In this document: positions 1 through 64,000 of the stretch, piece by piece
How the letters are laid out: every line of letters starts with the position of its first letter
Numbering within the stretch: the stretch's first letter is position 1
Program-made: the position numbers and the translations under genes
The notes under the pieces: generated by a model
Told to the model about the DNA's origin: nothing
Database searches by the model: none
Seen by the model: only the letters and a program-made list of their open reading frames with translations
IMG/VR virus record: IMGVR_UViG_3300008255_000098
DNA: 64,000 nucleotides
Reading direction: 5' to 3' (one strand)
Source: a virus
Taxonomy: Duplodnaviria > Caudoviricetes

Positions 1-103
1 AGGTGGGTCTGTGACGACCGAAGAAGAAAAAGAAGAAGAAGCCCGACCCATCAATTTTTTTGCTCTCTTCTTCTTTATGGGCAGTCTACTAGGTGATAAA
101 TGG

Positions 104-175
104 GGGGGTTTAATTTAATCGGGAAAATACATGCTTCGCAAGTATGAGTCATGGGATCGTAACCCATAACCTCCA
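104..175 (+). tRNA. tRNA-Ala(CGC)
   Basis: Cloverleaf; acceptor GGGGGTT/AACCTCC with G3:U70; anticodon arm CATGC-TTCGCAA-GTATG; no encoded CCA. Confidence 0.85.
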
Positions 176-262
176 CTATCCGCAGTTTAGAAGTGCCAGC
201 TAGGTTAGTGGTTCGTCAAGATGGCTTCCAGATAGCAGGAAGAGTAAAAGAATAAACAATAT

Positions 263-348
263 GTCGATGTGGGGGAATGGCAGACCCGCTAGTCTCAGAA
301 GCTAGTTCCCGAAAGGGAGTGCAGGTTCAAGTCCTGTCATCGACACCA
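263..348 (+). tRNA. tRNA-Leu(CAG)
   Basis: Anticodon loop CTCAGAA, long variable arm, GGTTCAAGTCC T-arm, CCA end. Confidence 0.95.
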
Positions 349-350
349 AA

Positions 351-416
351 TTTCGCAAGCTAAAATCCAGGCAATGACTTTGAATTATTTGAGAGTTGAT
401 GGTTCTCATGCGAAAT
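351..416 (+). pseudogene. degenerate tRNA-like element (Gln TTG-like)
   Basis: TTTCGCA/TGCGAAA acceptor-like stem, AATGA-CTTTGAA-TTATT arm, no variable loop, aberrant T-loop. Confidence 0.4.
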
Positions 417-420
417 TTAT

Positions 421-505
421 ACCGACGTGGGGGAATGGCAGACCCGCTAGTCTAAGAAGCTAGTATAGCGAAAGCTGTGTGCGAGTTCAAGTCTCGCCGT
501 CGGTA
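421..505 (+). tRNA. tRNA-Leu(AAG)
   Basis: Same D/anticodon arm as the CAG tRNA but loop CTAAGAA; long variable arm; acceptor ACCGACG/CGTCGGT. Confidence 0.9.
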
Positions 506-548
506 CAAATGTTTTTTCACACAATTTTCAGGTATAAGATAAATTCAT

Positions 549-625
549 GGTGTCCATAGTGTAAACGGTGAACATGGTCGGTTGTGACCCGGCAGTTAGC
601 GGTTCAAATCCGCTTGGACACACCA
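549..625 (+). tRNA. tRNA-His(GTG)
   Basis: Loop TTGTGAC; encoded G-1; A73; CCA. Confidence 0.9.
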
Positions 626-681
626 AGGTTTCATAAATATAATGGCGTCACAGTCACTAAATTGGTTTATTTTCGAAACAT

Positions 682-757
682 GCCCAAGTACGCTAAAGGC
701 AGTGCGGCTTTTCTCAAAAAAAAGTGGTTGTGAGTTCGACTCTCACCTTGGGTACCA
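682..757 (+). tRNA. tRNA with CAA anticodon (Leu-type) and short variable loop
   Basis: CTTTT-CTCAAAA-AAAAG anticodon arm; 5-nt variable loop; GTGAG-TTCGACT-CTCAC T-arm; ACCA end. Confidence 0.85.
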
Positions 758-778
758 AAACAGGAATAAATAAAATCT

Positions 779-1078
779 ATGGAAACAACACCTAAAGCTG
801 GAAAATTATACAAAGTGGTTGGTCCAGCAGAGTTTGTTCCAAATTTAGAAAGTTACGTCAGTTCATCATTCAAGTATCAATTATATCGAATAACAGAAGA
901 AATTCCTATAGGGGAAATTTTATTGTTTGTCGAAATACAACAAAACGTTGTTGAAAACAAATATTTACCTACTCTATTTGGTGATAAAATAGAAATACTT
1001 CTTTACAAGTTCTTGTATGGGGAAAAAATCATTTATTTGGAGTGTTATAATGACGAAATGTTGCGTCAAGTGGAATAA
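779..1078 (+). CDS. hypothetical protein, GKLY-motif paralog family
   Basis: ORF with KAGKLYKV start and FLYGEKIIY end shared with other small ORFs in the window. Confidence 0.7.
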   Translation: METTPKAGKLYKVVGPAEFVPNLESYVSSSFKYQLYRITEEIPIGEILLFVEIQQNVVENKYLPTLFGDKIEILLYKFLYGEKIIYLECYNDEMLRQVE

Positions 1079-1091
1079 CATTCAGCCAAAT

Positions 1092-1184
1092 AAACAAAAA
1101 CGGAATAAGGTGTTGTCACTAGGTGAGTCTAAGACCTTCGAAACTTATCCACGTCAGCTATACTGTCGTGGGAGGGTAATTCAC
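1092..1184 (+). mobile_element. IS200/IS605-type right end / TnpB reRNA-like remnant, no tnpB
   Basis: About 55 nt closely similar to 18485-18540; translates like a TnpB tail (KQKRNKVLSLGESK); ends GGGTAATTCAC. Confidence 0.65.
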
Positions 1185-1230
1185 CATAGCCACATGAATA
1201 AGTATTATAGATTGCCTAATATTAGGCTGA

Positions 1231-2139
1231 ATGGAAAAAAATATGCGTGCATTAGTTTTAGGTGGAGGAGGCGCTAAGGGCGCATTTCAGGCTGGAGTTT
1301 TTAAATACCTAGCCGAACAGGGAGAAAAGTTTGAAATCATCTCTGGTACGTCTGTAGGCGCTTTGAACGGGTCTTTCCTGGCTCAGTATGTTTTAGGTGA
1401 CGAAGCCAAAGCATCACAGGAGTTAATATCTCTTTGGGAAAAAATCGAAGATAAAAAAATCTATAAGAAATGGTATTTTGGTATTCTTGGCAAAGCTCCA
1501 TTTCTTATGCCAAGATGGCTAGGTGGAAAGAAAAGCATGTTTACCACAAAACCATTAGAAAACAATATCAGTGGACTTTTGGATTTGGAAAGAGTTAGAA
1601 GTTCAGGACATAAACTCCGAATTAATACAATAAACATAGATACTGGTGAATTAGAAGTGTTTGATGAAGATTTTGACCTGCTCAAAAAAGCAGTTTTAGC
1701 AAGTTCTTCTTTTCCTCCTGCTTTTGCTCCGGTAGAAATCAATGGAATGAGATATTTGGACGCAGGCGCACGAGAAATAGTGCCAATAGAAGCTGCAATA
1801 AAAGCTGGTGCTACAGATATTGTTGTAATTGCTTGTAGCCCATACAATGTAATAGGAAATTTAGCTAAGAAGCCATCAGGGCTTGATATAGCATTTCGGA
1901 CAATAGACGCAAGTGGGGTTGAAATAGAAAAATGGGATTTGAAAATTGTTGAATTATATAATGCTTTAATAAAATCTGATAGTCCAATGGCGGGAGATAA
2001 AAAGATAATAAAGGTTACAGTTATTCGTCCAAAACAAGCTTTGTTAAGTGACACTTTAGATTTTAACCCTGAGAGGATCAGAACAAATATTGAAAGAGGA
2101 TATTTAGCTGCACAAGGGTTAGACAAAGTTTTAGAGTGA
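1231..2139 (+). CDS. patatin-like phospholipase
   Basis: GGGAKG loop, GTSVG nucleophile motif, DAG (DGG-like) motif. Confidence 0.92.
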   Translation: MEKNMRALVLGGGGAKGAFQAGVFKYLAEQGEKFEIISGTSVGALNGSFLAQYVLGDEAKASQELISLWEKIEDKKIYKKWYFGILGKAPFLMPRWLGGKKSMFTTKPLENNISGLLDLERVRSSGHKLRINTINIDTGELEVFDEDFDLLKKAVLASSSFPPAFAPVEINGMRYLDAGAREIVPIEAAIKAGATDIVVIACSPYNVIGNLAKKPSGLDIAFRTIDASGVEIEKWDLKIVELYNALIKSDSPMAGDKKIIKVTVIRPKQALLSDTLDFNPERIRTNIERGYLAAQGLDKVLE

Positions 2140-2144
2140 AATAT

Positions 2145-2186
2145 GTCAGCGAGCCTTGAGCACATAGGGCAAGTCCTACCGCTGAC
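2145..2186 (+). ncRNA. armless tRNA-like minihelix
   Basis: GTCAGCG/CGCTGAC 7-bp stem plus TAGG-GCAAGT-CCTA hairpin; no D or anticodon arm. Confidence 0.5.
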
Positions 2187-2190
2187 CCTC

Positions 2191-2265
2191 GCCTCATAAG
2201 CATAAATGGTGATGCACCGGCTTTGTAAACCGGAAAATTCGGTTCGATTCCGAAATGAGGCTCCA
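2191..2265 (+). tRNA. tRNA-Thr(TGT)
   Basis: Loop TTTGTAA; T-arm TCGG-TTCGATT-CCGA; TCCA end. Confidence 0.9.
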
Positions 2266-2291
2266 AAAAATTCTACTATATTGTAGAAAAC

Positions 2292-2362
2292 GCCCTGTTA
2301 GTATAATGGTATTACCCTCGCCCCGTAAACGAGGAACGTCGGATCGTTACCGACACAGGGCT
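2292..2362 (+). tRNA. tRNA-Thr(CGT)
   Basis: Acceptor GCCCTGT/ACAGGGC; loop CCCGTAA (C33). Confidence 0.85.
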
Positions 2363-2377
2363 CTAAGTTAAAAAAAT

Positions 2378-2452
2378 GCATCCGTGGTCTAATGGAAGGG
2401 CACTGGTCTACGAAACCAGTTCATGTAGGTTCGAATCCTGCCGGATGCGCCA
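2378..2452 (+). tRNA. tRNA-Arg(ACG)
   Basis: CTGGT-CTACGAA-ACCAG; GCCA end. Confidence 0.95.
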
Positions 2453-2492
2453 AACGTATACAGAAAAATATACTAAATTAGTTTACAAGGCT

Positions 2493-2547
2493 GGGCGTTA
2501 AAAACCCATCCATTTACTTTTAATCCACAGGACGGAGAATTGTTCAC
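2493..2547 (+). mobile_element. IS200/IS605-like right-end remnant
   Basis: Shares GCGT.AAAAACCCATCCATT with 24533-24556; ends GAATTGTTCAC. Confidence 0.45.
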
Positions 2548-2619
2548 CAGGGGTTAAGAACCTTTGATAGAAAGAGCGGAAGTGCATAAAGTTTTTGTAG
2601 AAACAATGAAATAATTTAA

Positions 2620-2706
2620 CAAATATTTTGGTAGCTCTATAATCTTGAGACATATAGGGCTGGTAGGCGAGGTCTCGGCCGGGTTCGAATCCCGCCAAAA
2701 TATTTG
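2620..2706 (+). ncRNA. tRNA-mimic RNA (T-arm, long terminal stem, no anticodon arm)
   Basis: 12-bp terminal stem CAAATATTTTGG/CCAAAATATTTG; CGGG-TTCGAAT-CCCG T-arm; internal 8-bp hairpin. Confidence 0.6.
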
Positions 2707-2779
2707 CCTTTGTAGTATAATGGTATTACACTTGCCTGGTATGTAAGAAACGAGAGATCGATACTCTCCAAAGGCTCCA
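2706..2779 (+). tRNA. tRNA-Thr(GGT)
   Basis: CTTGC-CTGGTAT-GTAAG; TCCA end. Confidence 0.92.
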
Positions 2780-2903
2780 AAAAATAGTTTTGCGGTATTA
2801 ATTGAATGGCTTAGTCCTGCTTGAGGTGTTTCTTACGACATTATCTGGTACTCCACTCTTGTTCTTCCAGCCTCTTCAAATAAGTATGTAACTCATATTT
2901 CAT

Positions 2904-2977
2904 GGGCAAATAACTCAGTGGCAGAGTGCCTCTTTTACATGGAGGAAACGGCAGTTCAATCCTGTCTTTGCCTACCA
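2904..2977 (+). tRNA. tRNA-Val(TAC)
   Basis: CCTCT-TTTACAT-GGAGG; ACCA end. Confidence 0.92.
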
Positions 2978-3027
2978 ATAAAACCACAGCAGGGAGATTG
3001 ATTCGATACCAATATTCCGCACTGTAT

Positions 3028-3104
3028 GCACGATGGGCTGGCTGGGATTAGGCACCTTCTCGACATGGAGGATTAGACAGGTTCAATTCCTGTGTCGTGT
3101 ACCA
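3028..3104 (+). tRNA. tRNA-Val(GAC)
   Basis: CCTTC-TCGACAT-GGAGG; ACCA end. Confidence 0.88.
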
Positions 3105-3232
3105 AATTTTGTAGGCTATGAGCATTATTACAATCTGTGAAGGAAACAAGTATTATATACATCAACAACGTATTTTTAGCGGTCTTTTTTTTGGCATGTG
3201 ACACAAAGCTAAAATTTAGCATTTAGAGGTTT

Positions 3233-3475
3233 ATGAAAAAATTAAATTTAGGTATTCTTTATAAAAATGGGAAGGTAGTAGATCATCGTTCAGCTTTACA
3301 GGTTTTTTTAAATCCCTTTTTACGAACAGCGGGATTTGAAATTTGCTCTATCTTTTTAGATGGGGAATTTGACAAATACGAAGTTAGAAAACTAGAAAAG
3401 GCGCAAGAATTTAATTTTGATTTATATTCTTGGAATGATTTTGATGAGGTAGAAAAGAAAAGACGAATAATATAA
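3233..3475 (+). CDS. hypothetical protein
   Basis: ORF with GAGG RBS between tRNAs. Confidence 0.7.
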   Translation: MKKLNLGILYKNGKVVDHRSALQVFLNPFLRTAGFEICSIFLDGEFDKYEVRKLEKAQEFNFDLYSWNDFDEVEKKRRII

Positions 3476-3479
3476 ATTT

Positions 3480-3550
3480 GCGGGTATGGTATAATGATAT
3501 TATGTTTGGTTTCCACCCAAAGGATCTGAGTTTGATTCTCAGTACCCGCT
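3480..3550 (+). tRNA. tRNA-Gly(TCC)
   Basis: GCGGGTA/TACCCGC; TTTGG-TTTCCAC-CCAAA. Confidence 0.9.
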
Positions 3551-3572
3551 CTAAGTTAGTCAAATATTATTT

Positions 3573-3648
3573 CGGGCGTTAGTGAAAAGGATAATCACGC
3601 AGAACTCCGAATTCTGTATTACAAGTTCGATTCTTGTACGCTCGGCCA
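3573..3648 (+). tRNA. tRNA-Arg(CCG)
   Basis: CAGAA-CTCCGAA-TTCTG; GCCA end. Confidence 0.92.
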
Positions 3649-3762
3649 AATAATCTATGAAGCCTTATAGATAGTGGTTACACATGAGACTAGACTGGCG
3701 GTGGTTACACGCATTGTATCGTGTTTATGTGTAACCGTGTGGTCGCTCCACGATAGATTATT
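3649..3762 (+). ncRNA. unassigned structured RNA
   Basis: 10-bp terminal stem AATAATCTAT/ATAGATTATT; GGTTACACAT/ATGTGTAACC helix; two small hairpins. Confidence 0.5.
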
Positions 3763-3766
3763 TTTT

Positions 3767-3837
3767 GCCTACGTTCTTAGGTTGAGAGCAAACGTTTCAT
3801 AAGCGTTTTGGTGAAGGTTCGAATCTTTCCGTAGGCA
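3767..3837 (+). tRNA. tRNA with CAT anticodon (elongator Met or Ile2)
   Basis: AACGT-TTCATAA-GCGTT; acceptor GCCTACG/CGTAGGC. Confidence 0.88.
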
Positions 3838-3860
3838 CTAATATTTCAATAATGAAATAT

Positions 3861-3931
3861 GCGGGATTGGTATAAAGGTATTACACGACATTGCCAATGT
3901 TGAGACATCGGATCGTTTCCGATATCCCGCT
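3861..3931 (+). tRNA. tRNA-Gly(GCC)
   Basis: CGACA-TTGCCAA-TGTTG; acceptor GCGGGAT/ATCCCGC. Confidence 0.9.
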
Positions 3932-3964
3932 CAAAAATAACATTCTAAAATAGGAAATAATATC

Positions 3965-4417
3965 ATGTATATTGTAGAAAAAAATTCCAAAAAAAAGGTA
4001 GATGCGGAAGAATGGTTTGAATTCGAATCATATGGAAAAATTATATATGACCCGCCTCGGCCAGGAATGAAAAAAAATAAAGATTGGTGGGTTATCTTTT
4101 CTGTAGATCGTGAAATAACAAGATATTTTCGTTGGCAAATTTTGTGGAATTGGGGAATTAAATTATACCAACCGTCTTGGGACGCACATATTTCTATTAT
4201 TAGAGGCGAACGTCCTGCAAATGATAAGATGCATCTTTGGAAGAAATTTCATGGGCAAAAGTTCAAATTCAAGTATTCAAATAAAGTATTTCAGGCTGAC
4301 AATAAGCCAGAATTCTGGTACATACACGCACAGAGTCCGATTATCAAGGAAATACGTGAAGATTTTGGATTTCAATCAGATTGGACATCTCATATAACAG
4401 TTGGAAAAACATGTTAA
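3965..4417 (+). CDS. putative 2H phosphoesterase
   Basis: Two HxS/T motifs (AHISII, SHITVG) in a 150-aa protein. Confidence 0.6.
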   Translation: MYIVEKNSKKKVDAEEWFEFESYGKIIYDPPRPGMKKNKDWWVIFSVDREITRYFRWQILWNWGIKLYQPSWDAHISIIRGERPANDKMHLWKKFHGQKFKFKYSNKVFQADNKPEFWYIHAQSPIIKEIREDFGFQSDWTSHITVGKTC

Positions 4418-4446
4418 CAAATGTAACAAACTGGTTTACAACTTTT

Positions 4447-4481
4447 ATTAACTACCCACCCGCAACGGGTGGGTAGTTAAT
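4447..4481. repeat. perfect inverted repeat (terminator or IS-end-like hairpin)
   Basis: ATTAACTACCCACCCG-CAA-CGGGTGGGTAGTTAAT. Confidence 0.85.
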
Positions 4482-4652
4482 CTAACGGCATTGCACATTT
4501 AAATTTTGATGGGGGTTAGTTCTAATCCTTCAATTGATTATATAGAATGCGTATATATTGGTGCAAGCTCATCTAAAGCCGCACAGGCTAGAAAATTAGT
4601 GGCAAATGCTGTTTATCCAAAAGGTTATACACCTGGCAATTGAAACTTTTTT

Positions 4653-4724
4653 GGGGGTATGGTGTCAATGGGAACACGCTGACTTGGCTAGCCAGAGTTT
4701 TGAGTTCGAGTCTCAATATCTCCA
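4653..4724 (+). tRNA. tRNA-Ala(GGC)
   Basis: G3:U70; loop TTGGCTA. Confidence 0.85.
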
Positions 4725-4734
4725 CTAAATAAAT

Positions 4735-4828
4735 GGAAGAGAAACCAGTCAGGGTACTGGGCACGCCTGGAAAGCGTTGCGGACGGGCTAAGAACCTGTT
4801 TGGGCTTCGATTGCTCTCGCTTCCGCCA
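4735..4828 (+). tRNA. tRNA-Ser(GGA)
   Basis: Loop CTGGAAA; long variable arm; GCCA end. Confidence 0.9.
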
Positions 4829-4953
4829 AAATAAAGATGTATTCTTTTTAAATAGTAAAAAACGTGAGAAGTAAATTCAAGATGCAACAAAAAAGTATTG
4901 TGAATATGTTGATTTGATTATCAAACAAACTATAAGCTATATTTAAACAAACT

Positions 4954-5044
4954 GGAAGGTAACCTATGACGGTGATTAGGCTTGCCTGCTAAGCAAAGTG
5001 GACTCGTGAAACAGTCTGGGGTTCGACTCCTCTGCCTTCCGCCA
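4954..5044 (+). tRNA. tRNA-Ser(GCT)
   Basis: Loop CTGCTAA; long variable arm; GCCA end. Confidence 0.93.
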
Positions 5045-5127
5045 AGTTTAAACAAAATGGTTTAGATATTTTAGTTCAATCTAAAATTTTGTCGTGTTAT
5101 AAAATATTGTTACGATAGGAAAAATAT

Positions 5128-6726
5128 ATGTGCGGAATTTTTGCCTATAAAGGAAGTTTGATTCCCTTTGAGGAACTAGAAAAGCAATTTATGAAATTGC
5201 AACATAGAGGACCAGACAACATGCAAATAGATGTTGACCCTCAAAAAAAAGTATTTCTAGGTTTTCATAGATTATCAATAATGGATTTAACTTCCAAAGG
5301 AAACCAACCATTTGTTGATGGTACAATACGTTTGTTGTGTAACGGAGAAATCTATAACCACGAGAGTCTAAAACAGGAAATAAATTACAAATGTCACTCT
5401 GCAAGTGACTGTGAAATTTTACTACCACTTATTGAAAAATTTGGGTTGCTTGAAACATCTAAAAAATTAGATGCAGAGTTTGCACTAATATGGTATGACC
5501 ATAAAACACAAAAAATGATGGCTGCACGTGACCCAATTGGCATTCGTCCTTTATTTTGGGGGAAGACAACTTCTGGAGAAATAGCCTTTGCGTCCGAGGT
5601 CAAAGCATTAGTGGACATTTGTGAGTTTGTTGAAGCATTTCCACCGGGATTTATTTGGGATGGCAATGAATTAATTGAATTTAGTGATGCAGGCTGTCAG
5701 CCTAAAAAAACTCTTTCCGGGTCAGAGCCCATGAAAGAAAAAGAAGTCCTGTACGGAATATCCTATAAGCTTACAGAGGGTGTTAGAAAGAGGATGGGGG
5801 CTGACGCTCCGATTGGATTTTTGTTGAGCGGAGGTCTTGACAGTAGTCTAATTTGTGCTTTGGCAGCTAAAATCTCTGACAAGCCTATAAAGACGTTTTC
5901 TGTGGGGTCAAATATTGACGCAATTGATAATAAATATGCAGAATTAGTTGCAAAACATATTGGCGCTGAACATACTACAGTATTGTTTACACAACAAGAT
6001 GCAACAAGTAGACTAGATGAGCTAATTCGAAAATTAGAGACGTGGGATATTACGACTATCCGTGCTTCTGTTGGAATGGATTTTGTATGCGAGTGGATAC
6101 ATAAAAATACAAATATTAAAGTGTTGATGACAGGAGAAGTTAGTGATGAATTATTTGGATATAAATATACAGATTATGCCCCGAATGCAACTGAGTTTCA
6201 AAATGAAGCAATTAAAAGAATGAGAGAATTATACATTTATGACGTACTTCGAGCGGACAGGTGTATTTCTGGGCATTCGTTAGAAAGCAGAGTTCCTTTT
6301 GGAGATTTAAATTTTGTAAGCCATGTGATGAATATTCCAGCTGAAATGAAAATGAACACACACGGGCAAGGAAAATATTTATTACGCAAAGCCTTTTCCA
6401 ATATTAACCTTTTGCCGGAAGAAATCCTTTATAGAGAAAAGGCAGCGTTTTCAGATGCAGTTGGACACTCAATTGTTGATGGAATTAAGTTTTATGCTGA
6501 AACCAACATAAGTGATAAAGAGTTATTAGATGCAAAACAAAAGTACAGTTATGGAACTCCTCTGACAAAGGAAGCTTTATTGTATCGTAATATTTTTGAA
6601 AGACACTATCCTGGCAGAAGTGAGTTAATTAAAGATTTTTGGTTACCAAATAAAAATTGGGAAAATTGTAATGTTACTGATCCAAGTGCTCGTGTGTTGC
6701 CTAATTACGGAGACAGCGGCAAATAA
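5128..6726 (+). CDS. asnB: asparagine synthetase B (glutamine-hydrolysing)
   Basis: N-terminal CGI, HRGPD, LGFHRLSI, CNGEIYN, LSGGLDSS, ESRVPF. Confidence 0.97.
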   Translation: MCGIFAYKGSLIPFEELEKQFMKLQHRGPDNMQIDVDPQKKVFLGFHRLSIMDLTSKGNQPFVDGTIRLLCNGEIYNHESLKQEINYKCHSASDCEILLPLIEKFGLLETSKKLDAEFALIWYDHKTQKMMAARDPIGIRPLFWGKTTSGEIAFASEVKALVDICEFVEAFPPGFIWDGNELIEFSDAGCQPKKTLSGSEPMKEKEVLYGISYKLTEGVRKRMGADAPIGFLLSGGLDSSLICALAAKISDKPIKTFSVGSNIDAIDNKYAELVAKHIGAEHTTVLFTQQDATSRLDELIRKLETWDITTIRASVGMDFVCEWIHKNTNIKVLMTGEVSDELFGYKYTDYAPNATEFQNEAIKRMRELYIYDVLRADRCISGHSLESRVPFGDLNFVSHVMNIPAEMKMNTHGQGKYLLRKAFSNINLLPEEILYREKAAFSDAVGHSIVDGIKFYAETNISDKELLDAKQKYSYGTPLTKEALLYRNIFERHYPGRSELIKDFWLPNKNWENCNVTDPSARVLPNYGDSGK

Positions 6727-6733
6727 AGTATAA

Positions 6734-6803
6734 GACGGGGCACCTCGGGGGTACATACGACTGCAAATCGTCATGTTTAAGAGTTCGACTCTCTTCCTCG
6801 TCT
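6734..6803 (+). tRNA. tRNA-Cys(GCA)
   Basis: Loop CTGCAAA; U73. Confidence 0.9.
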
Positions 6804-6834
6804 CTAGTGTAACCAGTTTAAAAAATCCTGTTTT

Positions 6835-7146
6835 GTGTTATTCCTAGCACAGAGGCAGGATTTGTTAGTTAACACCAAAGAAGCGGAAAATGAAGCTATT
6901 TTAGCTGAACTTGATAAGAACGGGTTTGTTTGGGTGTCCGTGACAAATAAACAGAATGAACATATCAAAATTACCAAAACGACAACTTGGAAAAATGGTG
7001 ATTTAGTTTTATGTTTATTTAAAAAAGAGTTGCATGTCATGTTAGTTAAAAAAGAATCTATCTTAGAAGATAAAGAACGAGTTATTTTTGTATGTCCTAA
7101 AAATATTTTTGGAAAAGCAACACAAAGGAAGAACAAAAATGACTAG
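6835..7146 (+). CDS. hypothetical protein
   Basis: ORF overlapping the NAD kinase start; true start uncertain. Confidence 0.55.
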   Translation: MLFLAQRQDLLVNTKEAENEAILAELDKNGFVWVSVTNKQNEHIKITKTTTWKNGDLVLCLFKKELHVMLVKKESILEDKERVIFVCPKNIFGKATQRKNKND

Positions 7147-8053
7147 GTATAAAAAAATTGAGAATATCCTTGTTGTTTACAAAAAGAGTAGTCTCCAAGA
7201 AGCTATTGACCACAATAACAAAAAAATCTTAGACTTAGTAAAAGAGAATCACCCATCAGTAGCAGATTATGTAATGGCGGATGAAGCACACTCTTTATCC
7301 CGTAAAAATGTTAAAGATGCTCTGGACGCCAAATTTCATGTTGAATATCAATATGATGTTGTTGAAAACGAAGTAAATAATTATGATTTAGTAATAACTG
7401 TAGGAGGAGACGGAACATTTTTGTGGGCGTCAAAGTTTGTTAATTCTAAAGTACCAATGCTGGGAATTAATTCTTCCCCAACAACTAGCTTTGGCTTCTT
7501 TACTGCATACAAAGGCAGCGACAGAGATTCTCTTATGACCTTGGCTGTTGATTTAGAAAGGCTAGGAATCAAAAGCTTTTCTAAGAAAAAAGTTGAGGTT
7601 GATAGGTTGTCACTTTTTGTAAATGGAAAAATGCTTCAAGACCACATTTTGAATGAAGTTTTATTTGCCGCTGAACATCCAGCAGCAATGACAAAATATG
7701 AAATTGTTATTTCGGATGGTCAAACATCAACCGTAGAAGTTCGTGAACCGCAAAGCTCTAGTGGAGTCTGGATTTCAGCACCAGCAGGATCGACTGGCGC
7801 AAATTATAGTGCTGGAGGTCAAGTATTAAATTTATTTGATCGTCGTGGGCAATATATAGTTCGGGAACCAGCAGTGGGTGGGATGTGTTCCCTACACGGG
7901 TTTTTCTCACACGGCTCATCTATTAACTTTCTTTGCAAAACAAGAAAAGCGATTCTTGCATGTGACGGAACAAATATTACAATTCCAGTGACTATTGGAG
8001 ATTATATTTCTATTCAACATTCTAAAGAATCGCTTATTATTTTAGGGAAATAA
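7139..8053 (+). CDS. nadK: NAD kinase
   Basis: GGDGT motif, LNE motif, SSGVWISAPAGSTG.NYSAGG. Confidence 0.9.
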   Translation: MTRYKKIENILVVYKKSSLQEAIDHNNKKILDLVKENHPSVADYVMADEAHSLSRKNVKDALDAKFHVEYQYDVVENEVNNYDLVITVGGDGTFLWASKFVNSKVPMLGINSSPTTSFGFFTAYKGSDRDSLMTLAVDLERLGIKSFSKKKVEVDRLSLFVNGKMLQDHILNEVLFAAEHPAAMTKYEIVISDGQTSTVEVREPQSSSGVWISAPAGSTGANYSAGGQVLNLFDRRGQYIVREPAVGGMCSLHGFFSHGSSINFLCKTRKAILACDGTNITIPVTIGDYISIQHSKESLIILGK

Positions 8054-8331
8054 ATGAAATTTTGGAATAAAGATTTAATTATTGCCCAAAGAAATTGAGT
8101 TATAACCCAAAAGCTTTTCCTATAGATAAGAAATTTTTACGGGCTTAGAAGAAATAGAAGTTTTTGACAAAAAGCGTGTAGAACTCTTTTTGGGCGTAGA
8201 AAGGATTGAATTGTTATTAGTAAATTAATACAACCTTTGCGTATATACTTTTAACTAAAATAGGTTTAAAACCAATGGAAAATAGCTCATACTAATCAAG
8301 TAAACAAACTTTTAGATTACGAAGAAATATA

Positions 8332-8775
8332 ATGAATTTTGAAACTCCGAAATTAGCTGTTGATTGTATTGTAATAACCCCGAAGGGAGTCGTTCTTATA
8401 GAACGAAAGAATCCGCCTCATGGGTATGCAATTCCTGGCGGGTTTGTTGATGTTGGAGAAACTTTAGAAAATGCAGCTCGACGTGAAATGAAAGAAGAAT
8501 TAAACCTGGATGTAAAAATCCTTGGTAGATTAGGCATTTATGATGAGCCCATTCGTGATCCAAGGCAACATGTAATTTCTGTTGTTTATGTCGGGAAAAG
8601 CGAGTTATCTCCTGTGGCTGGCGATGATGCAAAAGAAGCATTTGAAATTCCTTTGAAAATTGTTGATGGAGAGCCAGTTTTCGATCGTAAATTTGCGTTT
8701 GATCACGAAACCATTCTTAGAGACTTTATTAAATCGGAATTTCTACAAGTTTATAGATTATATTACGGTAAATAA
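8332..8775 (+). CDS. Nudix hydrolase (ADP-ribose pyrophosphatase-like)
   Basis: PGGFVDVGETLENAARREMKEE Nudix box; RDPR and AFDH motifs. Confidence 0.93.
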   Translation: MNFETPKLAVDCIVITPKGVVLIERKNPPHGYAIPGGFVDVGETLENAARREMKEELNLDVKILGRLGIYDEPIRDPRQHVISVVYVGKSELSPVAGDDAKEAFEIPLKIVDGEPVFDRKFAFDHETILRDFIKSEFLQVYRLYYGK

Positions 8776-8776
8776 T

Positions 8777-9994
8777 ATGGAAAAAACATATACACGAAGA
8801 GGATGGATACGTTCTATCCGAAAGAGTAAGAAACTCAGTTTTATCAGTGCCACTGATGGACAGGATGAGTTTCAGCTTACTATTAAACATTTTGGAAAAG
8901 AAGACGATAGTAAAGTTTTTGGAGACTTTAAAGTAGGAGCTTCATTTGAAGCGTTTGGTAAAGATAGCTATACCCCACGTGGAGATTACGAATTTTCTGT
9001 AAAGGAAATTAAAATTGTTGGCGAAGCGGCTGACGATTTTGCTATTCAACCTAAAAAACATAGTGACGATTTTTTGCGAACTATTCCTGAAGAACGTGGC
9101 AGAACTGCTTTATATCAGGGAGTTTGGAGAATTAGGCATAAGGTTTCACAAGAGTTACATCGGTTTTTTACGAGCAAAGATTTTATACAATTCTGGACAC
9201 CTTGCATTACATCAGCGGATTGTGAGGGTGCAGGAGAAACATTTTCAGTAGAAACTGACTGGCTTAAAAGCCATCTAACGGTTTCTGGTCAACTGCATGG
9301 TGAAGTTGGTATGATGTCCTGTGGGAAGATTTATACTTTTGGGCCGTGTTTTCGTGCGGAGAAATCAACTGGTCGTCGTCATCTTGCAGAATTTTGGATG
9401 TTAGAACCAGAAATGGCTTTTTATTCTCTAAAAGAAACAATGGACCTTGTAGAAGACTTACTCAGCCATGTTTTTAGAGTCGCATCAAATGAATATGAAA
9501 AAGAATTTGAGAAAATGCGGGTTTCAATGGACCATATTACTGAAATGATATCTTTGCAAAAAGCGTGGCTCCGCATGACATATGAAGAAGTTTGTGATAA
9601 ATACGGGCTTGTTTGGGGCACGGATATTAATGCTGAGTTGGAGCGCAAGCTAACAGAAGATTTAAAATCACCAGTATTTATCACTCATTGGCCAAGGGAA
9701 ATGAAACCTTTTTACATGAAAAATGACGGAATCGTAGCAGAGTGTTTTGACCTCATTTTCCCAGAGGTCGGAGAACTCATAGGGGGCTCTGTACGTGAAG
9801 AAAATTTTGAGAAACTTAAAAAATCAGTAGTTGATTCTGGAATAGATGCACAATCAATGGATTGGTATCTTAAAACTAGAAAACACGGAACAGTGCCACA
9901 TGCAGGTTTTGGATTGGGTTTTGAGAGACTTATAATGTATATTTGTAAGTTAGAAAAGATTCAAGATACGATTCCATTTCCAGTTAGTTATTAG
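8777..9994 (+). CDS. asnS: asparaginyl-tRNA synthetase
   Basis: OB fold; LTVSGQLHGE; FRAEKS..RRHLAEFWMLEPE; PHAGFGLGFER. Confidence 0.95.
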   Translation: MEKTYTRRGWIRSIRKSKKLSFISATDGQDEFQLTIKHFGKEDDSKVFGDFKVGASFEAFGKDSYTPRGDYEFSVKEIKIVGEAADDFAIQPKKHSDDFLRTIPEERGRTALYQGVWRIRHKVSQELHRFFTSKDFIQFWTPCITSADCEGAGETFSVETDWLKSHLTVSGQLHGEVGMMSCGKIYTFGPCFRAEKSTGRRHLAEFWMLEPEMAFYSLKETMDLVEDLLSHVFRVASNEYEKEFEKMRVSMDHITEMISLQKAWLRMTYEEVCDKYGLVWGTDINAELERKLTEDLKSPVFITHWPREMKPFYMKNDGIVAECFDLIFPEVGELIGGSVREENFEKLKKSVVDSGIDAQSMDWYLKTRKHGTVPHAGFGLGFERLIMYICKLEKIQDTIPFPVSY

Positions 9995-10011
9995 AGCAAT
10001 TATGAGGAAAA

Positions 10012-10300
10012 ATGGGTTGGGCTACAGTATATGTTGAAAAATTGTTTTCTGGAGAATGTGTTGATTTTCGTCTACTAGGAAATTCAACGCAACCAATTAT
10101 TAAATCTGGGGAACACGTTTTTGTAGAACCAATTACAGAAAATACCGAACTGTCTATTAAAGACGTTGTTTTGTGTAAGGTTAGTGATAAACAATATTTG
10201 CATTTGGTTACAATAATTTGAGGAACAGATATCAAAATATCAAATTTCAAATAATATCGGAAAGGATGCCGTGCTTCTAACATATTGGCAAAGAAAGAAA
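10012..10300 (+). pseudogene. frameshifted S24/S26 peptidase-like gene
   Basis: GNSTQP...VLCKV..YLHLV; the expected KYQISNNIG continues in the +1 frame at 10235. Confidence 0.6.
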
Positions 10301-10337
10301 TGTTTAAGCAGATTCCAAAGAAATTCACATATAAAAT

Positions 10338-11129
10338 ATGCAAACTTTTGATTTAATAAAAATGAAACAGTCGTGTGCTTTGGCTGCTGAGACGTTATTG
10401 TTTGTTGGAGATATTATCAACGAAGGGATGTCTACAGGGGATATAGATATTTTAGTGCATGAATTTATTCTTGGGGCATTTGCTTATCCCTCCCCACTTC
10501 ACTATCAAGGGTTTCCAAGATCAATTTGTACAAGTAGAAATAATGTAATGTGCCATGGAATTCCAAATAAAAATGAAATATTGGAAAATGGCGATATAAT
10601 CAACATAGATATAACTACATTTTTTCCAACCCAAGATGGTTTTCACGGAGACACTAGTGCTACATTTTATATTGGAACCCCTTCAGAGGAAGCACAGCGT
10701 ATAACAAGAACTGCTCGTGAGTGTTTAGATTTAGGAATTGCAGTGGTGAAGCCAGGAGTTTATTTTGGAGACATAGGGGATAAAATTGTTTCGCATGCTT
10801 TACAAAATAAATGTTCTATAGCACCCGAGTTTGTTGGACACGGTATTGGTAAAGAATTCCACACTAACCCATATATTGACCATTGTGGGAAAAAAAACAC
10901 AGGAAAAATTATCGAGGAAGGAATGATTTTTACGATTGAGCCAATTTTAAATCTTGGTACTTCTGAACATATAATTTTAGAAGATGGATGGACTGTAATA
11001 ACAAAAGATGGTAGTTTAAGTGCGCAATTTGAACATACAATTTTAGTAGTCGAAAATGGTTGTGAAATCTTGACAGAAAGAAATAGACCACTTAAAAACT
11101 CATTAGAAACTATTAGTAATAAAATTTAA
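10338..11129 (+). CDS. map: methionine aminopeptidase
   Basis: CHGIP, GDIINID, HGDTS, GHGIG..FH, FTIEP, SAQFEHT. Confidence 0.96.
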   Translation: MQTFDLIKMKQSCALAAETLLFVGDIINEGMSTGDIDILVHEFILGAFAYPSPLHYQGFPRSICTSRNNVMCHGIPNKNEILENGDIINIDITTFFPTQDGFHGDTSATFYIGTPSEEAQRITRTARECLDLGIAVVKPGVYFGDIGDKIVSHALQNKCSIAPEFVGHGIGKEFHTNPYIDHCGKKNTGKIIEEGMIFTIEPILNLGTSEHIILEDGWTVITKDGSLSAQFEHTILVVENGCEILTERNRPLKNSLETISNKI

Positions 11130-11140
11130 GGAATTGTAAT

Positions 11141-11476
11141 TTGATTTTTACCGATAAAAATAAAAAATTTGGTAGTTGTAAGTTATGTCTTCGTGGAGAA
11201 GTTAAACTAACTTCACACCATCTAATTCCACGTACTTTACACTCAAATAAATGGTTCAAAAAAAATTACGAGCCAAATAAGCTATTGATGACAGTGCCAC
11301 TATGTGAAGATTGTCATAGAATGGTTCACAACACATTGTCCGAAAAAGACCTAGGAAAAAATTTTAATACTTTAGAATTGCTTTTATCACACCCTAAAGT
11401 ATATAACTTTATTAGGTGGGTCCGCAGACAAAAGAAATCAAAAATTAATAATTTCAAACAGGAAAAAAATAAATGA
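11141..11476 (+). CDS. HNH endonuclease-like protein
   Basis: CxxC...HHLIP...CEDCHRMVH. Confidence 0.8.
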   Translation: MIFTDKNKKFGSCKLCLRGEVKLTSHHLIPRTLHSNKWFKKNYEPNKLLMTVPLCEDCHRMVHNTLSEKDLGKNFNTLELLLSHPKVYNFIRWVRRQKKSKINNFKQEKNK

Positions 11477-11928
11477 TTGATCAGTTTAAAGATGATTTTA
11501 GATTTTTGTCTAATTTTTTTGATAGTCCATTCACACATAATGGAATTGTATTTCCTACTAATGAACATTTTTACCAAGCAATGAAAACTTTGAATATTGC
11601 TACTAGGAAGAAAATTGCGGCCCTGGACAGTCCAGAAAAAGCAAAGAAGTATGGCAGAACGCTTGTCCTGCGTCTTGGCTGGGAGGAAAATAAAATTCGT
11701 GTTATGCGCAAGGGGTTGGAACTTAAATTTATCACGGGTAGTCTTTTAGCCGAGATGTTACTCGCAACATTTCCAGAAGAACTTTTTGAAGGAAATTATT
11801 GGGGTGATACATTTTGGGGAGTTGATTTAAAAAATAACAACGTGGGAGAAAATTGGCTCGGTAAATTACTTATGGAAAGAAGAGATTGGCTTTTAAATAA
11901 AAAAACTGAAGAGGGAAAGCATGAGTAA
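11473..11928 (+). CDS. NADAR (YbiA-like) family protein
   Basis: FLSNFF, EHFYQAMK, AKKYGR, WGDTFWGV, GENWLGKLLMERR. Confidence 0.93.
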   Translation: MIDQFKDDFRFLSNFFDSPFTHNGIVFPTNEHFYQAMKTLNIATRKKIAALDSPEKAKKYGRTLVLRLGWEENKIRVMRKGLELKFITGSLLAEMLLATFPEELFEGNYWGDTFWGVDLKNNNVGENWLGKLLMERRDWLLNKKTEEGKHE

Positions 11929-12178
11929 AAGAAAAATTGAAAAATGTCCGCTATGTGGTTTTAGTGATATCTATGTCGGGGCAACAGCCGTGGAGTGTGG
12001 ATACACTAATAAATGCAAAAACTGGACACAAAAGCAGGCTAACGTTGTGAAAGAATTATTCAAAAAACAAGAAGCTGCGGCAGAAATACACAAAAACAAT
12101 AATTTAGGTTGGGATGAAGATGAAGAAACAACTTCCCCAAGTGGCGGCTTTTATTTGTATGACGGATTTTCAGATTAA
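11921..12178 (+). CDS. hypothetical zinc-ribbon protein
   Basis: CPLC...C....C. Confidence 0.7.
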   Translation: MSKRKIEKCPLCGFSDIYVGATAVECGYTNKCKNWTQKQANVVKELFKKQEAAAEIHKNNNLGWDEDEETTSPSGGFYLYDGFSD

Positions 12179-12412
12179 ATGGTAACAACAGAACAGGATA
12201 TCAAATTTATTTGGGATACTTGGGGAGATACTAAGCCCTGGTATTGCCCTAAGTGTGATTCTTTGTTGGCCCCGGATGTATACTCCTCTTGTGACGGTAC
12301 CGATGAAGAAATACCAAAAAATCTTTGGAAGCCACACGAAAATGTTTTCATGGAAAGCTCTGTTACATTTGAGCAGTTTTCTGAAATTACAAAACGACAA
12401 AACGACTTGTAA
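12179..12412 (+). CDS. hypothetical protein
   Basis: ORF abutting the previous stop; CPKC motif. Confidence 0.65.
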   Translation: MVTTEQDIKFIWDTWGDTKPWYCPKCDSLLAPDVYSSCDGTDEEIPKNLWKPHENVFMESSVTFEQFSEITKRQNDL

Positions 12413-12442
12413 AAAAATGTTTACCTAAGCATAATTACACCC

Positions 12443-12799
12443 ATGTACAAGTATACAGCAACAGTAGTTAAAATTATAGATGGCGACACACTAGATTTAT
12501 TAATTGATTGTGGTTTTGGGATTTCAAAAAAAATTCGGGTGAGATTATTTGGTATTAATGCACCAGAAGTTTTTGGCATTAAGCACGATTCAGAAGAACA
12601 CAAAAAGGGAATTGAGTCCACAAAATTCGTAGAAGATTGGCTTAAAGGTTGCGGGGATGAAATAATTGTTCTTACCCACAAAGATAAAAAAGGGAAATTT
12701 GGAAGATATTTAGCTGAAATAATCAACCCTAAAACACTTGCTGTCTTAAATGAAGAAATAGTAATTAATGGATTTGCCGAAAGTAAAATTTACGATTAA
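12443..12799 (+). CDS. thermonuclease (SNase-like)
   Basis: IIDGDT, RVRLFGINAPE, GKFGRYLA. Confidence 0.92.
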   Translation: MYKYTATVVKIIDGDTLDLLIDCGFGISKKIRVRLFGINAPEVFGIKHDSEEHKKGIESTKFVEDWLKGCGDEIIVLTHKDKKGKFGRYLAEIINPKTLAVLNEEIVINGFAESKIYD

Positions 12800-12851
12800 A
12801 AATATACAGAAATTGTTTTATGGCACACCCTCAATATGAATAGGAATTATT

Positions 12852-13298
12852 ATGCGTAAAATATTTTATCTCTTTTTGTTAGTTGGTTTGTTAGTATCTG
12901 GTTGTGCAAAATATGCTACTAATCAAAGACTTTCCACTAGTTTGTCAGCTACCACTCAACAGTTGAATGCTTACAGAACAGAATCGAGTGAAACTTCTTT
13001 GGCAATTTATCAGTGTGTTCTCACCCAAGAATATTCTTTAGAAGCTGAGAGAATGTGTGAGCAGTCTGAAGGACATTTTTCACATATGTGTGCTATTAGT
13101 GATACTTGGGAATCATATTGTATGAATACCGAAGAAACTTCTAACGGCGAGGTATTAACAAATCCAAGAATCGGAGTTATTCTCGCCTTGAGAAATGTTA
13201 TTTCAAATATAAGAGAAAACTATCTTAGGAATACACAAATTGAGGGCAGGGAAACGATAGTAAACGTGGAAAATGATTTTGTTAGAACTCCTGAATAA
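12852..13298 (+). CDS. putative lipoprotein
   Basis: Signal peptide with lipobox LVSG-C. Confidence 0.7.
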   Translation: MRKIFYLFLLVGLLVSGCAKYATNQRLSTSLSATTQQLNAYRTESSETSLAIYQCVLTQEYSLEAERMCEQSEGHFSHMCAISDTWESYCMNTEETSNGEVLTNPRIGVILALRNVISNIRENYLRNTQIEGRETIVNVENDFVRTPE

Positions 13299-13435
13299 AA
13301 TAAAATAAAGCTTTAAAGTTTCTATTTTAAATAAACTTTTGAAGTTTATATCTCAAACAAACTGTTTTATCACTATAGAAGCAACAAGACACAATTAGCA
13401 ATTTATTTATTGTATTTGTAGTATTTGGTGTTATA

Positions 13436-13915
13436 GTGATACACATGCGGAAAACTACTAAACATTTTTGGATAGAACAGTTACGAGATCTAGAAAGATA
13501 TTGCAACGAAAAAGGCTATAGAGTAGTGGTTAAATCTACCGGGATAGAAACGATAGATTTTGCCAATAAACTTATAACCCTAAACAGCAAAAAAAATGAT
13601 GAAACTACTTTTTATCTTTTGTTGCACGAAATGGGACATGCCCGTTTGATGAACAACAATGAAAAATATAAAAAAACATGTGGATATGTTTTTGAAAATT
13701 TTTGTAAGAGTAGTCTCACACACGCAATTGCAATTTTAGAAGAAGAACTAGACGCTTGGAAAGAAGGACTTGTCTTAGCAAAAACAATTAATTTTTATGT
13801 AGACCGTAGAAAGTGGGAGGCAATTAAAACTAAATGTATCTCCTCTTATGTGGCCTGGGTAGATAGTAAAAAGCAAGTTTCTAAAAAACAGGAAAATAAG
13901 AAAGATAATAAATGA
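13436..13915 (+). CDS. HExxH zinc metallopeptidase (ImmA/IrrE-like)
   Basis: LLHEMGH and EEELDAW. Confidence 0.7.
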   Translation: MIHMRKTTKHFWIEQLRDLERYCNEKGYRVVVKSTGIETIDFANKLITLNSKKNDETTFYLLLHEMGHARLMNNNEKYKKTCGYVFENFCKSSLTHAIAILEEELDAWKEGLVLAKTINFYVDRRKWEAIKTKCISSYVAWVDSKKQVSKKQENKKDNK

Positions 13916-14664
13916 AAAAGAATATTAATTTGGTGGAAAAATCCAGACCTAAAAGTAAAGCACATTTAAAGGATGAAGAATTATTTTATAAATATGCCAT
14001 TACTAAAGATGGAAATTTGCGGAACACTTTGGTTCGTAATAATCAAGCACTTGTTACGTATATAGTAAATAAATACTATTCCAACAGGAACGAATATCGA
14101 AAATATCGAGAAGATATCTTACAAGAAGGCACGCTCGGGCTAATGTCGGCGATTGATAGATACAAAGTAGAGTTAGGATACAAGTTTTCAACCTATGCTA
14201 CTTGTTGGATCAGACAAGCAGTGAATAATTATCTTATCAATGTTGAGCCGTTAATCCATGTTCCTAGTCACATAAGGACACAACACAATAAAATTGTCAA
14301 ACAACTCAAAGAAGAAAATAAAACACTCCAAGCTCTTATCGCTGAAGGAAATAAGTCTGTAGAAATTAACGGAGAAAAAGTGAGTAAAAAGATGATGTGG
14401 TCGGTACAAAGTGCAATATGTACACATTATATTTCTTCAATAGACAAGCCCATAAACTCGAAAAACAGTGACGGGACTTCAGGCACTCTCAAGGACATTA
14501 TTCCAGAACATAAACCAAGTTTGGATGTTATTTTTGATAGTATCAAGATGGTAGAAGTTATTAAAAATGGACTTGAAGCTTTGAATGATAGGGAGCGTAA
14601 TATCTTACTACTGCGTTTTGATATAATTAATGAAAAAGATGTTTTAAGCGCAGAAACTAAATGA
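13912..14664 (+). CDS. RNA polymerase sigma-70 family factor
   Basis: DILQEGTLGLMSAIDRY, GYKFSTYATCWIRQAV, LNDRERNILLLRF. Confidence 0.93.
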   Translation: MKKNINLVEKSRPKSKAHLKDEELFYKYAITKDGNLRNTLVRNNQALVTYIVNKYYSNRNEYRKYREDILQEGTLGLMSAIDRYKVELGYKFSTYATCWIRQAVNNYLINVEPLIHVPSHIRTQHNKIVKQLKEENKTLQALIAEGNKSVEINGEKVSKKMMWSVQSAICTHYISSIDKPINSKNSDGTSGTLKDIIPEHKPSLDVIFDSIKMVEVIKNGLEALNDRERNILLLRFDIINEKDVLSAETK

Positions 14665-14702
14665 ATTAGAAAAAATAAGAGAATTCAATAGAGGAAATAC
14701 AA

Positions 14703-14975
14703 ATGATTAAAAAAAAATATGTGACAATTGCTGAAGGTACAGATTTTCGTACAATTGCAAAAATTATGACGACAAAAGGGTATGTAATGAATCACGCAAC
14801 CGCAAGGAACGTTTTGATTTCTGCGATCAAAAAAATACTAGCTCACTCTGCAAATGAGTTTGGAGTTAAAATTAGTCCTGAAATGTTGAGTAAACTAGTT
14901 AAAGATCAAAGGCTTCATGGAGCTTTAGCGGACGTACTTTATAGAGTACAAAATCAACAAAAGGAAAACAAATGA
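14703..14975 (+). CDS. hypothetical HTH-like protein
   Basis: DFRTIAKIMT.KGYVMNHATARN resembles a helix-turn-helix; may be a detached sigma region-4-like part. Confidence 0.6.
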   Translation: MIKKKYVTIAEGTDFRTIAKIMTTKGYVMNHATARNVLISAIKKILAHSANEFGVKISPEMLSKLVKDQRLHGALADVLYRVQNQQKENK

Positions 14976-15370
14976 CAATCGAAGTTAAAAAACCAGATCT
15001 TCTTGCGGTAATAAACCGACGTGGCCGTACTTTAGAAGAATTTTTGGCAGAACTTGGGGTTTCTGACAGAAAAACTCTTGATAGAAAAATATCCTTATTA
15101 AAATCTCACTATACTGTAAGTGATACTTTTATAAAACAAGCTTATTTATTAGTTCCGAGTAAGCCAGTTGTAAAAATTGTAGAAGAGCCAGTGAAAATAG
15201 AAGCAGTAGCAGCGGGGGTGACTTCGGGGGTGACTTCGGGGGTGACTTCGGGGGTGACTTCGGGGGTGACTTCGGGGGTAGAAGACAAAAGTCAAAAAAT
15301 CGAAGAACCTACCCGAACAAAAGAACGAAAAGTTGTTAGACAAAAAAAGTCTTCTAACAAAAAACAGTAG
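14972..15370 (+). CDS. hypothetical protein with (GVTS)n repeat
   Basis: ORF with in-frame tandem repeat. Confidence 0.75.
   Translation: MTIEVKKPDLLAVINRRGRTLEEFLAELGVSDRKTLDRKISLLKSHYTVSDTFIKQAYLLVPSKPVVKIVEEPVKIEAVAAGVTSGVTSGVTSGVTSGVTSGVEDKSQKIEEPTRTKERKVVRQKKSSNKKQ
15213..15279 (+). repeat. 12-bp tandem repeat CGGGGGTGACTT x5.6
   Basis: Seen directly; encodes GVTS. Confidence 0.97.
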
Positions 15371-15387
15371 ATAGATTAGATTAAATC

Positions 15388-15416
15388 TTTAAAAGTGCGG
15401 ACAAGTATGGTAAAAT
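15388..15416 (+). promoter_or_regulatory. sigma70-like promoter
   Basis: TTTAAA-17 nt-TAAAAT directly upstream of 15423. Confidence 0.5.
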
Positions 15417-15422
15417 GTTTAA

Positions 15423-15875
15423 ATGGACAAACAAAATAAAAATCTAAGATTTACCGAAGGTAAGCTTGTGATGTATTCAAAAAAAAATACTCGTTCGGGA
15501 CTTATCAAATATTTCTTACCAACAACAAATAAAAATAAATCTATATATAGTTATTTGCAGCGTGTAACAGGAACGGCACATAGATATGTTGAAACATATG
15601 TTGATAACATGAAACGAGGAGTTCCGTTTTTGTTGATCGAAGACCCAAAATTAGTCAGCACGAAAGAAAAATATTTTTTATATCAAGGTACAAATTCAGA
15701 CGCAAATAGTCGAGCTAAAGGACAAATGTTTTGGAGAATTAAATTTTTATACAAAGAACAAATTTATGTGTCTTATTTAACTAGAAAGCAATATTCACAA
15801 GAGTTGGTTATTGCAGTTCTAGCTAGACTAAATAAGGACTATTCAATTGGAGGAAAAAACAAAACTATCTTTTAA
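15423..15875 (+). CDS. hypothetical protein
   Basis: ORF in overlapping gene run. Confidence 0.7.
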   Translation: MDKQNKNLRFTEGKLVMYSKKNTRSGLIKYFLPTTNKNKSIYSYLQRVTGTAHRYVETYVDNMKRGVPFLLIEDPKLVSTKEKYFLYQGTNSDANSRAKGQMFWRIKFLYKEQIYVSYLTRKQYSQELVIAVLARLNKDYSIGGKNKTIF

Positions 15876-16353
15876 AAAAGTTAAAGATCTTGGCAGGGTA
15901 TGTGTCTTTCTAAGCGCAGAAACACTAAAAATAGCAGGAAATATAGCAGCTGCGCCATTAGCAGACCGTAAAAAAACTATGATTTTTCCGCTAAATTTAG
16001 CGGCTAAAGCATACCAAGCAGTTAGTGACGGGTGGAATGCTTCTGTATGTAAACATATAAATTTACAGTTGGCCTCTTCAGGTATTCACCCAGGCACAAT
16101 TATTATTTCGCAAAAATCTATTATTGGTGTTCCAAACTCGTCTCTTTTACTTAGAGATAGAAAATATATTCTCATTCCAGAAAATGAATATATTATGTTT
16201 TTGAATGTTGAACATAGCCAAATTAGTGATAATTTTTTGATTAAAGTGTTGTGGGGAACAAGAATCTTATTTATAAATTCACAAAAAGGAATTGAAACTT
16301 TTGAAGAAATATTTTCTTTAGCTTACGATGGAAAAACAAGAAACAAATTTTGA
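15847..16353 (+). CDS. hypothetical protein (small beta-rich family)
   Basis: ORF; KVLWGTRILF C-terminal motif. Confidence 0.65.
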   Translation: MEEKTKLSFKKVKDLGRVCVFLSAETLKIAGNIAAAPLADRKKTMIFPLNLAAKAYQAVSDGWNASVCKHINLQLASSGIHPGTIIISQKSIIGVPNSSLLLRDRKYILIPENEYIMFLNVEHSQISDNFLIKVLWGTRILFINSQKGIETFEEIFSLAYDGKTRNKF

Positions 16354-16663
16354 TAAATTTATTATAGACAATTTTGGACTTTTATTTTTAAAAGTCGGGA
16401 TAGTTCCGGGAAGTATTTTAGTATGTGAAAAGCCAACAGTAATTTTATATAATTATGAAAATAAAATTAATGAAATAAACTTATTAGAAAAAGACACGTT
16501 AGTTTTCTTAGGAACATTTGATAATTTTATTAGAAATAATATGTTTTTTTGGAGTGACGCTACTTTTTTAGGAATGATACATGGTAAATTTTACAATATT
16601 TTAATTTCAGATTTTCGGGCAAGAATTTTTAGAAATTTTGTTGTTTGGAAACAAGATAAATGA
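16328..16663 (+). CDS. hypothetical protein
   Basis: ORF; GIVPGSI motif like neighbours. Confidence 0.7.
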   Translation: MEKQETNFDKFIIDNFGLLFLKVGIVPGSILVCEKPTVILYNYENKINEINLLEKDTLVFLGTFDNFIRNNMFFWSDATFLGMIHGKFYNILISDFRARIFRNFVVWKQDK

Positions 16664-17031
16664 TTAAATACAAAAGTAAAATAATTTGTTTAACAACTCT
16701 TGCTACATTAAAACACGCCTATGGAATAGTGCCAGGAAATATTTTCTCTATTAGTGAAACCATCGAGTGCCATGAAATATGTGAAAAAATAAGCAAAGAC
16801 CATATTCTAGAAACAGAAACTACGAAATTTATGGACAGAGTAGACGAAATACTTACAGCAGGCAAGTATATGATATTTTTAGATATTGTTTTTGATCCAA
16901 TCACTCATGAACATTTATTTTTGTTTTTACACCCAAATGGAATATATGGAAAAATTTGGAAGAAAAACCATTCGATCAGACATTTAAAAGACTGGTTAAC
17001 ATGGGGAAAAGAAGAGAATAATGCCAGATAA
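16660..17031 (+). CDS. hypothetical protein
   Basis: ORF; GIVPGNI motif like neighbours. Confidence 0.7.
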   Translation: MIKYKSKIICLTTLATLKHAYGIVPGNIFSISETIECHEICEKISKDHILETETTKFMDRVDEILTAGKYMIFLDIVFDPITHEHLFLFLHPNGIYGKIWKKNHSIRHLKDWLTWGKEENNAR

Positions 17032-17290
17032 TCCAAGATATAAAAAAGGGGCACTGTGGCTAACGAGAACAAGCATACATGCGTTTTTAGACAGAGAACA
17101 CAGTGAAAATAATGCTTTCTCTATTATTCCAAAAGGGGAATATGTAATGTTATTAGTTTATTTTTTGAATAAGAATTATTCTGAACATATTTCTATTTTA
17201 TGGAACGAACATTTGTATTATGTTTATGATGTAGATACCGCATACCAATTTAACATTGATCCAGGACATCACAATACTAAACAAAGTTAA
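17021..17290 (+). CDS. hypothetical protein
   Basis: Overlapping ORF. Confidence 0.65.
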   Translation: MPDNPRYKKGALWLTRTSIHAFLDREHSENNAFSIIPKGEYVMLLVYFLNKNYSEHISILWNEHLYYVYDVDTAYQFNIDPGHHNTKQS

Positions 17291-17334
17291 AATAATTTTA
17301 GTAGTAAATTAGTTTTGGCGCTATTATTATTCAT

Positions 17335-17595
17335 GTGGCGCAAAACAAATACACTTTAGGAAAAATGTTTCAGGTGTTATCAACTACATCAGTAATCACC
17401 ACAAATCCAAATTGTTCACAAAATCGAACAATAACACACGTTGACCACAAAAAAATAGCAGTTGGGGAGATTTTATTATTAATAGATTATTTTGATCTAG
17501 GAATATCAGGAATTTGGGTGTGGCTTTATTATGATAGTGTGGTATGGCAAGTGATGGAAAAAAATAATTTTAAGAAATGTTGGAGGTTGTTATGA
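17335..17595 (+). CDS. hypothetical protein (GKLY-like family)
   Basis: TLGKMFQV; VGEILLL. Confidence 0.6.
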   Translation: MAQNKYTLGKMFQVLSTTSVITTNPNCSQNRTITHVDHKKIAVGEILLLIDYFDLGISGIWVWLYYDSVVWQVMEKNNFKKCWRLL

Positions 17596-18398
17596 GGCCG
17601 GTAGTGTTGTTCAGAGCAGGTTTGGCAGAAGAAAAAGAAATGCAGGTTTGTGCAAAATATTTTCCTGTTATTACCCAACGAAGTCATGTTAAAAAAGATG
17701 ATCTTATTATTCCTAGGTATTCAGCAATACCGTGGTACAAAGAGTTTGAAGAAGACGTAGTATATTCTGGCGGAAGGATAATCAACTCTTTTCGAGAGCA
17801 CAACTATGTAGCGGATTTAAAAAATTGGTATTATCATCTTGAGGAATATACTCCAAGAACTTGGTTTTATTTGGATCAAATACCCCAAGATGGTCCTTTT
17901 GTTTTGAAAGGACAAACAAGCTCTCTCAAACATAGTTGGAACACACACATGTTTGCTAAAAACAAACAAGAAGCAATTCAAGTACATTCTAGATTATGTG
18001 AAGACAGTTATATTGGAACACAATTAATTTACGTGCGTCAGTTTGTTCCTTTGCGACGCCTTGCTGATGGTTTACAAGGTTTGCCTATATCTGAAGAATA
18101 TAGATTTTTTGTACTCAATGGGGAAGTATTAAGTGGAGCATTTTATTGGTCTGAACATAGTGAGTATATTGAAGAACAAGGCATAGATATTAGTTCAAAC
18201 AATGTTCCAAAAGTCTTTTTAGATAAAATTATTTCTATTGTTAAGCCGCATATTCCATTTTTTGTAGTTGACATAGCACGAACTGCAAGCGGGGAGTGGA
18301 TAGTAATAGAATTAAATGACGCTCAAATGAGTGGGTTAAGCGATAATGATTCTGAAATATTGTATTCAAATATGAGAAAAGTGTTGTCTGAAAAGTAA
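17592..18398 (+). CDS. ATP-grasp domain protein (R2K/DUF4343-like)
   Basis: FVLKG..S.KH.W, EYRFFVLNG, FFVVDIA...GEWIVIELND.QMSGL. Confidence 0.85.
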   Translation: MRPVVLFRAGLAEEKEMQVCAKYFPVITQRSHVKKDDLIIPRYSAIPWYKEFEEDVVYSGGRIINSFREHNYVADLKNWYYHLEEYTPRTWFYLDQIPQDGPFVLKGQTSSLKHSWNTHMFAKNKQEAIQVHSRLCEDSYIGTQLIYVRQFVPLRRLADGLQGLPISEEYRFFVLNGEVLSGAFYWSEHSEYIEEQGIDISSNNVPKVFLDKIISIVKPHIPFFVVDIARTASGEWIVIELNDAQMSGLSDNDSEILYSNMRKVLSEK

Positions 18399-18454
18399 AC
18401 TGTTAACCTCCAATATAATTATCTTTGAGCAAAAAACAACAAGATTTAAAAATA

Positions 18455-18563
18455 CTGTCTGGTTCAGGAACTGAGTCGGACACTAAACAAAACGGAATAA
18501 GGCGTTGCCACCATTAGGGCGAGTCTAAGACCTCCGAAACCCGCCCCTGGGCGGGTAGTTCAC
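18455..18563 (+). mobile_element. TnpB C-terminal tail / reRNA-like right end, tnpB absent
   Basis: Translates QDLKILSGSGTESDTKQ as in TnpB tails; hairpin CCCGCCC-CT-GGGCGGG; ends GGGTAGTTCAC. Confidence 0.7.
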
Positions 18564-18601
18564 AGCCACGTAAATATCGTAAACAAATTCTTTGAAATTT
18601 T

Positions 18602-18964
18602 GGGGATAAATTGGATTCGACTTGGGAAACAACGGAACAATAACGTTGTAGTGGATGTTCACGCCCACTTAAATATCGTGAACAAATATAAATGCAGATA
18701 ATGCACCACTTGCTCTTGCTGCCTAAAAAACACTAGAGCCGTTGAACGGATAATGTGCTTCGATTACCGGGAAATGTCATTTTAGAGGCTAGACGAAATT
18801 ACCATTGGATTGCTTTTGAGTAATTAGTTTAAATTAGTAAAAGTAAGAACCCGCTGTAGATGCTTGTAGCTTAGATGCGGAAAATCTAAAATCAGGATAG
18901 ACAACGTAAATGTTTTTCTAGAAGTTCTTGAGGACGAGGGCATCGAAGCCCTCTATCTCCACCA
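18602..18964 (+). ncRNA. ssrA: tmRNA
   Basis: 5' GGGGATAAATTGGATTCGAC; 3' TATCTCCACCA with G3:U70; tag ORF 18694-18726 ADNAPLALAA*; pseudoknot-1 helices GTGG/CCAC and GTTCACG/CGTGAAC. Confidence 0.96.
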
Positions 18965-19349
18965 AAATAAACTATTGCTGTAATATGGATACTACAAACG
19001 AACAATATATAAATCGCCAAGATTTAAAAACACCTACTAAAAAGCTATCAGCACAGGTTGCCCATGATGTAATGCGTATAAATTTATCTTTTGCGGGTGC
19101 AATTAAGAATTTTTCTGATTTTTCTTGTGAGTCAGAAAACCTTCCAATTTGTATGGTTTATTACGTCAAAAAATGGAGCCAAACTTCTAGCTTTAGAAGA
19201 GAAAATCAAACAAACTACTATTCCATACGCCATGCAGCGAAACGCTGAGTATAATTTTGTATCCAAAGATACTCAACAGCATTGTGTATTGGGCTAGATA
19301 TAAAATCAAAAATAAATTCTTTAACAAAACGATTGCAGGTTTACAAGTT

Positions 19350-20150
19350 ATGAAAACATTTATATTATATTTTATTACTTCAATAATATTATTGTGTCCG
19401 TCAACAACACACGCCCAGACACTAACAACAGCTACTAATTACCCTATTGTTTTATCAACATTTCAAACAACTTATGGAGATTATGGCAGGTATCACGGCC
19501 GAGCACGCAATATTAGGGTTGCTGCTGAACTTGTCTCAGGAATAGTACTGCAACCAAACGAAAGATTTTCGTTTAATGAAGTAGTTGGTGAGCGAACTAG
19601 GGAAAATAATTTTAGTGTTGCGCCGGTAATTGGTTCTGGAAGACTGCGATCCGGAATAGGCGGCGGTGTCTGTCAATTAGCGAGTACAATATATGCTGCT
19701 GCGCTTTATTCAGGAATGAATATAATTGAACATCACCAACACTCTAGAATTAGCAGATATATAAGTCCCGGTTTAGATGCGACAGTAGATTGGGGTACTA
19801 AAGATTTAGTATTTGAAAATCCTTATTCATTTCCTGTGGTGTTGTTTGTTAGTATTTTACCTGGGCGATTACCAGCCGAACAAGCCGTAAAAGTAACTTT
19901 CTTGGCCCCAAGACACGGATATGAAGTAAATGTCTATTTTAATAGACGTATCAATGCCCGAGCTAATACAATAGAAGAGGTTGAACAAAGTATTCCGTTA
20001 GGACAAAGACATGTGGTAGAAACAGGAACACCGAGGGTGCAAGTTACAATGCGTAGAAGAATAACTAATTCGTCGAATGGAACAGAAACTTTAGAACAAA
20101 ATTATATGGTTTATCCTGCCTCAGATAGAATTTTTCAAGTTTCACCATAA
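19350..20150 (+). CDS. VanW-family protein with C-terminal G5-like domain
   Basis: FSFNEVVGERT, GGGVCQLASTIY, PGLDATV; N-terminal signal peptide. Confidence 0.9.
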   Translation: MKTFILYFITSIILLCPSTTHAQTLTTATNYPIVLSTFQTTYGDYGRYHGRARNIRVAAELVSGIVLQPNERFSFNEVVGERTRENNFSVAPVIGSGRLRSGIGGGVCQLASTIYAAALYSGMNIIEHHQHSRISRYISPGLDATVDWGTKDLVFENPYSFPVVLFVSILPGRLPAEQAVKVTFLAPRHGYEVNVYFNRRINARANTIEEVEQSIPLGQRHVVETGTPRVQVTMRRRITNSSNGTETLEQNYMVYPASDRIFQVSP

Positions 20151-20210
20151 CAATATAGTTCAATCTCTTTTCTAAGAGGTTATACTTGCTATTGACAATA
20201 AGGGTTATAT

Positions 20211-20456
20211 ATGGAATCTTCTGGATTGACAGTTAAAACATTAATTGGAAAGCTTAAAAAGCAATGGGCACCTGCATCTGCGATTGTGGTAAATGATATA
20301 ATCATTCTAAGCAGCGAAGAGTTCTGGGTGGTGTCAGAGGTAAGGAAAAAGTCGAATGGGTTCTACACCATCCTCAGCGAGCAGGGGGAGGGTTCTTTTG
20401 AGGTACCACCAGCAGAAATATTCCTTATTGTGAACAGGGGGTGTTATGGTAGCTAA
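20211..20456 (+). CDS. hypothetical protein
   Basis: ORF downstream of promoter-like sequence. Confidence 0.65.
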   Translation: MESSGLTVKTLIGKLKKQWAPASAIVVNDIIILSSEEFWVVSEVRKKSNGFYTILSEQGEGSFEVPPAEIFLIVNRGCYGS

Positions 20457-20862
20457 AAATAAAATAGAAAAGTGGAGAGCTTATAGTGTTCCTTATCTAG
20501 AATCTGGAAGTGTTAATTGGAAAAGTGTTCCAGACGGAATAGAAAAAGTAAGATTTTGGGACTACGCCAGTAGAAGTTATATAAATGGAAAAATATTTTG
20601 GGTAGAAAATAAGCCATTTAAAACAGCTTTAAAGTTTGTTTCTTTGTACCACATGGCAAGAGAAAACACTCATTTTATTTTTGAGAATATTGAGACAGGC
20701 GGAAAGTATATTATGCGAAATACTGATTTTGAACATTGCCTCAAAAAAGGAGTATTTATTCATGGTGTTATTTTAGGGGAATGGAGATTTGAACGTTCTC
20801 ACAATAGAATGTCAGTGGTTCCGATAGAATTTATTTCTTCTATTGAGCTTGAGAAAAAGTAA
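20446..20862 (+). CDS. hypothetical protein
   Basis: Overlapping ORF. Confidence 0.7.
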   Translation: MVAKNKIEKWRAYSVPYLESGSVNWKSVPDGIEKVRFWDYASRSYINGKIFWVENKPFKTALKFVSLYHMARENTHFIFENIETGGKYIMRNTDFEHCLKKGVFIHGVILGEWRFERSHNRMSVVPIEFISSIELEKK

Positions 20863-21017
20863 TTTTTTTAAACATTGTAAAAAAAGTATGATAGGATATT
20901 GAAATGTCTAAAGAATTTTTGTAAGTTTTAAATCGTGGACCTCCTTTTGAACTCGGTAAAGTAATTTGTCGAAGTAGATTTGGTTTAAAAAATATAAAAT
21001 ATTAAAAGGAGTTAAAA

Positions 21018-21497
21018 ATGAATCCACAAAATAAAAAACAGTTATCGGCACTTAGAGGCGCAATCAAAGGATTGGCCTATTCTGGACAAGAAATTCGAAC
21101 AAGAAATATTGCCACTAGTAAAGGTGAGCAAAAATATGAAGCATGGGCGCTAAAGCGTTCTATCGGACATGTAGCTAGATGTCATTTATTGGCTTATGGT
21201 TTGTCAAGAGGACAAACACGAGAACAAGTAGAAAAGTCTGGCAAAAGAAAAAAGCTAATATATTTGGATAGCTATTTTACAGCTGACAGAACGTACATAT
21301 ATGGATTTAACGCAAAAAAATATGTACAAGATATTTTATACATATTGTCTGTATATAAAATTCTTCCATATGATTGTGACCAGCGGGCCATAGAAAAATG
21401 GCTTGCTGATGGAAATAAAAAGCTTATTTCTTTTGAAGACCGGGAAACCAGAAAGCTGTATAAACTCAAAGATGCTAGTATGTCATGGCTAAGATAA
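21018..21497 (+). CDS. hypothetical protein coupled to PTH2-like gene
   Basis: Strong RBS AAGGAG; R.HLLAYGL.RG motif; overlaps next gene. Confidence 0.8.
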   Translation: MNPQNKKQLSALRGAIKGLAYSGQEIRTRNIATSKGEQKYEAWALKRSIGHVARCHLLAYGLSRGQTREQVEKSGKRKKLIYLDSYFTADRTYIYGFNAKKYVQDILYILSVYKILPYDCDQRAIEKWLADGNKKLISFEDRETRKLYKLKDASMSWLR

Positions 21498-21835
21498 AAA
21501 AAATGTATGTTCTAGTAAGACAAGATTTAGGTGCGGGCTATCAAATTCCACAAGCAATTCATGCTAAAGATAAATTTAGTCACGAACATGCCAAAATTGA
21601 ACATTCGTGGTATGAAGAATCTAATACTATTGCAGTATTAGGTGTAGATAATGAAGAACATTTGTTAGGAATAACACAACACATAAATGAGTTAGGACTG
21701 AAGTTTTCTTTATTTTTTGAGCCAGATATTCAAGAATATACTTCTGTTGCCATAGAACCTGGAGATAAAACATCCGAAATACTCAAAGTGCTCAAAAGAG
21801 CTTGCGGCGGAAAGAGAAAAAGAAATAGAAAATAG
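21485..21835 (+). CDS. peptidyl-tRNA hydrolase type 2-like protein
   Basis: KMYVLVRQDLGAGYQIPQAIHA; TIAVL; FFEPDI..YTSVAI. Confidence 0.75.
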   Translation: MAKIKKMYVLVRQDLGAGYQIPQAIHAKDKFSHEHAKIEHSWYEESNTIAVLGVDNEEHLLGITQHINELGLKFSLFFEPDIQEYTSVAIEPGDKTSEILKVLKRACGGKRKRNRK

Positions 21836-21840
21836 ACTCT

Positions 21841-22020
21841 ATATCATAATATTGACGCAATACGGTAGAAGACGTATGTGGTTGCAAGTTTTGGATCAGT
21901 TTGTGTCTCACACAATCCAAGGAGTTTGATCCCTTAATCCTTTTAATTAGGATTTGATGTTGAACGACCAATCAGCCTAAGTGTACATAGGAGCGTAGTA
22001 ACGCCGCAATATTTTGATGT
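21841..22020 (+). ncRNA. unassigned multi-hairpin RNA
   Basis: About 14-bp closing stem ATATCATAATATTG/CAATATTTTGATGT enclosing at least five hairpins. Confidence 0.55.
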
Positions 22021-22025
22021 AGTAT

Positions 22026-22103
22026 GGGGCCTTGGCAGAAAACTGGAAATGCGGTTGACTTTAAATCGACTTTATGCGGGTTCAATCCCCGCAGGCCCTA
22101 CCA
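22026..22103 (+). tRNA. ochre suppressor tRNA, anticodon TTA (Lys-like body)
   Basis: Full cloverleaf; GTTGA-CTTTAAA-TCGAC; GCGGG-TTCAATC-CCCGC; ACCA end. Confidence 0.9.
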
Positions 22104-22147
22104 AAAACTTGTTTAAAAATAAAATTTAGAATGTTATTGTAAGTTAT

Positions 22148-22618
22148 ATGAGCGAAATAAATTATATTTTAGGAAATGCTGTTGAGCCTATTGGAGTTGA
22201 TAATAAAATTATTGTTCATGTGTGTAATGATATTGGCGCATGGGGCGCAGGGTTTGTACTAGCCGTTTCAAAAAAATGGCCGCACATTAAAAAAGAATAT
22301 CTTTCATTGTTTAAAGATTATAAAAAACCTATTTTAGGAAGTGTACAATTCGTTGTGGCCGAAAAAAAAATAGTTATTGCTAATCTTATAGGACAAGAGG
22401 GGATTGGAAGGAAAAATTCACCTATCCGCTATGTTGCTATTGAAAGAGGCTTAGAACAAATAAAAGAACTAGCTGAAAAGTATAATACATCTATTCATAT
22501 GCCTAGAATTGGTTGCGGACTCGCTGGCGGAAAATGGGAAGAAATAGAAGCAATAATTGAACGAGTTTTTGAAAAATCAAAAGTTAAAATTATTGTATAT
22601 GATTTAAGCACGGAATAA
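22148..22618 (+). CDS. macrodomain protein (ADP-ribose processing)
   Basis: IVHVCND.GAWGAGFVLA; MPRIGCGLAGGKW. Confidence 0.92.
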   Translation: MSEINYILGNAVEPIGVDNKIIVHVCNDIGAWGAGFVLAVSKKWPHIKKEYLSLFKDYKKPILGSVQFVVAEKKIVIANLIGQEGIGRKNSPIRYVAIERGLEQIKELAEKYNTSIHMPRIGCGLAGGKWEEIEAIIERVFEKSKVKIIVYDLSTE

Positions 22619-22781
22619 TAATGATATATTAAGGCCCGAAAACAAAAGAAGAAAAAGATTTTAATCACTGCTTTGCTCCTAGAATATTTGAGAATTTCAC
22701 TATTCTGACTATCGCCATTGGAAACAAAAATTAGTTATTGGGATTTCTAGAAATTCCAGAGAAGAGAAGGAAAAAATAAAC

Positions 22782-22937
22782 TTTGACGGCTACACTACGG
22801 TTAGTTGCAACATGAATTTTGGTACCAAAGATTCACGAAGTACAGACGCAGGGGTACCTAAGAACCTGATAACAGTATCTACAAGGTCAGGTGAGGATGC
22901 CGATACTAAGTAGGTTAAAATCCTATTAGCCGTCGAA
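22782..22937 (+). ncRNA. unassigned structured RNA with probable pseudoknot
   Basis: TTTGACGGCTA/TAGCCGTCGAA closing stem; ACCTGA/TCAGGT hairpin whose loop AGTATC can pair with downstream GATACT. Confidence 0.55.
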
Positions 22938-22970
22938 ATTTTTGTGTTTACTAATAGGTTAAACACCAAA

Positions 22971-22986
22971 AGCCGCTAAAGCGGCT
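22971..22986. terminator. terminator-like hairpin at convergent junction
   Basis: AGCCGC-TAAA-GCGGCT with A-run on the left. Confidence 0.6.
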
Positions 22987-23018
22987 CAGATGGAAGAGAT
23001 AGAAAGGGATAAATTCTA

Positions 23019-23441
23019 TTATATAGCTGGTTTTCGGTCAACAATGTGCCAAGAGTAGCTGCCAGAGTTATCAGCCGGAACACTCAAAAGTTCAAGATGC
23101 CCGTATGCTCCACTCATATTTGTTGTCGCAGCGCCATCAATGTTTAGGGCTCCTGCGGATCCTGTTACTAAAACAACATTATTTCCCAAGCCATCGAGCA
23201 TAATTAAAACTCTTTCGCCTTCCGTGTCTGAAGAAACAGCAGGTAAACTAGCAGTGACTCCAGCCGCAGCTCTAGTAATCAATAGATTAAGTCCGCCGTA
23301 TATAGATACAACGCCAGATGAGTTTACGAGTTTGGTAATGTCCTCTCGTTGTGAGCTAACAGTTATTTGAAGTTGGTCTTGTGAACCAGTAACAGTTTCA
23401 GTTACGACGCCCTTTGGGCCAATTGTAGTTTTTAATGCCAT
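23019..23441 (-). CDS. hypothetical protein (Gly/Ser/Thr-rich, possibly virion-associated)
   Basis: Sole long minus-strand ORF here, with RBS. Confidence 0.7.
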   Translation of the reverse strand: MALKTTIGPKGVVTETVTGSQDQLQITVSSQREDITKLVNSSGVVSIYGGLNLLITRAAAGVTASLPAVSSDTEGERVLIMLDGLGNNVVLVTGSAGALNIDGAATTNMSGAYGHLELLSVPADNSGSYSWHIVDRKPAI

Positions 23442-23689
23442 TTTATTTTTCTTTCTCTAACGGGTACTCCGATAAGTATTAAGATAAAATCTATTTTACA
23501 CTAAAGACATTCTATAAATAACATTTTTAACTTTTTTTAAAATACCAAATTAGTTTACAAAATAATTTAGTAATGTCATCCTATGTATGGGAATTTAAAT
23601 CGTATGGAGCGATAACTAATAAACTTTGCTTTTGCAACTTACTTCTTGCGGCTGATAGTATTCCTTATTTATAATTGAAAGAATTATTC

Positions 23690-24490
23690 ATGGCAGACAA
23701 ATTAACGATTCACCAAGGTGACAATTTAGAAATATTAAAAACTCTTGAAGACAAAACTTATGAATTAGTTTATACAGACCCTCCTTATAATACTAAAATT
23801 ATACAAAAACGAAAACGTTCTAGCCACGGGAAAGAAATAGTAGAGCTTTCTAGTTTGGCTTATGAAGACAATAAAGAAGACTTTATCTTCTGGCTTCGCC
23901 AGCGAGTAGAACAAATATATAGAATCTTGTCTGATGATGGTTCTTTCTTTTTGCAATTGGATTTCAGAGAGGTGCATTATGCAAAAGTGATGTGTGACGA
24001 AGTTTTTGGAAGAAACAACTTTATTAATGAAATTATTTGGTCTTATGATTTTGGCGCACGAGCTAAAAAAAAGTGGTCTGCGAAACATGATACCATTTTG
24101 TGGTATGTTAAAAATAACAAAAATTATAAGTTCAATTTTGACAAAGTGACTAGAATACCGTATAAAGCTCCGGATTTGATTAGAAATACTGCAAAAAACG
24201 CAGAAGAAAAAATTGCCCTGGGGAAAACGATTACAGACGTATGGAATGATAATATTGTTCATACTATGTCCAAAGAACGTACTGGATATCCAACACAAAA
24301 ACCTCTGACCATTCTTGAGAGGATTGTTGTTGTTCACTCAGATAGTGGAGATAATTTGTTAGATCCGTTCGCCGGGTCCGGCTCGTTTGGAGAGGCAGCC
24401 CTCAAAAATGGTCGAAATGTTACTTTAATTGACCAAAATAAAGATGCAATTAATATAATGGAAAAAAGATTAGAAAAATATACAATCTAA
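23690..24490 (+). CDS. DNA N6-adenine/N4-cytosine methyltransferase (beta class)
   Basis: DPPY before DPFAGSGS; GYPTQKP. Confidence 0.95.
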   Translation: MADKLTIHQGDNLEILKTLEDKTYELVYTDPPYNTKIIQKRKRSSHGKEIVELSSLAYEDNKEDFIFWLRQRVEQIYRILSDDGSFFLQLDFREVHYAKVMCDEVFGRNNFINEIIWSYDFGARAKKKWSAKHDTILWYVKNNKNYKFNFDKVTRIPYKAPDLIRNTAKNAEEKIALGKTITDVWNDNIVHTMSKERTGYPTQKPLTILERIVVVHSDSGDNLLDPFAGSGSFGEAALKNGRNVTLIDQNKDAINIMEKRLEKYTI

Positions 24491-24532
24491 TTTTTTAAAT
24501 AGAAATATTATACGTCAATTGATATTTATACA

Positions 24533-24576
24533 GGAGCGTAAAAAAACCCATCCATTGGAACGTGGGCGGGATGTAA
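24533..24576 (+). mobile_element. IS200/IS605-like right-end remnant
   Basis: AAACCCATCCATTGGAACGTGGGCGGGATGTAA; shares a core with 2493-2514. Confidence 0.45.
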
Positions 24577-24599
24577 AAACGCTAATCTTGTGATAAAAA

Positions 24600-24830
24600 A
24601 ACGATTTGTACTGGTGTGTTGTGATTTTTAGACTCAATGAAGCAAATTTTTTTGTAAACAAACGGGAATAATAAAAGTTTAGACTATCTAATAGTAGAGT
24701 GAAACAGATATAAATACAGCAAAGAATATTCTTCTTTTGTAAACGAGAAGAAGATGAAGAAGAAGTACAAAGCTGTGAAACCCGAAGCCCAATCCATCAG
24801 CTTTTTTGTTGTCGTGGGTGAGTAGTTCAC
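24600..24830 (+). pseudogene. decayed tnpB 3' end with right end
   Basis: GATATAAATACAGCAAAGAATATTCTT = DINTAKNIL; GAAGCCCAATCCATC...GTGGGTGAGTAGTTCAC. Confidence 0.65.
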
Positions 24831-24971
24831 AGAAGGTAGAAATTATTTTACCAAAATAGTAAAGCCAAATTATTTATTAACAATAAAGACTTTATTTGCA
24901 ATTATCTGTTGCCCAACAAACTAACATAACAAAAGTTATTAAAACATAGCATGTTTTGCCAAGGAAGTAAA

Positions 24972-25571
24972 ATGCAGCTTAAACAAGATATCAGAACAAC
25001 ATGGAATAATCCGTTGCCTGGACATATTTGGTCATTACCACTAGGAAAATATAGTGATGGGGGGTTTGGGTCTCGCCGCAAACATAGTATACACACTGGA
25101 ATAGATTTGTTTTGTGAACATAACCAGCCTCTTGCTTCAGTGGAAGAAGGAATTGTGGTCGCTATCAAAGATTTTAGCAAAAATAAAACACCCTGGCTCA
25201 ATAGAACTAGGGTTATTTTAATTGAAGGTTGTACAGGCGTTGTGGTTTACTGTAACGTTGAAGAAAGACCTGGGTTACAGGTTGGAGATTTAGTCGAAGC
25301 TGGAGAGATAATAGGAAAAGTAATCCGCATTAATAAAAAGAAAAAGAAGCAAGATAAATGCATGTTACATTTAGAGCTTTATGAACAAGAAACAAAACGC
25401 AGAGTTGTTTGGAGTTACAATTATCCAAAGCCTATACAATTACTAGATCCAACGGATTATTTAGTTAATATTATTACCAAGACACAAGTAATTTATAGAA
25501 GAATCTCAAAAAATTTAGATGGATATACCCAAGCAGCAAACACAAATAGAATTTTTAGACAACAAATTTGA
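24972..25571 (+). CDS. M23 family peptidase
   Basis: HTGIDL motif, VEAGEIIG, LHLE (first His of HxH replaced by Met). Confidence 0.8.
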   Translation: MQLKQDIRTTWNNPLPGHIWSLPLGKYSDGGFGSRRKHSIHTGIDLFCEHNQPLASVEEGIVVAIKDFSKNKTPWLNRTRVILIEGCTGVVVYCNVEERPGLQVGDLVEAGEIIGKVIRINKKKKKQDKCMLHLELYEQETKRRVVWSYNYPKPIQLLDPTDYLVNIITKTQVIYRRISKNLDGYTQAANTNRIFRQQI

Positions 25572-25662
25572 TAGAAAAAGAGTAGTGGCCACAAAATGTG
25601 GCCTTTTGTATTTTACTGAGTTTTACATATACATTAGTTTAACATATATACTAATATATGAC

Positions 25663-26256
25663 ATGTCAAAATTTGATATTTTATTATGTGACCCTCCTTG
25701 GTCATACACACAAGATAATACTGGAACTAACCATGCTTCTAAACATTACAATCTAATGTCACAAGAAGACCTCAATAATTTACCGATTAAAAGTATTTTA
25801 AATAAAAAAGCAGCTGTATTTATGTGGGCTACAGGTCCACGACTTAATTTTGCTATTGAAACTATGAAAGCTTGGGGACTTCATTATAGAGGAGTAGCTT
25901 TCGTGTGGGTCAAGACACGAAAGAGCGATAACGCAATTATTAATGGACAAGGTGTGCCTCCAACTTTTACCAAACCAACAACAGAGTTCGTTCTTTTAGG
26001 AACAACACAAAAGGCTGGGCGGCCGGTTCCACTCAAGAAATTCAATACTCCTCAGGTTGTTTTAGCTCCCAGAGGCAAACATAGTGAAAAACCAGAAATT
26101 TTTAGAGATTTATTAGAAAAAACTTTTGAATTGAATGCAAGTCATAAAAAAATAGAGATGTTTGCTCGCAAAAAAGTTGATGGATGGACTGTAATTGGAA
26201 ACGGGATTGAAGAAATTGACATTAAAGATGCTATTGCGAACTTAGCAAAGCTATAA
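25663..26256 (+). CDS. MT-A70 family adenine methyltransferase
   Basis: DPPW, FMWAT, HSEKP, IEMFAR, GWTVIGN. Confidence 0.93.
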   Translation: MSKFDILLCDPPWSYTQDNTGTNHASKHYNLMSQEDLNNLPIKSILNKKAAVFMWATGPRLNFAIETMKAWGLHYRGVAFVWVKTRKSDNAIINGQGVPPTFTKPTTEFVLLGTTQKAGRPVPLKKFNTPQVVLAPRGKHSEKPEIFRDLLEKTFELNASHKKIEMFARKKVDGWTVIGNGIEEIDIKDAIANLAKL

Positions 26257-26272
26257 TAACATATTTATCTAA

Positions 26273-26617
26273 ATGGAGTCGAAATTAATAGCTGGGGGTG
26301 AGGCTGTTGCGAAATATATAATTGACGCCTACAAGATGGAACATCCAATTATTAGTGTTTGGTTGGGTACAGGGTTAGTCAACCCTGATGAATATCAAAG
26401 TTCCGTAGCGGAGACTTCAATAGAATATTTTAGATTTCTTGTGAAGGAACAAATATACTCTTTATTTTTTCCAAACGGGATTATATTTGGCAATTGGAAT
26501 TTAGTACTTTTAGCTCTTAAACAAGAAACAGAAGATTCTACAGAACCCCCTGAAATAATTCAAGGTTGGATACTAAATGTAGATTTTGAAAAAATGTCTA
26601 TTGACTTTGAAATTTAG
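26273..26617 (+). CDS. hypothetical protein
   Basis: ORF. Confidence 0.65.
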   Translation: MESKLIAGGEAVAKYIIDAYKMEHPIISVWLGTGLVNPDEYQSSVAETSIEYFRFLVKEQIYSLFFPNGIIFGNWNLVLLALKQETEDSTEPPEIIQGWILNVDFEKMSIDFEI

Positions 26618-26663
26618 TTGAAACTATATTTAAATTTTGGTAATAAAGTTAAAAGAGGAAAAT

Positions 26664-26888
26664 ATGCATTTGTCAGACAAATTTGGAGAGTTAGATAGTA
26701 ACAAAAATGTTACTGGATACAAAATTGTTAAAATTGACGGTAAATTTGTTATAACCGTACAAATACAACAGAAAAATTCTGTGTTATCACATGTTGTTCG
26801 TACCCGAAAACATACAAACTTATTTAAAGCGGTAGAAGAGGCAATAGAGCTTTTCAAAGAGCACCTGTCTGACTGCTCAATTTGTTGA
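26664..26888 (+). CDS. hypothetical protein
   Basis: ORF with GAGG RBS. Confidence 0.65.
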   Translation: MHLSDKFGELDSNKNVTGYKIVKIDGKFVITVQIQQKNSVLSHVVRTRKHTNLFKAVEEAIELFKEHLSDCSIC

Positions 26889-26966
26889 ATATCGGTTCAC
26901 AAATATGTTTAATAGGTTCAGTTCTTTGTAACTCAGTGTTATCCTGTAAACACTAAAGAGGACGAG

Positions 26967-28559
26967 ATGAAAAAGCTACCAAGTAGACGATATCATAAGG
27001 TGCCTCGCCCAATTTGGGCAGATGCATATACAGTAAATGGTTTTACTTTCGAGAGCGAAGAAGCTACCGAAAATTCCAAATATTATGGAACATTTCGTAA
27101 GTTTCCTCTTGAATTTGAACCCACTTATAAAAAGGGTGATGAGAGAATCGTTTTCTCTGGTTTACAGTCGCTTTGTGATCTTTTGTTCTATGAACCGATT
27201 ACACACGAAGAAATTGACGAGACTGTAGAATTCCTCAAGGGCCGCAAGGTCAAGAACAACGGAACATTTGCAGATTTTGAGTTTCCTGAAAAGATGTGGC
27301 GTAGGGTAGTTGAAGAATTTGGCGGCTTTCTTCCTCTCCGAGTCGAAGGAATGCCTGAGGGTTCTGTAGTATATCCTCACGAACCGTTCTTACGAGTAAC
27401 AGCGACGGAATCCGGATTCGGGCCGCTTGTTCCGTGGTTCGAGTCTACTCTTTTACACGTCTGGGCAGCCACAGAACGTCTTACAGCGGCACGACACTTT
27501 ATGCGCCACACTTATGACGTAATTAGAAAGTATGAGCCTGAGAACATTGCTGATGAGGAGTGCGAATTTTTCGCACGAGTCATGATTCATGATTTTGGAG
27601 ACCGAGGTGCTACTTCTCCGATGGAGTCAGAGCTTGTCGCAAAAGTTCATAATTATGTCTGGTACGGTTCAGATACTTTTCGAGCAGCATATCAAAACTG
27701 GAAAAATGGTGCGCCGTCCGCATATGGTTCTTCTGTAAAAGCTCTTGCTCATAGAATTGTCCAGGGTTATGGCGAAGAAACTGATTGTTATAATAACATG
27801 TATGACTCTGCTCAAGGCAATGAATTGCTTAGTATGGTTGGTGACTGTTATGATTATTGGGCAGCACTCAAAAATGATCTTATTCCTCTTGCCGTAAAAG
27901 CAAAAGAGTCAGGAGATGATGCTAATACTATTGTTGCTAGGCCCGACAGTGGCAATAGTATTGAGATGGTTCTCGGCACTTTAAATGCAGCTAATGAAGC
28001 CGGTCTAATGAATGAATATTTGTGTGCCGACGGGGTAACCCGAAAAGTTTCAACTACCCTTCGATATATTGTTGGGAATGGTGAAAGTTTTCAGTCTGTG
28101 CTTGATATTACTCAAGCAGCACTAACCGCAGGATTCGTTCCATGGCGATGTGGAATTTATGGGATTGGAGGTCATTTGCGGAACAATATTAATCGTGACC
28201 ATCTTAGTACCAAGTTTGCTTTGTGTTCGGTTGGAACAAATGAGCGTCCTGTGATTAAGTTGAGTAACTCTCCCGGCAAACAAACCTTGCCTGAATGTCG
28301 AGTGCTTAGAGACACAGAATCGCTTAGGAGCGGTGTGACGCTGTGTCTTCCGAGTGAAAATCCAAATAAAAAGGATGCACTAGTTTTATATTATGATGGT
28401 AGCCTTGAAGAACCATTTGGTGTCGGGTTTACTGACGATTTTATGACATGTGAAAACAGAGTTGTGAATAACTTCAAAGAAATGCCAGATACCGCAGGTA
28501 AGCGCACAGTTGCTTTGGACAAAGAAGTGTGCGAACTAATCAAGCATTACCGAGGGTAG
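26967..28559 (+). CDS. nadV: nicotinamide phosphoribosyltransferase (NAMPT/NadV-like)
   Basis: DAY, HDFGDRG, GSD, ALAH, RPDSG, NRD..STKF motifs. Confidence 0.88.
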   Translation: MKKLPSRRYHKVPRPIWADAYTVNGFTFESEEATENSKYYGTFRKFPLEFEPTYKKGDERIVFSGLQSLCDLLFYEPITHEEIDETVEFLKGRKVKNNGTFADFEFPEKMWRRVVEEFGGFLPLRVEGMPEGSVVYPHEPFLRVTATESGFGPLVPWFESTLLHVWAATERLTAARHFMRHTYDVIRKYEPENIADEECEFFARVMIHDFGDRGATSPMESELVAKVHNYVWYGSDTFRAAYQNWKNGAPSAYGSSVKALAHRIVQGYGEETDCYNNMYDSAQGNELLSMVGDCYDYWAALKNDLIPLAVKAKESGDDANTIVARPDSGNSIEMVLGTLNAANEAGLMNEYLCADGVTRKVSTTLRYIVGNGESFQSVLDITQAALTAGFVPWRCGIYGIGGHLRNNINRDHLSTKFALCSVGTNERPVIKLSNSPGKQTLPECRVLRDTESLRSGVTLCLPSENPNKKDALVLYYDGSLEEPFGVGFTDDFMTCENRVVNNFKEMPDTAGKRTVALDKEVCELIKHYRG

Positions 28560-28594
28560 AGAGTGGTGTACTACATTTCACAAGCGAGTTTTTT

Positions 28595-29122
28595 ATGAAA
28601 AAGCCTAAAAGACCTACTAAACCGAAAGCTCCTAGAGAATATACCATTCGTGGGGGAAAATTCATAAGTTTGTATAAATATGATATTTTTTCTTTGAAAG
28701 ATTTAATAGAGGTTTGCTTGGAAAAAGCAGCAGATTTTCTTGAAGTTCCAATAGAAGAAGTTCTTCCAGAACAAATTGGAATATTTCAAAATGGCAATAT
28801 ATGTGAAACCGAATTTTGCATTATGATGCCAGAAGATCATGAAGAATATAACAAATTATTAGAAAAATATAATAGGGATTTTGAAAAATATAAAAACAAG
28901 CTAAAAGAATATAAGATTAAAAACGATGTATACAAAGCTTATATTTTGAAAAGCAGAGAAGAAGAAATTCTGAATAAAATTAATAGTCTTGAAAAGGATT
29001 ATAAGAAATTTTGTGATAACAAAAAGATAGAGTTAGAAACCCAAAAAAATAAACTTAGAAAAGCACTTGAGGCAACAAAAGCTAAAAAAGAAAACTTTAT
29101 TGACAATGTTGGTAAAATATAA
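28595..29122 (+). CDS. hypothetical coiled-coil protein
   Basis: ORF. Confidence 0.7.
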   Translation: MKKPKRPTKPKAPREYTIRGGKFISLYKYDIFSLKDLIEVCLEKAADFLEVPIEEVLPEQIGIFQNGNICETEFCIMMPEDHEEYNKLLEKYNRDFEKYKNKLKEYKIKNDVYKAYILKSREEEILNKINSLEKDYKKFCDNKKIELETQKNKLRKALEATKAKKENFIDNVGKI

Positions 29123-29123
29123 A

Positions 29124-29684
29124 ATGGATTTTAATAAAATTGAAAAAATGGTTGCAAAATATAATGGTCCAAAGGTTGGATTTGTTGTCTCTGGTGGCGG
29201 GGCAAGTGTAGCTAACCTAGCTCTAATCCCTGGGGTGAGTAAACTCCTGCATGAAGTTAAAATCCCATACTCCCTAGAAGCAACAGAAAGTTTTATTTCA
29301 TCTATCTGGGAGTCTGACCGTGGGCGATATAGCAATAATGCAGTTAGTAAAGAAAGCGCATTTTTACTTGCGAATGCTGCAAAGAGTTATTGGGGCGGCG
29401 ATGTTGGAATAATAGGATGCACGGCCGCTATCACAACTTCCCGTTGGCGGCGAGGAGATAACCACGCTTGGATCTGTGTTATTAAGCCCAACGCTCCTGA
29501 CGGCGCAGAAGGGATAAACCGCATGGCTGACGGTAAAACAGAATATTTTCACCTAGAACTTTCCAAGCTCTCAGAGAAAGATTATGCCAATGCAGGAGGT
29601 TATGTCTCTTGGAAACGCAGGGATGAAGATCAACAAATCGCTGATTTTTTGTTAGAAAAAGCCTTTTCAACATTTGGGAGATAA
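29124..29684 (+). CDS. CinA/PncC-like domain protein
   Basis: SGGGAS....IPGVS..L.E..IPYS; AVSKESA; GCTAAITT.R.RRGD. Confidence 0.7.
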   Translation: MDFNKIEKMVAKYNGPKVGFVVSGGGASVANLALIPGVSKLLHEVKIPYSLEATESFISSIWESDRGRYSNNAVSKESAFLLANAAKSYWGGDVGIIGCTAAITTSRWRRGDNHAWICVIKPNAPDGAEGINRMADGKTEYFHLELSKLSEKDYANAGGYVSWKRRDEDQQIADFLLEKAFSTFGR

Positions 29685-29685
29685 A

Positions 29686-30303
29686 ATGAATTTACAAGAT
29701 GCATACAATGCTTTAACTGGGCATAAAGCACTGAGCTTTGTGGTTGATATAAATGGGGATATTTGTACCTGGAAACAATATATTAAATATTTAGATGATT
29801 TAGTTGAAAATTTCCCTGTGAGTGTTATCCCAGGATCTTTTAACCCTTTGCATAAAGGGCATAAAGATATTAGAAGCGATTTATCTTCCACACCTGAAAT
29901 GATTTTGTTTGAAATTTCTGTAACAAGGTTTGATAAACCACCAGTTTCATTTTCGGAGCTTGAAAGCAGGCTGAAACAATTCAAAAACTATGCGCCGGTA
30001 TTGATCACAGATGCAGCAAGATTTATCGAAAAGATTGGGGTTTTAGTTCCTGAAAGTCCTAATTTGACATTTCATATTGGTATTGACACTTTAGTGCGGA
30101 TGGAAAGTGATTATGGGCTTACTGGAATTCAGGGGCTAAATGCTAAGTTTGTTGTCAGTAGTAGAATTATTGATGGTAAACTGCAAACACTAAACACAGA
30201 GTATGGGGCGAGGGCTCCATGCAATTGCTCCATCAACCCAGCAAAAAGGACGCTAGATAGTTTGTCTATCTCCTCAACACAAATTAGAAAAACTAGGGTT
30301 TAA
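29686..30303 (+). CDS. nucleotidyltransferase (NMNAT/NadD-like)
   Basis: PGSFNPLHKGH (HIGH-type), FEIS...DKPP, GIDT, ISSTQIR. Confidence 0.8.
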   Translation: MNLQDAYNALTGHKALSFVVDINGDICTWKQYIKYLDDLVENFPVSVIPGSFNPLHKGHKDIRSDLSSTPEMILFEISVTRFDKPPVSFSELESRLKQFKNYAPVLITDAARFIEKIGVLVPESPNLTFHIGIDTLVRMESDYGLTGIQGLNAKFVVSSRIIDGKLQTLNTEYGARAPCNCSINPAKRTLDSLSISSTQIRKTRV

Positions 30304-30494
30304 AAACAAATTAGTAGTTGTTGTCGTTTGTAATGATGCACGATGACTTATCAATTTCCAACAGAAACAGATAGATATAATGAAACATTAGAAGCCCGAC
30401 AGAAGAAATTAGCTTTAAATCCAAAAACAGATCAAAAAACTATCGGCAAACTGTTCCCTAAAAAAGAAAAAAACTCTAGAAAAGGACAAAAAAA

Positions 30495-30695
30495 ATGAGT
30501 GAAGAAACAACAAGTGATATGTTTATTAAAAGTGTTGACCACGGCGGAAAGGTTGCTGTTGTCAACACAAGCTCTTTAGTTGTTAAAACATCAGCACAAA
30601 ATGTTATTCAACCCCAACTTAAAAAGTCGAGTCCTGTTTTGACTCAACTTACTACCGCTGTCGGGCTCGTGGGTAACAAGGCTGAGGAAAAGTAA
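30495..30695 (+). CDS. hypothetical protein
   Basis: ORF with AGGA RBS. Confidence 0.6.
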   Translation: MSEETTSDMFIKSVDHGGKVAVVNTSSLVVKTSAQNVIQPQLKKSSPVLTQLTTAVGLVGNKAEEK

Positions 30696-30698
30696 TTT

Positions 30699-31001
30699 AT
30701 GGCGACGACTTTTACACAAGTTAAAATTGGAGAAGTTTTCACGGTTTTATTATTAGAGCATCCTAGCACAGGGTATGTTTGGACTCTAAAAAATCCAAGT
30801 GAAGATATCATGTGTGAGGTTCAAATTAAGTTTGATGCATCTAATGGCTTTCAGAAAATTGGCGGGCTCGTTACCAAAATTTTTTCTTTGAGTCTTAAAA
30901 AAGCAGGCGAATTTGAACTCGTATTTACAAAAATACGGCCGTGGGAAAAAACTTCTAATCCAATTGAAGTACATATTGAGAACATAATGGCTAGAGAGTA
31001 A
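30699..31001 (+). CDS. chagasin-like protease inhibitor (I42)
   Basis: KIGEVF.V.L.EHPSTGY.W; GG; Y/IRPWE. Confidence 0.8.
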   Translation: MATTFTQVKIGEVFTVLLLEHPSTGYVWTLKNPSEDIMCEVQIKFDASNGFQKIGGLVTKIFSLSLKKAGEFELVFTKIRPWEKTSNPIEVHIENIMARE

Positions 31002-31004
31002 AAT

Positions 31005-31304
31005 ATGTATAAAATATTTCCGATTGGTAAAAACATTGTTGTTTCTCCTATAGATTCGATAGAAGAAGTAAATGAAAACGATGTGTCAAAAATCATTGTA
31101 CCAGATGACGCAAAAAATTCCAAGAATATTGGTAAAATAGTCAAAGTAGGTAACGAAGCGAAACTTGCTTTCGGCCTTCTGGAGGAAGGCGATGTAGTAT
31201 TTTATCGACCTCATACAGGCGTTGAAATAGAAGTAGATGGTAAAAAATATCTAGTTGTCCACATGGAAATGTTATTAGCGGTAGTAAAAGATATAGACGA
31301 TTAA
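31005..31304 (+). CDS. groES: co-chaperonin GroES
   Basis: PIG..IVV, IIVPD.AK, G.IVKVG, GD.VFY, EVDGKKYLVV....LLAVV. Confidence 0.88.
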   Translation: MYKIFPIGKNIVVSPIDSIEEVNENDVSKIIVPDDAKNSKNIGKIVKVGNEAKLAFGLLEEGDVVFYRPHTGVEIEVDGKKYLVVHMEMLLAVVKDIDD

Positions 31305-31305
31305 T

Positions 31306-31638
31306 ATGGCAAAACATAGCACTAAAAATACTGATTTACAGTTTGGAGAAGCGTATCGAACAACCAAGAAGACATCTTGGTCAAAATATGACAAGTATTT
31401 TACAGTAGTAGAAGTGCCAGAAGACGAATTGTTGCTTTTTAGAAGCTTTCTTCCGGTAAAAGGAAAACCAGGAGTTAGTTTAGCTTTATTTGTCTGGCTC
31501 AAGAAAAAAGAAACAATTTGTATGACAACAAGTGATACCGAGTGTATATTCTATGTCAAACATGTTGATTGGGAAGACAGGCATATTTCCGTTATAACAA
31601 ATCAAGTAATTGATGACAAGCCAAAAGAAGTAAATTAG
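31306..31638 (+). CDS. hypothetical protein
   Basis: ORF. Confidence 0.7.
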   Translation: MAKHSTKNTDLQFGEAYRTTKKTSWSKYDKYFTVVEVPEDELLLFRSFLPVKGKPGVSLALFVWLKKKETICMTTSDTECIFYVKHVDWEDRHISVITNQVIDDKPKEVN

Positions 31639-31923
31639 TTGATAAAATGTCTTGGAGTACTACAAGTAATTTAATATTGGGAAAAAATAGAACATTATAT
31701 TACCACAGCAGAAACAACTTATCAAAGTGCGAATGATAATATTTCGGGCGTGACTGCTGAATATTTCAATATCCCAGGAAAGTCTAGAAACAGGTTGGTG
31801 GAATGGATATTGCGCCGCTGTTTGTTCAAAATTTATTATTCTGTAATAATGGTATTTTTACAGAAATATTACAAGGTTTAGAAACATGTGTTTGTCTGTT
31901 ACACCTATGGAAAGGGAAAAAAA

Positions 31924-32133
31924 ATGAGTAAAAATAGAAAACGTTTTTCATGTGGACACCGAGGTTTTGGCGCTTTTTGTCACAGGTGTCAATTTATTGA
32001 GAAACTTGAACAAATGGTTGAGGCCGGGAAACAACTTGTTGGACATCACGGCGAAAATCGTAAATATAAGTGGTCTTTAACCAGTATGCGTGAAGAAATT
32101 AAACGTCTTCAGAAAAACGGACGTGGACAGTGA
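31924..32133 (+). CDS. hypothetical zinc-binding protein
   Basis: CGH.GFG.FCHRC. Confidence 0.7.
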   Translation: MSKNRKRFSCGHRGFGAFCHRCQFIEKLEQMVEAGKQLVGHHGENRKYKWSLTSMREEIKRLQKNGRGQ

Positions 32134-32609
32134 GCGGGGAAGAAGGCAAGCCCAATCGAGTTACATTTTTTCGGATAACCCCGCAACTTAAGACCTTCAA
32201 GGAAGGAACGGTTCTTAAGACAAAAATAGATTTATATTATTCAACAGAAGAAGATATCGTCGAAACGGGCGGGGAAGACAATTGGAGTCCACTGGCGGTC
32301 TTAGGTGGTGTCTTGGGTGGGGGGCAAGCAGGAAATCCCGCAGCGGGCACCGCCATGCCGCCGCCGAGTTTTTCGCAGTCAGCCGATTTCATTCACAAAG
32401 AAGCGACTGTTATGTTTGTAGAAGCAGCACAATTTCGAGCCAGTGACAGTAGAATTTATGTGCGAGCACATTTAATCTTTGGCGAAAAGGTTGTTTGGGT
32501 AAATGTATTACGAATTCCGCATCGCCGATGGAGCTATATGATTCGTGAAGAACAAAAAACTATAATTAAAGACGAAATTGAAAAAATGTTCGAAGTATTG
32601 TTGGAGTAA
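32130..32609 (+). CDS. hypothetical protein
   Basis: ORF; LIFGEKVVWV motif. Confidence 0.7.
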   Translation: MSGEEGKPNRVTFFRITPQLKTFKEGTVLKTKIDLYYSTEEDIVETGGEDNWSPLAVLGGVLGGGQAGNPAAGTAMPPPSFSQSADFIHKEATVMFVEAAQFRASDSRIYVRAHLIFGEKVVWVNVLRIPHRRWSYMIREEQKTIIKDEIEKMFEVLLE

Positions 32610-32612
32610 AAA

Positions 32613-32906
32613 ATGGATGATTTTGATACAAAAGCACCGTCGTTGCAGTTAGATGCTGAATTCTTTTCCTCTTGGATGAAAAGAATGGACGAAGATGTTG
32701 CCCTTAGTTTTGTATTGTCAGGTCTTTCGTTAAATCGAAATAAAACTTTAGAGGCGTTTGACGTAGCTTGCCAAATAATGGACATAAGAACTAGTAATAA
32801 ACTTAAATCAGAAAAGTTTTCCATAGATAAACAAAAAAGTGTCACAGAACTAGTTGAATCTTTATTAGCGTCAATAGATGCGAAAAAATTAGGAGCGAAA
32901 AAATGA
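32613..32906 (+). CDS. hypothetical protein
   Basis: ORF in tightly packed run. Confidence 0.7.
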   Translation: MDDFDTKAPSLQLDAEFFSSWMKRMDEDVALSFVLSGLSLNRNKTLEAFDVACQIMDIRTSNKLKSEKFSIDKQKSVTELVESLLASIDAKKLGAKK

Positions 32907-33160
32907 CAATTAAAAAAGCACCATATAAAGATTTACCATATCATTTAGTCGAAACAGATCCTGAAGTTCGATTTGAAAAAGAAATAGGCCATCACCCGAA
33001 ATCACGTGAAATTATAAATGCAATGATTTACATTGATAAACATTTCAATAATTTAGAATTTGACATTAGGGTTGGTGGAGACGGGGATTATGGAGAAAGT
33101 CTAATGTATTTGTTAGACGTGTATTTTGATGCTTTAGATGTTAAAACAACTAATAAGTAG
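32903..33160 (+). CDS. hypothetical protein
   Basis: ORF; GGDGDYGE motif. Confidence 0.7.
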   Translation: MTIKKAPYKDLPYHLVETDPEVRFEKEIGHHPKSREIINAMIYIDKHFNNLEFDIRVGGDGDYGESLMYLLDVYFDALDVKTTNK

Positions 33161-33169
33161 GATAATATT

Positions 33170-33448
33170 ATGACACAGGTGGTTTTTCTTTTTTCCTTAT
33201 TACTGGCACTGTTTTCTTTTTCGATTTTTGGATTTAAGAAAATCGAAAAAGATCATGAAAAAGCAATCAAAAAAATTGGTGAAGATTATAAAGCAACAGT
33301 CAAAAAAATTGATGAAGATTTTGAACAAAGTCTTAAAAACCGAATAAAGAATTATAAAGCATCTATTGACGAACTTACTAAAGTGGCAGAAGGAAAAATT
33401 GAATTGTTAATTTTGGATCAAAAAGTTCCTCAGGATAAACTAAACTGA
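33170..33448 (+). CDS. hypothetical membrane-anchored coiled-coil protein
   Basis: N-terminal hydrophobic helix. Confidence 0.7.
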   Translation: MTQVVFLFSLLLALFSFSIFGFKKIEKDHEKAIKKIGEDYKATVKKIDEDFEQSLKNRIKNYKASIDELTKVAEGKIELLILDQKVPQDKLN

Positions 33449-33708
33449 TGTTTTTTATTAATTCGATTGATGGAGTTTGTGAAGCAAAAGAAAAACTTCA
33501 ATCTGTTTTTATCAAAAAATATCCAGATAAAAATAATCAAATTAAGTTTTTTGTCAGCATTGACCCAGAAAATGGTGGATATACAATTTTAGTGTCAATT
33601 AAAAACAAATCATTAGTTCCACGTTTTCCAGAAACAGTAAATGGCTATCGAGTCGTAATTGACGGCATAACGAAATTTTCAATTCCTCCGTCGATGGATT
33701 ATACGTGA
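33448..33708 (+). CDS. hypothetical protein
   Basis: ORF; resembles next gene. Confidence 0.65.
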   Translation: MFFINSIDGVCEAKEKLQSVFIKKYPDKNNQIKFFVSIDPENGGYTILVSIKNKSLVPRFPETVNGYRVVIDGITKFSIPPSMDYT

Positions 33709-34007
33709 ACGACAGAAAATATGAAGAGTTAGAAGCCTGGGAAAAGGCTTTCGTAGATCTAAATGCAAAAATAGGCAACGATGCCTGGGGCGCACGATTA
33801 GAGGGCGACGGCGCAAAAGGATATAGGCTGCGTATTTTTGTTGAAAATAAACAAATTAAAGATATCGTTATGGTAGAAACTATGGGGATAATTAGAGAGT
33901 TTCCTATTGTTTTTACCGAATATAGTCAAGAAGCGTACACACTACGAGAATCAATAAATTTAGAACAAGAAATTAGTGTTGAAAAGAAAACGGATAATAC
34001 TAAATGA
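33705..34007 (+). CDS. hypothetical protein
   Basis: ORF. Confidence 0.65.
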   Translation: MNDRKYEELEAWEKAFVDLNAKIGNDAWGARLEGDGAKGYRLRIFVENKQIKDIVMVETMGIIREFPIVFTEYSQEAYTLRESINLEQEISVEKKTDNTK

Positions 34008-34843
34008 AAAATAAAATCGAAAAAATAGAAACTTGTCAAAGTTATATTGACGGAGAAGACTTTCTGTGTAGTTTTCCTGAAGACATATTAGCAATGTCTG
34101 TAAAAAAGGACGAAAAGACATTTTATCATTCTGGAAATGAACTTTTTTGGGACCCTTGGCCAAGTGATATTAATGTTGAACGACGTATTGGACCTTGGGT
34201 TTTGTTGAAAGAAGAGGGAAACTTACAATCCAAAGTTTTTGGCGAAAATGTTAGAGTAATAAGAAAACATGATGATAAAGTTTGGTATGTTTGGAGTTTT
34301 CATCACCGAGGTAAATTTTACCGTGATTTATTCTATGGCGAACTGATTTATGTCCCGCTTTATGGAAATGCGGAAAAAGAAAAAATTCAGGACCCTGATA
34401 AAGAAGTTATTACCAAGGTTTTTGGCAAAAATAGAAAATTTCCAAATAGTTATTTTATGTCCACAGAAAAAAACCGATATAACCAAGCACTTATTGATCT
34501 GGAATGGTACCGAAAATTAGCAACAGCTAGAAAACGTAAGATTTCACTAGAAAATAAAAAGAAACTAGCAATTGTAAAAGGAATTTCTTTGCAGGAACTT
34601 AATGTTGTTAAGAGAGAAGAAAAACAAAAAAAGAAACGTATTGCCCGCACACAACAATGGGTTACTGTTGCAAATGACGTGTATTCAAGTTATGAGTTTT
34701 TACAAACTTTAATTAAAACAATGACGGATGACAGAGAATTTTCGCAAGAGTGGTTTGACGAGGGCAGAAGAAAAATGCGTGCGCTCTCAACCACATTACG
34801 ACCCATGCGTACACATTTTCCGAAAAAAAGTAAAATTTTATGA
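34004..34843 (+). CDS. hypothetical protein
   Basis: 279-aa ORF. Confidence 0.75.
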   Translation: MKNKIEKIETCQSYIDGEDFLCSFPEDILAMSVKKDEKTFYHSGNELFWDPWPSDINVERRIGPWVLLKEEGNLQSKVFGENVRVIRKHDDKVWYVWSFHHRGKFYRDLFYGELIYVPLYGNAEKEKIQDPDKEVITKVFGKNRKFPNSYFMSTEKNRYNQALIDLEWYRKLATARKRKISLENKKKLAIVKGISLQELNVVKREEKQKKKRIARTQQWVTVANDVYSSYEFLQTLIKTMTDDREFSQEWFDEGRRKMRALSTTLRPMRTHFPKKSKIL

Positions 34844-34880
34844 GCGATTTTTGTTTGTTGCACATACATTACTATGTTAG

Positions 34881-35084
34881 TTGCTTAATATGCTAACGAC
34901 AGAAGGAAAACTTATGGGAAAAATGCAAGTAACACTTACAGTGCAGACTGAAATAGAGTGTAGTGAAGTAAATTTAGAAGAATACCAAGAAAAACTTGAT
35001 CTCCTTATTCAGGATTTAGAAGAAATGGATCTTAGAGTTGACGTGGAATCAGAAGTTCCGCTTTGGGAACAAAATGAGGAATAA
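34881..35084 (+). CDS. hypothetical acidic protein
   Basis: ORF; start probably at the internal ATG. Confidence 0.6.
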   Translation: MLNMLTTEGKLMGKMQVTLTVQTEIECSEVNLEEYQEKLDLLIQDLEEMDLRVDVESEVPLWEQNEE

Positions 35085-35319
35085 CTTATATTAGATTTAA
35101 ATTCTTGGATTTGTATTATAGTTGGAGAATAATAACGTGCCGCCGCCCATCAATGAGCAGCATAAAATTGCACGAGATGTTCTGCACTACTATGGAAAAA
35201 TGGCTCAAAACTTTTACCGTTTACAATAACTTTTTTGTGTGTTATGTCTGCTGTGTTCGGATTGAGTTTCTGAAGCTCCCGAGAAAACATTATTTAGCAG
35301 AACAGAAAATAGGAAACAA

Positions 35320-35637
35320 ATGAGTAGTGATGCAAGTGCGGAGTTAGTTTTTGGGTTAGACCTCGGTGACGACGACGACATTCCCGAATGGTTAGATAAA
35401 GTTCTAAGCTCCCAAAAGAATAAGGCTTTTAGGTTCAGTTATTACGGGTCTGGTGGCTGGGTGGGAACGGTGCTTGCCTTTGGACCTTCTATGAGCGGCG
35501 AGGACTATGTGCAATGTGTGGACATAGATTTAAAGGACTACTCTGTAGAATTTTTAGAAACCTTACGGGCATTGCCTGGGTATGAGCCACTGGAAAGCGA
35601 GACGCCACGTTGGCTTCTCTTAGCTAATTATAGTTGA
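35320..35637 (+). CDS. hypothetical protein
   Basis: ORF with AGGA RBS. Confidence 0.7.
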   Translation: MSSDASAELVFGLDLGDDDDIPEWLDKVLSSQKNKAFRFSYYGSGGWVGTVLAFGPSMSGEDYVQCVDIDLKDYSVEFLETLRALPGYEPLESETPRWLLLANYS

Positions 35638-35654
35638 ACAAATAGAATATTACC

Positions 35655-35954
35655 TTGCGACCAGGAAAATTATTTTATTCCATATCAGGAATTACCGCTT
35701 GCCCTGTAGATAAGCCAGAAATTGCTAAAGCACGGCGCATGGGCACTAAAACTATATTGCCTTGGTATTTTGAAGATAATTTGTGGACTATTAAGCCAAA
35801 AGAAATATTTATAGTTTTGGCTGTAGGAGATGCCTGTCCTAAAACATATGTGGAATTTTATCGCATAAAATTCCCATGGCTTGTTCTCGCAGGAGAAAAA
35901 GTGGCACTAATAGAAACCTTGAATGAACAATTCACGGATGTAACTCCGTTTTGA
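35655..35954 (+). CDS. hypothetical protein (GKLY-like family)
   Basis: RPGKLFY; VLAGEKV. Confidence 0.65.
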   Translation: MRPGKLFYSISGITACPVDKPEIAKARRMGTKTILPWYFEDNLWTIKPKEIFIVLAVGDACPKTYVEFYRIKFPWLVLAGEKVALIETLNEQFTDVTPF

Positions 35955-35972
35955 TATAACATATTTAGAATT

Positions 35973-36161
35973 ATGAAGAGTTGTATTACGGCTAAAAAAC
36001 TTTTACCGTTTACAATAATTTTTTTGTGTATTATATCTGTTGTGTTGTTTATAGTTCTTATTATGGGAACTTCACCACTTGGCATTAGTTTGGTTATCGC
36101 CTTTGCCTTTTCAATCTTGATCGGATCTGCAATAATCGAATTTTTAAGCAGATTTATCTAA
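35973..36161 (+). CDS. small two-TM membrane protein
   Basis: Two hydrophobic segments. Confidence 0.6.
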   Translation: MKSCITAKKLLPFTIIFLCIISVVLFIVLIMGTSPLGISLVIAFAFSILIGSAIIEFLSRFI

Positions 36162-36176
36162 CAAAAGGATTTTTAT

Positions 36177-37292
36177 ATGTCTATGTTTTCAGTGTCCGTA
36201 GAAAAAGTAATAGTAGTTCCGCATCCTCACGCTGACAGACTTGAAGTTGTTCAAATAAATGGATATCAGTGTGTCGTTGGTAAAGACGAGTTCAAATCAG
36301 GAGATATAGTTGCATATATCCCTGAACAAGCCATAATTCCCCAAAATATCTTAGAAGAGATTGGACTTGTTGGCCGTCTTGCAGGGAAAGATAAAAACAG
36401 GGTGAAGTCTACGCAAATTAGAGGAGTTCTTTCCCAGGGAATTGTATATCCTGGCCGAGATTATTGGAAAATTGGCGATGACGTCACAGAAGAACTTGGA
36501 GTAGAAAAGTGGATGCCTCCAGTACCAGCAAAAATGGCTGGAGAAGTTTTTTCGGCCGGTGTCAATAGGACGGTTCACTATGATATTGAAAACTTCAAAA
36601 AATTTCGGAATGTTCTTGTCGATGGCGAACCTGTGGTAATTACAGAAAAAATTCACGGAACATTCTTTTGTGCAGGTGTTATGCCTAATTTTATGGCACA
36701 CCCAGAGTATGGAAAGTTAATTGTTACGAGCAAAGGGCTTGGAGCACGTGGTTTGGCATTTAAATATGATGCTGAAGCTAATGAAAATAATTTGTATGTT
36801 CGAGTTGCCCGGCATTATTCTTTAGAAAATAGGATTACTTCTATTTTCAGAAAGACTTTGTTTCCAACAGGACTTGTTGGCTCTGAAGAAGGTGAACCAG
36901 TGTTTGTCTTGGGAGAAATTTATGGTATACAGGATTTAAAATATGGGGCCAAAGTAGATAAAAATATAGATATCGGATTCAGAGTTTTTGATATCTATAT
37001 AGGAGTTCCTGAGCGAGGGAGATTTTTAAGTGATTCCCAACTTGACAAGGCTTGCGCTGCTCTCGACCTTCCTAGAGTGCCAATAATTTATCGTGGTCCA
37101 TATTCGGCAAATATTCTTCAAGAGCACACAGACGGTCGGGAAACGGTCAGCGGCAAGGATTTACATATACGTGAGGGGATAGTAGTGAGAACGCAGATTG
37201 AGCGCACAGATAGCAAATTAGGAAGAGTTCAACTAAAGAGCGTTAGTGAAAAATATCTTTGCCGCCGTGGCGAAACAACGGAGTATAATTAA
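36177..37292 (+). CDS. RNA ligase, DRB0094 family
   Basis: N-terminal tRNA-binding-like HP.ADRLE; TEKIHGT; GEIYG; FRVFD; REGIVVR; LKSVSE.Y. Confidence 0.92.
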   Translation: MSMFSVSVEKVIVVPHPHADRLEVVQINGYQCVVGKDEFKSGDIVAYIPEQAIIPQNILEEIGLVGRLAGKDKNRVKSTQIRGVLSQGIVYPGRDYWKIGDDVTEELGVEKWMPPVPAKMAGEVFSAGVNRTVHYDIENFKKFRNVLVDGEPVVITEKIHGTFFCAGVMPNFMAHPEYGKLIVTSKGLGARGLAFKYDAEANENNLYVRVARHYSLENRITSIFRKTLFPTGLVGSEEGEPVFVLGEIYGIQDLKYGAKVDKNIDIGFRVFDIYIGVPERGRFLSDSQLDKACAALDLPRVPIIYRGPYSANILQEHTDGRETVSGKDLHIREGIVVRTQIERTDSKLGRVQLKSVSEKYLCRRGETTEYN

Positions 37293-37432
37293 TGGGAGTT
37301 TCTAGAAACTGGTTTGCGTAGAGGTTTTTGAAGACCATACCGTAGACAAAACAATGTTTGCGGCAAAAATATTTTGAAAAATGGAAGTATGAATGGGAAA
37401 CTTATTGTATATCTTGAAAAATTTCCGGGAGA

Positions 37433-38365
37433 ATGAGAGAAAAGATGACTAAAAATTTACAAAGAATGGCCTTTATACCTGAACTTGAAAGCAGGGTAGC
37501 TCTTGAAGAAGATTGGGGGTGTTCAATATTTAATGAGTATAGAAACTCTGGTATCTCTGAAGCAGATGGGCATGGAAAAATAAGTTTTTCTATTGGCGAC
37601 GGTAAAAGTTTTTACGACAGAACTTTTCCAGCTGGAAGTGAATTTCTTGTGAAAAGAATTTACGTAAGAAGCGGTGCCACAGAATATTCTAGCGTTACCT
37701 TAGCGGTAGTGAATACTACAGACCGAAATATTTCCAAGCTCAAAAAAGGTAATAAACTATATTGTAGATTTTGGGTTAAATTAGAAGATTTTAATAACGC
37801 AAAGTTTTTGATCAAACAAGATAAAACTATTTCTAAAACTCCAACGGAACATGCAAACAAGCCTGTAACGCTCGGGAGATACAAAAAGACAAAATCTGCA
37901 AATTATTATGTGAAATTTGTTCACCCTGATCCAGAGTTGTGTTTTGCTGGTAAGGTTAGCGGATTTAGAAATACAAAAAAATTTCTAGGAGAGCGGTGTC
38001 CAGATCTTGTCGCCGCTGGATGGGCAGAAAAAATAACAACTCAAACACATAATGATTCTTTATTCCCTTTTGTCAGCAGAACTGTAAATTATTATTCTTA
38101 TACACCCAAAAAGATTTTTTCAACGACTATTCCTGATGACTGGGAAGAAAACCACAAAACTGAAAAGTACAGAGTAGAAAAACTCAGTAATTGGATGAAA
38201 TATCAAAAATATTTTTGTTATGACCACCCACTAAATGACGAAATTTTCATTCCCACAGACAAAGCAGAGCGAGTAAAACTTGGACTTCTTACTGATAAAT
38301 CGGAGTTAATTGATGTACCATTGGCTGGGGGGAAACTATCTATTTTTGACATAGAATTGAGGTAA
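37433..38365 (+). CDS. hypothetical protein
   Basis: 310-aa ORF. Confidence 0.75.
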   Translation: MREKMTKNLQRMAFIPELESRVALEEDWGCSIFNEYRNSGISEADGHGKISFSIGDGKSFYDRTFPAGSEFLVKRIYVRSGATEYSSVTLAVVNTTDRNISKLKKGNKLYCRFWVKLEDFNNAKFLIKQDKTISKTPTEHANKPVTLGRYKKTKSANYYVKFVHPDPELCFAGKVSGFRNTKKFLGERCPDLVAAGWAEKITTQTHNDSLFPFVSRTVNYYSYTPKKIFSTTIPDDWEENHKTEKYRVEKLSNWMKYQKYFCYDHPLNDEIFIPTDKAERVKLGLLTDKSELIDVPLAGGKLSIFDIELR

Positions 38366-38366
38366 A

Positions 38367-38813
38367 GTGCGTTTTATGAGCAAAAAAAAGTTAGCCGGTA
38401 TAGAAAAAGAAGCACGTTCAGCATGTATGATTGTGTTAAATCCGAGTGGCGATGGGTCTATTTTAGCCATTACTAGGAAACAGGAATATGACAATATTGG
38501 TCTTCCAGGCGGAAAAATAGATACTGCCCTGGGGGAAAACTCTGCGGATGGTGCTGTCAGAGAGTGTTTTGAGGAGACAGGAATACTTGTAGACAAAACT
38601 ACTATTGTTCCAGTTGTGTGTCAGTTAGCTAAAACTTTAGTTTGTGTTACATATTTTGCGCCTAATATTATTGGTGGGAAACTTTTACCCGCAAATAAAG
38701 AGGGTACCCCAATGTGGGTTCACCCGCATATGTTGTTAAAAGATACTTGTGCGTACAAAAAATACAATATAGCAGTGTTTGAAAAGTTGATGAGTAAAAG
38801 TATTTTGTTTTGA
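38367..38813 (+). CDS. Nudix hydrolase
   Basis: GLPGGKID...GE....GAVRECFEETG. Confidence 0.9.
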   Translation: MRFMSKKKLAGIEKEARSACMIVLNPSGDGSILAITRKQEYDNIGLPGGKIDTALGENSADGAVRECFEETGILVDKTTIVPVVCQLAKTLVCVTYFAPNIIGGKLLPANKEGTPMWVHPHMLLKDTCAYKKYNIAVFEKLMSKSILF

Positions 38814-38990
38814 ATGCAAAGCAGATAACGTGAACAAACACTTGTGAACTTTGTTATACCAGGTATAACATTGGAGAAATATCTAGTTCACTATGCTGCG
38901 AAATTGGTGGGAAAATATTTTAGGAAATAGAACTATTAATAATTGAGTAATTACAGGGTGTTAGGAACCTATTTACTTTTGTAGCTGTAA

Positions 38991-39437
38991 ATGCCTGCAA
39001 AAAAACACACTGAACTCAAATATAAACCATTTGTTGGACGAATGTTTTCCATTCGTAAACATAAAACAATTACTGGATATCCTGTTACTCCAAATGTAAA
39101 TCGTACAAAATATACTCACAAAGACTTTGGAGATATTGTTTTAATTTTTGATGAAACAAATACCCAAGTTAGGGTTACAGACCGAAATGGAAAAGTTGTC
39201 TGGATCCCAAAATTTTTCCTCCTTAGCGAAATTAAAAATAGTCAATTTCAAAAAATTGATACTATTACTGAGTTTGTAAACAAATTTATTTCTTTATCTG
39301 TGGATGCTAAAGTTTTATTAGACAATGATATCGTAGATAAAAAAGAGCTATCTGATGTTCTAAATAAGTTAGAAGAAGAAATAAATAACCTTAGAAATTT
39401 TGCTGACGATTATAATCCAACATGTAAAAACAATTAG
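38991..39437 (+). CDS. hypothetical protein
   Basis: ORF. Confidence 0.7.
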   Translation: MPAKKHTELKYKPFVGRMFSIRKHKTITGYPVTPNVNRTKYTHKDFGDIVLIFDETNTQVRVTDRNGKVVWIPKFFLLSEIKNSQFQKIDTITEFVNKFISLSVDAKVLLDNDIVDKKELSDVLNKLEEEINNLRNFADDYNPTCKNN

Positions 39438-39491
39438 GTGTGAAAATTTATTAAAATTTTGTATCATCTTATTGAATAAGTAAGGATAAGT

Positions 39492-39686
39492 ATGGAAATT
39501 ATAAAGGTGTTAGATAAACTAGCAATAACGCTAACCCCAATAAACATTGTAGCGACAATACACATTGCTGGATATTGTTTCGCTATCGGGCACTATGTAA
39601 TTGGGACATTATTATTATTCAATATACTAATAATGACAAACACATACAAAAATTCGTTGCACATTGTGGAATCAGCACAAAAGTGA
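39492..39686 (+). CDS. small membrane protein
   Basis: Hydrophobic segments; AAGGA RBS. Confidence 0.6.
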   Translation: MEIIKVLDKLAITLTPINIVATIHIAGYCFAIGHYVIGTLLLFNILIMTNTYKNSLHIVESAQK

Positions 39687-39695
39687 GATTAAATT

Positions 39696-40253
39696 ATGAC
39701 TTCTGGGAATGACAATAATTCAGCAGCACCATTTGACTTACAAATTTTATCACAAATTGCAAAAATGCCTGGTGGAGAGTCTTTTTTGTATAACAATCTT
39801 TGTGGTCGAGTAGGAATTGTTCTGAGTAAAGCTCATGTATGGGAAGGTCTAAAATTTAGTCTACTTCCTGCATCTGCGGGCAAAACTTGTTTATTTACTG
39901 CAAATTTAGTTTCTCATACTCACGGTCCTTCGCCATGGATGCCCGGTGAGGTAAATTTGTTTTTAGACGGGAAAAAACTTAGCATATCACGCAAAGAAAT
40001 AATGTTAATAAATCCAAATAAAAATTTGTTAAATCTTTCTTTTGTTTTTACTGGAATTATGCCCTATGAAAGAAACTTTTACAAAACCGTAACGGTATTA
40101 AAAGGTGGAAAATATAAAAATCAAATGTCAAAAAAAGTAGATTTTTTGGTCACTAACCAGCCTGCTGCAACAGGCAAATATTCTAAAGCTTTAGAATACG
40201 GTGTCCCAATAATTACCGAAAGTAAGTTCATGGCACTGGCCAGAAAAATCTAG
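39696..40253 (+). CDS. protein with C-terminal BRCT domain
   Basis: FVFTG......GG.....SKKVDFLV......KY.KA..YGVPII.E..F. Confidence 0.85.
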   Translation: MTSGNDNNSAAPFDLQILSQIAKMPGGESFLYNNLCGRVGIVLSKAHVWEGLKFSLLPASAGKTCLFTANLVSHTHGPSPWMPGEVNLFLDGKKLSISRKEIMLINPNKNLLNLSFVFTGIMPYERNFYKTVTVLKGGKYKNQMSKKVDFLVTNQPAATGKYSKALEYGVPIITESKFMALARKI

Positions 40254-40295
40254 TCAAATAAGTTCAAAAACCTGTAAACGTGTGGTATACCGGGA

Positions 40296-40526
40296 ATGAC
40301 AAAACTCGGAGATGCACTCATGACGATTACGTACGACTACTTTTGCAATGACTGTGAAAAAGAGTTCACAGCTGAACAATCCATTAAAGATGAACCACTG
40401 ACCAAGTGTCTTATTTGTGAAGGTAATGATGTCTTTCGCCTTCTTAGTAAAGATAGTACCTTTATATTAAAAGGCAGTGGTTGGTTTTCTGACCTTTATT
40501 CAACTCCAACAAATAAAAAAGAATAG
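40296..40526 (+). CDS. FmdB-family zinc ribbon protein
   Basis: YDYFC..C.....C..C...F.LKGSGWF.D.Y. Confidence 0.88.
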   Translation: MTKLGDALMTITYDYFCNDCEKEFTAEQSIKDEPLTKCLICEGNDVFRLLSKDSTFILKGSGWFSDLYSTPTNKKE

Positions 40527-40530
40527 TAAA

Positions 40531-41823
40531 ATGTTTAATCCTACACACAATACAAGTCAATGTATTCATATGTCTCCAGGCAATAAGGTATCTATTGCTG
40601 GAAGAGTTGTATATTTTCGTAAGCACGGCGGGGTGTCTTTCGGAAAGGTTATAGACCAACACGGCAGCATCCAATTTTGTGTACGAAAGGCCGAAACACC
40701 AGAACGGTATTTAGACTGGCGTAGTGAAATCAAGATAGGAGATATTGTTTATATTTCTGGGGAAACTTGGATTTCAGCCAGTGAAGAAAAGAGCGTATTG
40801 GTTACAGAAGATTTACAAATTTTACGACATTCCACACATCCTTTCCCGAACAAGGCAACAGGAATTGTGGACCCTGAAATAAAGATTCGTAAGAGGTATT
40901 TAGATATTATTACCAACCCCGAAGTTAAGAAGGTGTTTCAAACACGCTCTAAGATTGTATCTGAGATTCGTAGGTTTCTAGAGAGTTATGACTTTATGGA
41001 AATTGAAACGCCTGTGTTGCAAGTAAATGCATCAGGCGCTCAGGCAAAGCCGTTTTCAACGCACCACAATGCATATGATTCGGACATGTATTTGCGTATT
41101 GCCCCTGAAACTTATTTAAAGCGTGCAGTAGCGGCATCTTTTGATCGAGTGTACGAAATTGGAAAGAACTTTCGTAACGAAGGTGTTGATAGTGCTCATT
41201 TGCCCGAATTTACATCGGTAGAATTTTATGCAGCTTATTGGGACTATAAGGATAACCTAAAGTTATTTCGAGAAATGTTGGCAGCGTTGCTGGAAACGGC
41301 GGGTCATGGTGGTGGTACTGTCGTGTTCCAAGATTCTATATATAATTTTAATGACATTGAATGTGTAACTTTTGAAGAGATTTTTCAAAAGTATGTCGGA
41401 AAGTCAACCGCAGAATTCCAAAACAAGGAAATTGATACAATTTTCAAGGAAAGGGTTCGTCCAAACCTTATACAGCCTATCTTTGTTTTGGACTATCCAG
41501 CATATATGAGCCCGCTTGCTCAACGGAGTCAGGATGGAAAGACGGTGGAACAATGGCAATTTATTGTAGGAGGGGCAGAGCTAGTAAAGTGTTATACTGA
41601 GTTGACTGACCCAATTTTACAAAGAAAGCTCCTAGAAGAACAGGTTGCCCAACGTGTTGGCGGCGATGACGAGGCTATGATGCTTGAAGAAGATTTTTTG
41701 GAAATGCTCGAATATGGCTGCCCGCCATGTAGTGGTCTTGGTCTTGGTATTGATAGGTTGGTGGCTCTCTTGACTAACCAAACATCCCTGCGGGATGTTG
41801 TACTTTTCCCCACAGTGTTCTAA
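40531..41823 (+). CDS. lysS: lysyl-tRNA synthetase (class II)
   Basis: R.RYLD, GA.AKPF.THHN, YLRIAPE.YLKR, FRNEG....H.PEF, GLGLGIDRL. Confidence 0.96.
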   Translation: MFNPTHNTSQCIHMSPGNKVSIAGRVVYFRKHGGVSFGKVIDQHGSIQFCVRKAETPERYLDWRSEIKIGDIVYISGETWISASEEKSVLVTEDLQILRHSTHPFPNKATGIVDPEIKIRKRYLDIITNPEVKKVFQTRSKIVSEIRRFLESYDFMEIETPVLQVNASGAQAKPFSTHHNAYDSDMYLRIAPETYLKRAVAASFDRVYEIGKNFRNEGVDSAHLPEFTSVEFYAAYWDYKDNLKLFREMLAALLETAGHGGGTVVFQDSIYNFNDIECVTFEEIFQKYVGKSTAEFQNKEIDTIFKERVRPNLIQPIFVLDYPAYMSPLAQRSQDGKTVEQWQFIVGGAELVKCYTELTDPILQRKLLEEQVAQRVGGDDEAMMLEEDFLEMLEYGCPPCSGLGLGIDRLVALLTNQTSLRDVVLFPTVF

Positions 41824-41996
41824 GCAAAATAGTAAGTTACTATGAAAAAATAAATGTACAATATTCCAGTTCCAGCTCAGAATTTTTACCGATTTGAGCA
41901 CAAAAAATAGCTTTTTTAAAGAATGCGGTATACTTTTTTCAAAAAAATGTTACAACAAATTAGTCATTAGTCAATTTTAATTAGAAAGTCATTATA

Positions 41997-42569
41997 ATGA
42001 AGAAATATTTTTTGTTCGATTGTGAAACTGGCGGAATTGATAGGAATACAAGTTTATTAACACTGTTTGGAATGATTTTAGATGAAAAACTAACAGTACA
42101 AGATACGATTAGTCTTAAAATTAAGCCAGATGACGGTGTTTATCATGTTAAAGCAGCCGGGCTCAAAGTCAACAAAATTAATTTAGTTGAACACGAAAAA
42201 GAAGCCACAACAGCTACGGAAGCAGCAAGAGAATTTGAAAACTTTATTTGTAAACACTCTTTAGGAGAAACAAAACTAATTCCTACCGGACATAATCTTT
42301 CATTAGATGTTGAATTTTGCAAGAGGAACTTCTTACGAGGAGACCAAGATGAAGGTGGAGGCTGGGATAAATTCTTCTCATATCGCAGTTTAGATACTGC
42401 GACTTTAGCACATGGACTAATTTTAGCTGGCAAATTACCAGAAGATTTAGATTGCAGTCTGTCGTCATTAGCAAAATACTTTGAGATTGACTATTCAGGC
42501 GCACATAATGCAGAATTTGATGCTAAGCTTACTTTGGCGATTTTAATATTTCTTATTAAACTTATGTAA
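41997..42569 (+). CDS. DEDDh 3'-5' exonuclease
   Basis: FDCETGG, GHN..LD, SLDT, AHNAEFD. Confidence 0.9.
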   Translation: MKKYFLFDCETGGIDRNTSLLTLFGMILDEKLTVQDTISLKIKPDDGVYHVKAAGLKVNKINLVEHEKEATTATEAAREFENFICKHSLGETKLIPTGHNLSLDVEFCKRNFLRGDQDEGGGWDKFFSYRSLDTATLAHGLILAGKLPEDLDCSLSSLAKYFEIDYSGAHNAEFDAKLTLAILIFLIKLM

Positions 42570-42602
42570 AATGACTGCCTATACTTATTTAAAGGAAAAT
42601 AT

Positions 42603-43286
42603 ATGAAATATCTTGTAGACGTCGATTCTAGAATAAACTTGGTAGAACCTGAAAAAAATATTGCAGCACCAGGATTTGTGGTATTTAGTGGTCCTTTTAC
42701 TGAGGACAGTGCAAAAAAGTTTCGTGAAGAGTTAGAGTCTGCTGAAGCGCACAGCAAACGCTCTGGACAAGAGATTATCCCTTTGGTAATTGATTCTTTT
42801 GGTGGTGGTGCATATGCGTTATTGTCAATGGTGGATACAATCAAAAATTGTAGTTTACCTGTCGCTACTATTGTAGAAGGAAAGGCGATGTCTTGTGGAG
42901 CAATATTGTTTTCTTGCGGCGCTGAGGGCCACAGATATGTTGGTCCTAATGCAACGGTTTTGATTCACGATGTAGCTTCTTTCGCCCATGGTAAAGAACC
43001 AGAAATTCGTGCTAGTGCAAATGAAGTAGACCGACTTAATAAAATTGTTTATAAACTTCTTGCGGAAAATTGTGGTCATGAAGAAAACTATTTTTATGAC
43101 ATTGTTGCAAACCATCGAGGTGCCGATATGTTTTTATCACCTGAAGATTGTGTTAAACACAATCTTTCCAATCACATTGGCATACCAGAAATAAATGTAT
43201 CTATCAAAATGGATTATAGTTTTGGTCTTCCAGAACGAGTCGAGGTGAAGAAAAACAAAAACAAGAAAAAAAATAAAAACAAGTAA
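42603..43286 (+). CDS. clpP: ClpP-like protease
   Basis: IDSFGG, GKAMSCGA.LFS.G..G.RY..PNA.VLIH. Confidence 0.85.
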   Translation: MKYLVDVDSRINLVEPEKNIAAPGFVVFSGPFTEDSAKKFREELESAEAHSKRSGQEIIPLVIDSFGGGAYALLSMVDTIKNCSLPVATIVEGKAMSCGAILFSCGAEGHRYVGPNATVLIHDVASFAHGKEPEIRASANEVDRLNKIVYKLLAENCGHEENYFYDIVANHRGADMFLSPEDCVKHNLSNHIGIPEINVSIKMDYSFGLPERVEVKKNKNKKKNKNK

Positions 43287-43316
43287 TCTTGGTTGTGTTA
43301 ATATTTATTAAAACAA

Positions 43317-43643
43317 ATGGCAGCAAATAGAAATACTGGTGATTGGGTAAAGGGTGATTTACTAAAAATTACTCATAGCCATATAATTTGTCCTGCGGAT
43401 ATAGACGGTATTTGGCCAAATGTTTATTCCAGTGAGGCTTTTACGGGGACAAATGATAAAACTATTTTGGAAGGCAAAATAGTTTTAGCTTTAGATTCAA
43501 AACCTCGGCTCGGACAAGCGTCAAGCGTTAGAGTAATCCACGATGGAAGTATTTGGGTAGTTAATTCCAATTATGCAGAAAGAACTTGGGCCGCTAAAGA
43601 ACAGGAAAAAATATGTACTATTGTAAATCAGGAGATTTGCTAA
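43317..43643 (+). CDS. hypothetical protein (small beta-rich family)
   Basis: KGDLLKI. Confidence 0.65.
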   Translation: MAANRNTGDWVKGDLLKITHSHIICPADIDGIWPNVYSSEAFTGTNDKTILEGKIVLALDSKPRLGQASSVRVIHDGSIWVVNSNYAERTWAAKEQEKICTIVNQEIC

Positions 43644-43879
43644 AAATAAATGCATTAGTTTTCAAAAATGCGGCTAAGTTTTTTAAGTTTGCTAGAATTG
43701 CTCCTTTTGTTAATGCTTTACATAATGGAGAGATGGTAGAAATACCCCACGGAGACCTAGTATTATCGTTAGAAAGCTCGGTTCCACCATGGTATGAAGA
43801 AGAATATATATTATGTTTATGGAGCGAGCAAAAGGTCCATATTCCCAGAAAAGCCTTAGAACACTTTAATAAAGCCTAG
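43613..43879 (+). CDS. hypothetical protein (small beta-rich family)
   Basis: SGDLLKI; CLWSEQKV. Confidence 0.65.
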   Translation: MYYCKSGDLLKINALVFKNAAKFFKFARIAPFVNALHNGEMVEIPHGDLVLSLESSVPPWYEEEYILCLWSEQKVHIPRKALEHFNKA

Positions 43880-43974
43880 AGCTTAAAACTAATTTAGGTT
43901 CAGAACTACTACAAATTGTGCTACACTGTAGATTATAGGGAAAACACTAAACTCTAAAATAATTTACAAGGAAT

Positions 43975-44403
43975 ATGCATAAACATCTTAAAGCAGCAGC
44001 CCGCTTGGCCCACGACCACGAGTTTGACGCAGGTCTGGAATATTACCTTTGCGCAATTATTGTCAAGGGTGGAAATGTATTGAGTGTTGGATACAACAAA
44101 AAGGCCACAAATTCCTTTGTAGAATATTTTGCGGACCTAGCCCGAGGAAAGCGAGATTATTGTATGTCCACACACGCAGAGCAGGACGCAATTTTACAAG
44201 CACGCTCTAAAATTGACCTTAGTGGTACGAAAATGTACGTTGTAAGGATAAAGCCATCTGGTGGTCTTGGTTTGGCAAAGCCTTGCATTATTTGTGAGCA
44301 GGCAATCTATAATTATGGAATTAGCCGTGTTTACTATTCTATCGGTACAGAAGAATATGGTGTACTCAAAGTAACCGACCCAGCGGGGAAAATAAATGTT
44401 TGA
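43975..44403 (+). CDS. zinc-dependent nucleoside/tRNA deaminase-like protein
   Basis: HAE and PCxxC. Confidence 0.85.
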   Translation: MHKHLKAAARLAHDHEFDAGLEYYLCAIIVKGGNVLSVGYNKKATNSFVEYFADLARGKRDYCMSTHAEQDAILQARSKIDLSGTKMYVVRIKPSGGLGLAKPCIICEQAIYNYGISRVYYSIGTEEYGVLKVTDPAGKINV

Positions 44404-44634
44404 TTTGACAAAAATTTGTTTGCGCTGTGGGTTTGAAAAAAGTTTACCATGCCACAGTAGGTGTGTAAGAGAAGCTGGTTATTGTGGCAAGCTCAAAATC
44501 AAAGGTTGGGTAAGAGTTCTAACGCCCCCTGGCTATTTGGTTTTATAAAGAGTTTGCCTCCCCTCGAAAGGGTAATTTTGCAGTGTATCTCTTACGAAGA
44601 ATTTTCCGAGGCCCAACAAATTTTGCTTTTTTTG

Positions 44635-44659
44635 TTGTGAGTGGATAGTCCACTCACAA
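44635..44659. terminator. strong hairpin
   Basis: TTGTGAGTGGA-TAG-TCCACTCACAA. Confidence 0.6.
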
Positions 44660-44758
44660 GCCGTTTAACAACCAAATAAATCAAGAATAGAAAAATACAA
44701 TGATGGAACTTATATCGAAAATATTTGAATATGGATCTTCCGCAATAGAAATAATTGG

Positions 44759-45022
44759 GTGTATTTGTGTCACACTTATAGTTATATTATTTACAGTAGC
44801 TACGTCAATATTTGTTTGGCTATTTTTGATGTCTATGTCTCAGTTATGACAAAAATTGATTCTACACGGCCACCTGATTTTGATAAACAAATAATTCGGG
44901 GTAGAGAAATTTTAGAACAAAAAAGAAATAGAATTAGGCAATATCAAAAAAAAGTGGAGTTTGCTGATATGGCTTTTGTTGCTATCATTGTATTAGTAAT
45001 CATTATTACCCTATTATTTTAA
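44759..45022 (+). CDS. small protein with C-terminal TM helix
   Basis: ORF; probable start MTKIDS. Confidence 0.55.
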   Translation: MYLCHTYSYIIYSSYVNICLAIFDVYVSVMTKIDSTRPPDFDKQIIRGREILEQKRNRIRQYQKKVEFADMAFVAIIVLVIIITLLF

Positions 45023-45025
45023 TAA

Positions 45026-45310
45026 ATGTCCACAATTTTCAAATTGACAAGTCAATTAGAGGAAAATACCACTGTTGTATGGTTTAACTCAAAACTATTA
45101 CATCATGCAAAATATTTTTATCTTTATGACCATTTAGAAGTTGAACTACAAAATGGTGATGAATTTCTTATTAGAAATATTTCGCTCCAAACTTGGAATG
45201 ATTTTAGTCAGTCAAAAAATCCAGATAACTTTTGGTACTCTATATTGTTCCCAAACAAATCAACCGTTCTAGTAAATGCTGCTGAAATACACGCTATTAA
45301 TAAATTATGA
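45026..45310 (+). CDS. KTSC-like domain protein
   Basis: S.LL..AKY....LEVEL.NG..F....I....W.DF..S. Confidence 0.6.
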   Translation: MSTIFKLTSQLEENTTVVWFNSKLLHHAKYFYLYDHLEVELQNGDEFLIRNISLQTWNDFSQSKNPDNFWYSILFPNKSTVLVNAAEIHAINKL

Positions 45311-45594
45311 ATAAAAAATCAAAATCAAAAGGTAAACGGGCAATAGGAAAAAGCCTAAATGCCAAATTCGATTATAAGAAACTCAAGAAAATTTCTAAGA
45401 AGCAAGGCTCTAACATTTTTATTTGTGAGTCACATGCTCACTGTCCAGACGCTTGTGGAGCACGTTTCAACTCGTTCTCGGGTTCTGTAACATGTCCGAA
45501 TTGCGGCAACCAATATTGTCGTTGGGAAAATTATAAAGAACCAGAAAAGCCTCTTTCGAACTCATCGAAAGAGGCTTCTGTCGTGCGTTCTTAA
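45307..45594 (+). CDS. hypothetical zinc-binding protein
   Basis: Two CxxC-type motifs. Confidence 0.65.
   Translation: MNKKSKSKGKRAIGKSLNAKFDYKKLKKISKKQGSNIFICESHAHCPDACGARFNSFSGSVTCPNCGNQYCRWENYKEPEKPLSNSSKEASVVRS
45547..45577. terminator. 13-bp hairpin near convergent junction
   Basis: AAGCCTCTTTCGA-ACTCA-TCGAAAGAGGCTT. Confidence 0.6.
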
Positions 45595-45790
45595 TTTATT
45601 TGGTTGTCAGGCAGCGTGTAAGTAACCAGACAACAAGTTTTGTGCCAACTATTCAAAAGCAACATCACGTTGTTTTGTTATGTTGGGTTTTTGTATAGCG
45701 GCTCAAAAACCAGTAAAGGTTTTTAATTCTTCTTGACCATTTGCTAATGCAAAAACACGAAGGTAAACTACTTTTAACATTACGGCCAGT

Positions 45791-46090
45791 TTAATCATCA
45801 TGTCTCGCTAGTTGTCTTTCAATTTCGTGAACTGGACCATCTTCTAGTTTTGCCATTGTATATAAAATTGCTTTAATACCAAGGTGTTTTTGAGATAGTA
45901 CTATAATTTCGCTAGGTGTAATGTCGCTTAACTTTGTGTCAGTATGAGCGATAATTTCTTTGCTTAGAGCATTTTGCAATGCTCGGTGAGCCATATCAAG
46001 GTAGATTTTTGCCTCGACAAGCAAATCATATGCCTCCTGCTCAGTAAATTTTACTTTTACAGGGGTTCCAACTACTCTTGTTTTTTTCAT
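45791..46090 (-). CDS. hypothetical protein
   Basis: Minus-strand ORF with AGGA RBS. Confidence 0.65.
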   Translation of the reverse strand: MKKTRVVGTPVKVKFTEQEAYDLLVEAKIYLDMAHRALQNALSKEIIAHTDTKLSDITPSEIIVLSQKHLGIKAILYTMAKLEDGPVHEIERQLARHDD

Positions 46091-46230
46091 GGTTTTCTTT
46101 CCTAAATAATGGCATTCGTAGAATACTGTGATTTCACCAGTATACCACGTTTCTGCTATATTATAAACCTCTTTTTCCCTGGACCCTAATTTTTGGTGGG
46201 ATAACGTACAAAATTTCTGTGATAAATAGG

Positions 46231-46259
46231 TTCACATAGCAAGTAATTTGTGTTATCCT
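46231..46259 (+). promoter_or_regulatory. sigma70-like promoter with extended -10
   Basis: TTCACA-17 nt-TATCCT; same pattern at 46615-46643. Confidence 0.55.
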
Positions 46260-46279
46260 AGGAATAGGAGAAAATCACT

Positions 46280-46573
46280 ATGTCTAAGATTTCTAATAAT
46301 TGTTGCCCAACCCCATATGACGCTGAAAAGGTGTATGGAGCCCTGTGTGCGGTAGCTAGAGATTGGGAGTCAAAGAAAACTTCTAAAGCCTTCACAGGGC
46401 CTTCTGTGCCCATGCAGGAGTCGATTGTTCGCTTGCGTGACGGCGCAGCCGCAAGCGTCCTCCTTGAGGACTGGTCTGAGGTTAGAGCGCATATTGCGAG
46501 GCTCCCTATGGAAATTTTAGAAGATATCCCAGATTTTGCATGGAACGTCATTCACTTAGCTAATAGTAGATAA
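46280..46573 (+). CDS. hypothetical protein
   Basis: ORF with AGGAG RBS. Confidence 0.7.
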   Translation: MSKISNNCCPTPYDAEKVYGALCAVARDWESKKTSKAFTGPSVPMQESIVRLRDGAAASVLLEDWSEVRAHIARLPMEILEDIPDFAWNVIHLANSR

Positions 46574-46643
46574 ATATATGGCGACGTGCGTCGAAGATTT
46601 TACCAAATAACCTGTTCACATTAGAGAAAAAGGGTGTTATATT

Positions 46644-46949
46644 TTGGGGATGAGAAATATGAGTGAAATTGAAGAAATTGAGGCCGTAAGCTATAGAGAA
46701 GCTATCGAAGAGGCTTCAGTAATTTTACGGGAACTTTCTGCCGTAGTTGTTACATTCCCAGCATATGAAAGTATTGTGGACAAGCGGGAGGTTACAGAAT
46801 TTTTCCTTTTGGTCTCACAGATGCGCTCAGTTTCAAACAACCTAAGGGCGTGTAAAGCTACACTTGAAATGACATATGAACAAGTGGAGGCACAGAAGTC
46901 TGCCCGAGATGCATGGCTTAGAGAACTAATCGGGCCACAAGACGAATGA
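46644..46949 (+). CDS. hypothetical protein
   Basis: ORF after promoter. Confidence 0.65.
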   Translation: MGMRNMSEIEEIEAVSYREAIEEASVILRELSAVVVTFPAYESIVDKREVTEFFLLVSQMRSVSNNLRACKATLEMTYEQVEAQKSARDAWLRELIGPQDE

Positions 46950-47052
46950 TATGCTCGGTCTCAAGATGAGAATTTTTCTTCTTTCTTAACAAAAGAAAGG
47001 TTAGTTTTTATTTCTGGAACTTTATCAACGAAAATTAAAAACGCAAACAGGG

Positions 47053-47081
47053 TTTACAAAATTCGTTTTGCATACTATATT
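47053..47081 (+). promoter_or_regulatory. promoter for second RNA-gene cluster
   Basis: TTTACA-17 nt-TATATT. Confidence 0.55.
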
Positions 47082-47087
47082 TAGGGA

Positions 47088-47495
47088 ATAAGAGGAATTC
47101 AAAATCCTCCAAAAAGTTAAGAATCCTCCGAAAAAAAGTTATTGGGTTCAAAAATCATATCGAACCTGATATACCGAGAAATCAAAAGGAAGCAACATAG
47201 AAAGCATCCTTCACCTGCCTAAAAGATGGTGGGCTGGTCATAAGACCAAAAATAAATCTTCACATTGACAATCGAATATGACTTTATTTATTTTTCGGGA
47301 ATCACGCCGATGAGCGTGTTCTGGATAGGTGAAATTCCTATCATTCCCACCAATTTTTGTATGACATATTATTAGCGTGCTGAACATCGTGTAATACCCA
47401 AGCATTCTACCTTTGAAGAAAACCTTAGATAGTAGCAAGCGAGGTAGCAAGCGGTATACGACTTTGTAAAAACATGGCAATGACGTAGTCATGCA
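47088..47495 (+). ncRNA. large structured RNA candidate
   Basis: Nested helices GGTGGG/CCCACC, GGGAAT/ATTCCC, CACGC/GCGTG, GATAGG/CCTATC, GTATGAC/GTCATGC. Confidence 0.55.
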
Positions 47496-47502
47496 GAGAT
47501 AT

Positions 47503-47547
47503 CTGTGTGTAGCTCAGTCTGGCTCAGAGTGCTCGGTTCGGATCCGA
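47503..47547 (+). tRNA. tRNA-Pro(CGG) 5' half, interrupted
   Basis: CTGTGTG acceptor strand, D-arm and anticodon arm CTCGG-TTCGGAT-CCGA; matching 3' strand CACGCAG lies at 48091. Confidence 0.85.
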
Positions 47548-47581
47548 ATACAAAAATCCGATTTGTTGACATATTGACCTA

Positions 47582-48040
47582 ATGAAAGAATGCTATAGAT
47601 GTAAAAAAACTAAAACTGATTTAGAATTTAGTAAAAGTTCTTCACATAAAGATGGGTTGCATTCTTATTGTAAATTTTGTCAAAAAGAAATGGATCAACA
47701 ATATTGGCACAATAAGAAGAAAAATCCAAAAAGAATGAAACAAAGACGGCAACTTATCAAACAACGACTTGAAGAAGCACGAGAATATGTTTTTCAATAT
47801 TTATTACAACATCCTTGTAAGTGCGGTGAAACAAATCCATTGTTTCTTGAATTCGATCATCTTGGTAAAAAGAAACAATCAATTTCCGATATGGTTGGTT
47901 CAAAATTAGCTGTTGAATCTATTCGAAGAGAAATAGAACAATGTCAGGTCTTATGTATAAAATGTCATAGATTTAAAACTGCTAAAGAGTTTGATTGGTG
48001 GATTATTAAAAGATATAATAAGTTACAGGGTATGGCGTAA
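47582..48040 (+). CDS. HNH / EndoVII-like homing endonuclease
   Basis: CxxC..CxxC zinc finger; CGETNP..LEFDH; CQVLC..CHR.KT. Confidence 0.88.
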   Translation: MKECYRCKKTKTDLEFSKSSSHKDGLHSYCKFCQKEMDQQYWHNKKKNPKRMKQRRQLIKQRLEEAREYVFQYLLQHPCKCGETNPLFLEFDHLGKKKQSISDMVGSKLAVESIRREIEQCQVLCIKCHRFKTAKEFDWWIIKRYNKLQGMA

Positions 48041-48101
48041 TCTGGTAGCGTACCCCATTCGGATTGGGGAGGTTTGGGTTCAAATCCCTCCACGCAGACC
48101 A
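48026..48101 (+). tRNA. chimeric tRNA-Pro(CGG) with mispaired acceptor
   Basis: CCCCA-TTCGGAT-TGGGG arm; 5' CAGGGTA pairs at only 4 of 7 positions with 3' CACGCAG; ACCA end. Confidence 0.8.
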
Positions 48102-48110
48102 ACAAGTTTA

Positions 48111-48440
48111 GGGAAAAATGACATCCCTGGCCATAATATGGTAGGGAGAGTCTCCCGAGAATTTCTCAGTGGTATTATCCCATCGTCAAAACCACTTTAA
48201 TCAAACCTGTGAGGAAGGTATGCCGGACCTAAATCGGTGCATAACCGACGCCTTGAGAAAAGCGTCTATTGTTGTCAGTGACATTCTCTGTGGTTCGTCA
48301 CTTTAAATAAAATCTCACAAGAGGGCGTACCGAGCCCTAATCGGTGAAAAATGACATGTCGGGCCATAATACGGCACAATATCGACAGAACTGACAATTC
48401 TGTCCATCGTCTACATTCACACTTTGATAATGTGAATTGT
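48111..48440 (+). ncRNA. structured RNA with internal duplication (possibly GOLLD-like)
   Basis: GAAAAATGACAT....GGCCATAATA.GG at 48113 and 48346, each followed by CCATCGTC; many hairpins. Confidence 0.5.
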
Positions 48441-48448
48441 TGTTTTGT

Positions 48449-48538
48449 TGCGGGGATGAAGGCCGGTGGTAAGCCTCCGAAGTCTCATAAGCTTCGAACT
48501 TCTAAAGTGCGCAGGTTCGATTCCTGCTCCCGCACCCA
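48449..48538 (+). tRNA. tRNA-Met(CAT), initiator-like acceptor, long variable region
   Basis: TGCGGGG/TCCCGCA; loop CTCATAA; CCA. Confidence 0.85.
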
Positions 48539-48625
48539 AGACCACTGTGGAGTGAAAATAATATTATCATCACCATAACTTATGGTGGACCTAGGTTTAA
48601 GTCCTAGAAAGGGACATAAATTTTT

Positions 48626-48709
48626 GGAAGGTAAAGTAGCATCGGCGCTACCACCGCCTCGAAAGCGGATGGACGATAACACGTTGGGGTTCGATTCCTC
48701 TGTCTTCCG
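48626..48709 (+). tRNA. tRNA-Ser(CGA)
   Basis: Loop CTCGAAA; long variable arm; G73. Confidence 0.92.
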
Positions 48710-48989
48710 CAAATAGTAAATTATACCACTTTGGAACAAATAAAAGTTCGGTTTTCAAACGACTAATAGTCGTTTCACCCGTTGCCACTCAACCTCTCCC
48801 GCAAACATTAGGAAGTCAGGGCGAAAACTCAGGCTTACACTAAAAGTAACTGAATGGGAAACAATGTTACTACACTAAAGAAAGTGTAATATCAGGATGA
48901 TAGCATCAATGCTGTGAAGATTTCTTATAAAAGAAGAATTTTTGTGTACTATAGTTCATTACGGTTTAGTACCACAATTATAAAATAAT

Positions 48990-49081
48990 GGCGGTCATTC
49001 CCGGCGCTCGTCTGTAAAACGAGTGACACAAAACAAGTCGGGTTGGTTTGTCGAGTAGTTCGAATCTTCTGGTCGCCACCA
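48990..49081 (+). tRNA. tRNA-Tyr(GTA) lacking a D-arm, with very long variable region
   Basis: GGCGGTC/GGTCGCC; only 10 nt before CTCGT-CTGTAAA-ACGAG; about 29-nt variable region; ACCA. Confidence 0.8.
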
Positions 49082-49175
49082 AAAAATATTCGCTCAATGA
49101 TCGGTCGGACGGGGCCACTTCCGCTGGAAGTGTGGTTGCCATAATAATAGAAATATTATTTGGGTAGTGAATCAA

Positions 49176-49251
49176 GGGAAGGCATGTGCCAAGGGGGCGA
49201 GGACGCCTTGCAAGCGACCTGTGGTGAGTTCGATTCTCATCCTTTCCACCA
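49176..49251 (+). tRNA. tRNA-Ala(TGC)
   Basis: G3:U70; loop CTTGCAA; ACCA. Confidence 0.9.
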
Positions 49252-49281
49252 ACATACCAGAAACGAAAGAGACAAAAATAA

Positions 49282-49316
49282 CTGTCTGGTTCAGGAATTG
49301 AGTCGGACATTTTTTT
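49282..49316 (+). terminator. hairpin plus T-run identical (1 mismatch) to reRNA-like segment 18455-18482
   Basis: CTGTCTGGTTCAGGAA(T/C)TGAGTCGGACA followed by T7. Confidence 0.6.
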
Positions 49317-49323
49317 GGTATTT

Positions 49324-49398
49324 GCGGGCAATGCCGAAGTGGTGAGGCGCTAGGTTTCCACCCTGGAGTACGGAGTTCGACTCTCCGTGCCCGCTCCA
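49324..49398 (+). tRNA. tRNA-Gly(TCC), second copy
   Basis: CTAGG-TTTCCAC-CCTGG; TCCA. Confidence 0.95.
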
Positions 49399-49413
49399 AG
49401 CGTTATTTGTTAT

Positions 49414-49489
49414 CCTATATTGGTCTAACGGCACATGACACCCGACTGTCTCTCGGGAGAAAAGGGTTCGACTCCCTTATATAGGGCCA
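49414..49489 (+). tRNA. tRNA-Asp(GTC)
   Basis: CCCGA-CTGTCTC-TCGGG; GCCA. Confidence 0.92.
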
Positions 49490-49515
49490 TGCTTGATTGT
49501 GTTTTAACAAATTTT

Positions 49516-49588
49516 TGGGCTGTAACTCATCGGTCAGAGTGGGGTTCTTATAAAGCCTTGGTAGTGAGTTCAACTCTCACCAGCCCAA
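49516..49588 (+). tRNA. tRNA-Ile(TAT)
   Basis: GGGTT-CTTATAA-AGCCT; acceptor TGGGCTG/CAGCCCA; A73. Confidence 0.88.
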
Positions 49589-49617
49589 CCGAAAGGGAAA
49601 AGAAATATTACCCTATT

Positions 49618-49694
49618 GCTCCTATCGTCTAGCGGCTCAGGATACCAGATTTTCAATCTGGCTGACCCCGGTTCGAATCCGGGTGGGAGCACCA
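49618..49694 (+). tRNA. tRNA-Glu(TTC)
   Basis: CCAGA-TTTTCAA-TCTGG; ACCA. Confidence 0.93.
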
Positions 49695-49710
49695 AACAAA
49701 TAAGAATTAT

Positions 49711-49756
49711 ACCGGAGTAGTTTAGTGTAGGGTGGGTTCAACTCATTCCTCCGGTG
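49711..49756 (+). ncRNA. armless tRNA-like minihelix
   Basis: ACCGGAG/CTCCGGT stem, short linker starting TAG, T-arm with GGTTCAAC. Confidence 0.6.
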
Positions 49757-49865
49757 TCAGTTTATTTTTTTCTATCTAACAAAACAAATAAAGTCAAATA
49801 TTCGAATATCTCAAATAGGTTTACACCTCACCCAATTTCTGCTATTTTAGGGGCGTGGAAGATAC

Positions 49866-49949
49866 GGCCTCATGGTGAAATGGGAAACACACTTGGCTTA
49901 AAACCAAGCGTCTTCGGGCTTCCCGGTTCAAGTCCGGGTGAGGCTACCA
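49866..49949 (+). tRNA. tRNA-Leu(TAA)
   Basis: CTTGG-CTTAAAA-CCAAG; long variable arm; ACCA. Confidence 0.95.
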
Positions 49950-50119
49950 TAGTTCTCTATAAGGTGAGACAGAAAAAATATAAAACCCTTTCTAAAGAAT
50001 AGGTATATTTTTTGCAGCTTCACGTTAGAAGTTCTAATCAAGTTTAGTAACGGCGATATGTATGATATACTTAGGAAGAGCTAAAAACTCTATAACAAAA
50101 TATAACAAAAGGAAAATGA

Positions 50120-50380
50120 ATGTCAGAACATGTTGAGCTAGAAGGAGATATTGTTTCAAGTACCAAAGGTATTTATAAGGTATCACCCTTGTGCGATGAT
50201 GGTGCATATATGCAGACGCCAGATGGCAAAGATAAGACTATTATTTGTACAATTTCTGGAAAGCTCCGAAAGAACAAAATCCAACTTTTGCTTGGGGACC
50301 GAGTAAAAATCAAGGTAAGTCCGTTTGACCTAACCCGTGGGTTTATTGTCTTTCGTGTAAAGAAACTGCGTGTTGAATAA
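50120..50380 (+). CDS. infA: translation initiation factor IF-1
   Basis: ELEG.IV; CTISGKLRKNKIQLLLGDRVKIKVSPFDLTRG.IVFR. Confidence 0.93.
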   Translation: MSEHVELEGDIVSSTKGIYKVSPLCDDGAYMQTPDGKDKTIICTISGKLRKNKIQLLLGDRVKIKVSPFDLTRGFIVFRVKKLRVE

Positions 50381-50408
50381 TAATCTTTTTCCTTGAAAGG
50401 ATAGTAAC

Positions 50409-50924
50409 ATGGCTATCCCTCCTGACCTTAGTGACTTTTCAAAAGAAGAAATTAAGACTGCATTAGATGAGGTAAGATATCCATTTGAGATTGCAGTATT
50501 TAGTTCGGACAATTACCATAATTTTGGTGCCATTGTCCGAATTTCACATAATTTTCTGGCTAAAAAGATTCACATGGTGGATTTTGATGAGTTTTATAAA
50601 AAAGCAAGTATGGGTTGTCATAAGTGGGAAAATATTGAAAAGACATCCTTAGCAAGGTTTTTAGAGAACAACGCTGATAGAAATATTATTGCTTTTGAAT
50701 GTCGTCCAGGCTTACAGTCAACTGATATTAGGACGTTTGAATACCCTAAGAATCCAATTTTGTTTTTCGGCTCAGAAAAATTTGGCGTACCAGACCAAGT
50801 GTTACAGCAGGCAAAAGCAGTTGTTTCAATTCCAGTGTTCGGAGTTCATGTTGATTATAATCTAGCTGTTGCCGCAGGCATTGCAATGTATGATTTCGTG
50901 AACAAAATAACGGTAAATAAATGA
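50409..50924 (+). CDS. SpoU/TrmH-family RNA methyltransferase
   Basis: NFGAIVR, LFFGSEKFGVP, SIPVFG...YNLAVAAGIAMYD. Confidence 0.9.
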   Translation: MAIPPDLSDFSKEEIKTALDEVRYPFEIAVFSSDNYHNFGAIVRISHNFLAKKIHMVDFDEFYKKASMGCHKWENIEKTSLARFLENNADRNIIAFECRPGLQSTDIRTFEYPKNPILFFGSEKFGVPDQVLQQAKAVVSIPVFGVHVDYNLAVAAGIAMYDFVNKITVNK

Positions 50925-51316
50925 ACAATTTTGAGGTAGGAAAATTGTATAAATGTCCTAAGCGTTATTTGTTTATTTGTTCGGAAAAAAGTGCTATTGA
51001 ATTTCTTATAAAAGAATTTATTGAGAGACCGTGGACTAAAAACACAATTACCGCAGCTTTGATAGACTATTGGGATATCGAATACAATGGTGCAATTAAA
51101 CTTCACGATGGTATTGCATATTGGCGTGAGTATTGGGAAGGATATTTGGGATGTGACGTTTTTTGTAGTAAGCCACACGACGTTTTTATGGTTGTAGATA
51201 AGAAATTTCATTCTGCAACAAAATGTTTTTATACTAAAATTTTGTATAAAAATATACTAGGATGGATTATAACAAACGACACAGTAAAATTTGTAAATGT
51301 CACGCCGAAAATTTAG
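50921..51316 (+). CDS. hypothetical protein, GKLY family
   Basis: FEVGKLYKC..RYL; VFMVV; KILY.NILGWI. Confidence 0.75.
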   Translation: MNNFEVGKLYKCPKRYLFICSEKSAIEFLIKEFIERPWTKNTITAALIDYWDIEYNGAIKLHDGIAYWREYWEGYLGCDVFCSKPHDVFMVVDKKFHSATKCFYTKILYKNILGWIITNDTVKFVNVTPKI

Positions 51317-51319
51317 AAA

Positions 51320-51619
51320 ATGAAAATGAAAAACATAAAACAATCAAAAATAAATTTCCGTGATGCAGAGTGGGTGGATGACTGGAAAAATTTATATTTT
51401 GATGATAGCAAATTTTTAATTGAAAGTATGCACGTTGCACTAGAAGAGGTCAACAACAATTACCATGACAATTGGAGAATATATCTCATAGGTGATTTAG
51501 TTGCTCAAGAAAACTACGAAGGAAAAGTTAAAAATGGATGTTGTGGATTTTATGATAAAAAAATAGTTCATCCAAAATCCAAGAAAGAATATTGGGTTGG
51601 ATTCAATTATGGGCACTAA
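51320..51619 (+). CDS. hypothetical protein
   Basis: ORF; GCCG.YD motif. Confidence 0.7.
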   Translation: MKMKNIKQSKINFRDAEWVDDWKNLYFDDSKFLIESMHVALEEVNNNYHDNWRIYLIGDLVAQENYEGKVKNGCCGFYDKKIVHPKSKKEYWVGFNYGH

Positions 51620-51929
51620 CAAAATTCGAAATAGGAAAATTATATCATTCTAGTCACTGTTGGTAACTTACCAAACAATGGAAAGAGTATATGATATTTG
51701 TGAAGTTACCAGAATGTTTGGTCCAAGTTGTGCAAAAACTTTAGAAGCAACAACAACAATACATAAGGTAAAGCACTGGTCAGAGGAATTCAAAGAACCA
51801 GTTTACTCCAGCAAGCTTGAAGAGATTTTTTGGTGCTAAAATAGGTTGGATTTAGCATAAGAATTATAACACCATATATAAGTTGAATAAATACGAAGCC
51901 GTACAAAACAGGCTTTATAAAGGGATTTA

Positions 51930-52175
51930 ATGGATAGAGTATTTAGAATTAGTAAATTGACTGCTGCCTTTGAAAAAGAACGGTGGCATCTTAAAAAGAA
52001 ATATGTCTTGGATAATGAGGCTGACTATAAGCGCCTATGGAAGACGTATAAACGCTTAGTAGATAAATCTATTGGGAACACGATTTCAGTGCAAATTATT
52101 GGTGAAGAATTTGTAAATGGAGTTTGGATATTGTTAGAAACGTATCCAGAAAAATCACAAGACGGAAAAAAATAA
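51930..52175 (+). CDS. hypothetical protein
   Basis: ORF. Confidence 0.65.
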   Translation: MDRVFRISKLTAAFEKERWHLKKKYVLDNEADYKRLWKTYKRLVDKSIGNTISVQIIGEEFVNGVWILLETYPEKSQDGKK

Positions 52176-52176
52176 A

Positions 52177-52608
52177 ATGAAAAAAAATATGCCAATTAAA
52201 AAAGCAGCTTGTGTGCTTTTTATTAGCCCTAACGGAAAAGTTCTCACTGCCTCACGTAGGGGAAGACCAGATGATATTGGTCTTCCTGGGGGGAAGGTAG
52301 ACGAAGGCGAAGAAATTTGGGAAGCTGCTATTCGTGAATTTTACGAAGAAGTTGGAATAATGCTTACTAAAAACGATATTACAAAGTTTGTAACTAGAAG
52401 TGTTATGAATAAAATAGATACATTTGAAACAGAAACTTTTCTATGTCACGCAAGCAAACTTGATCATCCAATAGTGCTGAAAACTCCTTTTGAGAAAGAA
52501 AAAGGAATTCAAATTAAGTGGTCAAGTTGGGCTGAGTTAGTTGATAAAAAGAATTCTTTTGCAGCATATAATCAAATAGTGTTTAATCATTATATAACAA
52601 ATACTTAG
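52177..52608 (+). CDS. Nudix hydrolase
   Basis: GLPGGKVDEGEEIWEAAIREFYEEVG. Confidence 0.92.
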   Translation: MKKNMPIKKAACVLFISPNGKVLTASRRGRPDDIGLPGGKVDEGEEIWEAAIREFYEEVGIMLTKNDITKFVTRSVMNKIDTFETETFLCHASKLDHPIVLKTPFEKEKGIQIKWSSWAELVDKKNSFAAYNQIVFNHYITNT

Positions 52609-52612
52609 CATT

Positions 52613-53293
52613 ATGAACAACAACCCTCTTAAAGATATCATTAAACAAGAAGTATCGTGCGTAACAAAAGAATTTCTGACTGAAAGTTTCCGTGGGTTTC
52701 GTTTAACTGATTTTAAAAAACTTGATTCAAAAAAGAAAATGGCTGAATATGCTGAAAAATATTTGCCATTTCTTAACTCTGGCTCATCACGCTTAGTATT
52801 TGGACTCGGGTCAGGGAAAGTACTTAAAATCGCAATAGATGATTTTGAAGATAGTTTTGGGGTTCAACAAAATATAACTGAAGTAGAGCTTTTTACAAAA
52901 AATAAAGCAATCGGAAATTATATAACAAAAATTTATAGTTTTGATAATGAGAATTATTATTGGATAATCACCGAGGCAGTCAAAATTTTTGAAGACAATA
53001 AAGATATCTTGTCAAAGTTTACCATCCCAGAAGATTTTTTAGCATATTTCACTGATGCGTGTTATGAAAATTCTTCAACCAGAGCAGCACTGGAATCCCT
53101 AATACAATCAAAAAAAACAGACAAAGACTTGCGTGCCCTTTTTAAAGGCATAAAGCTGAATGACCTAGATAAAAAGTTACTAAGAGCGACCTTTATTGTA
53201 ATAAAACATGGCATTGTTGATGTCGAGAGTTATGGGCAATGGGGAATGACAATAGATGGACGAATAGTTTTAGCGGATTACGGGCTAGAATAA
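52613..53293 (+). CDS. protein-kinase-like protein
   Basis: SGSSRLVF, VLKIA, QN.TE, D...YGQWG, VLADYG. Confidence 0.7.
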   Translation: MNNNPLKDIIKQEVSCVTKEFLTESFRGFRLTDFKKLDSKKKMAEYAEKYLPFLNSGSSRLVFGLGSGKVLKIAIDDFEDSFGVQQNITEVELFTKNKAIGNYITKIYSFDNENYYWIITEAVKIFEDNKDILSKFTIPEDFLAYFTDACYENSSTRAALESLIQSKKTDKDLRALFKGIKLNDLDKKLLRATFIVIKHGIVDVESYGQWGMTIDGRIVLADYGLE

Positions 53294-53355
53294 GTTTAAA
53301 CTGTTGGAGAAATGTGTTATTCAATAAACGAACCTAAAACTAGAGCGGATTTATT

Positions 53356-53973
53356 ATGAAGCAATATCCAACAATTCCTGCCAAAAATAAAACGGGTGCT
53401 ACCCATTTTTGGGTATTTAACAAGCTTGATGGTTCAAATATTAGGGCTGAGTGGTCAAAAAACCGAGGGTTCTACAAATTCGGCTCCAGAAAACGGCTAC
53501 TTGGCACAGACCAAGGTTTAATTTCCAAGGCTTCCATGCTTGCGACAATACAAGAAGAGAAGTTTCGTGAAGTATTTAAGATAGCTAAGATCGACCGAGC
53601 AATTTGTTTTTTTGAATTTTTGGGTCCGAATTCCTTTGCGGGAAATCATGTTGATACAGATGAACATAGTTTAGTTTTATTTGATGTTGATGTGTATAAA
53701 CATGGACTATTAAATCCAGGCGAGTTTCTCAAAATTTTTGGTGAAAGTAATATTGAAATTCCAAAATTGTTACATTATGGAATAATCGACCAGAACATCG
53801 AGTCTCTCATCCATTCAGGAAGTCTTCCAGGGATGGGCTTTGAAGGCGTTGTATGCAAGGCCCGCCGCCCGAAAACATTTTCTGAGCCTATCATGTATAA
53901 GATTAAAAACCAAGCGTGGATTGACAAAGTGAAGGCCAATTTTGACAAATCAAAATGGGAAGAGTTGTTGTAA
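53356..53973 (+). CDS. RNA ligase-like nucleotidyltransferase
   Basis: KLDGSNIR, FFEF, LFDV, FEGVVCK, YKIK. Confidence 0.8.
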   Translation: MKQYPTIPAKNKTGATHFWVFNKLDGSNIRAEWSKNRGFYKFGSRKRLLGTDQGLISKASMLATIQEEKFREVFKIAKIDRAICFFEFLGPNSFAGNHVDTDEHSLVLFDVDVYKHGLLNPGEFLKIFGESNIEIPKLLHYGIIDQNIESLIHSGSLPGMGFEGVVCKARRPKTFSEPIMYKIKNQAWIDKVKANFDKSKWEELL

Positions 53974-54207
53974 AAAAGAAAGACATTACCAATTTAATAA
54001 TGGGACTTTCCAAGACTTTGTAGATATAACTTTTTTTTGGGAAACAAAACAAGTATTCGCTGTCCAGTAGATGGATTCAAAGTTCTATCAAATAATAATG
54101 TTTTTATTATCTACTCTAAGCATAAGGGCACAATCACCAAAAGGTGTAGAACCTCTACAAAAGTTAGCTCAATTATTAGATGAAACATTTAAACCTTTAT
54201 AAGCCAA

Positions 54208-54696
54208 GTGAAAAATAACAATATATATAATTTTACAGGTGATAAACGCTTTGAAACAAAAGACGAAATTATTCCTGTTTTTGACTCAGCAGAGGAAAGG
54301 CACATTGGTCGTTATGGTAAAACTCCTTTAGAGGTGTTTGTTGTAAAAGAAGGCATGTCCTGGCTAAAAGAATGGTTTCCTGACTTTGCAATTAATAATG
54401 GGTTCAACTATTTTTATGTCAAAAACCCCGGCAAACAAAAAAATGACCAAATTCGTATTCTTTTTTATACTGAGTTTTCAATAGCAGAACTAAAATTTTG
54501 TTTTCCATACCCAATAAAGACTTATAGTGGCCCTGAGGAAATTACAATTTTAATTACTGTTGACTTTTGGTTCAAACAATTCTTACATAATTCAATTGAC
54601 TATAAAATAAACATGCCAAAAGATTTTGATTCTGCTAAAGGGAAAGAGGTTATTGAGCATTTGCGTGTAGTTTTAGATAATGCACTTCAGATTTAG
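54208..54696 (+). CDS. hypothetical protein, WxPDF family
   Basis: WLKEWFPDFAINNGF. Confidence 0.7.
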   Translation: MKNNNIYNFTGDKRFETKDEIIPVFDSAEERHIGRYGKTPLEVFVVKEGMSWLKEWFPDFAINNGFNYFYVKNPGKQKNDQIRILFYTEFSIAELKFCFPYPIKTYSGPEEITILITVDFWFKQFLHNSIDYKINMPKDFDSAKGKEVIEHLRVVLDNALQI

Positions 54697-54706
54697 ATAA
54701 CAGTAG

Positions 54707-55132
54707 GTGGACATAGTAATGATAACTAATAATACCTATACGTGGATTAAAACAATCCCAAAAACTAAGGCTGAAATTGTTGAAGCTATTCAAAATACTA
54801 TTGAAAATAAAGAAATTTCAATTTGGCTTCTGTCTTGGTTACCAGATTTTCTAATTGAAAATAGATTTGATTTTTCTGCAATACATTTTGTGCCTAGTAA
54901 CGGCTTTAGTGAAATTTTTATATATTTTGATACAGAAACCACAGAGTTGTCTGTTGATATATTTATTAGTCACAGAAATGACTTTTTAGTCAACTGTAAT
55001 GGTTTTGTTTTTTTTGATGGGGCCATCGAAAATTGGTTTTTAGAGTTTATCCGAATTTTCCACCCCTTTAATCCTAAAACAGATGTAGAAGAGTTGGCTG
55101 CAATAATGGCTGAAATACTTCGAGACTTATAA
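54707..55132 (+). CDS. hypothetical protein, WxPDF family
   Basis: WLLSWLPDFLIENRF. Confidence 0.7.
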   Translation: MDIVMITNNTYTWIKTIPKTKAEIVEAIQNTIENKEISIWLLSWLPDFLIENRFDFSAIHFVPSNGFSEIFIYFDTETTELSVDIFISHRNDFLVNCNGFVFFDGAIENWFLEFIRIFHPFNPKTDVEELAAIMAEILRDL

Positions 55133-55259
55133 CAGAAAACCGTGTCGAAGGTAACAAGTTGAAATCTAATCTGTTTGTGTTATACAAAACGAAAGTAGAA
55201 ATTTCATCTCTCTAATAGAGAAATTAGAGATTTCCACTTAGTATAATTAAAGAGGCAAT

Positions 55260-55751
55260 ATGAAAAGAAACAAAGTGTACCCAGTGGTTGTGAAAGAGTG
55301 GACAGAGAGCGAGCGAGGCTGGGGCACCCGCCCAGATGGTTATTCGGTGCATCTAACAAATGCTGATAGTGAAAAATTTCTTGCTGAATATGACGAAAGA
55401 GAAAAGAAGCGCAATCCTTCCAGCGGTGTTCCAGAGTGCTGTTCCTTCCCAGAGGTTGGGAGTATAGTTAAAGATGTTGGAGAAGAGGTATATCAAAAAC
55501 TTTTGGATTGTCGTAAATCTAATTCATATGGTTATTGGATTTCTTCACTTAGGGAACTTAATACCCCGAAGGAAAATAAAGAACAAGAAAAAGCAGAACA
55601 ACTTGCTGCTGCTGCAAAAGCAAAAGCGATTCAAGATCGAGAGACTCTGCGGGAAAATGCACTTAATAAACTTACAAATGAAGAAAAAGAAGTGCTTGGG
55701 TTGAATAAAAATCCAAAAACAAGTAAGAATCCTAATTTTCAGTGGCACTGA
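55260..55751 (+). CDS. hypothetical protein
   Basis: GAGG RBS; WTESERGWG.RPDG.S.H. Confidence 0.8.
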   Translation: MKRNKVYPVVVKEWTESERGWGTRPDGYSVHLTNADSEKFLAEYDEREKKRNPSSGVPECCSFPEVGSIVKDVGEEVYQKLLDCRKSNSYGYWISSLRELNTPKENKEQEKAEQLAAAAKAKAIQDRETLRENALNKLTNEEKEVLGLNKNPKTSKNPNFQWH

Positions 55752-55788
55752 ATATAAAACATTTAGGAATGTTTCTATACTTATAGAT

Positions 55789-55995
55789 ATGAAAAATATT
55801 GAATCAGATATTTTAGCAGAAATAACTTCTTCAGTAGAAATGGTAAATGGAGTTATCAAAATTCCAGACATCAGTTATGCTGACAAAACTCATTCATCTG
55901 GTCGGTGGCTTCCTGCTTTTCCAGAGCCAAGCATGGAAAGGCAAGAAGAATATATTGAAAAAATGATTGAGCGGGATAAGGAAGACAAATATTAG
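55789..55995 (+). CDS. hypothetical protein
   Basis: ORF. Confidence 0.6.
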   Translation: MKNIESDILAEITSSVEMVNGVIKIPDISYADKTHSSGRWLPAFPEPSMERQEEYIEKMIERDKEDKY

Positions 55996-56008
55996 TTGCT
56001 ATTTATAA

Positions 56009-56254
56009 ATGAGGCAAAATATGGAAATAGAAGATGACCCGAATTTCTGGGAATGGCTCGAGAAAAAATACCAAAAAAATCCTGGTAAAGAGTCGTTCAA
56101 GCGACTTGTTTTAGAGCTTCCGATTCTTGAAAAGAGTTTTCCAAAATCCTCGGAAGCCACAGAAGACTATTCTGATATTCCTCGACCATTGTATGAAGAC
56201 CAAGACTCCGAAGACGGAAAAACCAACCAAAACTATGTTATTTTTGAATTATAA
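56009..56254 (+). CDS. hypothetical protein
   Basis: ORF. Confidence 0.65.
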   Translation: MRQNMEIEDDPNFWEWLEKKYQKNPGKESFKRLVLELPILEKSFPKSSEATEDYSDIPRPLYEDQDSEDGKTNQNYVIFEL

Positions 56255-56263
56255 AGGACAATA

Positions 56264-56647
56264 ATGGAGTCATACACAAGTGGTGCATTGGAAAAGATGG
56301 GCAAAGAAGTTGAATCAATTGGTGATATGCTCGTTGCTATAGATAAATTTCTAGCAAAAGAAGCTGCTCCAGCCAATAAAGGCAACAAAGACAATAAAGA
56401 AGACATCAAAAACAAAAATAATGTGATTTATGTTGATTTTGCGTTGCCTAATGAATTCAAAAGTGCAATTTCAAAAAGAATGAAATTGACCCTAATAATA
56501 GGCATGTATCACGACTGGGCAGAGCGAACTTTGTTTTTAGTAGAAGAAAACTCTGGCAGATTTGGAAAAAAAGGTAAACTACTGAGCCATGTAACACAAT
56601 TACGAAACATGGTGTCTACTATTTCTAAGCTAGCCCCAAATAGTTAG
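56264..56647 (+). CDS. hypothetical protein
   Basis: ORF with AGGA RBS. Confidence 0.7.
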   Translation: MESYTSGALEKMGKEVESIGDMLVAIDKFLAKEAAPANKGNKDNKEDIKNKNNVIYVDFALPNEFKSAISKRMKLTLIIGMYHDWAERTLFLVEENSGRFGKKGKLLSHVTQLRNMVSTISKLAPNS

Positions 56648-56947
56648 TTAATTTCCCAAAACTCTATCTATTGCAAGAAACAGTAGGCTATATGATGGTG
56701 GGCAAATATAAATGTAAGAATTTTTTTTGAAATTGGTTCAAAAACGCTTGGAGACGTGTTATACTTAGGACATGCTAGAAAGCGAAGCACAAATCGTTGT
56801 ATCCCTAATAAAGATACTATGTGCTGCTGAACAGCATATTGAAAGTATTTCACCACCCGGTTGGAATGGTGAATATAATAAAAAGGCAGCTTTAGACGAT
56901 ATTAACTACGCCAAAAGTTTGTTGGAACTCATAACAAAGGAAAAATA

Positions 56948-57481
56948 ATGTCTTTGTCGATGACCGAGTGTTGGTTTTGCAATAAATCTCTTTTGGACGA
57001 CAAACATGTCGAAAAGGGTTTACAAAAGTATGCGTTTTGGTGTAATAAAACATGCCATGACAAGTATATTCAAAAGACTATAGACGATGGTGCTGATACA
57101 AAAGCATGGTCGGATTTTATGGCTGGGGAGGCAGAATGTCCTGACCATTTAAAGCATCTTTTGCCGGTGGTGGACGAGGTTCCTTCTTACAAAGATGTCC
57201 ACACAGCTACTAAGTCCCAAAAGAAGGGCAAGAAGGGCAAAAAGGGAGTAAAAAGCGCAAAAAAGAAGACTTCTACTTCTGGACGAGTGTGTGGAGCTTG
57301 CGGTGAGCCTGGCCATAACGCACGAACATGCGGCAAGCCCACAAAGAAGCCCACGAAGAAGCACAGTAGCATCAAAAAGGCGTCAAATAAGTTTGCGGCC
57401 AAGTCTGAACGGAAACAATATCAGTGTCGAGTATGTGAGGGTTTTGGGCACAATGCCAGGACTTGCCCAAAAAATAGCTGA
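56948..57481 (+). CDS. basic protein with two CCHC zinc knuckles
   Basis: CGACGEPGHNARTC and CRVCEGFGHNARTC (CX2CX4HX4C) in a Lys-rich tail. Confidence 0.88.
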   Translation: MSLSMTECWFCNKSLLDDKHVEKGLQKYAFWCNKTCHDKYIQKTIDDGADTKAWSDFMAGEAECPDHLKHLLPVVDEVPSYKDVHTATKSQKKGKKGKKGVKSAKKKTSTSGRVCGACGEPGHNARTCGKPTKKPTKKHSSIKKASNKFAAKSERKQYQCRVCEGFGHNARTCPKNS

Positions 57482-57489
57482 GGATGGCC

Positions 57490-57785
57490 TACCAGAGGTA
57501 GGCCATAAATTTGAGCCCAGCAAGTTATATAAGGGCAACAAGTGTTATTTGCTTGTATACCCAACTATAGCAACAGCCCACAACCCACACAACCCACACA
57601 ACCCTAGGGCTACTGAGCTAGCTCAGCGTCTTATCTCTTTGGAGTCTAAAAAGCAACAGAAACCGCCGTCACCACTCGGTAATCTCTATTGTTATATTGT
57701 ACTGTTATTGGAGGATTTGGAGACTCCAAATCCTCCTTGGCAGCAAACAAGGTTGGGTTATTGTTGTTGGCGACACAGAGTTTGA
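57490..57785 (+). pseudogene. degenerate GKLY-family gene
   Basis: FEPSKLYKGNKCYLLVYP without a clear start; internal HNP repeat. Confidence 0.5.
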
Positions 57786-57797
57786 GAAGATATTTTA

Positions 57798-58118
57798 ATG
57801 AACTTTAGAGTAGGCAAACTATATCAGTGTACTAGTCATTATTTGGTGTTGTACCCAAGCTCACTCGCAATTGAAGACTGTAACTATGTTATTGGTATTG
57901 GAAAGAAGGTCGGGGGTGCTTCATCGAGGATTGTTATACTAACTGAAGAAATATCTAAAAGACTAAACTACCAAGCTTGTTTTGTTAAACCTGATGAGAT
58001 TTTCATGGTTTTGGAGGTGCAAAAACGAACCTGTACGATGCGTGTTCTGTTTTTGAACGGAAATATAGGTTGGATTGCTGATAGGGCTTGGGTATTATAT
58101 CAGAAAGTATTGCAGTAA
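57798..58118 (+). CDS. hypothetical protein, GKLY family
   Basis: FRVGKLYQC..HYLVLYP; IFMVL; VLFLNGNIGWI. Confidence 0.75.
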   Translation: MNFRVGKLYQCTSHYLVLYPSSLAIEDCNYVIGIGKKVGGASSRIVILTEEISKRLNYQACFVKPDEIFMVLEVQKRTCTMRVLFLNGNIGWIADRAWVLYQKVLQ

Positions 58119-58124
58119 ACTTTA

Positions 58125-58260
58125 AATAGGCAAAATATACCAATGTCCCGGACATTATTTATTGATATTTCCGAACCAAAAGAATTTCAAAAGGTGGGTT
58201 ATGGGCGCTGGACAAAAATGCAAGGGACGGGTAATAGCAGCGAATGGCTAGATTTACAAA
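58125..58260 (+). pseudogene. GKLY-family fragment
   Basis: IGKIYQCPGHYLLIFP readable without a start codon. Confidence 0.55.
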
Positions 58261-58368
58261 GACTTTTATAAAAATCCGCTGCTAATATTAGGTTTGAAAA
58301 GGTTTGAGGTAGTGTTAGAAAGATTTAAGAAGATTCACTAATAAACTAGAAATTAGATAGGAAAAATC

Positions 58369-58668
58369 ATGGAAGAAAAAGTAAAAAAACCAGTAGTAAT
58401 ATTACCAAAAAATGCTCCATATGGTGGTAAGCTTTATCGAGTAATATCTGAAGAAGGTGAAATTAAAAGCGAACAGCTTGTAAAGGGTGACATTGTGATG
58501 GTAACAACAGAAGACCACCTTTTAGTAGAAAAGAAATTTCCTAATAATGATACAGTTACTACAGTTAGTTTGTGGAAAAACTTAGAGGTTTTACACGGAG
58601 AGAAAATTTTGAGCTTTCATGGTGCTCCAAATGAACTTTGGTATCAAATTTTTGAAGCCGTAGACTAA
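58369..58668 (+). CDS. hypothetical protein, GKLY family
   Basis: GGKLYRV; VLHGEKIL. Confidence 0.75.
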   Translation: MEEKVKKPVVILPKNAPYGGKLYRVISEEGEIKSEQLVKGDIVMVTTEDHLLVEKKFPNNDTVTTVSLWKNLEVLHGEKILSFHGAPNELWYQIFEAVD

Positions 58669-58701
58669 CAGCAACATCTTACAAAACCAAAAATATAGAT
58701 T

Positions 58702-58722
58702 AGCCCGGATTTCCGGGCTTTT
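58702..58722. terminator. terminator at convergent junction
   Basis: AGCCCGGA-TT-TCCGGGCT followed by T-run. Confidence 0.75.
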
Positions 58723-58737
58723 CCTTTTAGGCTTCTT

Positions 58738-59583
58738 TCAAAGTGTAAAAATTTTACCGATAGTTGGCTTTCGGTATTCTGCTGAGCCTGTTATTGCCCG
58801 CAAGTTAGAGGTGATTTTTACGTCTGCAAAGCCGTGAGTGTGCCCACAGAGAACGGTAATGTTTTTCTTGGGGTTTGCTACGGCTAAATTATACAAGACG
58901 TCTCCCATCGCCTTAGAAGAGAAGTGTGGCATCCAGTCTTTATCGCTAATTCTTCCCTTATAAGTTGAACTTTCACGAAATGGCGGAACGTGTGTTGCTA
59001 CAAACACATTTGAAAAAGTCTCAAATGCCTTTTCAATGTTGTTTTTAACATTAGCAGCACTATTCTTGGAAAGTTCATTAATTTTATCAAATTTGTGTTG
59101 CCTAGTTGCACAAGTATAATCACTTAGCTCGTCAATAACAAGATAATCATTTAGCATAATTTTTGAGGAAAACCAATCTGCATATTGTCCGTCATACCAA
59201 CCATCGTCGCCAACAATAGCAACGTCTTTAGTTAAAGGAACCACCCCAGAAGTAGTAAGCCACGCAAGTCGTGGTAATTTATTTGCTTTGTGTTCGTCTG
59301 AATAGGTAAAAAGACGTTCCAAGACGCTTCGTACTTCTGTGATAGAACCGTTATAATAATCATGGTTTCCTAACACGAAGAAAATTGGGCATGTTTTATT
59401 AAGCAATATGCTGAAATTAGCAAGATAATCTAAGATTGTCGGTGCCTCCGCAATATCTCCAGTAATAACTATAGCATTTGGTTTTTTGAGTAAAATTTGC
59501 GCACTAAGATTTTTGATACATTTTTCTGTACAGAAGTTTAAATGGATGTCGGTTAGATGAATTAAACTAAATTTGTTATGCAT
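58738..59583 (-). CDS. calcineurin-like metallophosphoesterase (CpdA-like)
   Basis: DIHL, ITGD, GNHD, THVPP, CGHTH. Confidence 0.92.
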   Translation of the reverse strand: MHNKFSLIHLTDIHLNFCTEKCIKNLSAQILLKKPNAIVITGDIAEAPTILDYLANFSILLNKTCPIFFVLGNHDYYNGSITEVRSVLERLFTYSDEHKANKLPRLAWLTTSGVVPLTKDVAIVGDDGWYDGQYADWFSSKIMLNDYLVIDELSDYTCATRQHKFDKINELSKNSAANVKNNIEKAFETFSNVFVATHVPPFRESSTYKGRISDKDWMPHFSSKAMGDVLYNLAVANPKKNITVLCGHTHGFADVKITSNLRAITGSAEYRKPTIGKIFTL

Positions 59584-59629
59584 ATCAGTATTATTGATAA
59601 CTTTTCATTACTTGACAAAGAAATTTGTC

Positions 59630-60088
59630 TTACAACTCACTTTGAGTTTTTTTGTTTTGTTCTAAAATGTCCACAGCCTTTTCTACTAAATGTTTGGCTT
59701 CAGCAAGACCAAAGTTTGTTCTTGCTCTTACTTCTCTTATTGCCTGGATTTTATCCCCCTTTTGTATATAATAAATTTCAGATTTACTAATACCCAGAAT
59801 TTTTAGCTGAATTTCAACGTCGCCTAACCATTTAAGCTCTATTGCTCCAGAAACAAAATCAACATATTTAACTTGTACGTATTTTGCAAGTCGGCAAAAA
59901 TTAATAGTGTTAAGCACATCAGAAAAATTAGTTCCATTAGAAATAGTTTCAACTGATATTTCTTTCGATAAGAAATCAACGCTTTTGATTTTGATATTTT
60001 CAATGGTTGAAACATCTTCAATAGTTTGCATAAATGAGTCTAGCCCATCATTATACATCTTTAATACATTTTTATCATCATTATTCAT
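59630..60088 (-). CDS. protein with ribosomal bL12 C-terminal-like domain
   Basis: KIQAIREVRARTNFGLAEAKHLVE. Confidence 0.8.
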   Translation of the reverse strand: MNNDDKNVLKMYNDGLDSFMQTIEDVSTIENIKIKSVDFLSKEISVETISNGTNFSDVLNTINFCRLAKYVQVKYVDFVSGAIELKWLGDVEIQLKILGISKSEIYYIQKGDKIQAIREVRARTNFGLAEAKHLVEKAVDILEQNKKTQSEL

Positions 60089-60111
60089 TTTAATTCTCCG
60101 AGTTATATTTT

Positions 60112-60250
60112 GTGAACTATCACAGTGGCTAAAGATATCGTGGCTTCCAAAGTTTAGGATGACCGGCTCCCTTCAGCCAATTTACTTTTTGCATTACTTT
60201 GAAAGACTGTTCAAATTCTGTCAGGGAAGTCATTACTCCAGGCACTTTTA
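60112..60250 (-). mobile_element. IS200/IS605-type right-end remnant
   Basis: Minus strand GAAGCCACGATATCTTTAGCCACTGTGATAGTTCAC. Confidence 0.55.
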
Positions 60251-60484
60251 GATACGTAAATGTTTTATTTGAAGTCATTTAACATTTTTCTCACAAAAGA
60301 AGTTAATTCCAAAAAGACTTTTCTTGTTGCCAGCAGGATTTTCTCATATCAAGGGTGCAGGTTTTTGGTTATCATGCAGGACGAAGATTTGTAGAGAAAA
60401 TATAGTGCTATTTTCTCAGAGAAATAAGATTTTGGTAGTTGTGGAGAAGTTTTATTTGTAGCTCCACCAGTGTAATAGAGGCTT

Positions 60485-61081
60485 TCATAATTTCATCTGG
60501 TGTTGTGTTAGAGTTTCCTTCTCTAGTTTTTTCCAAAACCATGACTCCATTTCCTTGTTTTCTTCTTCGCTGTCGGGAAGGATTTTGAGTATATAATTGA
60601 TAAATTTCGCAAAATCTTTTTGTTCATTTTTGGAGGTAATGTTTCTTATTGATAATTCAACATAAGAAATTATTTGTCTTTTGAACGCCCCAAGGCCAAA
60701 ACAAGTGATTTTGTTTTCTTCGATATCCGAATATCCACATGAGAAAGAAAAAAGGTTGTCTAAAAAAAAATATTCTACACTAATAACATCTTCATGCCCA
60801 CCAAAAAATCTTGATGTTTTTTTATTTATTTTTTCCGCAGACATTGACAAATAAACATGATTGAAGGTAAGGCTATTTTCAGCCGCAAATTCTGGAAACC
60901 AACTACGAAACCAGTTAACTAAAGCAATAGTTTGGATAAAACTATAGCCTTCGAGAAGTTCTAAACTCGGATCTGTTAGTAATAAGTTTCCACTTGTTTC
61001 CAACATTGAGTCAATACCATTGTATATAGTTGTAATAATTCTGTCGGTTCTGTCGGTATCTATATTTCTATAATTTAGCAT
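60485..61081 (-). CDS. hypothetical protein, WxPDF family
   Basis: WFRSWFPEFAAENSL. Confidence 0.7.
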   Translation of the reverse strand: MLNYRNIDTDRTDRIITTIYNGIDSMLETSGNLLLTDPSLELLEGYSFIQTIALVNWFRSWFPEFAAENSLTFNHVYLSMSAEKINKKTSRFFGGHEDVISVEYFFLDNLFSFSCGYSDIEENKITCFGLGAFKRQIISYVELSIRNITSKNEQKDFAKFINYILKILPDSEEENKEMESWFWKKLEKETLTQHQMKL

Positions 61082-61422
61082 TGGTTTTTCTCATAAACCT
61101 GGATTTCATGTCCCTTTTTTTCATAAACGTGTTGAGCGATGGAAAAATATTTTTCCCAGCCAAATAGACAATAATGTTCAATTTGTTGGGTAATTAAAGG
61201 GTGGATGTTGTTAAGATATTCTAAATTTAGTTCACCATGATTTTCATTCGTTAGCGGACCTCCAGATTCCCATTTATCGAGTGCAACAACACGAAATAGT
61301 GTTTTTTGTTTGCCGCTATTGGTGTTTTCAGATTTTAATATTAGTATATCACCTATTTCTGGGAAATATTCTGAGTTATCTGGATTATCTGGATTATCAG
61401 TATTTTTACTATTGTCATTCAT
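61075..61422 (-). CDS. hypothetical protein
   Basis: ORF with DNP repeat; EIGDILIL. Confidence 0.7.
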   Translation of the reverse strand: MNDNSKNTDNPDNPDNSEYFPEIGDILILKSENTNSGKQKTLFRVVALDKWESGGPLTNENHGELNLEYLNNIHPLITQQIEHYCLFGWEKYFSIAQHVYEKKGHEIQVYEKNQC

Positions 61423-61630
61423 CTGTTGTCGTTGTTTATCCTTTTACCCTTTTAATATAACACATTTAGATTTAAAAGTAAATTTATTATCAGCGAAGTC
61501 AGTTGTGAAACTTTTTCAAATATATTTTTTCAAGCAACAGCAAGTCCAGAACGGAATTTGTATATTGTACAACAGGCCACAATGAGTTTGGTGAAACTAC
61601 GCCGCTTTTTGTGTGGCTATTTTAGAAAAA

Positions 61631-62065
61631 TCAAGTATTGTCATAGCTTGTTACTGGGGATTTTGCTATTTTAAAATACTGATTTAAATATTTAGCATGT
61701 AAACAAAAACATTTTTGTGTGACGCCACTATTGGTTATGCTGTTATTGTATAAAGATTTAACGAGCATATTAGGAATTAATGCAACAAAATAAACAGAGT
61801 TTGTTGTAGTGAAAGAATTCTGAATTAAAATAAATGTGCCTTTGGCTGGTATGAGACATTTGTTTGACTTGGGTGGGGTAGAATCTCTTAGTGTTCCTTC
61901 CTCGAAAGGATGCTGAGGCACGTCAAATATATCGAATGTAGATTTAACCTCGACTAATGCGCCAACATATTCAGCATTTACATCTCCGAGATTAATTTTT
62001 TGGAGATCAATACTTCCGTTTAGATTTATGTTCATTTTATTCACAGATTTTATTGGGTGGAACAA
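61631..62065 (-). CDS. hypothetical protein, YVG(A/T)L paralog 1
   Basis: YVGALV..IP..PF; KCFCL. Confidence 0.72.
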   Translation of the reverse strand: MFHPIKSVNKMNINLNGSIDLQKINLGDVNAEYVGALVEVKSTFDIFDVPQHPFEEGTLRDSTPPKSNKCLIPAKGTFILIQNSFTTTNSVYFVALIPNMLVKSLYNNSITNSGVTQKCFCLHAKYLNQYFKIAKSPVTSYDNT

Positions 62066-62141
62066 TTATTTGTATGCAATAATCCAGGGTATTATAGTCT
62101 GTTGGTAATGTGAGGCACCTTTCCAAAACACCAAAATTTTC

Positions 62142-62153
62142 GGGGGGGGGGGG
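62142..62153 (+). repeat. G12 homopolymer
   Basis: Seen directly, intergenic. Confidence 0.95.
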
Positions 62154-62268
62154 AATAAGAAAACAAACAAGTTTATCAATATACATACAGCTAACAATTA
62201 AAATATTTTCGGGCTAAATCTCTATAGCCAATATTTTTATAATCATTTTTACGGTTCATTTTTACGGT

Positions 62269-62724
62269 TCATTGTGTTTTATTATTTCGTACTATGGAAA
62301 TATGTTTTTCGTAGTCTGAGTCTGACGACAAATAAAAGCACTTATGTTCGACTTTTTCCTTTTCTTGATTGGTCCACAAACAAGAGAAATATATAGTTAT
62401 ATTATTTTGCGCACAATTAGTGACCAGCAAATAGTCTTCTTGTGAATCTCTGTTGTTATTGTTGTTATTGTTATTGTTGTTATCAAAATTAACGGAGTTT
62501 AAAACATAAGATTTGGGGACTTTCCCCCATTCCTCAATAAGCGTGTTTCCTAAGTACCCTGCCGGAAAGGGATTCTTTGGAATATTATGCAATGCTATTT
62601 GTCCATAAACTTTGATTAAAGTCCCAACATATTTTTTAACTAACGGATCGTTGTGGTTGATTTTTGAAAAATCAATTAATGGACTCTTTTCTTTTGGCAA
62701 GATTCTATAGATTTTATTTTGCAT
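62269..62724 (-). CDS. hypothetical protein, YVG(A/T)L paralog 2, poly-Asn insert
   Basis: YVGTLI..IPKNPF; HKCFYL. Confidence 0.75.
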   Translation of the reverse strand: MQNKIYRILPKEKSPLIDFSKINHNDPLVKKYVGTLIKVYGQIALHNIPKNPFPAGYLGNTLIEEWGKVPKSYVLNSVNFDNNNNNNNNNNRDSQEDYLLVTNCAQNNITIYFSCLWTNQEKEKVEHKCFYLSSDSDYEKHISIVRNNKTQ

Positions 62725-62819
62725 ATGAGTCTTCTCAGTTTTTTCGAGCTAGTGGAAAGATAACCTGACTGTATGACCAATGACTGCATGATCAACAAAA
62801 AAAGCATTGTGTTGAAAAA

Positions 62820-63287
62820 TCATTTTATCTCTTTTTTGTTGTTATTGTTATTGTTGTTGTTGTTGTTTTTGGAGGCAGATGGAATTACTATTTTGATACA
62901 GTCTTCAAAAAGGGTTTCTTTTAGAAGGAAAAAACATTTATGTTTGACTTCCCCGGCAGTTTTGTCTAACCACAAACAAAAGAAGTAGATATTATTCCGT
63001 CCTGGTTTGCAGTTGGTGATGAAAAAATATTCGTCACCACAAATATTTGGTGAGGGTTCAATTATTATATGTGAATCATGGCCTGTCTCTTGAAAAAGAG
63101 CATCGTTTAAATAAACAAATGGTTTCTTCGGGATATCATATAATGCCAATCTGTCAACCGGACTAACTAACGTGCCAACATATTTTGTATACAATGGGTC
63201 ATTATAATCAAAGATGGTATGGTCGATGGCTGTATGGTCAAATAAATTGTGAAATTTGTATTGTTTAGTAGTCGTATAGTTATTCAT
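62820..63287 (-). CDS. hypothetical protein, YVG(A/T)L paralog 3, poly-Asn tail
   Basis: YVGTLV..IPKKPF; HKCFFL. Confidence 0.75.
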   Translation of the reverse strand: MNNYTTTKQYKFHNLFDHTAIDHTIFDYNDPLYTKYVGTLVSPVDRLALYDIPKKPFVYLNDALFQETGHDSHIIIEPSPNICGDEYFFITNCKPGRNNIYFFCLWLDKTAGEVKHKCFFLLKETLFEDCIKIVIPSASKNNNNNNNNNNKKEIK

Positions 63288-63299
63288 TTATTTGCCTCA

Positions 63300-64000
63300 A
63301 GGCCGTGGTGGTGGTGGTGGGCTGTTTGTGGTTGTTTGTAGTTTTCTTGTAATAAGAGTAACACACACAGCATTAGGTTTAAAACAATTTTAAAATCGGA
63401 TTATGATTTATTCGGCGGATCCACCAAAAAAGAATAAGAATCAAATAAGAACAACAACAACAACAACAATATTCCTATTACCATTGTTCTTCTTGTTATT
63501 GTTTAGTGTTAGAAGTAGTGGTAATAGGTTTCTTCTTCTTCTAGTTCTTCTTACCTCCCAGAAGAAAAGTAATGATGATGATAGTGGTAGTGGTGTTGTT
63601 GTTTTTAGTTGTTGTCGTTTTTAGTTGTTTTTGGTTTTTTTCTTGTTTTTATAACATAGGACATGTGTATTAAAATGAACTCAATTTCTTAGTTATTAGA
63701 AGGAGTGTTTGTTGTGGTGAATAGCTGTTTTATACTTTATGTGCAAATAATGGCTCTTATTGCAGTATTTTCTTGCAGATTATTATAAGTGAAAAAGGAG
63801 GGGGGTATTACCCACCAGGATATTAAATAATATATTATAATACTTTATGTGCTGTTTTTACGGGGTTTCTTATACATTTTCTCTCCTAATCTCGACCCCG
63901 AAAAAGGGTAAGAACAAGTGAGTAAGAAGAATGACGACTGTAACAACAAGAACTACAAGAACTACAAGAACTATAAGAGAGCAACAACAACAAGAACAAC
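63300..64000. repeat. microsatellite-rich low-complexity region
   Basis: (GTG)n, (ACA)n, (TGT)n and (ACAAGAACT)n runs; no convincing ORF. Confidence 0.75.

Follow-up and report, generated by a model that had tools for sequence, protein, structure and literature searches.

Homing-endonuclease and intron cycles in which resistant target alleles arise are well known, and tmRNA genes are recognized insertion sites for mobile DNA. Among the transposons that carry TnpB, ISGst2 has the TAM TTTAT and a transposon-encoded motif (TEM) TTCAC at its right boundary, and gene-less derivatives, the PATEs, keep the omegaRNA and would need TnpB to be supplied in trans (Meers et al., 10.1101/2023.03.14.532601). 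The guide used by the TnpB of ISDra2 is made up of about 16 nt of the flank after the right end, its target being the TAM followed by that flank, that is, the empty site, with a cut zone 15-21 bp from the TAM (Karvelis et al., PMC8612924). TldRs are TnpB-like nuclease-dead repressors; some are encoded by phages, which use them to silence the fliC of the host and bring a copy of their own (10.1101/2023.11.30.569447; 10.1101/2025.07.22.666180).

The locus described here lies in a 64-kb window (the whole stretch of DNA that was analysed), which contains two tRNA arrays with 25 tRNA genes (ARAGORN) and also encodes two class II aminoacyl-tRNA synthetases, an asparagine synthase, an NAD kinase, an NAPRTase, RNA ligases, ClpP, a sigma factor and DNA methylases. 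Given this gene content, the restriction of the relatives of the proteins encoded near the locus to IMG/VR contigs of 100-460 kb, and the presence of the stretch in groundwater and aquifer metagenome runs, all of them of DNA, its source is a huge phage. The original prediction for this locus had described a TnpB-tail/right-end sequence terminating at 18563 with no tnpB ORF adjacent to it, followed by a guide-like stretch matching pseudoknot 1 of the phage tmRNA with four mismatches, three of them in the first 7 nt, and had regarded this guide-length piece as all that is left of a second tmRNA allele. Each of these descriptions holds, and the features of the locus are as follows.

18432-18563, plus strand: 5'-truncated, gene-less right end of an IS200/IS605 (ISGst2-like) element, corresponding to the omegaRNA scaffold region and devoid of left end and tnpB (the relic).
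18455-18482, plus strand: first hairpin, inside the decayed coding region of the tnpB tail (LSGSGTES), from fold and translation.
18540-18555, plus strand: subterminal right-end hairpin, from the fold, with one G-C to A-U compensatory change relative to a complete mini-element (L019, see below).
18559-18563, plus strand: TTCAC, the TEM at the right boundary, identical to the published TEM of ISGst2.
18564-18588, plus strand: 25-nt flank in guide position, AGCCACGTAAATATCGTAAACAAAT, matching 18663-18687 at 21 of 25 positions.
18589-18601, plus strand: native 13-nt leader directly 5' of the tmRNA, its TCTTTGA recurring at the equal position in the closest relative (L001).
18602-18964, plus strand: phage tmRNA gene with the tag ADNAPLALAA (Rfam RF00023, 106.4 bits, E 1e-40, full length).
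18658-18687, plus strand: TTCAC and the guide-like pseudoknot-1 stretch, a would-be target now predicted to be immune, with the stem GTTCACG/CGTGAAC.

Over 126 nt, the relic shares 89.7% identity with L019 positions 1584-1783, a complete 200-nt mini-element with a left-end hairpin, and the covariance model R1 scores 95 bits at 18432-18563. The relic is homologous to the mini-element from about 18432 onward and has a counterpart of neither its left-end hairpin nor its promoter-like stretch. The element terminus at 18563 reads ...GGGTAGTTCAC, and the hairpin at 18540-18555 is followed by TAGTTCAC, as is characteristic of the right ends of ISGst2-like IS200/IS605 elements. No left-end hairpin abutting a TAM accompanies 18432-18563 and no tnpB or tnpA ORF either, a 20-aa tail remnant being all that is left of the coding region; the copy is a fragment, not an element. 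No tnpB ORF lies next to the relic, the upstream gene being an R2K ATP-grasp gene that ends at 18398. All 20 predicted pairs of the scaffold are kept in at least two of the three sequences compared, with only one pair changing on both sides, and no Rfam family matches the scaffold.

Further copies of the family were found in the window:

1091-1184, plus strand: homologous right-end copy ending GGGTAATTCAC (86.5 bits with R1), in which a different, longer hairpin replaces the terminal one.
2487-2547, plus strand: 61-nt mini-element, read from the sequence, preceded by TTTAC, with a left-end hairpin and a terminal TTCAC.
24530-24830, plus strand: decayed, more distant element preceded by TTTAT, with a left-end hairpin, the tnpB remnant DINTAKNIL and a right end reading ...GAGTAGTTCAC.
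60112-60200, minus strand: distant right-end copy ending GATAGTTCAC, directly upstream of a gene start.

Across the family, right ends consist of a hairpin followed by (A/G)TTCAC, the same TTCAC terminus being present at 1184, 2547, 24830, 60112 (minus strand) and position 1783 of L019, and the flanks beyond are unrelated and different for each copy. The three readable left ends abut TTTAC (2482-2486), TTTAT (24525-24529) and TTTAT (L019, 1579-1583), with a CCCATCC hairpin that begins 16-18 nt after this pentamer. The DINTAKNIL remnant follows a decayed CxxCG-like stretch at 24.7 kb, and Pfam returned nothing for the best read-through tnpB remnant (24596-24739). The identification of 18432-18563 as the right end of a TnpB-type IS200/IS605 element, from a repeat family with hairpin and TTCAC ends, is supported by these comparisons; its link to TnpB is drawn from the architecture, the short remnants DINTAKNIL and LSGSGTES and the published TAM and TEM, with no profile match.

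Like ISGst2 and the PATEs of Geobacillus stearothermophilus, the family has subterminal hairpins at both ends, TTTAT (in one case TTTAC) on the left and TTCAC on the right, and like the PATEs, its gene-less mini-elements keep the omegaRNA region, with the DNA after the right end as guide. Unlike ISGst2, these copies reside in a huge groundwater phage and not in a bacterium, the relic is without a left end, and neither a cognate tnpA nor a cognate tnpB turned up; the likeness is one of architecture and motifs, not of demonstrable sequence similarity to a characterised element. On this evidence, ISGst2-like elements, known from Geobacillus, have colonised huge phages and decayed there. In metagenomes, a pattern search yielded 41 loci, of which only L019, L028 and L029 are genuine, and these three contigs carry one and the same mini-element, for which no relatives that would define the empty site were found. 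Close relatives of the element gave no match among INPHARED phages, two IMG/VR patterns gave 0 matches, plasmid searches with the element DNA and the tail peptide returned noise only, and an intact tnpB with this right end was found in none of the INPHARED, IMG/VR, metagenome and plasmid searches. Contigs from four aquifer runs are interrupted at the element, which is repetitive there, and neither a variant tmRNA allele nor an empty site was seen in them.

The tmRNA gene immediately downstream is assigned with a score of 106.4 bits against a gathering score of 47 for RF00023. Its acceptor stem, GGGGAUA/UAUCUCC, contains the G3-U pair, its tag is common to the tmRNA of L001, and its T-loop is atypical, with 8 nt and no UUC; ARAGORN made no tmRNA call for 18602-18964. 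The relic and the tmRNA have the ATP-grasp gene and a VanW-like gene as neighbours, and the order ATP-grasp gene, then tmRNA, is retained in four relatives. In L001, whose ATP-grasp protein is 69% identical, the tmRNA follows the ATP-grasp gene without an element and is preceded by a plain promoter-like TTTACA-17-TATACT stretch. From the ATP-grasp gene to the tmRNA there is neither a recognizable sigma-70-like promoter (18300-18602) nor a terminator, so that the relic is probably co-transcribed with the tmRNA precursor.

The flank and the pseudoknot-1 stretch at 18663-18687, GCCCACTTAAATATCGTGAACAAAT, lie 100 nt apart on the same strand and agree at 21 of 25 positions in an ungapped alignment, with mismatches at guide positions 1, 2, 7 and 18. 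The hexamer GTTCAC precedes both, which extends the match to 27 of 31. The accumulation of mismatches in a putative seed is marginal, with a probability of 0.053 for at least three of four mismatches falling in the first 7 of 25 positions. The flanks of four other element copies match the tmRNA at background level only (16-19 of 25). No further tmRNA remnant was found upstream or downstream of the intact gene; a cassette-insertion model, in which the remainder of an old tmRNA would lie downstream of the intact gene, was rejected on this ground. The sequence of 18564-18588 marks it as a fossil of tmRNA pseudoknot 1 from an older or different allele.

What this allele looked like can be read from the pseudoknot stem. 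In the relic, the 3' stem strand is CGTAAAC, where the resident gene has CGTGAAC paired with GTTCACG, the third position of the pentamer pairing with guide position 18. The lost partner of CGTAAAC would therefore have been GTTTACG, which places TTTAC directly 5' of the flank in the source allele. The original prediction had proposed such a TTTAC-plus-guide allele and had regarded the phage's own gene as immune, and both proposals stand, the first on the logic of the stem together with the family TAM TTTAT/TTTAC, the second on the resident TTCAC together with the mismatches at positions 1, 2 and 7. TTTAC followed by the guide is predicted to be a legitimate insertion and TnpB target site of the family, at the exact place expected for insertion by TnpA, and has the same form as the donor joint at which ISDra2 homes. 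Unlike ISDra2, the relic has no nuclease gene, and the sole resident look-alike site should escape targeting, since it lacks the TAM and differs from the 16-nt guide at three positions.

The direction of these changes was approached by aligning the relic and the resident gene with the tmRNAs of four relatives (MAFFT), a comparison that involves distant outgroups and four sites. At guide position 1, A is found in the relic and three relatives, and G in the resident gene and L007. At position 18, the A of the relic is shared with L001, the partner strand of which reads TTTA; the resident gene has TTCAC, with a compensating A-to-G change in the partner strand. At position 7, the relic has G, which, by eye against the MAFFT register, corresponds to the CGTAAA of L005 and L008 and agrees with the CGUAAA of the bacterial consensus; L001 and the resident gene have T, a distribution at odds with those sites at which relic and resident gene go together. 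As an indication only, most of the differences, including the T-to-C change in the TAM, appear derived in the functional gene, the relic keeping the older states. A lineage-specific ATATCGT is common to the relic and the resident tmRNA; the source was therefore a tmRNA of this phage lineage, not a host ssrA.

We consider it a little better than an even bet that the relic records an insertion into a tmRNA allele from the phage's own lineage and has since become part of the tmRNA leader. An ISGst2-like element would have inserted 3' of TTTAC in the 5' stem strand of pseudoknot 1, and the 25 nt after the relic would be a leftover of the DNA that received the element, namely pseudoknot 1 of that allele. 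Later rearrangements would have removed the left end, tnpB and the rest of this tmRNA copy, possibly through a tandem duplication after which one element copy was lost and deletions occurred, or alternatively through recombination with an intact, resistant tmRNA allele, or through a break near the TnpB cut zone that was joined to another genome copy. The outcome would be a relic left 38 nt upstream of an intact tmRNA that now carries TTCAC and changes at guide positions 1, 2 and 7 and would be neither an insertion site for TnpA nor a target for TnpB. The relic would be transcribed only within the leader of the tmRNA precursor, from which RNase P would cut it away at 18602. Lacking both its own promoter and a nuclease gene in cis, it most likely no longer acts as a guide. 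The path from insertion to relic needs several unobserved steps, and neither a 5' half of the tmRNA nor a left end survives. Moreover, the resident GTTCAC equals the element's own end motif, which under the insertion model could be either a coincidence or an excision footprint; the GTTCAC before both copies could be the footprint of a deletion between TAM and TEM.

Several other explanations of the arrangement were weighed against this insertion. That an arbitrary flank should resemble the tmRNA by chance has a negligible probability: both stretches are A+T-rich, but, the flank itself aside, no other site on either strand of the window matches the 25-mer as well as pseudoknot 1 does, the next best reaching 18 of 25 against 21 of 25, and in a local alignment of the flank with the tmRNA none of 2000 shuffles reached the observed score. 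A duplication by microhomology is doubtful, though it carries real weight. Under this explanation, the element was already upstream of the gene, for which the TTTAC in the promoter-like stretch of the L001 tmRNA offers a suitable insertion site, and template switching or illegitimate recombination at GTTCAC copied 25 nt of pseudoknot 1, which later diverged. The identical hexamer before both copies, the 27-of-31 repeat and the distance of just 100 nt on one strand are what it would lead one to expect, and it takes fewer steps than the route through insertion in the tmRNA. However, it is the functional gene, not the copy, that seems to have changed at three or more of the four differing positions, the source stem would have had a C·A mismatch when it was copied, the agreement of the stem-predicted TTTAC with the exact family TAM becomes a coincidence, and no other element copy in the window has a duplicated flank. 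That the relic is retained because it helps to express the tmRNA, whether by acting as a weak promoter, by signalling processing or by providing a structured 5' leader, and irrespective of any guide function, appears improbable. The L001-type promoter is gone, with no sigma-70-like promoter in its stead, and three more distant relatives (L005, L007 and L008) have a conserved structured leader of 180-270 nt before the tmRNA. Yet the model of this element does not detect those leaders, L001 has no leader element, and beyond the four sites there is no sign of selection on the relic.

The original prediction had gone further and proposed a domesticated RNA-guided system, with TnpB or TldR supplied in trans, directed against the ssrA of the host or of a competitor phage. 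A working orphan guide of this kind, with its omegaRNA loaded by a TnpB or a nuclease-dead TldR-like protein from another part of the phage genome or from the host, is unlikely in our estimation; it would cut or repress TTTAC followed by AGCCACGTAAATATCG, for which the tmRNA of a sibling or competitor phage is the likeliest target, host ssrA being less plausible. The scaffold remains 90% identical to the complete mini-element, with every substitution among three copies keeping the pairing; the older states in the relic and the changes of the functional gene at the TAM and at positions 1, 2 and 7 have the pattern of target escape; the use of PATE omegaRNAs in trans is an accepted idea; TnpB-like ORFs of about 490 aa occur in three of seven related huge-phage contigs; and phage TldRs are known that silence a host gene while the phage brings its own copy. 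Against such a guide, no TnpB or TldR domain was detected in the 21 ORFs of at least 200 aa scanned in the window (of 23 listed), and the TnpB-like genes of the related huge phages were rejected as cognates, being of a different family with unrelated 3' ends. Being 5'-truncated, the copy is without the left portion of the complete mini-element, including its promoter-like stretch, and the clustering in the seed amounts to the marginal probability given above. Searches for a better-matching allele found none by exact patterns, which would overlook alleles that differ at one or two positions. A 19-mer of the guide occurs in no tmRNA gene of 185,579 species genomes, its two matches being chance occurrences inside coding regions; in IMG/VR, guide positions 3-25 (a 23-nt pattern) gave 0 matches, and TTTAC followed by guide positions 2-13 gave 31 loci, 30 of them in one unrelated phage gene family and none in a tmRNA gene. 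Attack on host ssrA is not supported by these searches, the relic being nearest to the phage lineage's own tmRNA, and domestication of the guide is likewise unsupported. The relic resembles the TldR systems in idea, as a phage-borne, TnpB-derived guide toward a gene of which the phage carries a mismatched copy, but a TldR locus has its protein gene beside a guide that matches a host promoter, and neither is true here: no nuclease-dead TnpB homologue adjoins the relic, and the look-alike site lies inside the phage's own RNA gene, which is no promoter. A broader version, in which the many gene-less omegaRNA copies form a distributed set of guides for a TnpB encoded elsewhere and the copy at 18563 cuts the TTTAC plus AGCCACGTAAATATCG tmRNA of sibling phages, is a shade less likely still. 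If true, phage tmRNA would be the object of RNA-guided homing or of superinfection exclusion, from which the resident gene would have escaped by a change in the TAM made neutral by the compensatory change in the pseudoknot stem. A sibling phage may be a target, which would be ordinary selfish homing.

As the fossil of an insertion, which is the reading we prefer, the relic would date and locate a past IS200/IS605 insertion within a phage tmRNA gene and preserve the allele as it was before that event. The pair formed by the relic and the resident gene would show the changes that a structured RNA gene underwent at the TAM and at guide-proximal positions with its fold kept, and escape of the resident tmRNA at the TAM by compensatory change is possible on the alignment described above. 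The situation is reminiscent of homing-endonuclease and intron cycles, in that a conserved RNA gene would have served as landing site and the recognition site of the resident gene is altered while function is kept by a compensatory change; unlike in those cycles, recognition would be RNA-guided, and the element lies beside the gene, not inside it. Should sibling phages with the old allele or with an in-gene element exist in the same aquifers, they would provide a natural case of RNA-guided homing and target escape between huge phages.

Some minor resemblances concern the element family and the tmRNA leaders. The structured tmRNA leaders of L005, L007 and L008 were rejected as members of the family, since the covariance model of the element misses them, and no Rfam family matches them. 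The flank of the copy ending at 1184 has AGCCAC in common with the flank of the relic, but was not accepted as the same flank (P about 0.05 before correction, and unlike the tmRNA), and a likeness between the body of the element and the 5' part of the tmRNA (P about 0.07) was treated as chance. Both L019 and the 61-nt mini-element (2487-2547) have a right flank similar to the beginning of their left end (12 of 13 positions in L019), which could reflect tandem insertion at a retained TAM. Finally, the first hairpin of the relic recurs alone at 49282-49309.

In one related phage the region around the ATP-grasp gene also carries an RNA of another guide system, and TnpB-like reading frames were found among the relatives:

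L009 (a related phage), 5963-6224: HEARO RNA (IscB omegaRNA) at 87 bits, gathering score 83
L018/L065 (ORF 454-1881), L064 and L066: TnpB-like ORFs of about 490 aa, matching Cas12f1-like_TNB/TnpB zinc-ribbon at 54-58 bits

The HEARO RNA sits downstream of the L009 ATP-grasp gene, so OMEGA-type elements recur at this locus within the clade. The TnpB-like ORFs, present in three of seven related huge-phage contigs, have a conserved C-terminal tail in common and, in two cases, an identical upstream motif; their 3' flanks are dissimilar to the family of the TTCAC-ending element.

In three related huge phages, a conserved and structured leader of 180-270 nt lies between ATP-grasp gene and tmRNA:

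L005, 4800-4981
L007, 4810-5083
L008, 4815-5019

These leaders share a TGAAAACTGAATAGGAAA motif and a long-range stem (GTGYCG...CGRCAC). Rfam holds no family for them, and they were not detected by the covariance model built on the right end of the TTCAC element.

Within the window, two further pieces resemble the element:

49282-49309: lone first hairpin, 91% identical, between tRNA-Ala and tRNA-Gly
4447-4512, minus strand: weak right-end-like copy, covariance model 15.5 bits, E 0.27

After the former comes a stretch of seven Ts, and it looks like an intrinsic terminator. The latter comprises a CCCACCC/GGGTGGG hairpin followed by TAGTTAAT. A likeness between the element body (18484-18507, AAACAAAACGGAATAAGGCGTTG) and the 5' part of the tmRNA (18626-18648, AAACAACGGAACAATAACGTTG) is probably due to chance, since its shuffle P is about 0.07.

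In two mini-elements, one on the metagenome contig L019 and one in the window (2487-2547), the DNA right behind TTCAC is similar to the first part of that element's left end:

L019, 1584-1596 versus 1784-1796: 12 of 13 positions alike
Window, 2487-2506 versus 2548-2562

Such flanks may be the trace of tandem insertion at a retained TAM.

The remaining features concern the phage's tmRNA and other genes of the window:

18925-18964: T-arm of the tmRNA, GAGGG-CAUCGAAG-CCCUC
42603-43286: ClpP protease gene
22026-22103: tRNA with anticodon UUA, reading UAA (ARAGORN 'tRNA-Stop'; Rfam tRNA, 52.6 bits)
15201-15279: tandem repeat inside an ORF, about 5.5 copies of the 12-nt unit CGGGGGTGACTT

In this tmRNA the T-loop is 8 nt long and the usual UUC is missing; the T-loops of four relatives have 7 nt, with UUCGA or UUCAA. 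ARAGORN called the relatives' tmRNAs and missed that of the window, whose gene encodes CCA, unlike theirs. Because the ClpP gene and the tmRNA lie in one window, the phage may itself provide the tagging function of trans-translation as well as part of its degradation function. The UAA-reading tRNA occurs in a genome whose conserved genes stay open when read with code 11.

Follow-up and report, generated by a model that had tools for sequence, protein, structure and literature searches.

The window analysed here is a stretch of DNA of 64,000 nucleotides from a virus of the Caudoviricetes (Duplodnaviria; IMG/VR record IMGVR_UViG_3300008255_000098). It contains a gene for a tRNA with the anticodon UUA, matching the stop codon UAA. 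The explanation that we consider probable is that this is a functional UAA suppressor, kept by huge phages that use the standard genetic code, in a unit with a gene for a Pth2-like peptidyl-tRNA hydrolase. It would cause partial read-through, with the Pth2-like enzyme and a tmRNA serving to clean up the consequences. The pairing with the upstream Pth2-like gene is the most informative feature of the locus: because related phages preserve the tRNA, always beside the same Pth2-like gene, it is a selected tool and not an error. Phage suppressor tRNAs are usually explained by genome-wide recoding, and the cases in standard-code jumbo phages have been listed as curiosities without a target. The present observations turn such an annotation oddity into a defined and directly testable two-gene unit, the two genes being linked in roughly four out of five lineages with a Pth2-like gene of this kind. 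They are relevant to the ways in which viruses put up with read-through of the most frequent stop codon, or exploit it, and to the origins of recoding. Natural tRNAs that read UAA and UAG, possibly with a cognate phage synthetase, are also of interest for genetic-code engineering.

The window has a G+C content of 35.6%. In addition to 25 tRNAs and a tmRNA, it encodes asparagine synthase, NAD kinase, methionine aminopeptidase, NAPRTase, GroES, ClpP and DNA methyltransferases. Genes referred to below include the following.

5128-6726: asnB, ending in TAA
7088-8053: nadK, ending in TAA
8660-9994: AsnRS
10338-11129: map, ending in TAA
36177-37292 and 53356-53973: two RNA ligases

Relatives identified via the lysyl-tRNA synthetase (LysRS) and neighbouring genes sit on IMG/VR contigs of 160-467 kb, and the source is therefore taken to be a huge phage. 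The stop codons of 121 crudely called genes in the window are TAA in 60, TGA in 38 and TAG in 23, and the longest open reading frames barely lengthen when any single stop is read as sense. The window thus uses the standard code, with no stop-codon recoding. This bears out the initial annotation, which had concluded that there is no wholesale recoding and that TAA is a main stop, citing asnB, nadK and map; all three do end in TAA.

The tRNA gene itself is located as follows.

22026..22103, + strand: UUA-anticodon tRNA of the ochre-suppressor type, with a body here called type A and an encoded CCA (ARAGORN, Rfam RF00005, six assemblies, orthologues)

ARAGORN, which finds the 25 tRNA genes of the window, calls a tRNA-Stop(tta) at exactly 22026-22103(+). 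The score against RF00005 is 52.6 bits, compared with a gathering score of 29, and is mid-range among the other tRNAs of the window. Read by hand, the sequence has a 7-bp acceptor stem with a G1.U72 wobble; a D-stem GCA/UGC with a G13.A22 mismatch and a loop containing G18G19; an anticodon stem GUUGA/UCGAC closing the 7-nt loop C-U-UUA-A-A (U33, A37, A38); a variable loop of 5 nt; a T-arm GCGGG/UUCAAUC/CCCGC; and A73, followed by the encoded CCA. The tRNA therefore combines a canonical elongator cloverleaf with a UUA anticodon in a 7-nt loop that has U33 and a purine at position 37. The description given in the initial annotation, of an intact cloverleaf with encoded CCA, loop CUUUAAA and anticodon UUA, is upheld by ARAGORN, by Rfam and by the hand reading. 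The sequence A36-A37-A38 is the known MiaA recognition motif for i6A37, a modification that stabilises the reading of codons starting with U.

A single wrong base, TTA in place of TTT, had been raised as a possible assembly error. Six contigs carrying the tRNA, from different samples and assemblers, were reached via the macro-domain protein encoded just downstream. The tRNA is present without any difference in all six assemblies (three JGI metagenomes, one Logan and two ENA), and a 312-bp stretch around it is 100% identical in four of them. It is therefore as good as certain that TTA did not arise from TTT by misassembly: TTA, not TTT, is found both in independent assemblies and in the diverged relatives described below. 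Searches of deposited phages and plasmids with megablast and blastn gave no useful match to either the locus or the tRNA.

The tRNA lies at the end of a short series of features on the same strand.

18602..18964, + strand: tmRNA (Rfam RF00023, 106.4 bits)
21018..21497, + strand: gene for a protein of 159 aa, overlapping the start of the Pth2-like gene by 13 nt (synteny by tblastn)
21485..21835, + strand: Pth2-like peptidyl-tRNA hydrolase, 116 aa, ending in TAG and with no internal stop (Pfam PF01981)
21836..22025, + strand: structured spacer RNA, from the Pth2-like stop to the tRNA (fold energy, conservation)

The Pth2-like gene scores 36.8 bits on PF01981, where the cut-off is 23, and a profile of its family matches solved structures of archaeal Pth2 (2ZV3 at E=1.3e-4, and also 1RLK and 1WN2). 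It does not reach the NCBIfam equivalog cut-off (24.9 against 126), which suggests that it belongs to a divergent Pth2 subfamily, with hydrolase activity predicted. The N-terminal half of the 159-aa gene is conserved upstream of the Pth2-like gene in the related loci L031, L033, L077 and L078, as seen by tblastn and alignment. The AlphaFold2 model of this protein is partly confident (mean pLDDT 64) and shows a helical hairpin at the N-terminus; the protein has no Pfam match, and Foldseek against the PDB found nothing below E=1.

From the Pth2-like stop to the start of the tRNA is 190 nt. This spacer is predicted to fold with a minimum free energy of -49.2 kcal/mol (z=-2.7), and its sequence is conserved in L078, L077, L034 and L033; it matches no Rfam family at E up to 1. 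Since the spacer is a conserved structured RNA, and nothing that resembles a promoter or a terminator separates the Pth2-like gene from the tRNA, the tRNA is probably co-transcribed with the 159-aa and Pth2-like genes. The tmRNA is 3 kb upstream of the tRNA.

Related loci were found via homologues of the Pth2-like protein. Two of these, L078 and L079, were taken from contigs measuring 230 and 461 kb; both are collinear with the window. They contain in order an R2K ATP-grasp gene (69% identity), the tmRNA (5 kb upstream of the Pth2-like gene, and syntenic with that of the window), VanW (53%), three small genes, the Pth2-like gene (51%) and a UUA tRNA, followed as in the window by methyltransferases and an M23 peptidase. 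In L077 the Pth2-like protein is 54% identical and its gene is followed by two UUA tRNAs, while in L031 the protein is 62% identical and a UUA tRNA is found 3.6 kb downstream. Overall, protein identities between the window and its syntenic relatives are 35-69%.

The tRNAs of the window, of L078/L079 and the first copy in L077 have in common the odd D-arm UUGGCAGAxAAyUGGxAAUGC, which defines the type A body; from their sequences and positions these are clearly orthologues. Over 20 stem pairs, 98.3% of the cells in an alignment of the three orthologues are paired, with one cell unpaired, and 6 of the 20 pairs have changed on both sides. As a control, the 3' partners were slid by one to three columns, which gave 32-42% paired and 0-1 two-sided changes. 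C32, U33, the UUA anticodon and A37 are invariant. This is strong evidence for purifying selection on both the fold and the UUA anticodon of what would be a working tRNA. A search of IMG/VR and JGI metagenomes with a pattern for the 5' half, in which the anticodon was left open, found no further type A members with any anticodon; one match to the D-arm pattern (L090) is a chance match within a GC-rich coding region.

The link to the Pth2-like gene extends well beyond these orthologues. More distant Pth2-like homologues (38-45% identity) have a tRNA with a CUA anticodon at the same place, and among the first nine IMG/VR loci a UUA or CUA tRNA is within 3 kb of the Pth2-like gene in seven (five of six distinct lineages). 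A wider scan of IMG/VR with an alignment of 11 sequences gave 63 Pth2-like loci, of which 48 are distinct. A stop-reading tRNA is present within 3 kb of the Pth2-like gene in 37 of these 48 lineages, and the loci divide as follows.

CUA tRNA within 3 kb of the Pth2-like gene: 32 of 48 distinct loci
UUA tRNA within 3 kb: 5 of 48 distinct loci
tRNA with an odd 8-nt anticodon loop (UUCA) within 3 kb: 2 of 48
none within 3 kb: 9 of 48 distinct loci

Where there is any tRNA at the locus, the one nearest to the Pth2-like gene is the suppressor in 29 of 42 cases.

These results can be set against the idea that the tRNA is a neutral passenger, a duplicated and functionless tRNA in which the anticodon has mutated. 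Such decay would fit with the lack of an identifiable target gene in the window, and with the discriminator base, which differs among the orthologues. It does not fit with the retention of the anticodon, U33, A37 and the cloverleaf through compensatory changes, in genomes whose proteins have diverged to 35-69% identity, nor with the fact that in 37 of 48 lineages a stop-reading tRNA recurs next to the Pth2-like gene. The covariation and synteny bring this explanation close to refutation, and we regard it as highly improbable.

Two of the genomes with a CUA tRNA, G004 (467 kb, 98% complete) and G003 (320 kb), were fetched whole. Each has exactly one stop-reading tRNA among its 38-47 tRNAs, and in each it adjoins the Pth2-like gene; both genomes also encode a tmRNA and ordinary Lys(UUU) and Lys(CUU) tRNAs. 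Coverage under code 11 is 0.93 in G004 and 0.91 in G003, reading TAG as sense brings no clear gain in any 20-kb stretch, and TAG ends 148 genes in G004 and 61 in G003. Both therefore use the standard code throughout. A scan of the window, G003 and G004 for the GGQ motif, using a crude regular expression and not a profile search, picked out no release-factor genes.

These two genomes are relevant to the proposal that TAA is recoded in a part of the phage genome outside the window, for example in late or structural genes, with the tRNA acting as a code-switch device. Phage recoding is often limited to late genes (bioRxiv 10.1101/2021.08.26.457843), and there are no structural genes in the window. 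However, G003 and G004 have the same module with the standard code from end to end, and every locus fetched from the UUA-bearing relatives is consistent with code 11. Furthermore, TAA recoding, the type to which the codon of this tRNA would correspond, is unreported in phages, with no case among the 10,754 jumbo phages surveyed (PMC13037316). Hidden recoding of TAA is accordingly very doubtful.

The amber and ochre forms of the unit are interchangeable. L184, which has a UUA tRNA, and G004, which has a CUA tRNA, encode Pth2-like proteins that are 65% identical. In both, the tRNA starts 2-3 nt past the Pth2-like gene, has the same acceptor stem and has an encoded CCA. On a single tRNA lineage, therefore, the anticodon switches between the amber and the ochre form.

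A further observation concerns the Pth2-like gene itself. In nine loci, representing at least four lineages (L172, L177, L186-L191 and L192), it is interrupted by one or two in-frame stops. All of these are TAG, at different positions, and the genes end in TAA or TGA; the tRNA beside them, where seen, is CUA; and the surrounding 6 kb has no broad TAG recoding. There is no such interruption in the window or in the UUA lineages examined, so that this gated form is found only in CUA lineages. The presence of TAG-interrupted genes beside CUA tRNAs suggests that the tRNAs of the unit are used for decoding.

This is of importance for an alternative in which the tRNA is directed at the host, either by disturbing termination of host genes or by replacing or shielding tRNA-Lys against anticodon nucleases, decoding of phage genes being incidental. 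In AT-rich genomes TAA is the stop used most often, and many host genes would therefore be exposed to an ochre suppressor; the window has an abundance of functions for tRNA repair and translation rescue (the two RNA ligases, the Pth2-like protein and the tmRNA); and the anticodon loop is like that of tRNA-Lys. Against this, half of the genes of the phage itself end in TAA, G003 and G004 have normal Lys(UUU) and Lys(CUU) tRNAs as well, and no direct evidence of a link to defence was found. Moreover, the interchange of CUA and UUA on one body, and the TAG-interrupted genes, point to decoding and not to a decoy. Taking the conserved anticodon together with the TAG-interrupted genes beside the CUA relatives, we favour real stop-codon decoding, and consider manipulation of the host or counter-defence to be improbable.

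If the tRNA does decode stop codons, it may do so for particular genes. In this gene-specific alternative, it serves to express a few phage genes with an in-frame TAA, whose proteins would appear only where and when it is active, and read-through at the ends of other genes is a tolerated side effect. The TAG-interrupted Pth2-like genes of the CUA cousins, in at least four lineages, provide a precedent. For UAA, alignments between genomes that cross an in-frame stop were screened in the window, the related loci, G003 and G004. The matches were mostly shadows in antisense frames, and one credible case was found. A candidate for TAG read-through in G003 was rejected, as the gene starts after the TAG.

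The credible case is a conserved gene in L078/L079, which carry the orthologous UUA tRNA, and lies 1.4 kb upstream of the Pth2-like gene. It reads ...PKRK-TAA-THWPG..., and continues for 106 open codons with no nearby restart codon. Homologues align across the TAA, with Glu at this position in L077 and Asp in L031, and the homologue in the window is intact.

20446..20862, + strand: 138-aa homologue of the TAA-interrupted gene of L078/L079, intact

A single base in 20 kb distinguishes L078 from L079, and the TAA is therefore a single evolutionary event. It is also in a paralogous family with three copies in L078/L079, and in L077 all that is left of the counterpart is 42 aa followed by TGA, a sign of decay. 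Decay thus seems at least as likely an origin for the interrupted gene as programmed read-through. Within the 64-kb window, no gene was found that is interrupted by TAA or needs its read-through, and the authors of the XacN1 genome found no targets of its CUA suppressors (PMC5852040). The gene-specific explanation is therefore unlikely, while having enough behind it to be taken seriously.

A related and similarly tentative suggestion, to which we give slightly less weight, is that the Pth2-like gene and the stop-reading tRNA may form one device for making a few stop-interrupted proteins only while the device is active. On the same doubtful footing, such a device might be present in dozens of lineages of standard-code huge phages, switch between amber and ochre by one anticodon base, and use the hydrolase to limit the cost of read-through. 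If this were true, a bacterial virus with a dedicated use for UAA, as a conditional sense codon, would have been described for the first time.

Returning to the suppressor with partial read-through that we prefer, the window was analysed for footprints of suppression. The initial annotation had pointed to the in-frame junctions 12178/12179, 30695/30699, 31001/31005 and 32609/32613 as possible sites of read-through. After the TAA at 12178, 30695, 31001 and 32609, the in-frame ATG of the next gene follows zero to two codons on. These four junctions and four similar ones were translated through the TAA and searched against Pfam. At none of the eight does a Pfam domain span the TAA; the domains found (chagasin-type inhibitor, Cpn10, RNase T, ClpP, RNA ligase and SNase) each lie within a single open reading frame. 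Among neighbours on the same strand with a spacer of 0-60 nt, the second gene is in frame in 12 of 22 cases after TAA and in 7 of 17 after TGA or TAG (Fisher p=0.52). The proposal is thus not sustained: the junctions are between separate genes, each with its own ATG, and are ordinary tight gene packing.

A backup stop within 5 codons is present in frame in 45% of the genes ending in TAA, compared with 30% in the other two frames (p=0.07), and is usually TAA again. As a footprint of suppression this excess is weak and not significant, and there is no clear adaptation of the genome to read-through. For the TAA genes of the window, a further stop in frame follows at a median distance of 7.5 codons, and the products of read-through would therefore mostly have short tails.

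On the basis of these observations, we propose the following mechanism. The 159-aa gene, the Pth2-like gene, the structured spacer RNA and the tRNA would be expressed as one transcript, from which the tRNA would be cut by the usual tRNA-processing enzymes. The tRNA would be charged, our best guess being with lysine, and would pair with UAA and probably, via wobble at U34, also with UAG. During infection the charged tRNA and the release factors would be rivals for UAA, with partial read-through as the outcome. Ribosomes that run off the ends of mRNAs would be handled by the phage tmRNA, and peptidyl-tRNAs that drop off by the Pth2-like enzyme. That tmRNA can deal with the read-through which suppressor tRNAs cause is known (Ueda et al. 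2002, cited in PMC8012679). Since half of the phage's genes end in TAA, efficient ochre suppression should be detrimental to it, and the suppressor activity would therefore have to be low, brief or dependent on context. The point of the read-through could be the expression of a few client genes, manipulation of the host, or an early step towards recoding, as has been proposed for TAG and TGA.

Orphan suppressor tRNAs in standard-code jumbo phages have, as such, already been published. Bacillus phage G has a 'tRNA Sup:UUA' (PMC12484599), which the present analysis confirmed, Xanthomonas phage XacN1 has two CUA tRNAs, whose targets were not found (PMC5852040), and Agrobacterium phage Atu_ph07 has a UCA tRNA (PMC6102473). 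Like the present phage, these are huge phages with the standard code, dozens of tRNAs and further genes for translation; one or two of the tRNAs are orphans, with no target gene found, for a stop that is still in use. In phage G the UUA tRNA also adjoins a tmRNA. However, the anticodon loop in phage G is the atypical CCUUACG (C33, C37), whereas that of the window is canonical, and the phage G tRNA has no Pth2-like gene next to it; gp550 of phage G was considered as a Pth2-like partner, and has no similarity. The tRNA sequences of all three phages are unrelated to that of the window, and the papers describing them report neither conservation nor a linked gene. What goes beyond the published cases is the purifying selection, the distinct type A body, and the conserved pairing with a Pth2-like gene in interchangeable amber and ochre forms. 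A literature search found no description of Pth2 genes linked to suppressor tRNAs.

The recoded phages form a second group for comparison. In crAss-like, Lak and 'gemstone' clades, TAG is read as Gln or TGA as Trp (bioRxiv 10.1101/2021.08.26.457843; PMC10879173). These are also large phages with other translation genes, and have a phage tRNA whose anticodon matches a stop. They differ in that recoded stops occur in frame in large numbers and the alternative code raises their coding density considerably, whereas the window, G003 and G004 fit the standard code.

A third comparison is with the laboratory ochre suppressors of E. coli, which include supG/supL (tRNA-Lys, UUU to UUA), supB (tRNA-Gln) and supC (tRNA-Tyr). 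These weak suppressors act at both UAA and UAG, and cells in which TAA is a stop tolerate them. As in the window, a UUA anticodon is carried on an otherwise ordinary elongator tRNA. The E. coli suppressors are single-step laboratory mutants of essential tRNAs, whereas the tRNA of the window is a natural extra gene, conserved within its lineage and with a diverged body.

Several features bear on the amino acid that the tRNA would carry. The initial annotation had compared the anticodon arm and A73 to those of a tRNA-Lys with one change. The anticodon UUA is one base away from anticodons for Lys, Gln, Glu, Tyr, Leu and Ser. The variable loop is short, and the bacterial Tyr, Leu and Ser types are therefore excluded. 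In favour of Lys, A73 is present in the window, the anticodon arm resembles that of tRNA-Lys, and among the IMG/VR tRNAs with the same 3' half the commonest anticodon is TTT (18 of 42). The initial annotation had also noted that the phage encodes its own LysRS, as is confirmed by a match above cut-off to the NCBIfam family for lysine--tRNA ligase.

40477..41823, + strand: lysyl-tRNA synthetase, 448 aa, the candidate charging enzyme (NCBIfam NF001756)

The match to NF001756 scores 473 bits, with a cut-off of 468. Relatives of this enzyme are found in L001/L002 (61% identity), which come from the same genomes as L078/L079, and in G003 (54%); it is absent from G004, which has a suppressor tRNA. 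Other features of the tRNA speak against a firm assignment. The D-arm of type A is atypical, and the discriminator base at position 73 varies among the orthologues, being A in the window and U or G in the others. When the anticodon is masked, the type A body is closest only to its own orthologues (0.72 and 0.64); its identity to Lys(UUU) tRNAs is 0.60-0.64, a weak affinity that is in part artefactual, as the references were fished out with a pattern derived from the same tRNA. Charging with lysine is thus our best guess, at somewhat less than an even chance, with Gln or Glu as the alternatives.

Descent of the UUA tRNA of the window from tRNA-Lys would be plausible. A further point in favour of Lys is a second body, type B, which is found in L031 and in the second copy of L077; it is clearly Lys-like, and nearly superimposable on phage tRNA-Lys(UUU).

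The space between the Pth2-like gene (a divergent peptidyl-tRNA hydrolase gene) and the type A tRNA (a UUA tRNA body type with an unusual D-arm) is occupied by a conserved and structured spacer RNA, which lies at the following positions in the window and in the fetched loci of relatives.

Window 21836-22025, spacer RNA
L078 10322-10591, spacer RNA
L077 3604-3877, spacer RNA
L034 729-948, spacer RNA
L033 6418-6540, spacer RNA

The window copy has a fold z of -2.7, and within the spacer there is a T-arm-like hairpin, reading GAGGTTCGAATCCTC in relatives. The spacers of L077 and L078 are longer. They finish, immediately 5' of the tRNA, with another T-arm-like hairpin together with GGCCAC(C/A)A; this ending resembles a tRNA or tmRNA 3' end. 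A comparison of the spacer RNA with Rfam matched no family.

Other genes of note in the window and in the relative L031 are as follows.

Window 36177-37292, RNA-ligase-family gene
Window 53356-53973, RNA-ligase-family gene
L031 2784-3677, 297-residue protein whose only domain is PF00749, the catalytic domain of class I Glu/Gln synthetases

Alongside the two RNA-ligase-family genes, the window holds the Pth2-like gene, a tmRNA, two aminoacyl-tRNA synthetases and 25 tRNAs. From this gene content, tRNA repair and translation rescue are a heavy investment by this phage. An ORF region just 3' of the tmRNA (window 18928-19297) has a weak Pth2-like motif in translation (LSAQVAHD...), and may be the remnant of a second Pth2 gene. 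The L031 gene is positioned between a Pth2-like gene and a UUA tRNA, and the size of its product suggests a GluQRS-like tRNA-modifying enzyme.

Some genes of relatives are interrupted by in-frame stop codons.

IMG/VR loci L172, L177 and L186-L192, about 3001-3320 in each, Pth2-like gene with one or two in-frame TAG
L078/L079 8553-8963, conserved 136-codon gene with in-frame TAA at codon 31, in a relative with the orthologous UUA tRNA

The TAG positions differ by lineage. These Pth2-like genes have a CUA tRNA close by and themselves end in TAA or TGA; TAG recoding is not obvious in the 6 kb around them. The TAA-interrupted gene belongs to a set of three paralogues, and its L077 counterpart (2142-2270) is a 42-residue remnant with TGA as its stop.

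Among same-strand neighbours in the window with spacers of 0-60 nt, 19 of 39 share a frame (p=0.03 against one in three), independently of which stop codon is used. This excess may be an artefact, because the start-codon calls are crude.

Further unusual tRNAs are as follows.

L017 2198-2271 (JN638751 411932-412006), published Sup:UUA tRNA of phage G
L150 4157-4229, tRNA with 8-nt anticodon loop, ARAGORN anticodon 'ttca'
L154 4933-5008, the same type
Window 49516-49590, tRNA-Ile with anticodon UAU

In the phage G tRNA the anticodon loop is CCUUACG (C33, C37) and so non-canonical; this tRNA is flanked by a tRNA-Met and the phage tmRNA, with a TROVE/Ro60-like gene (gp540) 3 kb upstream. The 8-nt-loop tRNAs, 0.9-1.6 kb downstream of Pth2-like genes, may be opal or four-base readers. 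A tRNA-Ile with a UAU anticodon is uncommon among bacteria; it also occurs in G004, a 467-kb relative genome bearing a CUA tRNA. Rfam reports a tRNA at window 48026-48098 where ARAGORN finds none, and the 90-nt tRNA-Met that ARAGORN places at 48449-48538 is absent from the Rfam list at gathering score.

What the first reader, a model, noticed from the sequence alone, without database searches (positions are those of the whole stretch)
47503..48101. tRNA-Pro(CGG) split by an HNH cassette that carries a foreign tRNA-Pro 5' portion
Seen: the 5' half at 47503 (acceptor strand CTGTGTG) pairs fully with CACGCAG-ACCA at 48091-48101, about 545 nt away. Between them lie an HNH gene and, overlapping its stop codon, a different Pro(CGG) tRNA body (CAGGGTA...) that pairs poorly with that 3' end; the T-stem also breaks, which places the junction in the T-loop. 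Neither copy folds properly alone. Inference: an intronless homing event caught in a hybrid state, or a long insert removed by processing and ligation, for which the phage has two RNA ligases.
Basis: partly seen in the sequence, partly recalled or inferred. Interest (0 to 1): 0.75.

Follow-up and report, generated by a model that had tools for sequence, protein, structure and literature searches.

The report
Homing-endonuclease scar splitting a phage tRNA-Pro
In a giant groundwater phage, a selfish nuclease gene has inserted into a proline tRNA gene, leaving an orphan front piece and a mismatched hybrid tRNA; this is a clear natural example of a known kind of event, not a new way of making tRNA.

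Summary
47503-47547 is positions 1-42 of a tRNA-Pro(CGG). A 152-aa HNH endonuclease ORF follows at 47582-48040. Overlapping its stop codon is a second tRNA-Pro(CGG) body (48026-48101) with 3 of 7 acceptor pairs and 2 of 5 T-stem pairs mismatched. That hybrid's 3' strand pairs 7/7 with the orphan's 5' strand.

It is not a mis-assembly: eight contigs from different samples and assemblers carry the whole arrangement. Intact tRNA-Pro genes elsewhere combine the same 5' strand, T-arm 3' strand and 3' acceptor strand, so one native gene was split.

The left junction is at 47547|47548 and is non-homologous. The right crossover lies inside the T-loop motif at 48076-48088.

Homologs of this HNH sit within 60 nt of tRNA genes in 12 of 15 sampled phages. 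They show presence/absence polymorphism in cluster-C mycobacteriophages, where another chimeric tRNA lies at the cassette border.

Best reading: a fixed scar of intronless homing by a tRNA-gene-targeting HNH endonuclease, analogous to T4 SegB, with the hybrid tRNA probably crippled. Nothing supports processing and ligation, though it is not strictly excluded. No intron ribozyme is present. The same stretch was noted before only in an overlapping window of this genome, not on other DNA.

The parts
47503..47547 (+). Orphan 5' fragment of the native tRNA-Pro(CGG), tRNA positions 1-42 (acceptor 5' strand CTGTGTG, D arm, anticodon arm lacking its last base)
   Evidence: The 22-nt core is identical to 10 intact tRNA-Pro(CGG) genes, all of which continue with G43.
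47548..47581 (+). 34-nt non-tRNA leader of the cassette. The left (non-homologous) junction is at 47547|47548.
   Evidence: 47548 is A where intact relatives have G. There is no tRNA similarity beyond this point.
47582..48040 (+). HNH endonuclease gene, 152 aa, single copy in the window. Its last five codons and stop codon are supplied by the tRNA body.
   Evidence: PHROG 2255, E 1e-25. Alignment A1 shows H93 and C125-x-x-C128-H129 conserved, but C-K-C in place of CxxC and K127 in place of a conserved N. GC is 29.4% against an ORF mean of 35.9%.
48026..48078 (+). Donor-derived 5' portion of a different tRNA-Pro(CGG): acceptor strand CAGGGTA, D arm, a perfect anticodon stem, variable loop and T-stem 5' strand TTGGG
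   Evidence: No sequence able to pair with its acceptor and T strands exists nearby.
48076..48088 (+). T-loop segment GGGTTCAAATCCC, within which the right-hand crossover between donor and native tRNA must lie
   Evidence: The T-stem 5' strand (48074-48078) fails to pair with the 3' strand (48086-90) at 2 of 5 pairs. Native-type intact genes carry GGGGG-TTCAAAT-CCCTC.
48086..48101 (+). Native 3' end: T-stem 3' strand CCCTC, acceptor 3' strand CACGCAG, A73 and an encoded CCA
   Evidence: It pairs 7/7 with 47503-47509. The same 5'/3' combination occurs in the intact tRNA-Pro of L049.
47991..48019 (+). Sigma-70-like consensus site TTGATT-17-TATAAT inside the HNH 3' end, 6 nt upstream of the hybrid tRNA start. 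It may be the cassette tRNA's own promoter.
   Evidence: This is a consensus match only (9 sites found against 4.5 expected in the region).
48091..48139 (.). Polymorphic patch: haplotype B (L007, L009) differs at 48091 C>T, 48094 G>A and 48139 T>C, and nowhere else in 7.5 kb
   Evidence: The patch begins exactly at the first base of the acceptor 3' strand.
47257..47389 (.). Polymorphic patch: haplotype C (L008, L045) carries 11 differences here and none elsewhere in 3.8 kb

Best explanation
A free-standing HNH homing-endonuclease cassette from an unsampled donor phage was inserted into a resident tRNA-Pro(CGG) gene of this huge phage. The cassette consists of a 34-nt leader, the HNH gene, and the first ~50 nt of the donor's own tRNA-Pro(CGG), which the HNH reading frame runs into. 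Inferred mechanism: the endonuclease cut the resident gene near the variable loop and T-stem. The right-hand end was repaired by recombination with the donor tRNA through the shared T-loop sequence. The left-hand end (after tRNA position 42) was joined without homology. The result is an orphan 5' fragment, an apparently intact HNH gene, and a chimeric tRNA (donor positions 1 to ~54 plus native ~55 to 76) whose acceptor and T stems no longer match, so it is probably non-functional or badly impaired. The structure is now fixed in the population. Shown: the anatomy, its reality across assemblies, the common origin of the two native pieces, and the tRNA association and mobility of the HNH family. 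Inferred: the cleavage position, the order of events, and the loss of tRNA function.
For: (1) The anatomy and mismatches are confirmed. (2) Eight independent contigs span the whole cassette and a ninth spans the left junction; an independent sample differs at only 3 bases. (3) Intact tRNA-Pro genes elsewhere unite the separated pieces. L049 has CTGTGTG with GGGGG-TTCAAAT-CCCTC-CACGCAG-A, including the same U4.G69 wobble. L050 and L051 have CTGTGTG with CACACAG. A contig in the same samples carries an intact tRNA-Pro sharing 18 nt with the orphan's D arm and 18 nt with the hybrid's T-arm and 3' end. (4) Ten intact tRNA-Pro(CGG) genes show that the orphan's homology stops exactly at 47547. (5) The HNH family sits in tRNA arrays: 12 of 15 sampled phage homologs lie within 60 nt of a tRNA on the same strand, and 14 of 15 within 600 nt. 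The same holds in metagenomic homolog L036 and in the closest huge phage LR745206.1. (6) Mobility: only 8 of 202 cluster-C mycobacteriophage records match over 80% or more of the query, and most of the rest are ~430 bp shorter. The HNH+ phage Dandelion differs from the HNH- phages Cali and Catera from inside tRNA-Pro (about position 11) to beyond tRNA-Tyr, and its tRNA-Pro has a U6.U67 acceptor mismatch that Cali lacks. (7) In Paradiddles, a decayed tRNA-Thr(TGT) copy after the HNH lacks positions 45-54, the same segment lost from the window's native gene. (8) Precedent: T4 SegB recognises the T-loop motif GGTTCRANTCC and cuts inside tRNA genes (PMC2330249). The ORFs of the T5 endonucleases F-TflI, II and IV also lie in the tRNA cluster (same paper). 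HNH genes are the most widespread CDS in Mycobacterium-associated tRNA arrays (PMC5966550). (9) The only two polymorphic patches in 3.8-7.5 kb lie at, or within ~115 nt of, the cassette borders, which fits the report that nuclease genes mark recombination boundaries (PMC10448857).
Against: No HNH-free allele of this phage was found, and no donor was found. The nearest HNH homologs are only about 43% identical over most of their length, and neither half of the donor or native tRNA has an exact match in IMG/VR. The direction and mechanism of the event are therefore inferred. The window's HNH deviates from all nine aligned homologs at two conserved positions (C-K-C for CxxC; K127 for N), so present-day activity is uncertain. 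Infernal still scores the hybrid above the tRNA gathering threshold (33.4 against 29 bits), and a consensus promoter lies just upstream, so complete loss of function is not shown. The cleavage site has not been measured.
Confidence: 0.8

Rival explanations
1. The hybrid tRNA at 48026-48101 is still a working, if weak, tRNA-Pro(CGG), transcribed from its own promoter inside the HNH 3' end. The orphan fragment is inert debris.
For: Infernal scores it at 33.4 bits, above the gathering score of 29. Read directly from the sequence, the bases I know as E. coli-type ProRS identity elements are present (G35, G36, G72, A73, C1-G72). A TTGATT-17-TATAAT site ends 6 nt upstream. In haplotype B the 48091 C>T change turns the A7.C66 mismatch into A-U. 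CCG makes up 16% of proline codons, and no other tRNA-Pro is seen in the window.
Against: Three interspersed mismatches leave no more than two consecutive acceptor pairs, and the T-stem has only 3 pairs. ARAGORN rejects it in context. In the folded 599-nt RNA the proximal acceptor pairs have probability 0. The second haplotype-B change leaves G4.A69 unpaired.
Confidence: 0.12
2. RNA-level rescue. The whole 599-nt transcript folds so that 47503-47509 pairs with 48091-48097. The ~520-nt insert is then cut out, and the halves function either non-covalently or after sealing by the phage RNA ligases, giving a mature tRNA-Pro(CGG).
For: The distal acceptor helix is predicted with probability 0.83-0.99 in the full RNA. 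ARAGORN calls a join of the orphan (positions 1-42) to the hybrid (43-76) as tRNA-Pro(CGG), with C27-G43 restored. Both haplotype-B substitutions keep the distal pairing. An RNA ligase (PHROG 968) and a second ligase-like gene are present in the window.
Against: Rfam finds no group I or group II intron, and only 34 nt of the insert lie outside the ORF. The junctions form a plain helix caused by the palindromic anticodon loop, not a bulge-helix-bulge. The joined product would still carry the U49.C65 and U50.U64 T-stem mismatches. The native variable loop and T-stem 5' strand are absent, as expected of a DNA scar and not of an evolved split gene. I chose the ends of the folded RNA, which favours end-to-end pairing, and the overall z-score is only -0.63. 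Any transition in that strand would preserve pairing, so the two substitutions carry little weight. To my knowledge no phage or bacterial pathway is known that excises such an insert.
Confidence: 0.05
3. The HNH played no part. Two tandem tRNA-Pro(CGG) genes were rearranged by ordinary recombination or deletion, and the HNH gene was a passive passenger between them.
For: Tandem same-anticodon tRNAs are common in these arrays: two Lys(CTT) in L036, three Pro(TGG) in L049, and duplicated Gly(TCC) in LR745206.1. Another internally deleted tRNA remnant lies at 49711-49756 with no nuclease gene beside it.
Against: This needs at least two events (deleting native positions 43-76, then replacing the second copy's 3' end with the native 3' end plus its flank) where a single insertion suffices. 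It also does not explain why homologs of this HNH repeatedly sit at tRNA borders with chimeric or decayed tRNAs.
Confidence: 0.06
4. It is an assembly chimera of two strain alleles.
For: None was found. Short divergent patches show that a related strain co-occurs.
Against: Identical architecture appears in eight contigs from three assembly pipelines and several samples, including contigs of 26 kb, 47 kb and 201 kb.
Confidence: 0.01

Closest known systems
T4 SegB, a free-standing GIY-YIG homing endonuclease in the T4 tRNA gene cluster (PMC2330249; PMC13096335)
   Same: It is a free-standing nuclease gene embedded among phage tRNA genes. Its recognition site is centred on the T-loop motif GGTTCRANTCC, and it cuts inside tRNA genes. 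Homing carries flanking tRNA sequence with it. Rearrangements use microhomology between a tRNA 5' end and the nuclease gene's 3' end. In the window the right-hand crossover lies in GGGTTCAAATCCC and the HNH reading frame ends inside a tRNA 5' end.
   Different: It belongs to a different nuclease superfamily (GIY-YIG, not HNH). In the cases I read, SegB sits between intact tRNA genes, whereas here the cassette sits inside one tRNA gene and has left an orphan fragment and a mismatched chimera. Cleavage by the window's enzyme has not been tested.
HNH endonuclease genes in tRNA arrays of T5 (F-TflI, F-TflII, F-TflIV; cited in PMC2330249) and of mycobacteriophages and Mycobacterium plasmids (PMC5966550, PMC6409571, which cite Pope et al. 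2014 for cluster M)
   Same: They share the nuclease superfamily and the same genomic niche. Direct homologs of the window's protein (31-42% identity in alignment A1) are the HNH genes of cluster-C phages (Dandelion, ET08), apparent cluster-M phages (PegLeg, Skinny; Skinny's record is classed as Bongovirus) and Streptomyces phages.
   Different: The papers I could read describe the association only at the level of gene neighbourhoods. Whether the T5 enzymes belong to the same HNH subfamily was not tested.
Group I introns in bacterial tRNA genes, and archaeal split or intron-containing tRNAs
   Same: In both, a tRNA gene is interrupted by a long insert that can encode a homing endonuclease.
   Different: There is no ribozyme and no bulge-helix-bulge. 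The break is after position 42, not in the anticodon loop. Part of the native gene (about positions 43-54) is missing and has been replaced by foreign tRNA sequence.
Integrative elements that target tRNA genes and carry a replacement tRNA end
   Same: The incoming DNA brings a partial tRNA copy that fuses with the resident gene's remaining part.
   Different: Those elements use integrases, restore a perfect tRNA and usually replace the 3' end. Here the 5' portion is replaced, no integrase is involved, and the fusion is mismatched.

Membership tests
Free-standing HNH homing endonuclease (intronless homing) | HNH (beta-beta-alpha-metal) nuclease domain | tested here: met
   PHROG 2255 at E 1e-25, plus other HNH and endonuclease VII PHROGs. 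H93 and C125-x-x-C128-H129 are invariant in alignment A1. Caveats: there is no Pfam hit, the first Cys pair is C-K-C not CxxC, and K127 replaces a conserved N.
Free-standing HNH homing endonuclease (intronless homing) | Not inside a self-splicing intron or an intein | tested here: met
   No intron family was found in Rfam at E up to 10 or at gathering threshold across the window. The ORF stands alone with its own start and stop codons.
Free-standing HNH homing endonuclease (intronless homing) | Presence/absence polymorphism among close relatives | tested here: inconclusive
   For this phage, all nine contigs carry the gene. One low-coverage contig end (L045) hints at a deletion variant, and one unitig ends exactly at 47547. 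For the homolog in cluster-C mycobacteriophages the feature is clearly met: 8 of 202 records cover 80% or more of the query.
Free-standing HNH homing endonuclease (intronless homing) | Co-conversion of flanking sequence, with foreign flanks travelling with the gene | tested here: met
   In the window, a donor-type tRNA 5' portion is fused to the native 3' end. In the homolog case, Dandelion differs from Cali from inside tRNA-Pro to beyond tRNA-Tyr.
Free-standing HNH homing endonuclease (intronless homing) | Site-specific cleavage of the allele that lacks the gene | not testable with these tools
   This needs purified protein and a native-type tRNA-Pro DNA substrate.
T4 SegB family | GIY-YIG catalytic domain | tested here: not met
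   The protein matches HNH and endonuclease VII families only. It works like SegB but is not a member.
Group I intron in a tRNA gene | Ribozyme core, with insertion in the anticodon loop | tested here: not met
   There is no Rfam intron hit. Only 34 nt of the insert lie outside the ORF. The break is after position 42.
Archaeal-type spliced or split tRNA | Bulge-helix-bulge motif at the exon-intron junctions | tested here: not met
   Cofolding the junctions gives one continuous helix, caused by the palindromic anticodon loop, with no bulge-helix-bulge. I did not search the window for a splicing endonuclease gene.
Canonical functional tRNA-Pro (the hybrid at 48026-48101) | Cloverleaf with a paired 7-bp acceptor stem and 5-bp T-stem | tested here: not met
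   The acceptor has 4 of 7 pairs and the T-stem 3 of 5. ARAGORN does not call it in context. Infernal scores it at 33.4 bits, marginally above the gathering score of 29.
Canonical functional tRNA-Pro (the hybrid at 48026-48101) | Mature, charged tRNA is produced | not testable with these tools
   No RNA run was listed for this DNA.

The most novel reading that the evidence does not exclude
The split gene is not dead. The transcript folds through the perfect distal acceptor helix, host or phage nucleases remove the HNH-containing insert, and the two pieces act as a nicked or ligase-sealed tRNA-Pro(CGG). That would be the first split tRNA matured by cut-and-ligate in a bacterial virus, and would give the phage's RNA ligases a biosynthetic role beyond repair.
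Probability: 0.04. Interest if true: 0.9.

Novelty: new member of a known kind. Interest (0 to 1): 0.38.

Why it matters
The locus is a clean natural record of what a tRNA-targeting homing endonuclease does when repair is only half homologous. Both junctions are readable to within a few bases: after tRNA position 42, and inside the T-loop. That gives a concrete, testable prediction for the cleavage and recombination site of a widespread but uncharacterised HNH subfamily that lives in phage tRNA arrays, from actinobacteriophages to huge groundwater phages.

It also shows that these elements can damage tRNA genes as well as shuffle them. This matters for interpreting tRNA repertoires, 'pseudo-tRNAs' and odd tRNA-like fragments in large phage genomes. 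It also warns annotators that a marginal tRNA call next to an HNH gene may be a chimera. It does not reveal a new mechanism of tRNA biogenesis.

Tried and rejected
1. Near-identical DNA in the 50,697 phage records: none. Distant mode found only short tRNA-Pro hits and one weak HNH hit.

2. Exact scans of IMG/VR for the orphan core, the native 3' end and the donor body: none. A scan of prokaryote genomes for the donor body: none. The donor therefore remains unsampled.

3. Relatives through the HNH protein or the downstream SpoU-like methylase in IMG/VR: none.

4. Search of 5.8 billion proteins: the nearest full-length homologs are about 43% identical. P0001 (100% identical, 89 aa) proved to be a contig-edge fragment of the same locus.

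5. Search for an uninterrupted allele: no contig joins 47547 directly to the 3' part in four runs. All contigs carrying the upstream 96/99-aa gene and reaching the site hold the cassette. A unitig ending exactly at 47547 in one low-depth run and the L045 contig end are unresolved hints only.

6. No whole genome is held for this window, so I could not check for other tRNA-Pro genes outside it.

7. No RNA holder was listed among public runs, so expression could not be examined.

8. I first placed the left junction at 47546|47547 through a miscount and corrected it to 47547|47548.

9. ARAGORN called the hybrid when I gave it artificial flanks. That was a flank artefact; with real flanks it is not called.

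10. I considered and dropped the direct repeat ATCCGA (47542-47547 and 47556-47561) as a microhomology or target-duplication signature. The second copy is not at the junction.

11. Pope et al. 2014 (cluster M phages) could not be read.
Full report
WHAT IS THERE. The window is part of a huge phage from aquifer and groundwater metagenomes. It holds 25 ARAGORN tRNA genes, a tmRNA, NAMPT and RNA ligase genes. Its nearest sequenced relative is the 634,780-bp uncultured phage LR745206.1, whose NAMPT is 44% identical.

The flagged site has three parts on the + strand:
- **47503-47547** is the first 42 positions of a tRNA-Pro(CGG): acceptor strand CTGTGTG, D arm, and an anticodon arm lacking its last base.
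- **47582-48040** is a 152-aa ORF preceded by a 34-nt leader.
- **48026-48101** is a second tRNA-Pro(CGG)-like body that starts 15 nt before the ORF's stop codon and ends in an encoded ACCA.

The ORF is an HNH endonuclease (PHROG 2255, E 1e-25; no Pfam hit).

CHECKING THE OBSERVATION. Infernal scores 48026-48098 at 33.4 bits, against a gathering score of 29. It marks non-standard pairs at acceptor 2-71, 4-69 and 7-66 and at T-stem 49-65 and 50-64. ARAGORN does not call this body in its real context.

The 3' acceptor strand CACGCAG (48091-48097) pairs at all seven positions with CTGTGTG at 47503 (six Watson-Crick pairs and one G-U). Only 13 positions in the 64-kb window could do so. When Infernal is given only the stretch ending at 47547, it reports a 3'-truncated tRNA covering model positions 1-41 (16.3 bits).

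A metagenome scan with the orphan's 22-nt core returned ten intact tRNA-Pro(CGG) genes in other dense tRNA arrays. All ten continue with G, completing the C27-G43 pair, where the window has A at 47548.

IS IT AN ASSEMBLY ARTEFACT? No. Laying contigs from four public runs showed a 26-kb contig identical to the window. An independent sample gave a 1,964-nt contig spanning 47031-48900 with just three substitutions.

Exact-protein look-ups then retrieved the locus from Logan, ENA (MEGAHIT and SPAdes) and JGI assemblies. Eight contigs span the whole cassette (L005-L010, L040, L041) and L035 spans the left junction.

The population is almost clonal and has three haplotypes. One differs only at 48091, 48094 and 48139 across 7.5 kb. 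Another differs only at 11 sites within 47257-47389 across 3.8 kb. So the structure is fixed in this population, not transient.

WERE THE TWO SEPARATED PIECES ONE GENE? Yes, with high confidence. Scans for the native 3' end found intact tRNA-Pro(UGG) genes that combine the two halves:
- L049 has 5' CTGTGTG with ...GGGGG-TTCAAAT-CCCTC-CACGCAG-A, including the same U4.G69 wobble.
- L050 and L051 have CTGTGTG with CACACAG.
- L047 and L048 have CTGCGTG with CACGCAG.

A contig in the same samples also holds an intact tRNA-Pro sharing 18 nt with the orphan's D arm and 18 nt with the hybrid's T-arm and 3' end.

These genes indicate that the native T-stem 5' strand was GGGGG. The hybrid has TTGGG there, which belongs with its foreign 5' acceptor strand CAGGGTA. 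No partner for those foreign strands exists nearby. The right-hand crossover therefore lies within GGGTTCAAATCCC (48076-48088). About 12 native bases (roughly positions 43-54) were lost.

WHAT IS THE HNH? It is single-copy in the window. Its GC content is low for this phage: 29.4% against 35.9 +/- 3.8% for long ORFs. It has no close relative among 5.8 billion proteins, the best full-length hits being about 43% identical.

More distant homologs are informative. I examined 15 phage homologs spanning the whole hit range, from hosts including Mycobacterium, Streptomyces, Gordonia, Rhodococcus, Bacillus, Yersinia, Pectobacterium, Acinetobacter, Klebsiella and Pseudomonas. Twelve lie within 60 nt of a tRNA gene on the same strand, and 14 lie within 600 nt. 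In several (Dandelion, JonJames, Francesca) the reading frame runs into the 5' end of the next tRNA, as it does here.

The same pattern holds for metagenomic homolog L036, which sits 9 nt after two tandem tRNA-Lys(CTT) genes. It also holds for LR745206.1, where the homolog follows a duplicated tRNA-Gly(TCC).

EVIDENCE THAT THE FAMILY IS MOBILE AND REMODELS tRNA GENES. Among 202 cluster-C mycobacteriophage records matching the Dandelion segment, only 8 cover 80% or more of the query. Most of the rest are about 430 bp shorter while keeping tRNA-Pro and tRNA-Trp.

Aligning Dandelion (HNH+) with Cali and Catera (HNH-) shows that homology breaks inside tRNA-Pro after about position 11 and resumes only after tRNA-Tyr. 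The HNH therefore travels with foreign tRNA sequence. Dandelion's tRNA-Pro has a U6.U67 acceptor mismatch, whereas Cali's stem is perfect. This is a milder chimera of the same kind.

In Streptomyces phage Paradiddles, an intact tRNA-Thr(TGT) precedes the HNH and a decayed copy follows it. The decayed copy keeps exact 9-mers for positions 36-44, 55-63 and 68-76 but lacks 45-54. That is the same variable-loop and T-stem segment missing from the window's native tRNA-Pro. Two independent loci damaged at the same tRNA position suggest, by inference, that the enzyme cuts there.

MECHANISM PROPOSED. By analogy with T4 SegB, I infer the following sequence. SegB's 27-bp site contains the T-loop motif GGTTCRANTCC, it cuts inside tRNA genes, and its homing carries neighbouring tRNA genes with it (PMC2330249; see also PMC13096335 on SegB-driven rearrangements and tRNA co-localisation).

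The HNH from a co-infecting donor cut the resident tRNA-Pro(CGG) near positions 43-55. The right-hand end invaded the donor's own tRNA-Pro downstream of the HNH, through the shared T-loop. Synthesis then copied the donor tRNA 5' portion, the HNH and its leader. Lacking homology, the left-hand end (position 42) was joined illegitimately. A single event of this kind explains every feature.

The only polymorphic patches in the region lie at the right border (starting at the first base of the acceptor 3' strand) and about 115 nt left of the orphan. This fits the report that nuclease genes mark boundaries of genetic exchange between phages (PMC10448857).

IS ANY tRNA MADE? This is unknown, because no RNA data were available.

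The hybrid is probably crippled. It has no more than two consecutive acceptor pairs and only three T-stem pairs. In a fold of the whole 599-nt RNA, its own acceptor pairs have probability 0.

It is not certainly dead. It scores just above the Rfam threshold, keeps C1-G72, A73, G35 and G36, and a consensus promoter ends 6 nt upstream. One haplotype-B change also repairs pair 7-66. CCG makes up 16% of proline codons in the window's long ORFs, and no other tRNA-Pro lies in the window. The rest of the genome could not be examined.

THE PROCESSING-AND-LIGATION IDEA. In its favour, the distal acceptor helix forms with probability 0.83-0.99 in the fold of the 599-nt RNA. A hypothetical join of the orphan (1-42) to the hybrid (43-76) is called tRNA-Pro(CGG) by ARAGORN.

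Against it:
- I chose the ends of the folded RNA, and the fold is no better than shuffled sequence (z = -0.63).
- No intron ribozyme is detected, and there is no room for one.
- The junctions form only the helix expected from the palindromic anticodon loop.
- The joined product would keep the broken T-stem.
- Native sequence is missing, as in a DNA scar.
- The two haplotype-B substitutions preserve distal pairing, but any transition in that strand would.

I give this reading about 5%.

COMPARISON WITH WHAT IS KNOWN. Free-standing homing endonucleases inside phage tRNA clusters are established: SegB, a GIY-YIG enzyme, and the T5 endonucleases F-TflI, II and IV, whose ORFs lie in the tRNA cluster (both in PMC2330249). 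The presence of HNH genes in mycobacteriophage and Mycobacterium tRNA arrays, and their suspected role in diversifying tRNA sets, has also been noted (PMC5966550, PMC6409571, PMC6582537).

The window's element works like these and is a homolog of the mycobacteriophage HNH genes. What is less usual is that the cassette sits inside a tRNA gene, with both junctions readable and an orphan fragment plus a mismatched chimera left behind.

I classify it as a new member of a known kind. It is a useful natural map of where this HNH subfamily acts, but not a new mechanism.

CAVEATS. No donor and no HNH-free allele of this phage were found. The HNH departs from nine homologs at two conserved positions (C-K-C for CxxC; K127 for N), so it may no longer be active. 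One low-coverage contig end (L045) suggests a diverged relative in which 47415-47753 is deleted and the remaining HNH is frameshifted. That would fit endonuclease-gene decay, but it rests on 55 nt.

Noticed in passing
window 49711-49756: A tRNA remnant with a perfect 7-bp acceptor stem (ACCGGAG/CTCCGGT) and a degenerate T-arm, but no D or anticodon arm. It looks like a second internally deleted tRNA scar in the same array, with no nuclease gene beside it.
   Followed up: partly
window 48113-48141 and 48346-48374: A 29-nt repeat at 86% identity (GAAAAATGACAT...GGCCATAATA...) lies directly downstream of the hybrid tRNA and again just upstream of the odd 90-nt tRNA-Met at 48449. It may be a phage promoter or part of a structured RNA. 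The third haplotype-B substitution (48139) falls in the first copy.
   Followed up: no
window 47257-47389: An 11-difference patch (about 8% divergence) appears in haplotype C (L008, L045, and an X3 contig) within otherwise identical DNA. It lies in the non-coding region upstream of the orphan fragment and looks like a short gene-conversion tract from a diverged relative.
   Followed up: partly
L045:2600-2734 (ENA SPAdes contig, about 3.6x coverage): The contig follows the window to 47414 and then joins 47754-47809 at 53/56 identity, with a 1-nt deletion. This is a possible deletion variant lacking the orphan fragment and the first 172 nt of the HNH. Only 55 nt at a contig end support it.
   Followed up: partly
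window 47547 (run X4): A 272-nt unitig ends exactly at the left junction. That is where a de Bruijn graph would branch if an uninterrupted allele co-occurred, but it could equally be a coverage dropout at about 4x depth.
   Followed up: no
L004:1956-2029 (Gordonia phage JonJames): An unannotated tRNA-Lys(CTT), scoring 60 bits in Rfam and called by ARAGORN, overlaps the end of the HNH-homolog gene 21 by about 10 nt.
   Followed up: yes
L003:1917-1970 (Streptomyces phage Paradiddles): A decayed second copy of tRNA-Thr(TGT) lies immediately after the HNH stop codon. It lacks positions 45-54, while an intact copy sits 40 nt upstream of the HNH.
   Followed up: yes
L049 (IMG/VR contig), about 8800-9100: Three tandem tRNA-Pro(TGG) genes. 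One of them carries the same CTGTGTG/CACGCAG acceptor stem as the window's split gene.
   Followed up: no
L015:466-874 compared with L018:91-98: In one metagenomic tRNA array, a weak HNH-like ORF (26% identity, E 1e-4) fills the gap between an intact tRNA-Pro(CGG) and tRNA-His. In a related array the two tRNAs are adjacent. This is a possible further presence/absence case next to tRNA-Pro(CGG).
   Followed up: no
window 48449-48538: ARAGORN calls a 90-nt tRNA-Met(CAT) with its anticodon at position 38. Rfam matches it only below threshold, as tRNA-Sec-like (27.5 bits). It is an atypical long tRNA.
   Followed up: no
L046 (LR745206.1 365500-368500): The closest sequenced huge phage has duplicated tRNA-Tyr(GTA) and tRNA-Gly(TCC) genes, with an HNH homolog directly after the second Gly(TCC).
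   Followed up: partly
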